NCBI GenBank assembly: GCA_964016885.1
Contig: CAXHJY010000661.1
Coordinates: forward strand, 14,157-78,156
DNA length: 64,000 nucleotides
Source: Eledone cirrhosa
Lineage: Eukaryota
Reading direction: 5' to 3'
Part shown: positions 1 to 64,000 of the stretch, piece after piece
How the letters are laid out: the number at the start of each line of letters is the position of its first letter
Numbering within the stretch: position 1 is the stretch's first letter
Program-made: the position numbers and the translations under genes
The notes under the pieces: generated by a model
Seen by the model: only the letters and a program-made list of their open reading frames with translations
The model's database searches: none
What the model was told of the DNA's origin: nothing

Positions 1-30805: not shown

Positions 30806-31271
30806 AGAGAGAGAGCGAGAGAGAGAGAGAGAGAGAGCGAGAGAGAAAGAGCGAGAGCGAGAGAGAGCGAGAGCGAGAGAGAGAGAGAGAGAGAGAGAAA
30901 GAAAGAAAGAGAGAGATGGTATAATCCCAACGGAGGCTCTCTCCGTTTCGGCTAGCTGCCCCATCCGTTTAGATCTATACCGCATCTCTACATCTATTCT
31001 GTACCTAAATCGTATCAAACCGCGAATGCATCGTATAGAAGGCTCTTAGATAAACAAAAAAAAAACAAAACAAACAAACAATTAAAAAAAAAATAACTGA
31101 ATACTTTAAAAAAAAACTGAACACTTGAAACAAATACATATATATATAAATATATATATATAAGTGGAAATTTAGTAAAATCGAAGCTTTGGCTCTGGCC
31201 AAGCTGACGATATACAATTAGGAATGTGCAGCAACTCGATAAGGTTGTGTCACCTTATATATATATATATA

Positions 31272-32260
31272 CTAGCAGCAGTACCCAGCGTTGCCTGGGT
31301 AGGTGAAATAATATCTGCTTTGATGAAAAGGTGTTGATCTTAGCCACTGCTTCTCGATGACTCATCTATGGCCACACACAGGCCATGCGGGGGAGGGTAG
31401 TGATGACCTCTATCACCGAGACACGCGGGTGACTGACGAAGGAGCATGCCGGTGGAGGGAGGTAATGACCTCTAACACTAAGCCAAATTTCCTCACGCTA
31501 CTTGATTGGAATCCGATGAATTCTCAAATACACAACTAAAAGCTCAGACGACGTCAGTGGCCATCGTTTTGCCTTTGACCATCTATAAGATGTGCAATGA
31601 TAGGTTCTATCGTAGTATAAAAGTTGAACCAAATAAATTGATTTATGTGTGAGGTAGAGCCGAAGTTTCGAATTTGAACGAAATCGGTTGAAAAATGTGT
31701 GAGCTAGAGCCGAAAAGGCGGAAATTTGAGCGAAAAGGTGGTATTTTCGAATATTTAAGCGGCTGCCACGCCGTTCCTAAACAAAAAATCCAAAATGTAA
31801 AGCTACATTAAGACGTGAAATAATCAGATCTAGCGTAGTGTAAAATTCGAACAAAGTAGGTTGGTTAATGTGAGAGCTAGAGCCGAAAAAGTGGAAATTT
31901 GAGTCTAAAAGTGGTATTTTTCAATATTTAAGCGGCCGCCACGCCGTCCCTGAATAACACATGCAAAATCTAAAGAAATTACAGGATGTGCAATGATAAA
32001 TTCTATTTTGCTTTAAAATTTGAACGAAATCGGTGGCAAAATATGGGAGCTAGAGCCAAAAATCTTATTTTTCGATACCTAAAAAAGGTGACCCCCCCCA
32101 TCGATTTTTATCTACAGAATGACTCGGGAATAACAAAACGATACGCTGACATCTAGAAAACACTCCCCCATGACTAATCTATGAGCCTGTAAGGTTTCAT
32201 GAAAATCGGTCGTAAGATGTAGGCCCCTATACACAGACACACACACATACTTAATATTAT
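31272..32260 (-). mobile_element. Non-autonomous Helitron-like element
   Basis: Minus-strand 3' CTAG|T (31272-31275) preceded by hairpin tacccagcgttgcctgggta (31282-31301). ~180 bp internal subrepeats. tttcatgaaaatcgg plus (CA)n at the other end. Similar end at 27240-27335. Confidence 0.65.
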
Positions 32261-32344
32261 ATATATACATATATATATATAATATGGTTTTATAAATATA
32301 GTTTCCATTTATTTAATATCATTATATACATATATATATATACA

Positions 32345-32440
32345 CAGGGTGTGCCCCCCCCCCCATGTGAATACACTTCAACAGCATTCTGGTAAATATT
32401 GCCTGTACAGTGTGTATACACTTTTTGGAGGCACCCTGTA
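32345..32440. mobile_element. Tc1/mariner-type MITE (~85-95 bp, TIR CAGGGTG); others at 23655-23746, 30648-30727, 38370-38476 and 38534-38616
   Basis: cagggtg...caccctg termini in TA context. Confidence 0.7.
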
Positions 32441-33603
32441 TATAGCCGTAATTTGCAATCGAGTATGACTTGGTAGTAATTATCAGGCATTTGCTAATAA
32501 TTCTAGGCCCTCCTGCAGTTGTGAGCAGACAGACTCTTTCGATTCGTCCTCTCTCGGTAGGATTTGAGCTTTGTATAGCTGATGGATTATAGTACTCAGC
32601 AGGATTTGAACTCAGAACTTAAACAGCTAGAATAAATGCTACAAAGCATTTTGTTCATACAAATTCCAGCATTGATGTCTACACAAAACTGATTGGCCCC
32701 TGTCCACGATAACCAGGCAACAACATAGATTAAAATAGCTTTATGTTGTGCCAAAAGTTGCGATCGGTTGATAGTATCAGCAATGGAAAGACCAATAGAA
32801 ACATTGTTTCCTTGGTCCCACTCAGCAAGTGAATGAGGTCTGGGATCTTGTCAATCTATCAAAGCAATGATATTTGTTCTGACTCTAGATTCTGAGTTCA
32901 AATTCTGCCAAGGTGTATTTAACCTTTTATCCTTCCATGGTCGATAAAATTAAGTATCAGTCAAGAACCGGGATTGATTTAATCAACATTACATTTCCAC
33001 CAAATTTGCTGACCTTTTGCCAAAATTAGAAATCAATATCACTTTACTGTTCCATATAAATTGCAAGGAAACCATATGAAAATATGAAGAAAAAATAAGA
33101 AGGTGATCAATACTTTTCTAAAATAAAAGATGTTCTCAATATACATATCTCCCCAACTCTCACGCAACTATATATCTCTCTCTCCCCCTCTCACACAATT
33201 ATATATATCTATCTCTCTCTCTCTCTCCCTCTCACACAACTATATATCTATCACTATCTCTCCCCCTCTCACAACTATATATCTATCTCTCTCTCCCCTT
33301 CTCACATAACTATATATATCTCTCTCTCCCTCTCTCACAACTATATATATCTCTCTCTCTCTCTCCCTCCCACACAACTATATATATACTACTATATATA
33401 TATATATATATATATAACGAAGGAAATGTGGTAAGCAGCCAGATGGACCATAATGCACCAAAGTACTCAATACTTAGGGTAGTAGAGTGGGTAATAGGAA
33501 CGAGTGGGACCCCGACGGCTGAGCTCAAGCCGTTTCGACGGCTAATCCGTCCAGAATTAGCCGTCGAAACGGCTTGAGCTCAGCCGTCGGGGTCCCACTC
33601 GTT

Positions 33604-33656
<53 letters not shown>

Positions 33657-33759
33657 CACCTCCGCTTTGTTGTTATATAAAACTGTTCTGCATCGAGTGC
33701 TGACATTGGTACTCTCATCAGTTTTCTTCGGACTTACTGAACTTTTTGCACGTATCTAT

Positions 33760-34010
33760 CTAAGGCGGGTAAAATTCCCGAGATCCATGGACGAGTTCTC
33801 TCCAGCGGTCTGTGTCCCTCATTATCGCTGCCATATCCTGTATCTCCAACAGACCAGTGTCTGTCCTTAGGGCATCAACATATGTTAACCTTGGTCTTCC
33901 TCTTCTAGTGTGTCCATGTAGGGGCTCCCAAAGGAGCACTGAGTGCAATGTCAACTCTGGATGTCGGTGAGCATGTCCAGCCAACCTCAGTCTCCTCTGT
34001 GTCACTTGCA
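33760..34010 (-). mobile_element. RTE-clade LINE 3' end
   Basis: QRRLRLAGHAHRH...LLWEP..G..RRGRPRLTYVD...DRWR; ends in a tagata tail. Confidence 0.88.
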
Positions 34011-34011
34011 C

Positions 34012-34047
<36 letters not shown>

Positions 34048-34049
<2 letters not shown>

Positions 34050-34388
34050 AAGTGTTAAACAATATTCAATGAGTATGTCAAAGAATGAGTTTTACAGTAG
34101 ATTGGAAGCACTCTACGAAAAAAATAATTTTCCTGAGTTATTAATATTAAAATATAAATATTAATAAAATAGATGTTCTTTTGATCAATTACATTTTATT
34201 ATACATATTTCGGATGTACAACAGTACGTCCTCATCAGACAAAATATAATGATACATGACATACCCTGAGATGTTAAATGGTTAAGATTTAATCAAGGTA
34301 GCTTGTACTGTTATACATCCGAAATATGTATAATAAAATGCAATTGATCAAAAGAACATCTATTTTATTAATATTTATATTTTAATAT
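34048..34388. mobile_element. Inverted-repeat mini-element with canonical HHR (minus strand, 34193-34245)
   Basis: attttgt CTGATGA gga cgtac tgtt gtaca tcc GAAAT atgt ATA ataaaat. Arms 34143-34228 and 34304-34388. Confidence 0.8.
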
Positions 34389-34401
34389 ATATATATATAT
34401 T

Positions 34402-34601
34402 TGTTATTCCGGGTTGAGTCGGAGGTAACCACAGTAAGTAAGGTACTCAATACATTGCAGAGTATAAAAGTTTTAATATAGATGAGATTCTACAGGACTA
34501 GAACTGTTTCATTCTTTAGAAATCATCAGGAATCCCTGAGATTCCTGATGATTTCTAAAGAATGAAACAGTTCTAGTCCTGTAGAATCTCATCTATATTA
34601 A

Positions 34602-34605
<4 letters not shown>
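34402..34605. mobile_element. HHR fold-back mini-element; near-identical copy at 50368-50582, variants at 35565-35682 and 50620-50697
   Basis: HHR at 34538-34590: gagattc CTGATGA t ttc taaa gaa t GAAACAG ttctagtc CTGTA gaatctc; mirrored at 34484-34534. Confidence 0.88.
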
Positions 34606-34670
<65 letters not shown>

Positions 34671-34866
34671 GAGAGAGAGAGGTATGAACGCGACGGCAAC
34701 GCCACTGCTTGGCGACGGCAACGCCACTGCTTGGCGTCGTGATCGGCTTCATACTTCTATACCCATTCTGTGTCTTCCCATGCATTGAGCACTCCAATGA
34801 TTTTTGGTCTCCCAGATCTCAGCACCGCAAACTCTCTCTCTGTCTCTCCATACATTATATATATAT

Positions 34867-34910
<44 letters not shown>

Positions 34911-34956
34911 GTATATGTATGGAGAGAACCCGGGATAAACATATATATATAAAAGT

Positions 34957-35540
34957 TTATCCCGGGTTCAATTGGGGGTAACTACAGTAAGTAAGGTACT
35001 CAATACAAAGCAGAGTATAAGTCTGTGTATGTATGAATATATAGATATACACAGATAAATCTACCAATCAATGGTAGGGTCTAAACCGTATGAAGAACTC
35101 AATGCAATCCGTATGTAGAAGATGTGGGGAAGCAAAGTTTAAAATACAAAAATGTTCAATTATATAATTCAATTGGATACAGAGTCAAAATAAAAATATT
35201 AAAACAATGAAATTAAACACAAAATGGTTAATTCATAGTAAAACTCATTATTTTACGATCGTTTCTGGGGGGTAGTTCCCCGTATGTCCATTCAATTATT
35301 GATCTATGTAAAATATTACAAAATATCATAGTAAGAAAAGATACATACGTCTTCACTACCCGCCGTCTTCAGAGGGTAGTGAAGACGTATGTATTTTTTC
35401 TTACTATGATATTTTGTAATATTTTACATAGATCAATAATTGAATGGACATACGGGGAACTACCCCCCAGAAACGATCGTAAAATAATGAGTTTTACTAT
35501 GAATTAAACGTTTTGTGTTTAATTTCATTGTTTTAATATT
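34957..35540. mobile_element. Fold-back element with ~168 bp arms and an HHR-like motif with long stem II
   Basis: 35193-35361 is the reverse complement of 35374-35540. Minus strand CTGAAGA..gggtag..cgtatg....catacg..ctaccc..GAAAC gatc GTA. Confidence 0.7.
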
Positions 35541-36350
35541 TCTCTCTCTCTCATATATATATATAATATAGAAAAGGCTTCTACAGGACTAGAACTGTTT
35601 CATACGGGAGAAATCATCAGGAAGCCCTGATGATTTCTCTCGAATTAAACAGTTCTAGTCCTGTAGAAGCATTTCTATATTAAATAAATATAAGAGATAT
35701 AGTCGATATGTCTCATATGAAATAATACAGCCAATTTTCCACACAATCCAATTAGTTAGCACCCCGAATGTTTAATTAGGAATATACTCACTTATTTCCT
35801 AATGTTTGTTGAGTGAGTTGGGATTTGGCCGGAGTATCGCTAAAAGCTTTCTCCGATAATGTATTTATTTATATATATATATATATATATACACACAGAT
35901 TTAACAAGTGTGTTAACATCATGACCAAAACAATTCTAACCCTTCCCCAGAAAATGTAAAAGAATTTAGCTAACTATCTATTATTATCAGCCTTATAAAT
36001 AGCAGAAAAATAAGTGGGGTGAGGGGAGAAGAAAACCAAAGAATAGGAGATAGTTTTCTCAATATCATCTATTCTATAATTGGAAGGTGGGGGGAAAGAA
36101 GCGAAAAGGGTCATTTGCCCACACCCAAACCACCCGACAGACAGGCATATTATTGCACCTAGTCTCTCCTCTATTTCCTCACCCCATCGCTGCTCTCTTT
36201 CTCCGCAATTCTGCCCTACCCCCCCTCTTCTTCCTAGTCCTCTACGTATGTATCGTTTAACTGAAAGTAATATAAAATGACACAGATTGTGAGCCATCTG
36301 AACACATTATATCCGGTGAAAGCAATCATGTGGAACTACAAAGTTATCTG

Positions 36351-36381
<31 letters not shown>

Positions 36382-36518
36382 TGTGTGTGTTTCGTGTGTG
36401 TTTCGTGTGTGTGTTATTTTGGTTAGGAGGAAAGAAGAGAGTGAAAAAGAAAGACACACGCAAAAAAAATGTATGTATGCATTTATGTAAGTATATACGC
36501 ATATATGTTTGAATATAG

Positions 36519-36549
<31 letters not shown>

Positions 36550-36945
36550 TGTATGTATGCGTGTGTACGTAAGAGGTGGTAATGATGAAGTTATTGATGA
36601 TGATGATGATGGTGACGGTGACAACTGATTGTGATGAAGATGATGAGGAGACGAGTATGATGATATTAGTGGTGGTGTTGATGATGGATATGATTGGCGA
36701 TGATGACAATAAAGACGAAAAATGAGAAGTAAAAGAAAAAGAAGAAAAAAAAGATGAAAAAGATGAAAAAGAAAAAGTAAAAAAAGAAAAAAGAAAAAAA
36801 AAGAAAAAAAGAAAAAGAAGAAGAAAAAGAAGAACGGCGAGGGGGTGGTGAAAAAACATGAATTAGAAACTCCCTCTTTAGGGAAGCTAGTTTTGGCACC
36901 GAGTTAACCTGAAATCGAAACCCCCCCTTGAAATCGGAAACGTAC

Positions 36946-36984
36946 CCATTTGTAGGGGTCACTGCTGATGATTTAGGGATTCAG
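36946..36984 (-). other. Candidate 39-bp exon ending in ATG-G
   Basis: Acceptor tttttcttgttgttgttgttgtag, donor gtacgt; all frames closed upstream of the ATG at 36949-36947. Confidence 0.35.
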
Positions 36985-37139
36985 CTACAACAACAACAAC
37001 AAGAAAAACAAAGGCAACGAAGATAAAATGCAAAAACAATAAAATATAAGAATAAAAACAAAAAGAAATATAAAATTTAAAGGGATGGAACCTAGAAAAG
37101 AGATTTGTCTGGTGAGACCCCTTCAAATGAGGGCTTGTA

Positions 37140-37560
37140 ATGTGTGTGTCGTGTGGGCGTGTAGCTGTGTGTGTGTAGCTGGGTGTATGTGTAGCTGTGT
37201 GTGTGGGTGTGTGTGTGTAGCTGGGTGTATGTGTAGCTGGGTGTATGTGTAGCTGTGTGTGTGGGTGTGTGTGTGTAGCTGGGTGTGTGTGTGTAGCTGG
37301 GTGTGTGTGTGTAGCTGGGTGTGTGTAGCTGGGTGTATGTGTAGCTGGGTGTGTGTAGCTGGGTGTATGTGTAGCTGGGTGTATGTGTAGCTGGGTGTAT
37401 GTGTAGCTGTGTGTGTGGGTGTGTCTGTAGATGTGCGTGTGTAGCTGTGGGTGTATATGTGTGTTTAGCTGTGTATAGCAGCTGTGTGTGTAGCTGTGTA
37501 TAGCAGCTGTGTGTGTAGCTGTGTATAGCAGCTGTGTGTGTAGCTGTGTGTGTCTGTGTG
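37140..37560. repeat. (gtgtgtagctgg)-type minisatellite
   Basis: Direct reading. Confidence 0.9.
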
Positions 37561-37854
37561 AGAGAGTGAGTTAGTGAGAGATAACGGGAGTGGGAGTGTG
37601 TGTGTGTGTGTCTGCGCGAGAGTGTGAGTTAGTCAGAGCGAGTGTGTGTGAACTAGTACGTGCGTTACTGTGTGTGAAATGCGTATTTGTGTACGAGGAA
37701 GTGAATGAAAGTGTGTGTGTGTGTGTGTGTGTTTATACGCCAGTGAGCGCTCGTGTGTGTGTGTTTATACGCCAGTGAGCGCTCGTGTGTTTGTGTATGT
37801 CTTAGTTGTTTCAAGCTTGTGGATCCCCTTTCACCCTATATACATATAACAGAA

Positions 37855-37929
37855 GTGTGACGAGCTTTTGATTCCAGAGTCGATACAAATCGAGCCTTGA
37901 GCTGATCACTCGCGAAACGCGCGTCACAC
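37855..37929 (+). ncRNA. Variant HHR motif with 5'-shortened core in a PLE-type terminal fragment (~37795-38083)
   Basis: gtgt GACGA gc...gc GAAAC gcgc GTC acac, followed by aataaa. Confidence 0.6.
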
Positions 37930-38157
37930 CTCAATAAATGTAATGAAGATCTAACTCTTCGTTTTTTTGATTGCTATTAGTATTACATTCTGCTGAAAAC
38001 AACACCAATACATCTACTAGAAACTACGCATCGTGTGCTCACTCTGGTGAACATACCGTAACCAGACGTTACAATCCCTAAACTATACATATATAGGAAA
38101 AAGCTAATGACTAGGCATGAAGAGTGTGTGCGTGTGCGTGTGCGTGCGTGCGTGCGA

Positions 38158-38278
38158 GCCGGTGGGGTGGAGCGAGGGGACGGCAAAAGGCCTGATGGCA
38201 TGACCATCTTCCCGTTCCGCGGTGGAAAACCCCTCATCTGGGATGGTACTTGCACCGACACTTTCTGCAGCCGCAACT
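38158..38278 (+). mobile_element. CRE-like non-LTR fragment (restriction-like endonuclease PD..D)
   Basis: Translates [36 protein letters not shown]. Confidence 0.75.
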
Positions 38279-38326
38279 GTAAATAAACCCTATTGTACAG
38301 CCGACCATTTATTCTTCATTCTTTTG

Positions 38327-38369
<43 letters not shown>

Positions 38370-40021
38370 TACAGGATGTACCCCACCAAAATATATACAC
38401 AAAAGCAGTGTATTGTAATAATTATTGCCTGGGCAGGTAGTCAAAGTGTGCAAACATTATTTCGGGACACCCTGTATATTAAGATTCCAGATTTTCGTAG
38501 ACCAGCTACTTTACTAAAGTGTACTTTAAAATATACAGGGTGTCCTCCCAAAAAACGTATACTTATTTTGATTAGAACGCTGTTGAAGTGTGTATACATT
38601 TTTGGGAGACCCTGTATTTTATAAATAAATGTTATGAAATTCACGGGGTATAAAAAAAATTCGTTGTAACGAAAAATTCTTTATAACGAGAGTTTGTTTG
38701 TTATTACCATGGAAACTGAAAAAAATTTCGTTATACCGAAAATTTCGACACGGAAGGCGGTAAGGGAGACGCCACTCCACCTCATGGGTCTTGCACTAGT
38801 AATTGAAGGGTTTTTAATAAAGATTTTCCAGCATTTTGAGATTATTGTAGTAGGTGGTCCTTATACAGACTTGGCTGAGTGGGTTGAGAACTTTGCTTTG
38901 TAATCATGAGGTACAGGGTTCGATCTCAAAGCATAGAATCTCGGTCAAATTTTTTTTTTTTTACTAAAGCCTCGAGTGGACTGGTGCTGTGCTGAAGCCT
39001 GTCAGTGTATCAAGTTTCACCCCATGCTGCATCCCATTTATTTTGTCTGAGGATAACATTAAAGGGGACAAAATCTTAAGAGCATATTAACAAAAGCAGA
39101 ATCTAAACGCGAGCCCCTCAAAACTTGTTCAGCCGACGACAGGCATGCGTACACTTAACCTAATTGATAATCCAAATCAGCATGACAAAATACGTGGAAA
39201 GGCTGCCCCATTGAATTACAGGTACAATACATTCAATTGACTCCCACTCAGTTTCCGTCTAAATAATTTCACTCACAAGGCTTGGGCCAATCTGAGTCTA
39301 TGATAAAAAAAAACAAAAAAAGGACCGCGGTCAAGATTCCAAGCCTAGGATCGAAACCAGGACATCATTAGGAAGTACACTTCTTAACCTCACAACAATG
39401 CCTGCGTTAGTTTAAATACTGGAATGTTAATCATACAGGGAATGGGGGATATAAAACACGCACCGAAGAAAGAAGCATCACGTTTAAATCTCATTCAATG
39501 TCACAAAAAACAACATAAACTTAAACATAATGGCCTCTGAATAAAGCCATTTATATTAAAAAGCTTTTGAAGAAATAAAACCATTTTTTTTTTCATCTAA
39601 AGACCAAGTCCAAAACGTGAGAATTTCTCTTCTCGCTTGGCACACATTTAATTGAGCTGAGTTTTGCCGACTTTCATTAGGGTCAAAAGAGATGCCATTA
39701 GTCTCTCGCGACTGTTGTGTTTTACGATGTAACGGTTCACAGGGATAGATATGTTGTCTCGTAAATACCCTTAGAGAGGTCCTGTAGCGGGTGGGGCTAG
39801 TGATGGGGAAGAGAGGGAGGGCTTAGAGGGAGATAACTGAGACGTTGTACAGCAATTAATCATCATAATCACCACAGTATCATGTCAAGCAGCTCTCGTT
39901 TTCTTACTTTCTCCTATCTCAAGCCTTTTCAGATGTCTATCTCACCCCCTATACAACTCCTGGTGTGAAGGGAATAGGGGAAATGAATAACCACTTGCTA
40001 TATCTTGACATGCATAACGTA

Positions 40022-40061
<40 letters not shown>

Positions 40062-40361
40062 GTTAGGTATAAATCGAAGTTGTAGCTGCCATATAACAAG
40101 TACTAATCGAGTTGTTTTAGGCAATCACAAAGAACTCAATAGAGCGGTATGTTAATACATTACCGTCTAGAGTAAACAACGGTTAAAAAGTGTGACACCA
40201 AGAAAAACGAGCGAAAGGAGTAACCAGGCATATACCACAACAAATATAAATACACCAAGGTATATGTATACTCTTTAATCTGTTCCAAGGCATCCGGCTG
40301 AGTCCATGCTGGGCATATATATATATAAAGATTTACATATATATAAAGTCATAGATATATA

Positions 40362-40636
40362 TGTGGCAACCGGTCATGTTGCGGCTCAATGAAGAATTAA
40401 TAAATTAAATAATCAGAGCAATATATCATAAATCATGTCCTTAGAAGTATTAGATAAAATATATACCATTTCCTCTCCCAAAATATATACCATTTCCTCG
40501 GTTATTTGTCGAAAATTTCTTCATAGGAGCCTTTATTCTTATAGCCTGGTCTAATTGATTTTTTGTATGGTTAATTATGCTAATTGGGAGAGGAAACGGT
40601 ATATATTTTATCTAATAATTCTAAGGACATGATTTA

Positions 40637-40643
<7 letters not shown>
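40362..40643. mobile_element. Degenerate inverted-repeat insert with one-sided tail
   Basis: 40421-40480 is approximately the reverse complement of 40583-40643; flanked by (TA)n. Confidence 0.55.
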
Positions 40644-40695
<52 letters not shown>

Positions 40696-41601
40696 CGGTT
40701 TCAATCATTTGAGGGTGGCCATGCTGGGGTACCACCCTGGATAATATAGTCAATCATATCAACACCACTCCCTTAAAAAATATATAAAGCATATTCAATC
40801 TATCTGTACTCGTAGAACTGTTAAATTACAGAACATAAACTATATACATATAATTTCTTTTCAAGAGATAACAAAATCTTGTTACAGACTACCTTGCCCC
40901 TTTCTTCAGGATCACTCTGTTCCGGGTTGAATAATAATTCAGGTAAATTTTTCCGTTTCTCTTCTCAAGTTCGATAAATAAAATAGTAGTCCTGGGACGT
41001 TGTGCGACAGAGTGTTTAGTGTGGTATCTGCTCCGTCACTTTGCATTCTGGGATTGAATTACTCCGCCGTTCTCGTGGTCAGAATGTGATTGAATTCCTC
41101 CGCTATTCTCGTGGTCAGAATGTGATTGAATTCCTCCGCTATTCTCCCGGCGAGAATGTGATTGAATTTCTCCCCCATCCTCGTGGCAGGAAAAAGAGAC
41201 CGTCTGGATTTGGCTAATAATGGTTTCTACATTTGACAAGTCCAGCAATCTCAAGGGAAGGGGAAAGTCGATTAAATCGATCCCAGTACTTTGCTGTTAC
41301 TGTATATTTATCGATTCCGTAAAGATGAAAGGCTAAGCTAACCTCGGCGAGATATGAGCTCAGAACATAAAGGGCCATAACTGTATGTCGCAAAGCATAT
41401 TGTCTGGCGACCTACCGTTACTGTCAATCCACTACACTTTTGGCCAATAATGGTTTTTGATTTAAGCAGAAAGTCGATTAAATCGACCCCAGTGCGTGAC
41501 TGGGGTTCATCCACACAATATATTGGGTCGTCAAGTATGAAAAATGTAGAAATTTGTAGAAAAAACCCCAAATATCTACAAATTTCCTACTTGGCGACCC
41601 A

Positions 41602-41634
<33 letters not shown>

Positions 41635-41843
41635 GGGTCTGCCGACCGGCGAAGAAACAACATCAAAACATTCTGCTCTCCCCTGTATCACAACAAGAAA
41701 TTTTTCGAAGAGCTCAGGCTATCGGAATTGGTAGTCCTCAGCGAATTATGTATCACGGAGATATAAATAAACCTAAATCAACTGTTTTTAACCTCTGATC
41801 TTTTTAAAACACACACACACACACACTCGTTCTCTCTCTCTCT

Positions 41844-41887
<44 letters not shown>

Positions 41888-42280
41888 TAATAAAAGATCG
41901 GAGGCCATATTCAATCGATTCAGGTTTATTTAAAACTCCGTTATACATATTTCATTGAGGAGTACCAGTTATGATAGGCTGAGCTCTTCAGACGGAAAAA
42001 CCTAAAATAAACATTGAAAGTTCCTAAAAAAAAAACCCATTTAAATTTGGAAAAATCCAATAATTTCACCGAAAAATATATTCTTTTCATGATACAGGGG
42101 GCAGGCCGAACGCGTGGTGTGTTTCTTCGACGACCGGTCCCTGTATATATACATATATATTATAATATATAATGCTCCAACTTGCATCATTTATACAGGC
42201 CGTTGAACGCTTTTTTTTATCTGCTTCACAACCGACAGACCATAATATGGTCCTCACATCACTGTTTGGTTAACCCTATA

Positions 42281-42313
<33 letters not shown>

Positions 42314-42327
42314 ATATATATATATAT

Positions 42328-42505
42328 AGTAAAAAATTGAACGGGAACAAAACAGAGAGGCAGTACGAACAAAGGTTTATTAGTTTCACGCTCTTGAGAG
42401 TGGGGTGGTGGTGGGGAACAAAAAGATGAGTATTGACGTACCTGGGAGTCGAACCCACATCTTTGGTTATCCGGACCACTGTGCTACCATTTACACCAAC
42501 ACAAT
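42328..42505 (-). mobile_element. Chimera: tRNA-like head + T5 + PLE-type 3' segment
   Basis: 42435-42505 folds as a degenerate cloverleaf (D stem gtgt/gcac, T arm tggg ttcgact ccca). 42328-42419 matches 25222-25312. Confidence 0.7.
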
Positions 42506-42974
42506 ATGTGTGTGTGAGTGTGTGTGTGTGTGTGTGTGTACAAACTTAACTATAGAACAAAATCGAAGACATAATCAAACTAGTTGACCTTAATAAGAAT
42601 GATGTTTTTCCAATGAGTTAATTCTGTAACTATCGAAGCTTCCTGCTGAAGACTTCTCCTTTTAATTATTCTAAACATGACAGACTTATGTATGTATGAT
42701 ATTTATGTTGAATTAGACAAATCTACATTATAGTTCTTCTCTGGATGAATGCCCCACCCCCTCGTATACAACTGTATATTCAGTATGCATTTTCCTCAAT
42801 CAGAAGAAACACAGATTTTTTCCTATGAAATCAATCTTTGTTCTTTGTTGAGGTAAGTTCATATTTAGTTTGACCTCGTCATCATCTTCGTCTTAGTTTT
42901 CGTTGGATGAACGAAAGAATCATATTAAAAATGCAAACAAAAAAAAAAAAATACAGGAAGAAATAATAATAATG

Positions 42975-43682
42975 GCTTTTACTATAGACACAATGGCGAA
43001 CGATTTTGAGAGGAAAGTCGATAAAATCAATTCCAGTACATTACTGGTACTTTATTTTATCGACCCCGTAAAGATGAAAGGCAAAGCTAACCTCGGTCGG
43101 GATTTGAACTCAGAACGTAAAGGAACTTAACTATATACTATAAAGCATTTTTGTCCGACGCCCCTCCGATATATACTGCCAATCCACCCCACTTTAATAA
43201 ATGATTCTACTATAGGCACAAGGCCAGCAATTTAGCAAGAGGGGAAAGTCGATTAAATCGACGCCAGTGCATTACTGGTACTTTATTTTATTGACCCCCG
43301 AAAGGCAAAGTTAACCTCGGCAGGATTTGGACTCGGAACGTAAAGGGCCATAACTCACTGCCACGAAGCATTCTTGTCCGATGCTCTACCGATACTACCA
43401 ATCCATCGCCTTTTAGTAATAATAATAATAATAATAATAATAATTGTTTCTACTTTAGGCACAAGGCCAGCAATTACCCAGTGCATTACTGGTACTTTAT
43501 TTTATCGACCCCGCAAGGATGAAAGGCAAAGTTAACCTCAGCGGGATTTGAACTCATACAGTAAAGGGGCGTAACTCTATGCTACAAAGCATGGCATCCG
43601 AACCTCTACCGATACTGCCAATCCACCGCCCTCAACTTTAGGCACAAGGCCAGCAATTTGAGGAGATGGAGGAAAGTCGATG
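42975..43682 (-). mobile_element. Cluster of 3-4 tRNA-derived SINEs
   Basis: Repeated actggtactttattttatcgacccc...gggatttgaactc. Confidence 0.85.
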
Positions 43683-44076
43683 TTAATAATAATAAGGAAG
43701 GAAGAATAAAAAAAAAAGAGACATAAAGATAACATTGAATATCTGGTGGGGGTCTTGTTTATTTAAAGCATCATCTCCCAATACTTGATTGAATCGACAG
43801 GCAGGAGAACTAAAGCCAGTTTGTTCTTTTCCTGTTATTTTACTCTTAAGATATGGAGAGCAACAAGAGAAAACACCACACCTTCCAGCAACACCAGATG
43901 GAACATTCATTCCACATAGAAATAATCAAAAGGAAAAAAAAAAAAAAAAAAACAAATTCATGATTATAATATATCCTTCTTACCTCAGCAAGCGAGTAAA
44001 CAAACACCACCAGCTTTGGGTTTGTTTTTTGTAGCTTCTTCCACAAGTACCATTACTATTAGTATTATACTACATA

Positions 44077-44930
44077 GTGGATTGGCAGTATCGGTAGAGG
44101 GTCAGACGCCATGCTTTGCAGCAAAGAGTTACGGCCCTTTATGGTCTGAGCTCATAGGCGGTGGATTGGCAGTACCGGTAGAGGGTCGGACGCCATGCTT
44201 TCCAGCATAGTTACGTCCCTTTACGATCTGAGTTCAAATCCCGCCGAGGTTGACTTTGCCTTTCATCCTTACGAGGTCGATAAAATAAAGTACCAGTAAT
44301 GCACTGGTTAATTGCTGGCCTTGTGCCTAAAGTAGAAACAATTATTACTACCAGCACTACTATTAGTATTACTACATAGTACTATTACTACCAGCACTAC
44401 TATTAGTATTACTACATAGTACTATTACTAGCAACACTACTATTAGTATTACTACCAGCACTACTATTAGTATTATTACATAGTACTATTACTACCAGTA
44501 CTACTATTAGTATTACTACATAGTACTATTACTACCAGTACTACTATTAGTATTACTACATAGTACTATTACTACCAGCACTACTATTAGTATTACTATA
44601 TAGTACTATTACTACCAGCACTATTATTACTACTACGGCAGTATCGGTAGAGTGTCAGACGCCATGCTTTTCATCATAGATTTACGGCCCTTAACGGTCT
44701 GAGTTCAAATCCCGCCAAGGTTAACTTTGCTTTTCATCCTTAAGGGGTCTATAAAATAAAGTACCAGTATTGCACTGGGGTAATTGCTGGGCTTGTGCAA
44801 AAAGTAGAAACAACTATTACTACTACCACTAATACCAGCACTACCATTAGTATTACTTCATATTAATTACTATTACTACTACCACCACTAACATTAGTAT
44901 TACTACATAGTACTATTACTACATGGTACT
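44077..44930 (+). mobile_element. SINEs (44077-44345, 44637-44812) separated by an (actatt/actac)-type minisatellite
   Basis: A/B boxes and core; ~40 bp repeat actattactaccagcactactattagtattactacatagt. Confidence 0.8.
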
Positions 44931-44962
44931 ATGTTAAAACAACAAAACACTATCAACGGTAA

Positions 44963-47094
44963 TGGTGGTCTCTCATCTAGACACAAAGCCAGCAAACCCT
45001 TGGGTGAGAGGAAAGTCTATATTATATTGACCTCAGCATTTGACTGGTACTTCAACAAAGACAGACATTCTCAAAAATACCGGTTGGTGGTCTCTCATCT
45101 AGACACAAAGCCAGCAAACCCTTGGGTGAGAGGAAAGTCTATATTATATTGACCTCAGCATTTGACTGGTACTTCAACAAAGACAGACACTCTCAAAAAT
45201 ACCGGTTGGTGGTCTCTCATCTAGACACAAAGCCAGGAAACCCTTGGGTGAGAGGAAAGTCTATATTATATTGACCTCAGCATTTGACTGGTACTTCAAC
45301 AAAGACAGACACTCTCAAAAGTACCGGTTGGTGGTCTCTCATCTAGACACAAAGCCAGCAAACCCTTGGGTGAAAGGAAAGTCTATATTATATTGACCTC
45401 AGCATTTGACTGGTACTTCAACAAAGACAGACACTCTCAAAAGTACCGGTTGGTGGTCTCTCATCTAGACACCATGCCAGGAAACCCTTGGGTGAGAGGA
45501 AAGTCTATATTATATTGACCTCAGCATTTGACTGGTACTTCAACAAAGACAGACACTCTCAAAAGTACCGGTTGGTGGTCTCTCATCTAGACACAAAGCC
45601 AGGAAACCCTTGGGTGAGAGGAAAGTCTATATTATATTGACCTCAGCATTTGACTGGTACTTCAACAAAGACAGACACTCTAAAAAATACCGGTTGGTGG
45701 TCTCTCATCTAGACACAAAGCCAGCAAACCCTTGGGTGAGAGGAAAGTCTATATTATATTGACCTCAGCATTTGACTGGTACTTCAACAAAGACAGACAC
45801 TCTCAAAAGTACCGGTTGGTGGTCTCTCATCTAGACACAAAGCCAGGAAACCCTTGGGTGAGAGGAAAGTCTATATTATATTGACCTCAGCATTTGACTG
45901 GTACTTCAACAAAGACAGACACTCTAAAAAATACCGGTTGGTGGTCTCTCATCTAGACACAAAGCCAGCAAACCCTTGGGTGAGAGGAAAGTCTATATTA
46001 TATTGACCTCAGCATTTGACTGGTACTTCAACAAAGACAGACACTCTCAAAAGTACCGGTTGGTGGTCTCTCATCTAGACACAAAGCCAGCAAACCCTTG
46101 GGTGAAAGGAAAGTCTATATTATATTGACCTCAGCATTTGACTGGTACTTCAACAAAGACAGACACTCTCAAAAGTACCGGTTGGTGGTCTCTCATCTAG
46201 ACACCATGCCAGGAAACCCTTGGGTGAGAGGAAAGTCTATATTATATTGACCTCAGCATTTGACTGGTACTTCAACAAAGACAGACACTCTCAAAAGTAC
46301 CGGTTGGTGGTCTCTCATCTAGACACAAAGCCAGGAAACCCTTGGGTGAGAGGAAAGTCTATATTATATTGACCTCAGCATTTGACTGGTACTTCAACAA
46401 AGACAGACACTCTAAAAAATACCGGTTGGTGGTCTCTCATCTAGACACAAAGCCAGCAAACCCTTGGGTGAGAGGAAAGTCTATATTATATTGACCTCAG
46501 CATTTGACTGGTACTTCAACAAAGACAGACACTCTCAAAAGTACCGGTTGGTGGTCTCTCATCTAGACACAAAGCCAGGAAACCCTTGGGTGAGAGGAAA
46601 GTCTATATTATATTGACCTCAGCATTTGACTGGTACTTCAACAAAGACAGACACTCTAAAAAATACCGGTTGGTGGTCTCTCATCTAGACACAAAGCCAG
46701 CAAACCCTTGGGTGAGAGGAAAGTCTATATTATATTGACCTCAGCATTTGACTGGTACTTCAACAAAGACAGACACTCTCAAAAGTACCGGTTGGTGGTC
46801 TCTCATCTAGACACAAAGCCAGGAAACCCTTGGGTGAGAGGAAAGTCTATATTATATTGACCTCAGCATTTGACTGGTACTTCAACAAAGACAGACACTC
46901 TAAAAAATACCGGTTGGTGGTCTCTCATCTAGACACAAAGCCAGCAAACCCTTGGGTGAGAGGAAAGTCTATATTATATTGACCTCAGCATTTGACTGGT
47001 ACTTCAACAAAGACAGACACTCTCAAAAGTACCGGTTGGTGGTCTCTCATCTAGACACAAAGCCAGCAAACCCTTGGGTGAAAGGAAAGTCTAT
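44963..47094. repeat. 122-bp tandem satellite, ~17.5 copies, derived from a SINE end
   Basis: tctcatctag recurs every 122 bp from 44971 to 47045 (17 periods). Confidence 0.97.
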
Positions 47095-47496
47095 TACGTT
47101 ATCTTTATATCATCGACCCTGGAAGGATGGAACACACAGTTGACCTTGGCGAGATGAGAAATCAGAAGGAAAAATAGCAACAACCTAATCCCTTCAAGGC
47201 GGTAACTCAACATAACCGCAGTTCAATGAATGAAACGAATAAGGCAGTAGAAGAAAGTAAACAATTAATGGTTGTCTAGTCATAGACAAAACAGAATAAG
47301 TTGAGGGATATAGCAGTGTCTGGATCATTTATAAAATAGGAACTATGCCAGCTTTTTGAAATGCTCGCAGAAAAAAACAAAAAACAATTCGATGGCCGGA
47401 TTATCCGTTTTTGTCGGATTTTTCGTTTTGCCGGATTATATAATAATTCCTTAGAATGATGTGGGAAGTAGTCTTCTTACCTCTTAACTATAATAA

Positions 47497-47952
47497 TTGT
47501 TTCTACCTTTGGCACAAGGCCAGCAAATTCACCAGTACATTACTGGTACTTTATTTTATCGACCCCGTAAGGATGAAAGGCAAAGTCAACCTCGACAGGA
47601 CTTGAACTCAGATATAATAATGGTTTCTGATATAGAAACAAGGCCAGTAATTTGGGGAGGAAGAGAAAGTCGATTAAATCGATCCCATTGCAATACTGGT
47701 ACTTTATCTTATCGATCACGTAAGGATGAAAGGCAAAGTTAACCACAGCGGGATTTGAACTCATAGCGTAGAGGGCTGTAACTATGCCATAATGCATATT
47801 GTCTGATACTCTATCGATACTGCTAATCCACCGCCCTCCTCTCGACTGTAATAATTGTTTATACTATTGGCACAAGGCCAGAAATTACCCAGTACATTAC
47901 TGGTACTTTATTTTATCGACCCCGTAAGGATGAAAGCAAAGTTAACCTCGGC
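47497..47952 (-). mobile_element. Three tRNA-derived SINE copies or fragments
   Basis: Reverse complement of the 13165 family. Confidence 0.85.
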
Positions 47953-49547
47953 TGTAATAATGAAGACTGAAAACGCAAATCTTTAAAATTAAGTCTAATG
48001 CCACTCGGTAACATCTTAATGTGAAGTTAAAAGTCTGAAGGGTCGTGAGAAATTTGAGTTTTCACCTATATCCGAATATAAAGAGATGCCGGATCATAAA
48101 TTGCCGAGAAACCGGTGTTGTGCCTGTATCCATAGAATTAATGTGACAATGTGGGAATGTCTATGTAGTCGCTCATCTTAAGAAATAGCAGTCAAATTTC
48201 ATTTAAATCCCATTTTACACTCTTTAATGGTACACATTTGATGGTGTGATTTTACGGGGGTTGGGTAAAATGTTCATAGAATGAAAAGTTCATATGCTGA
48301 CCAAGATACTCTCATGGAATGACTAAATGAGGTTTATTTTTTAATATAGTCCCTGGAAAGAAATAATGCAATTATGAATAAAAAGAGTTGAAATTAATGC
48401 ATGCAAGATTTCACAGCCCTAGCATCACTCCTTCGTAGTTAACCTATGAACATTGAAACCAACCCTCGTATATGAGCTGTTTCTGAGACCCCCCTCCCCT
48501 CCAACCGCTGTAGGCTGGTCATAAATGGAATGTGTTGATAAGAGCTGACCAGAAGCTAGAAATCATTACAACTCACAGAAAATGATGCAGTAGAAATATA
48601 CCTGGAAAACCTTACAGCATGATAAAGGGACTATACTGTGTGCTTTACTAAAGAAATTCCCTTCGTAAGCATATGGCTCCTAGCTTCGATCGATCTCAGC
48701 ACCCGATAATTTGGACAAGTCTTTACCGCCACAGTCATAGATTGACCAATGCTTTGTGAGTGAATTTCTTCTTTCTTTCTCTCTTTTTTTTGTTTACTCT
48801 TTAGTCGGTCAGGTCCTCGGTGACTGGTTGTAAGTGGGGAGGACGTTATCCTTAAACCGGAAGCCTGGACGAAAAGCTTACAACAGAAGAAACTTTGAGC
48901 CAAATAAATTTTGGTGGAGGGTAAGTCGATGAAATCGATCCCAGTCCAAAAACTGGTACTTTATTTTATCGGCCCCGTAAAGATGAAAGACAAAGCAAAA
49001 CTCGGCGGGATTTGAAACATCATCGACTAAATTGGCCAATGTGACCTATTTTTAAGAGGGTGAAGTATAATTTGAGGGAGATTTAGCTGCTATTTCGCTC
49101 CGATAGAGCACCAATTATTTGGGCTTATGTCGATGATGGTGATGATTGTGATAGGAATATTTTCTTACAAGTAAACAAATACTACAAAAGGAGTTGATAG
49201 CTGATTAGATATTAGATTGATCCCAGTACTTGACTGTTACTTTATTTTATTGACCCCCGAAATAATAAAAAGTCGACCCCAGCCTTATTTGAACTCAAAA
49301 CATAAAAGAAGATATCCAAAAGCATACAAAAATTAATTGATTCTAAACCCCACATGAAGTTATCAGGCCTTTAAAAACATTTCACCAGCCCCCAACACTG
49401 CTTTTCTTAAATAAATCCTTTCACAGTTATTCATCCCTGCAGCTTCCTGACCTCAAAACGGGTCAGTGTATGTAATTTTAATTATTTTTCAATAAAAAAA
49501 AAAATAATGATGATAATAATAATAACAACAATTCTACACACACACAC

Positions 49548-49591
<44 letters not shown>

Positions 49592-52500
49592 CTTTGAAGA
49601 TATCCTTCTCTCCAGCAATCTTTCTCTTCTTTTGTCTCTCACTTATCTTTCTTTCTTTCTTTCTTTACCCTCTCTCTTTTTTTCACATCCATCTTCTATC
49701 ATTTACCCCCCGCCCCACACCCTTTATAACTTCTCCCTCTTCATACCCCACCCCATCCACCACCACTCGTTTTCGTTTTTCAGAAAAATTGATGGATTTT
49801 TCAGAGATATTCACTTGGAAAGCAAAAGCAAACAAATAAATAAATATAAAAAAATTAAAATAATAAATAAATAAAAGAAAAAGAAAATAAAGGAAAAAGA
49901 AAAAAAATAGACAAAAAGAATATTGTATGTATATATATTTTTGTTGTTTTATATAACATCTTCAGATCTTATTTTTTCCCTCCTTCTCTCGACCCCAGAA
50001 CGTTAGGTCTTCACCTCACCACCCATATATCTTGTTTTCTACTTTGCTCTGTATACCAACTACAATGGATGTATATATATATTATCAACCTTTACGCTCC
50101 AAGGCACCCATCCTAACTGTTGTTTTGCCTTTCTTACTTCAGTTTTCTTTCATTTTCTTCATTTCTTTCTTTCCCCACCAGCACCAGCGCCACCGTCGCC
50201 AGCGACGACGGCCCCCGCATTTATTGTTTGTAACTCGTTAAAGACATTAGTTACAGCATCTCCCTTCTGGGTCCTTGGACATAACAATACTCTCCGTTTT
50301 TATCCCACGCATTCAGAAGTAGGAGGTGAACTACTTAAGCATCTAGTGTCTATATATATATATATACGTTATTCCGGGTTGAATCGGAGGTAACCACAGT
50401 AAGTAAGGTACTCAATACATTACAGAGTATAAAAGTTTTAATATAGATGAGATTCTACAGGACTAGAACTGTTTCATTCTTTAGAAATCATCAGGAATCT
50501 CGAGATTCCTGATGATTTCTAAAGAATGAAACAGTTCTAGTCCTGTAGAATCTCATCTATATTAAAACTTTTATACTCTGTTATATATATATATATATAT
50601 ATATATGTTTGTGTGTGTGCCGGGTTCAATCGGGTTTCCTGGTGATTTCCTTCGAACGAAACAGTTCTAATCCTGTAGAAGCCAATTCTACATTAAATTA
50701 TATATATATATATTGTAAAGTGTACGACGGCTGAGCTATTGCTCTTTCGACGGCGAATGGACACTTCAGTTATCCATTTGCCGTCGAAACGGCAAGAGAT
50801 CAGCCGTCGGCCACTAACTCTTTACACAATTTACACTCTACTTACCTAAGTATAGAGTACATAGCTGAACAGTGTTCTTACTAATCTAAACTTTGTATAT
50901 AAAGCCTGTTGACGACTTTCTTAGAAGAGGCACAGCAACTGGTCGAAAGGATTGGGTAGAAAAAGGACTACCTGTTAGCTTATTCGTGAGTTTGTCTGGA
51001 TAGTTGGTATTTTAGTCAACCGTTGGCTCGCGTTACCTCCGCAGCAGATACCAAAGCTTCAATGTAAAATAATGGTATGGTATGGTATGGTATGGACCCG
51101 TAACTCCCCAGGAGTCGTAAAGGCGCCATATTGACATACGGCCTTTCTAGAGCATCTTTTAAAACTATCTCCTCTTTAGGCCTGAATAAAGCAGACTTCC
51201 TTCAGAGATGGATAGAGAGAGTGAGAGAAAGGAAGTGAGAAAAAAATATAGAGGAAGAATCGACCCCAGTACTGGACTGCTATGTTTATATGGACCATAA
51301 ATGGGTGAAAAGCAAAGTTGACCTCGGCTGGATTTGAACTCAGAGAGCCGAAATAACTACTATAAAGCATTCTATCCGACGTTCTAACGACTCCACCAAT
51401 TCGCCGCCTATTCTAGGCGTAGATTGATATCCCACCGCACCCCTCGTAACTTAACTCACAATAGGGTTGCAGGGATGATTTTATGTTTTAGTTATTTTAA
51501 ACCAGGCAGAGTTCATCGTTTTCCAAGTCTGAATAGAACCGATTTCTTCTGGAGAAAGACAGAAGGAAAGAGAGAGAAAGGAAATATAGAAGAATTGACC
51601 TCAGTACTGGACTTTATTGACCTCGAAATGATAAAACATCGGTTGGATGTGAATTAAGGGAGTGCAGAGAGCCGAAACGAATACCATAAACTATTCTATC
51701 CCACGTTGTAACAAATCTGCCAATTTCCAACCTTATGTATATATAAAAAAATCTTTTATAATCGGTTGGCGGTTGAATAGCGGACAAGAGACAGCGGTAA
51801 TAACTGTTTCTACGTTTGACACAAGGCCAGCAATTACCCAGTGCATTACTGGTACTTTATTTTATCGACCCCGTAAGGATGAAAGGCAAGAATAACGGCA
51901 GACCTGCTAACCTATAGAATCTCAAACGAGGAGGACCATGAATAAAAGTGCCCCAAAACGGAGAAATGAGACAAAATGGGGTGATTTTGCATAATGAAAG
52001 CTATACCCATTTTCACTGGAGAAAACATCTCTCACCTACCCCAAGGTAGGTGGGAGATCTCCCCGTCAGACGAGGAGAGTTGATAGGTCTGTAACGGGAC
52101 CATATACAACTAAGTAAACAGACGTATAAGAACGTAAACTCCTCTCATCATACGAAGAAAAATAGAATTTATTGCAATAAAGTATAAGTACCACCCCCCA
52201 CCAACTCTACAATATTCATGGCAATAAGGAAACAAAAAGGGAGTGGAAAATAAGAAAAAGAGTAAGAAAAATAAGGGAATTAAGGAACGAGAGGAGATGC
52301 AGGAGTGGGGGTGGCAACACACGTTACAACCCAGTCTAAATGATGTTTCAACTACGCCACACGGATGAAATGGCAAATATACTGCTGCGGAGAATTGGCA
52401 GCGACACCCGCTGCGACAGTCACTCCACTTCACTGAGCTCCTACCTCAGGTGGGCTCATGTCTTTTCGATTTTATAAATGAATCCGGTATGGTATGGTCC

Positions 52501-53081
52501 CGTAACTCCTGATAAAATCGTAGGGGCACCGTATTGATTGACACACGGCGTTTCTTCGTCATTTTAAACCTAGCGGAGCCCATCCCTCTCCAGGCCTGAG
52601 TACAGTAGATTTCTTCCAGAGAGAGAGAGGGAGAGAGAGAGAGAGGGAAGGAGGGAGAGAGAGGGAGAGAGAGAGAGGGAAGGAGGGAGAGAGAGGGAGA
52701 ATCGACCCCAGTACTAGACTGGCATTTTTTTTTTTATCGACCTCGAAAGGATGAAAGGCAATGTTGACCAAATCCACAATACTATATTACTACTCCTATT
52801 AACAATTTCTGTTCTTTTGTCTTCTTCGAATGTGTAATGATACGAGCACAAAAAATTCCCCTTCTTTATAAAGCCATCACTAATCCGTTACATTCGAAGG
52901 CAGTTTCGGGAACGGCTATGATTGTTTCATCATTTGTTGTTTCAAACACGATCTTAATTACACCCCTTATGTATTGAAGGATTGTACAGTGAAAGAAAAC
53001 TATTCAGTTTGGGTGGTAAACTGAATGCGTCACACAGTTTCACACAATCACACGACACCTCCTCTCGTGCCTTCCGGTTAC

Positions 53082-53190
53082 CTTTCGCAGAGTCCATTCT
53101 ATTATAAATATTTGATCTGGATCACTTGTTTGAGGATCACCAACGAATAGTCACTTCTTCCTTTCTTTGATCACACAACGCTCGAAAGTT
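53082..53190 (-). other. Candidate 109-bp exon (5'UTR-like, ATG at 53097 giving MDSAK)
   Basis: Strong acceptor tttttctttttgttttgcag and donor aag|gtaacc; all three frames closed before the ATG. Confidence 0.45.
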
Positions 53191-53206
53191 CTGCAAAACA
53201 AAAAGA

Positions 53207-53384
53207 AAAAGGTATTATTTGTGACGCCTTTAATATTCCCTGACCACACCAAAAGGTATTATTTGTGACGCCTTTAATATTCTCTGACCACACCAAAAGG
53301 TATTATTTGTGACGCCTTTAATATTCTCTGACCACACCAAAAGGTATTATTTGTATTATTTAATATTCTATGACCACACCAAAA
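53207..53384. repeat. 44-bp tandem repeat, ~4 copies
   Basis: aaaaggtattatttgtgacgcctttaatattctctgaccacacc. Confidence 0.9.
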
Positions 53385-53955
53385 CAAAAATAAGGAGAGA
53401 GAGAGAATAGAAAAAAATAAAATTAGACTAAATTTATTTTCTGAATTCAAAAAATCGTATAGGGGTAAAAACGAAAAATTGTTCACACTCAGAGATCGTT
53501 TAAATAAATATCAGTCAAATATTAAGAAGCCATTTTGTGTAAGGAAAAAAATAAATATTTTTGTATTCAAGTGCAAATCCTTGCAAAAAAAAAAAAAATA
53601 ATAAATAAATAAAATAAATATAGGAAAGAAATGCAAATCCACCCAATCCTTGATAAGAGTATGAAGTAAATTTTAATTTAAAACGATTAAAGTTTAATTT
53701 GATTTAATTATAAATTATATCATCGTTAAAATTGAAAACAGAAAAAGAACACGGAAAAAAAATTGTAGGTATGTTTTTATGGTGTAAGAGGAAATGCCTA
53801 ATACACTGAGTTAAGCCCTTCATCCAATAAACCTTGTTTGCCTTTTAAGTTAATGCCCCTTGCCGACAGATTTGTCACGAATTAATATGATATAAATATA
53901 TGTATGTGTGTGTACATATAAAATGTATGTATATATTCATTTATATAGGTGTGTG

Positions 53956-54006
<51 letters not shown>

Positions 54007-54137
54007 TATGTATAAATATGTGTGTATGTGTATATATATATATATATTCATATATATACATATATACATACTCATATATATACACATCAACCTATCCCTG
54101 GAATGTATAGTTAAACATAATGTACGTAAGCATGTGC

Positions 54138-54168
<31 letters not shown>

Positions 54169-54504
54169 CGTGTATATATATATATATACATATATATATA
54201 TACATAATAAGGATATTACGCAATGTTATGCTGGGTACCACCTGGTTTCGCAACGCACCCATATTGCTTTCCTTTCTTTTCAAAGATCAAAACAATAAAA
54301 AATATGCAATGCTGTAGTGGCGTAAAATAATATTTATAGAAAGCTGAGTCTTCCTGAGTCACTACTCAGAGTTTCGTAATACTCATCTTCAGAATAAAAA
54401 CAAAATTTCAAAAGAAATTATAAACTGCCAATAGCAGACTTCCTTTTCCGTTTTTAATGATTTTCACTCTATTTTATAACATTTCCGCGCATGAGCACAC
54501 TGAT

Positions 54505-54745
54505 ACTATGGACATTCGGTTAGAATGTCTCAGGAAAGAATCGCTGGACAAATTTTACAAGCAAAACCAACCGACAGGAGACCCGGAGGCAGACCCCGAA
54601 CAAGGTGGTTATATAACATCCATGAGCTCGGCTGGTCTCGCCTGGAGATCCAGCCAGATCAGTTGAAGGCGGTTGCTTCTGACTAGACCCGCTGGAAGGA
54701 GTGTTTGTGGATTTTGCCCCCACAACCTTCTCAGAAATAAGTGAG
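54505..54745 (+). mobile_element. Second RTE-clade LINE 3' fragment
   Basis: GHSVRMSQERIAGQILQAKPTDRRPGGRPRTRW...LGWSRLEI...RW..LPPQP with one internal stop. Confidence 0.75.
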
Positions 54746-54787
54746 CGAACCATTATTGAGCACACCATTATTTTTTATTAGGTTTAT

Positions 54788-55165
54788 TGGCAATATCGGT
54801 AGAGGGTCGGACGCCATGCTTTGCAGCACAGAGTTACGGCCCTTTATGGTCTAAGTTCAAACCCTGCCGAGGTTAACTTTGTCTTTCATCCTTACGGGGT
54901 CGATAAAATAAAGTACCAGTAATACGCTGGGATAATTGCTGGCCTTGTGCCAAAAGTAGAAACAATTACTTTTATTAACTAAGGGCGGTGGATTGGCAGA
55001 ATTTGTAGAGGGTCGGACATGCTTTCCAGCATAGTTACGTCCCTTTACAATCTGAGTTCAAATCCCGCCGACGTTAACTTTGCCTTTCATCCTTACGAGG
55101 TCGATAAAATAAAGTACCAGTAATGTACTGTAATTGCTGGCCGTGTGCAAAATGTAGAAACAATT
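54788..55165 (+). mobile_element. Two tandem tRNA-derived SINEs
   Basis: Match to the 13165 family. Confidence 0.85.
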
Positions 55166-55699
55166 ATTTTTATTAACTTCTTAGCATTAAAAATATAAAA
55201 TGCACGACCATACTCTCATTGTTTCTGGTACAATGTATCCTAGACTATATAATTATGGATAGGCAATAATTTCCCCCTTTTTTGGAGGTGGTCGTGGGAG
55301 GGAGGGCAGCAGTTTGATATTTGAGGGAATCTAGCTACTATTTCTAGCTATTTGGGGTGAACACATAAGATACTACTTCGTCTTTGGCTCGTTAACTTAA
55401 TTTTGAAGATAGTGATATAGGTAGTCAGTCATGTATGGTTGTCAGGCAACAAAAAACGAAAACCTTCAACGTAGCCCCTCCTATCACCGCAGCATAGAAA
55501 CGTGTGTATGTATATGTATGTATGTGTGTGGTGGTGGGAAGGCTGTCTTAAATTGTGTATCTGTCTGTATTTTGGGAGGTCATGACCTTTGGAGACCTCA
55601 CTCGCCCCATTTACATTTTCTTATATTAAAGCCTTTTTTTTCTTTGTTGCTTCTCTTTTTAGTCTTTTCTCGGGCAGCGCCTCTTTAAGCTGGTACCGG

Positions 55700-57760
55700 T
55701 TTGTGGCTGTGGTAGGGTTATACTGCTGTGGTGGTGTGGTGGTGTAGGTGGCTGTGGTAGGGTTATGGTGGTGTGGTGGTGTAGGTGGCTGTGGTAGGGT
55801 TATACTGGTGTGGTGGTGTAGGTGGCTGTGGTAGGGTTATACTGCTGTGGTGGTGTGGTGGGGTAGGTGGCTGTGGTAGGGTTATGGTGGTGTGGTGGTG
55901 TAGGTGGCTGTGGTAGGGTTATACTGCTGTGGTGGTGTGGTGGTGGGGTGGTGTAGGTGGCTGTGGTCGGGTTATACTGCTATGGTGGTGTGGTGGGGTA
56001 GGTGGCTGTGGTAGGGTTATGGTGGTGTGGTGGTGTAGGTGGCTGTGGTAGGGTTATGGTGGTGTGGTGGTGTAGGTGGCTGTGGTAGGGTTATGGTGGT
56101 GTGATGGTGTAGGTGGCTGTGGTAGGGTTATGGTGGTGTGGTGGTGTAGGTGGCTGTGGTAGGGTTATGGTGGTGTGATGGTGTAGGTGGCTGTGGTAGG
56201 GTTATGGTGGTGTGATGGTGTAGGTGGCTGTGGTAGGGTTATGGTGGTGTGGTGGTGTAGGTGGCTGTGGTAGGGTTATACTGATGTGGTGGTGTGGTGG
56301 TGTGGTGGTGTGGTGGTGTAGGTGGCTGTGGTAGGGTTATACTGCTGTGGTGGTGTGGTGGTGTAGGTGGCTGTGGTAGGGTTATACTGCTGTGGTGGTG
56401 TGGTGGTGTAGGTGGCTGTGGTAGTGTTATATTGCTGTGGTGGTGTGGTGGTGTAGGTGGCTGTGGTAGGGTTATACTGCTGTGGTGGTGTGGTGGTGTA
56501 GGTGGCTGTGGTAGGGTAATACTGATGTGGTAGTGTGGTGGGGTAGGTGGCTGTGGTAGGGTTATACTGCTGTGGTGGTGTGGTGGTGTAGGTGGCTGTG
56601 GTAGGGTTATACTGATGTGGTGGTGCGGTGGTATTGAAGATGGGGTGGTGGAGCTGGAGTGGTGTGGTGGTGTTGGTAGGGTTATGGTGTGGTGGTGTTA
56701 ATGGGCGGTGTCGGTGGGGTGGTGGAGCTGGAGTGGTGTGGTTGTGTTAATAGGTGTGTGTCGGTAGGGTGCTGTAGGTGGAGAAGTGTGGTGGTGTGGT
56801 TGTGATGGTGTGTTGGAGTGGAGTGGTGTTGGTAGGGTTATGGTGTGGTGTTGTTAATGGGCTAGTCTCGGTGGGGTGGTTTAGGTGGAGTTATGTGGTT
56901 GTGGTGGTGTGGTGATGTTGGTATGGCTGAGGCGTTGTTGATATGGCTATGGCGGCGTGGCTATGGCTAGGGTGGTGTTGAGTTGGTTGTGGCGGGGTAG
57001 CTGTGGTGGTGTGGTGTTGGTATGGGTGTAGCGATGTGGATGTGGTGTCGGTGGGATGGTGTAGATGTGGTTGTGTGGCTGTAGTAAGGTTATGGTGGAT
57101 TGGTGTTGGTGTGGTTGTGGCGGTGTAGATAGGGTTGTGGCAGTGTAGATGTGGTAATGGTGGGGTAGATGTGGCAGTGGTGGGGTAGATGTGGTAGCGG
57201 TGGGGTAGATAGGGTTGTGGCGGTGTAGATGTGGTAGTGGTGGGGGTAGATGTGGTAGTGGTGGGGTAGATAGGGTTGTGGCGGTGTAGATGTGGTAGTG
57301 GTGGGGGTAGATGTGGTAGTGGTGGGGTAGATGTGGTAGTGGTGGGGTAGATGTGGTAGTGGTGGGGGTAGATGTGGTAGTGGTGGGGTAGATGTGGTAG
57401 TGGTGGGGTAGATGTGGTAGTGGTGGGGTAGATGTGGTAGTGGTGGTATAGTAAGCAGATGGTGGAATGGTGTGGTTGTGGAGTTGTTATGTTTGTGGTG
57501 GTGTTGATATGGCGGTGCTGATGTGGCGGTGTTTGTGTGGCTGTCGTAAGGTTACGGTGTGATGTTGTTAATGTTGTTGGGGTGGTGTTGGTATGGTGGT
57601 GGCGTGCTGGTGTTGGTATGGTTGTGGCGTTGGTGTAGTGTTGGTGGTATCGATGTGGTAGTATTGGTGGCGTGTTGTGGTGATGGTGGCTTGGTGGTGT
57701 TGCCTTAGTGGTGATGGTGGGCTGGTTGTATTGTTGGTGATGATGGGGTTGTTCTGTGGT
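55700..57760. repeat. G/T-rich minisatellites (ggtggtgtaggtggctgtggtagggttat; gtggggtagatgtggta)
   Basis: Direct reading; strong strand asymmetry. Confidence 0.92.
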
Positions 57761-57769
57761 TAGTTGATA

Positions 57770-57952
57770 ATTGTTTCTACTTTTGGCACAAGGCCAGCAA
57801 TTTCTCAGTGTATTACTGGTACTTTATTTGATCGACCCCGTAAGGATGAAAGTAAAGTTAACCTCGGCGGGATTTGAACTCAGAATGGCAAGGGCCGTAA
57901 CTCTATGCGTCAAAGCAAGGCGTCCGACTCTCTACCGATACTGCCAATCCAC
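57770..57952 (-). mobile_element. tRNA-derived SINE
   Basis: Reverse complement of the 13165 family. Confidence 0.85.
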
Positions 57953-58074
57953 ATGATAATGGTTGCGTTAATGGGGTAGTGGTGGGATGGTGGTGCCGGT
58001 GGAGAATTCATTTTAAGGGCAGTGATAACTTGATGGCGGTGTGTGTTGGACGGGAATAATACCACAGGCAGCGA

Positions 58075-58392
58075 CATCTCCAGCGGCAACTTGGTGCAGT
58101 CTGCGGTTAATCCAGGCTCTGCTGCACTTCGGGCCGACGAGGGTAAACTCTCCAAATATCGGTCCCTCTCCGACAGGTTTGCGGTCGAGCCCGTAGCAGT
58201 GGAGACTTCTGGTGTCCTTGGCCCTAGGACCAACTCCCTACTCACCACAATCGGCACAGAGTTGGCTACCAGCAGGTGTAAGTTTCACCAGCTGGACTGA
58301 CTCTTTCAACGCATCTCCCTTACCATCCTCCGGGGAAACGACTTCTCTATTCTGTCCACCGGGACCGCTAGCACGTGGGTGGGCTCCCATAT
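58075..58392 (+). mobile_element. CRE-like non-LTR 3' fragment
   Basis: GSAALRADEGKLSKYRSL..F.VEPVAVETSGVLG...LFQRISLTILRGN; this is the region that follows the motif seen at 38158. Confidence 0.75.
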
Positions 58393-58404
58393 AATAGTAG
58401 AAAT

Positions 58405-59190
58405 AGGGAGAGTGAGAGAGACGGAGGAAGTGAGTGAAAGAGAGAGGTGGGGAGAGTGAAAGAGAGAGATGGAGAGATTGAGAGAGATGGAAGCAGTGAG
58501 TGAAAGAGAGAGGTGGGGAGAGTGAGAGAGAGAGGTGGGGAGAGAGTGAGAGAGAGAGGTGGGGAGAGTGAGAGAGACGGAGACAGTGAGTGAAAGAGAG
58601 AGGTGGGGAGAGTGAAGAGAGAGGTGAGAGAGTGAGAGAGAGGTAGGGAGAGTGAAGAGATAGGTGGGGAGAGTGAAGAGAGAGGTGAGAGAGTGAGAGA
58701 GACGGAGTCAGTGAGTGAAAAAGAGAGGTGGGGAGAGTGAGAGAGACGGAGGCAGTGAGTGAAAAAGAGAGGTGGAGAGAGTGAAAGAGATGGAGGCAGT
58801 GAGTGAAAGAGAGAGGTGGCGAGAGTGAGAGAGGTGGGGAGAGTGAAAGAGAGAGGTGGGGAGAGTGAAAGAGAGAGGTGGGGAAAGTGAAAGAGAGAGG
58901 TGGGGAGAGTGAGAGAGATGGAGGCAGTGAGTGAAAGAGAGAGGTGGAGAGAGTGAGAGAGATGGAGGCAGTGAGTGAAAGAGAGAGGTGGGGAGAGTGA
59001 GAGAGATGGAGGCAGTGAGTGAAAGAGAGGTGGAGAGAGTGAGAGAGATGGAGGCAGTGAGAGAGTGAGAGAGATGGAGGCATTGAGTGAAAGAGAGAGA
59101 TGGGGAGGGTGAAAGAGATGGATGGGGAGAGTGATGAGAGATGGAGGCAGTGAGTGAAAGAGAGAGGTGGGGAAAGTGATGAGAGAGAAC
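58405..59190. repeat. GA-rich minisatellite
   Basis: gagagaggtggggagagtga / gatggaggcagtgagtgaaa units. Confidence 0.92.
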
Positions 59191-59332
59191 ATTCGGAAGG
59201 CCGCGGATTTATCCATATATATTTTTATAGGAACGATCGACTTTTTTTGTCAAATCGGACCGAGGGAACAATGTTTCCGTTGGTCTTTCCAATTGCTAAT
59301 ACTATCTATCGGTCGCAACTCCAGGTAGAAGG

Positions 59333-59441
59333 AGCAACGTGAAATAAAGTGTCTTGCTCAAGGACATAACGCATCGCCTGGTCCAGGAATCGAACTCACA
59401 ACCTTACGATTGCGAATACAATTCTCTAACCACTCAGCCAC
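59333..59441 (-). mobile_element. Head of a second tRNA-derived SINE family
   Basis: Minus strand tggctgagtggtt (A box), gagttcgattcc (B box), gtccttgagcaagacactt. Confidence 0.75.
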
Positions 59442-59476
<35 letters not shown>

Positions 59477-59819
59477 CATATATACATATATATATACATA
59501 TATATACATATATATATACATATATATACATATATATATACATATATATACATATATATCCATATATATATACATATATATACATATATATCCATATATA
59601 TATACATATATATATATACATATATATCTATATATATATATCTATATACACATATATATATAAAAATGGCGTAGATATACAATACAACAGGAGGAACATA
59701 ATAGTATCACTGATGATGTTGCAGGTGTGCAACGAAAGAACTTTGTTAGACTATATATATGTGTTTATATCTATATTATATCTATATATATATACATACA
59801 TGTATATACTCATATATAT

Positions 59820-60527
59820 ATATATTATATTTAGAGTATACTCTCAAAGAGTCATTTACAATTAATTAGCTCAAAGAAAGAAGCATTTCCGAGCCGTGTA
59901 ATACAAGTTAATATAAATTAATATATGATAAACACCTAAGTGTTTGTATTGTCATATATTAATTTATATTAACTTGTATTACACGGCTCGGAAATGCTTC
60001 TTTCTTTGAGCTAATTAATTGTAAATGACTCTTTGAGTGTATACTCTAAATATAATATATTACTGCTCCTTCGGTTGAGCTAATCTTTAATCCCATATAA
60101 ACGGCTGTTATTTCTAGTGCCATGAGTATGAGAGGCTAGTGAGCTGGAAGAACCGAGTGCAAAACCTCGTGCGTTTGTGCTCGTAAACCAGACCTTCAGA
60201 ATTTTTTCGAGGTGAAGTAACCTAATTTTTCTGGGTACCTATTGATAAGCACAGAAAATTGATTATTTCACTCTTATACCATCGTTTGCGAAACATTATT
60301 TGGATTTTGAGGTTCAGATTGATCTGCGGTAAAGGTTTGAATTTTGAAATTTAAATTTGTCTAAATACCACGGCTATTTGCTAATATAAGTTTTTGTATA
60401 TTAATTTATTATTTTTTAAATCGATACAGGCAGGCTATATTAATTTGAATTAGTTTGTTTCATTCTAGCTAACTTTTGTCTTTTACAATACAAAAACTTA
60501 GGTGTTTATCATATATTAATTTATATT

Positions 60528-60530
<3 letters not shown>
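59820..60530. mobile_element. Fold-back element with a terminally redundant 557-bp unit
   Basis: 59820-59927 is the reverse complement of 59953-60060. The reverse complement of 59907-59952 recurs at 60485-60530 with one mismatch. Confidence 0.8.
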
Positions 60531-60564
<34 letters not shown>

Positions 60565-60566
<2 letters not shown>

Positions 60567-61146
60567 AGGGCGGGTAAAATTCCCGAGATTCAGGGATGAG
60601 TTCTCTCCAGGGTCTCTGTCCCTCATTATCGCTGCCATGTCCTGCGTCACTAACAGACCAGTGTCTGTGCTTAGGGCATCAACATACGTTAACCTTGGTC
60701 TTCCCCTTCCAGTGTGTCCATGTAGGGGTTCCCACAGGAGCACTGAGTGCAATGTCAACTCTGGATGTCGGTGCGCATGTCCACCTAACCCCTGTCTCCT
60801 CTGTGTCACTTTTGTGCTGACTTTTTGGGAAGCCGGAGGGGATCACTAATCTAGGCGGGAAGCCGCTAGAATTGGTTGAGGACTTCCTGTGTTTGGGAGC
60901 AAAGATTGGGAATACGGAAGATGATGTGGTTGAGAGGAAGAGTAAAGCCTGGGCGGCGTGCCACAGCTTGAGATCGATGTGGGAGTCGGACCTTGGTAAA
61001 GACCTGAAAATCGCTTCTTCATTGCTGTAGTAGAGGCTGTGCTGCTGTATAAGTCTGAGACTTGGACACTGACCAAGAAACTCACTCAGATGGTGGATGG
61101 GTGCTACACGAGAATGTTGAGGATGGCTCTGAAGATTAATCAGTAT
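60565..61146. mobile_element. RTE-clade LINE 3' end with 5' inversion
   Basis: Minus 60565 to ~60835: LPKVSTKVTQRR..GRPRLTYVD. Plus ~60838-61146: LELVEDF.CLG...KAWAAC...VLLY.SETWTLTKK...RMAL. Confidence 0.88.

Positions 61147-64000
<2,854 letters not shown>

What the first reader, a model, noticed from the sequence alone, without database searches (positions are those of the whole stretch)
42328..42505. tRNA-like head fused exactly at a predicted hammerhead cleavage site (possible Penelope-mobilised SINE or RNA-ligation chimera)
Seen, minus strand: cloverleaf-like tRNA sequence, a short trailer ending TTTTT, then GTTCCCCACCACC... running into (TA)n. This ~92-nt 3' part matches 25222-25312, where it begins at the first base after the HHR triplet (GAAACGTC|GTTCCCC). 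Known: HHR cleavage leaves a 5'-OH, and U6/L1 chimeras can form by RtcB ligation of U-tailed Pol III RNA. Inference: this is a genomic trace of in vivo cleavage followed by ligation or template switching to a Pol III transcript, possibly a SINE family with a PLE tail.
Basis: partly seen in the sequence, partly recalled or inferred. Interest (0 to 1): 0.78.

Follow-up and report, generated by a model that had tools for sequence, protein, structure and literature searches.

The report
Small RNA fused at ribozyme cut
A tRNA-like RNA sequence is joined to a Penelope retrotransposon tail exactly where that element's hammerhead ribozyme is predicted to cut, and ten U6 RNA copies in the same genome sit at the predicted cut sites of six such ribozymes, which is likely a fossil record that these ribozymes cut in living cells and that the cut ends get joined to other RNAs.

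Summary
Observation confirmed. The 92-nt tail is the 3' end of a Penelope-like element (PLE; 1,692 copies match a 23-nt tail word). The head is a terminated tRNA-like Pol III unit from a separate 270-bp tandem repeat. This is not a SINE family: the junction pattern finds 2 loci, with different linkers. The breakpoint is not chance. A third head copy joins a second family's hammerhead cut site. Of 53 dispersed U6 copies, 10 end in exactly five T's joined without linker at predicted cut sites of six hammerhead families, one of them this tail's sister subfamily; I recognised none joined elsewhere in these families. Among 90 sampled tail copies, 17 start at +2..+9 and none at +1..-34. Best reading: in vivo hammerhead cleavage, likely RtcB-type ligation to U-ended RNAs, then PLE insertion into (TA)n. 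Template jumping is the main rival for this copy. No cleavage or RNA data were obtained. I found no U6-hammerhead fusions in print (10 searches). The scan earlier noted a similar tRNA tandem repeat and one shark switch at a hammerhead site, but no U6 series.

The parts
42435..42503 (-). tRNA-like cloverleaf, tRNA positions 3 to the end of the acceptor stem (positions 1-2 missing), with A box 42498-42487 and B box 42455-42445; copy of a 270-bp tandem repeat unit
   Evidence: stems 7/7, 4/4, 4/5, 5/5 in intact copies; Rfam tRNA 42.4 bits in L039, L146; period 270; 83 of 84 identical to L039
42420..42434 (-). 10-nt trailer and TTTTT, a predicted Pol III terminator; in ordinary copies of the family the sequence goes on CCATTTC
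42328..42419 (-). PLE tail, from +1 of the predicted hammerhead cut to the fixed 3' end (ACTATA); AATAAA at 42381-42376
   Evidence: hammerhead core upstream in 25 of 30 loci; full element L126
42296..42327 (-). (TA)n run at the 3' end, the target type of this family
42504..42540 (-). (CA)n...ATAT 5' flank; no hammerhead half and no duplication specific to the head
25313..25342 (-). Minimal type I hammerhead of the same PLE family: helix I 5' side AC at 25342-25341, core from 25340, predicted cut between 25313 and 25312
25222..25312 (-). Ordinary copy of the same tail, still attached to its hammerhead

Best explanation
This is a one-off chimeric retrocopy in which a U-ended tRNA-like RNA sequence is joined to the PLE tail at the predicted hammerhead cut, likely because the ribozyme cut the PLE RNA in vivo, the 5'-OH end was likely ligated to the small RNA by an RtcB-type ligase, and the PLE protein then likely copied the hybrid into a TA repeat. 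Shown by sequence: identity of both halves, junction position, fixed 3' end in (TA)n, and the same junction type in U6 and head fusions of six families. Inferred: (1) a tandem PLE transcript is cut at GUC, leaving a 3' product that starts HO-GUUCCCC; (2) the head is a Pol III transcript stopped at its T5 signal, still carrying its trailer; (3) the two RNAs are joined end to end; (4) reverse transcription starts internally at ACUAUA, 92 nt downstream of the cut, primed in (TA)n, and runs through the joint almost to the head's 5' end. That the ribozyme cut made the end I put at about 0.85; that the joint was made by ligation rather than by template jumping is the weaker step.
For: U6 census with no filter on the partner: 85 motif hits, 30 in a tandem gene array and 55 dispersed = 53 loci, all 55 read. 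10 of 53 join at a predicted hammerhead cut with exactly five T's and no linker (L179/180, L188, L190, L193, L202/203, L204, L208, L220, L223, L234; six families), and 1 more probably does (L212). Rfam confirms U6 above cut-off in 8 of the 9 of these loci scanned; L190 is too short, and L161/L179 scores E=0.004. L234 joins the sister subfamily of this very tail at the same GUC. The detector fires at 1 of 1,200 off-site positions. T-run of exactly five: 10 of 10 hammerhead partners against 16 of 33 SINE/LINE-like partners, Fisher P=0.003. Mature U6 ends in five U's with a cyclic phosphate, and RtcB needs a 5'-OH partner (PMC6789731, passages). RtcB circularises hammerhead-cut retrozyme RNA in vitro (PMC7229834, passages). 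Head fusions: 3 of 4 sense-strand head copies that stop at the T-run are joined at a hammerhead cut, in two families. Family 1 cliff: of 90 consecutive copies, 17 start at +2..+9 and 0 of the 55 that pass start at +1..-34; P=5e-10 against -1..-30 and P=2e-4 against +10..+39. Family 2: 26 of 87 breaks in -2..+13 fall in the +1 class (18 on the strictest count), against 5, 2 and 0 at the next three G's; P at most 1.5e-5 (100 of 1,156 rows scored by eye). Three family-2 copies carry untemplated T- or A-rich inserts exactly at the cut (L177, L236, L239). Family 4 helix I covaries (10 copies of one pairing, 2 of another).
Against: No cleavage assay and no RNA data. This hammerhead has only 2 contiguous pairs in helix I, and metazoan minimal hammerheads cut poorly in vitro (PMC4209133, passages). 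In the anole PLE, cleavage was not needed in vitro and no RNA-seq reads ended at the site (PMC11167929, passages). Plain truncations of family 1 do not peak at +1: about 4 of 85 scored rows against about 43 at +8 (100 of 242 rows, by eye), and the C-rich tract at +4..+20 could itself stall the enzyme. 2 of the 3 head fusions carry 6-8 extra AT-rich bases, which ligation does not explain. A cyclic phosphate on the head RNA is not known. 10 U6 copies in this genome join the 5' start of SINE-like elements, ends that RtcB should not accept, so U6 also joins by other routes. The head search excluded partners with C in the first three bases, so it could miss joins inside the C-rich tail. Only family 1 was tied directly to a PLE reading frame; family 7's helix I rests on one reference with 2 pairs.
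Confidence: 0.55

Rival explanations
1. The hammerhead cut made the end, but the joint was made by the PLE reverse transcriptase: on reaching the 5' end of the cut RNA it jumped to the 3' U-tail of the tRNA-like RNA, sometimes adding untemplated bases.
For: Linkers in 2 of 3 head fusions (L093/L129, L146). Untemplated inserts at the family-2 cut. +1 also joins to PLE-derived RNA pieces (L096, with an oligo-A end; L106/107, a 295-bp tandem unit that starts at +1). U6 joins to SINE 5' starts with variable extra bases. End-to-end jumping is reported for R2 (title seen in a reference list; details recalled).
Against: The window joint is clean with five T's, as in all 10 U6-hammerhead joints, whereas other U6 joints vary from 3 to 10 T's. 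Template jumping has not been shown for a PLE enzyme in the passages I read.
Confidence: 0.3
2. DNA-level coincidence: an ordinary 5'-truncated PLE copy happened to end at +1 and was joined, with deletion of target DNA, to a tRNA-like repeat already present at this TA site.
For: Both families are abundant and share the TA target. Truncations near +1..+9 are common (17 of 90). A GTT-type template would give 2 nt of microhomology with the T-run (2 of 68 copies).
Against: It needs the head to break at its terminator and the tail at the cut site together. The same double precision recurs in 2 more head fusions and 10 U6 fusions; five of those U6 loci or more have GTA before the cut, so no T microhomology. 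About 13 events start at +1, against 1,095-1,692 copies.
Confidence: 0.1
3. A PLE-mobilised SINE family with a tRNA head and a PLE tail, spreading from a master copy.
For: The anatomy is SINE-like: Pol III promoter boxes plus the 3' end of an autonomous element.
Against: Only 2 loci match head end + up to 14 bases + tail start, and they differ in linker and tail subfamily. Of 30 best head loci only the window copy carries this tail in the part that was shown. The T5 terminator lies before the tail.
Confidence: 0.03
4. Assembly artefact that joins two repeats.
For: Both halves are high-copy, and the junction was not checked on raw reads.
Against: Thirteen analogous junctions at biochemically meaningful positions lie on different contigs; there is no homology at the joint to mislead an assembler.
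Confidence: 0.02

Closest known systems
U6/LINE-1 chimeric retrocopies formed by RtcB ligation (PMC6789731, passages; wider survey PMC11838501, passages)
   Same: A complete 3' end of a Pol III RNA, ending in a U-run, is fused in sense to a 5'-truncated retroelement tail and inserted as one piece; a 5'-OH partner is required.
   Different: The partner is a Penelope-like element, and the 5'-OH comes from the element's own ribozyme, so junctions fall on one nucleotide per family instead of being scattered. In the window copy the head is a tRNA-like repeat transcript, not U6. PMC11838501 has 0 occurrences of 'ribozyme' or 'Penelope'.
Minimal hammerheads in PLE pseudo-LTRs (Cervera and De la Pena 2014, PMC4209133, part 1 of 4 and passages)
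   Same: Type I motif with a minimal palindromic helix III in the pLTR; the U3-A8 core variant occurs in families 2, 3 and 7 here.
   Different: That paper states there is no in vivo evidence of cleavage. Helix I here is 2 contiguous pairs, not 4-5. Here the genomic junctions mark the cut site.
Animal non-LTR retrozymes (PMC7229834, passages; Li, Clavereau and Pollet 2026 preprint 10.64898/2026.07.22.740005, part 1 of 5 and passages)
   Same: Hammerhead-cut RNA ends are RtcB substrates; short tandem units are thought to be PLE-mobilised. The head's parent family is a tandem, TA-targeted unit with inverted arms.
   Different: Retrozyme ends ligate to themselves to make circles; here they are joined to foreign small RNAs. 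No hammerhead was found in the 270-bp head unit. The preprint has 0 occurrences of snRNA, RtcB or tRNA.
SINEU and other SINEs with small-RNA heads (PMC4494074, passages and section 19)
   Same: Small-RNA head on a retroelement-type tail; independent chimeras are thought to seed such SINEs.
   Different: By that paper's own test (shared junction from a master copy versus independent chimeras of an abundant donor) this case is the second kind, not a SINE family.
Neptune-like endonuclease-bearing PLEs (PMC8557442, passages; mechanism in PMC11167929, passages)
   Same: DKG motif, CX2-5CxxC linker, pLTR, hammerhead, microsatellite target, and a fixed 3' end that fits internal initiation.
   Different: Clade was not tested by a tree. 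The one full copy read (L126) is frameshifted.

Membership tests
Penelope-like element (donor of the tail) | One ORF with PLE-type reverse transcriptase followed by a GIY-YIG endonuclease | tested here: met
   L126 fragments carry PADKGGAVV, GVAMG, YIDD, a CX4CxxC linker and endonuclease-like pieces; atlas hits RVT_1/HTH_animal clusters at 0.95-0.96. Pfam gave 0 hits on the four frameshifted pieces, so the endonuclease call rests on motifs, partly recalled.
Penelope-like element (donor of the tail) | Pseudo-LTR: the 3' end repeated upstream of the ORF | tested here: met
   L126 has hammerhead + tail at both ends, 4.7 kb apart; the upstream copy runs on into the element.
Penelope-like element (donor of the tail) | Hammerhead in the pLTR and microsatellite target | tested here: met
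   Core upstream in 25 of 30 loci; tails end at ACTATA followed by TA repeats, except the pLTR copy L007.
Penelope-like element (donor of the tail) | Placement in a named clade (Neptune) by RT phylogeny | not tested
   No tree built; motif resemblance only.
Minimal type I hammerhead | Core CUGANGA / GAAA / NUH with helix II and minimal helix III | tested here: met
   Window 25340-25313.
Minimal type I hammerhead | Helix I of 4-5 bp | tested here: not met
   2 contiguous pairs next to the core; a separate upstream GGAAC can pair with the first five bases after the cut.
Minimal type I hammerhead | Self-cleavage at the NUH triplet | not testable with these tools
   Only indirect genomic evidence.
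tRNA-derived SINE family | Pol III head with A and B boxes plus a 3' tail from an autonomous element | tested here: met
tRNA-derived SINE family | Many copies sharing one head-tail junction | tested here: not met
   2 loci, different linkers and tail subfamilies.
U6/L1-type chimeric retrocopy | Complete U-ended 3' end of a Pol III RNA fused in sense to a 5'-truncated element | tested here: met
   Window copy and 10 U6 loci.
U6/L1-type chimeric retrocopy | One insertion event, shown by a shared target-site duplication | tested here: inconclusive
   Flanks are CA/TA repeats; longest shared word is 5 bases.
U6/L1-type chimeric retrocopy | Ligation of a cyclic-phosphate end to a 5'-OH end before retrotransposition | not testable with these tools
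   Needs RNA end chemistry and RtcB depletion.
Non-LTR retrozyme (parent family of the head) | Short tandem units | tested here: met
   Period 270 in L058; tandem and inverted copies.
Non-LTR retrozyme (parent family of the head) | Type I hammerhead in each unit | tested here: not met
   No canonical or U3-A8 core with helices on either strand of two units of L058.
Functional tRNA-Ser gene (head) | Long variable arm and U33 before the anticodon (recalled features) | tested here: not met
   Variable loop is 4 bases and the loop reads CCGGATA; ARAGORN's Ser(GGA) label comes from the anticodon only.

The most novel reading that the evidence does not exclude
PLEs in this genome run a cut-and-religate cycle: the pLTR hammerhead cuts the tandem transcript, the host tRNA ligase normally rejoins the ends (circularising the RNA without a scar), and U6 or tRNA-like fusions and tailed inserts are the mis-ligated by-products. 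U6 retrocopies would then be a natural, genome-only probe that maps active ribozyme cut sites to the nucleotide, and the 18-locus U6 hot spot in a SINE-like element would mark a cut site not yet recognised.
Probability: 0.35. Interest if true: 0.86.

Novelty: new variant of a known kind. Interest (0 to 1): 0.73.

Why it matters
[quoted passage not shown] Here germ-line insertions record the cut site to the nucleotide in six families, including weak-looking motifs with 2-bp helix I or a U3-A8 core. The test needs only an assembly and can be repeated in any PLE-rich genome. It also points to the host tRNA ligase as a likely partner in PLE RNA processing, and shows how a PLE-tailed SINE could be born.

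Tried and rejected
SINE-family reading: rejected. Separate insertion of the head into a PLE: rejected, since no hammerhead half lies upstream and no duplication flanks the head. Cut at the downstream GUU: not called, helix I cannot form there. A peak of plain truncations at +1 in family 1: looked for and not found. Rfam and ARAGORN on the window: no hits. Pfam on L126 pieces: 0 of 4. Hammerhead in the head unit: none. One detector call among U6 partners (L221) was a TA repeat and was dropped as false; L180 and L203 were merged with L179 and L202 as second arms of the same insertions. Rows dropped as indel false positives: 15 of 100, 13 of 100, 1 of 17, 11 of 20 (5 more were ends of inverted arms). 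L102 (+1 join to family 4, antisense, 3-base microhomology) was not counted as an RNA-end join. RNA evidence: no RNA holder listed. Contigs of three runs laid on the element: no listed piece spans the junction, most pieces not shown, so uninformative; the junction remains unchecked on reads. Rfam on 9 other +1 or nearby foreign flanks found no further small RNAs at gathering score. Literature searches with no report of U6- or tRNA-hammerhead fusions in PLEs; subscription journals are not covered and no supplements were read.

Full report
Observation. On the minus strand the window reads (CA)n-ATAT, an 84-nt tRNA-like head (42503-42420) ending in TTTTT, a 92-nt tail (42419-42328) and a 32-nt TA run. 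The tail aligns to 25312-25218 at 92.9% and the alignment stops at the base after GAAACGTC. The motif at 25340-25313 has a hammerhead core, a 4-bp helix II, a minimal palindromic helix III and 2 contiguous pairs of helix I. My detector (core, helix III, NUH, at least 2 helix I pairs) calls this GUC and not the GUU three bases on. The window lies in a 3.0-Gb genome.

The tail is a PLE 3' end. Of 30 loci fetched with the element as query, 25 have the hammerhead core upstream; tails end at ACTATA followed by TA repeats. L126 is a full, frameshifted copy: pLTR, an ORF with PADKGGAVV, YIDD and a CX4CxxC linker, a long 3' region, hammerhead, tail and (TA)n. An RT fragment matches RVT_1/HTH_animal clusters at 0.95-0.96; Pfam found nothing on four fragments. 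Exact tail words occur 1,095 and 1,692 times. The fixed 3' end fits internal initiation as described for the anole PLE (PMC11167929, passages).

The head comes from another family. It is part of a young 270-bp unit (1,302 candidates; period from L058) that forms tandem and inverted copies in TA repeats and normally goes on past the T-run. Intact copies fold as a cloverleaf and score as tRNA (42.4 bits against 29; ARAGORN 28 of 30 loci), but the 4-base variable loop and C33 argue against a working tRNA-Ser. No hammerhead was found in the unit. The window head runs from tRNA position 3 to the T5 signal, which is the span of an unprocessed, terminated Pol III transcript (inference).

Not a SINE family. 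The pattern head end + 0-14 bases + tail start finds 2 loci: the window and L093, which is 5'-truncated, has 7 T's plus an 8-base linker, and belongs to another tail subfamily. They are independent events.

Where do tail copies begin? 242 of 1,095 copies lack hammerhead letters at -8, -4 and -3. In the first 100 rows, scored by eye, 15 were indel false positives; of the rest about 43 start at +8, 11 at +7, 9 at +3 and only 4 at +1, nearly all after TA repeats. So plain truncations do not peak at the cut. All 17 copies with the tail intact from +1 and no hammerhead were read: 1 false positive, 2 at -2/-1, 7 TA-flanked at +1, and 7 rows (6 events) with other sequence, namely two head fusions, a PLE fragment ending in extra A's (L096), a 295-bp tandem unit that starts at +1 (L106/107), a family-4 piece with microhomology (L102) and a short filler (L104). 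In an unbiased sample, the first 90 of 1,692 copies, 18 start at +39..+10, 17 at +9..+2, none at +1..-34, and 8 between -35 and -200 (L284, called +17, looks like a +1 variant). The drop across the hammerhead is significant (P=5e-10 against -1..-30; P=2e-4 against the downstream rate). This fits templates that end at the cut and are joined to TA repeats a few bases short by microhomology, but a stall in the C-rich tract could give a similar picture.

Where do head copies end? 20 copies have non-family letters after the T-run (the pattern excludes C in the next three bases). Eleven are long T-runs or internal deletions and 5 are ends of inverted arms; of the 4 sense copies that stop there, one is flanked by TA only and 3 are fusions. 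The third fusion, L146, is a full head plus a 6-base linker joined to a second TA-targeted family exactly after GUC of that family's hammerhead, which has a U3-A8 core, 5-bp helix I and long helices II and III. In family 2, 299 copies begin at or within 2 bases of +1 without hammerhead letters (false positives included). In the first 100 of 1,156 rows for -2..+13, 13 were false positives and 26 of 87 fell in the +1 class (18 after removing ambiguous ones), against 5, 2 and 0 at the next three G's. Three copies keep both halves with an untemplated T- or A-rich insert exactly at the cut (L177, L236, L239), which is hard to explain without cleavage and rejoining.

U6 as an independent test. One family-2 copy carried a U6 3' end at +1 (L161), so I listed all exact matches to that 27-base motif: 85, of which 30 lie in a tandem gene array and 55 are dispersed, 53 loci. 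All 55 were read. Ten loci join, with exactly five T's and no linker, at a predicted hammerhead cut: L234 (sister subfamily of the window tail, same GUC), L179/180 and L188 (family 2), L202/203 and L204 (family 3), L190, L208 and L220 (family 4, three variants), L193 (family 6) and L223 (family 7, weak helix I); L212 is a probable eleventh. I recognised no U6 join elsewhere in these families; 9 loci have TA or unidentified partners. The detector fires at 1 of 1,200 off-site positions, and family 4's helix I covaries. The other 33 loci join elements that I classed by eye as SINE- or LINE-like; their T-runs range from 3 to 10 and equal five in 16 of 33 (Fisher P=0.003). Families 2-7 are PLE-type by anatomy (TA ends, inverted arms, type I hammerhead); only family 1 was tied to an ORF.

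Mechanism. Mature U6 ends in five U's with a 2',3'-cyclic phosphate, and RtcB joins it to 5'-OH but not 5'-triphosphate RNA (PMC6789731, passages). Hammerhead cleavage leaves a 5'-OH (established chemistry), and RtcB circularises hammerhead-cut retrozyme RNA in vitro (PMC7229834, passages). The clean five-T joints therefore fit ligation followed by PLE-driven insertion. For the window copy the joint is also clean, but its two sister fusions have linkers and the head RNA's end chemistry is unknown, so template jumping stays a real rival (0.55 against 0.30). That the cut made the end is common to both (about 0.85). All steps of the mechanism are inferred; no RNA or cleavage data were obtained.

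Comparison and novelty. It works like a U6/L1 chimera and is not a member of a SINE family. The parts are known: small-RNA chimeras, PLE hammerheads, RtcB on hammerhead ends. The combination, ribozyme-defined junctions that record cleavage in the germ line, did not turn up in 10 searches, which miss subscription journals; supplements were not read and could hold such cases. In the passages read, in vivo cleavage of animal PLE hammerheads is described as lacking evidence or unclear. Earlier scan notes on other genomes describe a tRNA-bearing PLE-type tandem repeat and one switch at a hammerhead site; I did not check them and they are not counted as support.

Verdict. A real, single-copy chimera; the SINE idea fails, the cleavage idea holds up well beyond this locus. 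New variant of a known kind, interest 0.73.

Noticed in passing
window 1-3385: Tandem array with a period of 474-482 bp; each of 7 units has a type I hammerhead-like motif with a 5-bp helix I, so it looks like a non-LTR retrozyme array.
   Followed up: partly
window 13727-18182: Inverted pair of another PLE: RT with DKSG and YVDD (weak RVT_1 hits), CxxC linker and GIY-YIG-like C-terminus; related hammerhead-like motifs at 13688, 20693 and 20771.
   Followed up: partly
L178, L183, L185, L187, L194-L196, L198, L200, L205, L209, L210, L217, L219, L224, L225, L227, L228: 18 of 53 dispersed U6 copies join the same point of one SINE-like 3' part with short variable linkers. No intact upstream copy was among my loci; it may mark an unrecognised cut site or that element's 5' end.
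   Followed up: partly
L189, L192, L206, L211, L213, L215, L216, L222, L226, L232: 10 U6 copies join the 5' start of tRNA-type SINE-like elements, with variable extra bases.
   Followed up: no
L032-L060 (for example L058 1966-2309): The head's parent family is a young, ribozyme-less 270-bp tRNA-like tandem repeat that inserts into TA repeats with PLE-type inverted arms, a candidate non-autonomous PLE passenger.
   Followed up: partly
L127 / L106-L107 (G000:C12:8973221-8973550): Tandem 295-bp units that start at the hammerhead cut and run through the pLTR into the element's 5' region, as expected from a small RNA circle or repeated jumping.
   Followed up: partly
L253, L255, L258, L263, L292, L302, L307, L309, L321: 9 of 68 family-1 hammerhead copies have a C-run in place of the three bases after the cut, probably an older subfamily with a dead ribozyme.
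   Followed up: no
window 25428-25468: The 25222-25468 copy is itself composite: a piece of the element's 5' region is joined to the pLTR about 115 bases upstream of the cut.
   Followed up: no
window 9396-10200, 20362-20500, 33380-33620, 34491-34583, 35582-35620, 50456-50547: Copies of hammerhead families 2, 3 and 4 lie in this window, several as inverted pairs.
   Followed up: partly
L157: A PLE-type ORF piece (SDKTGNLY) ending in AAA is joined to +1 of family 2.
   Followed up: no
L230-L231 (G000:C19:31.78-31.84 Mb): Tandem array of about 30 U6 genes at roughly 1.8-kb spacing.
   Followed up: no
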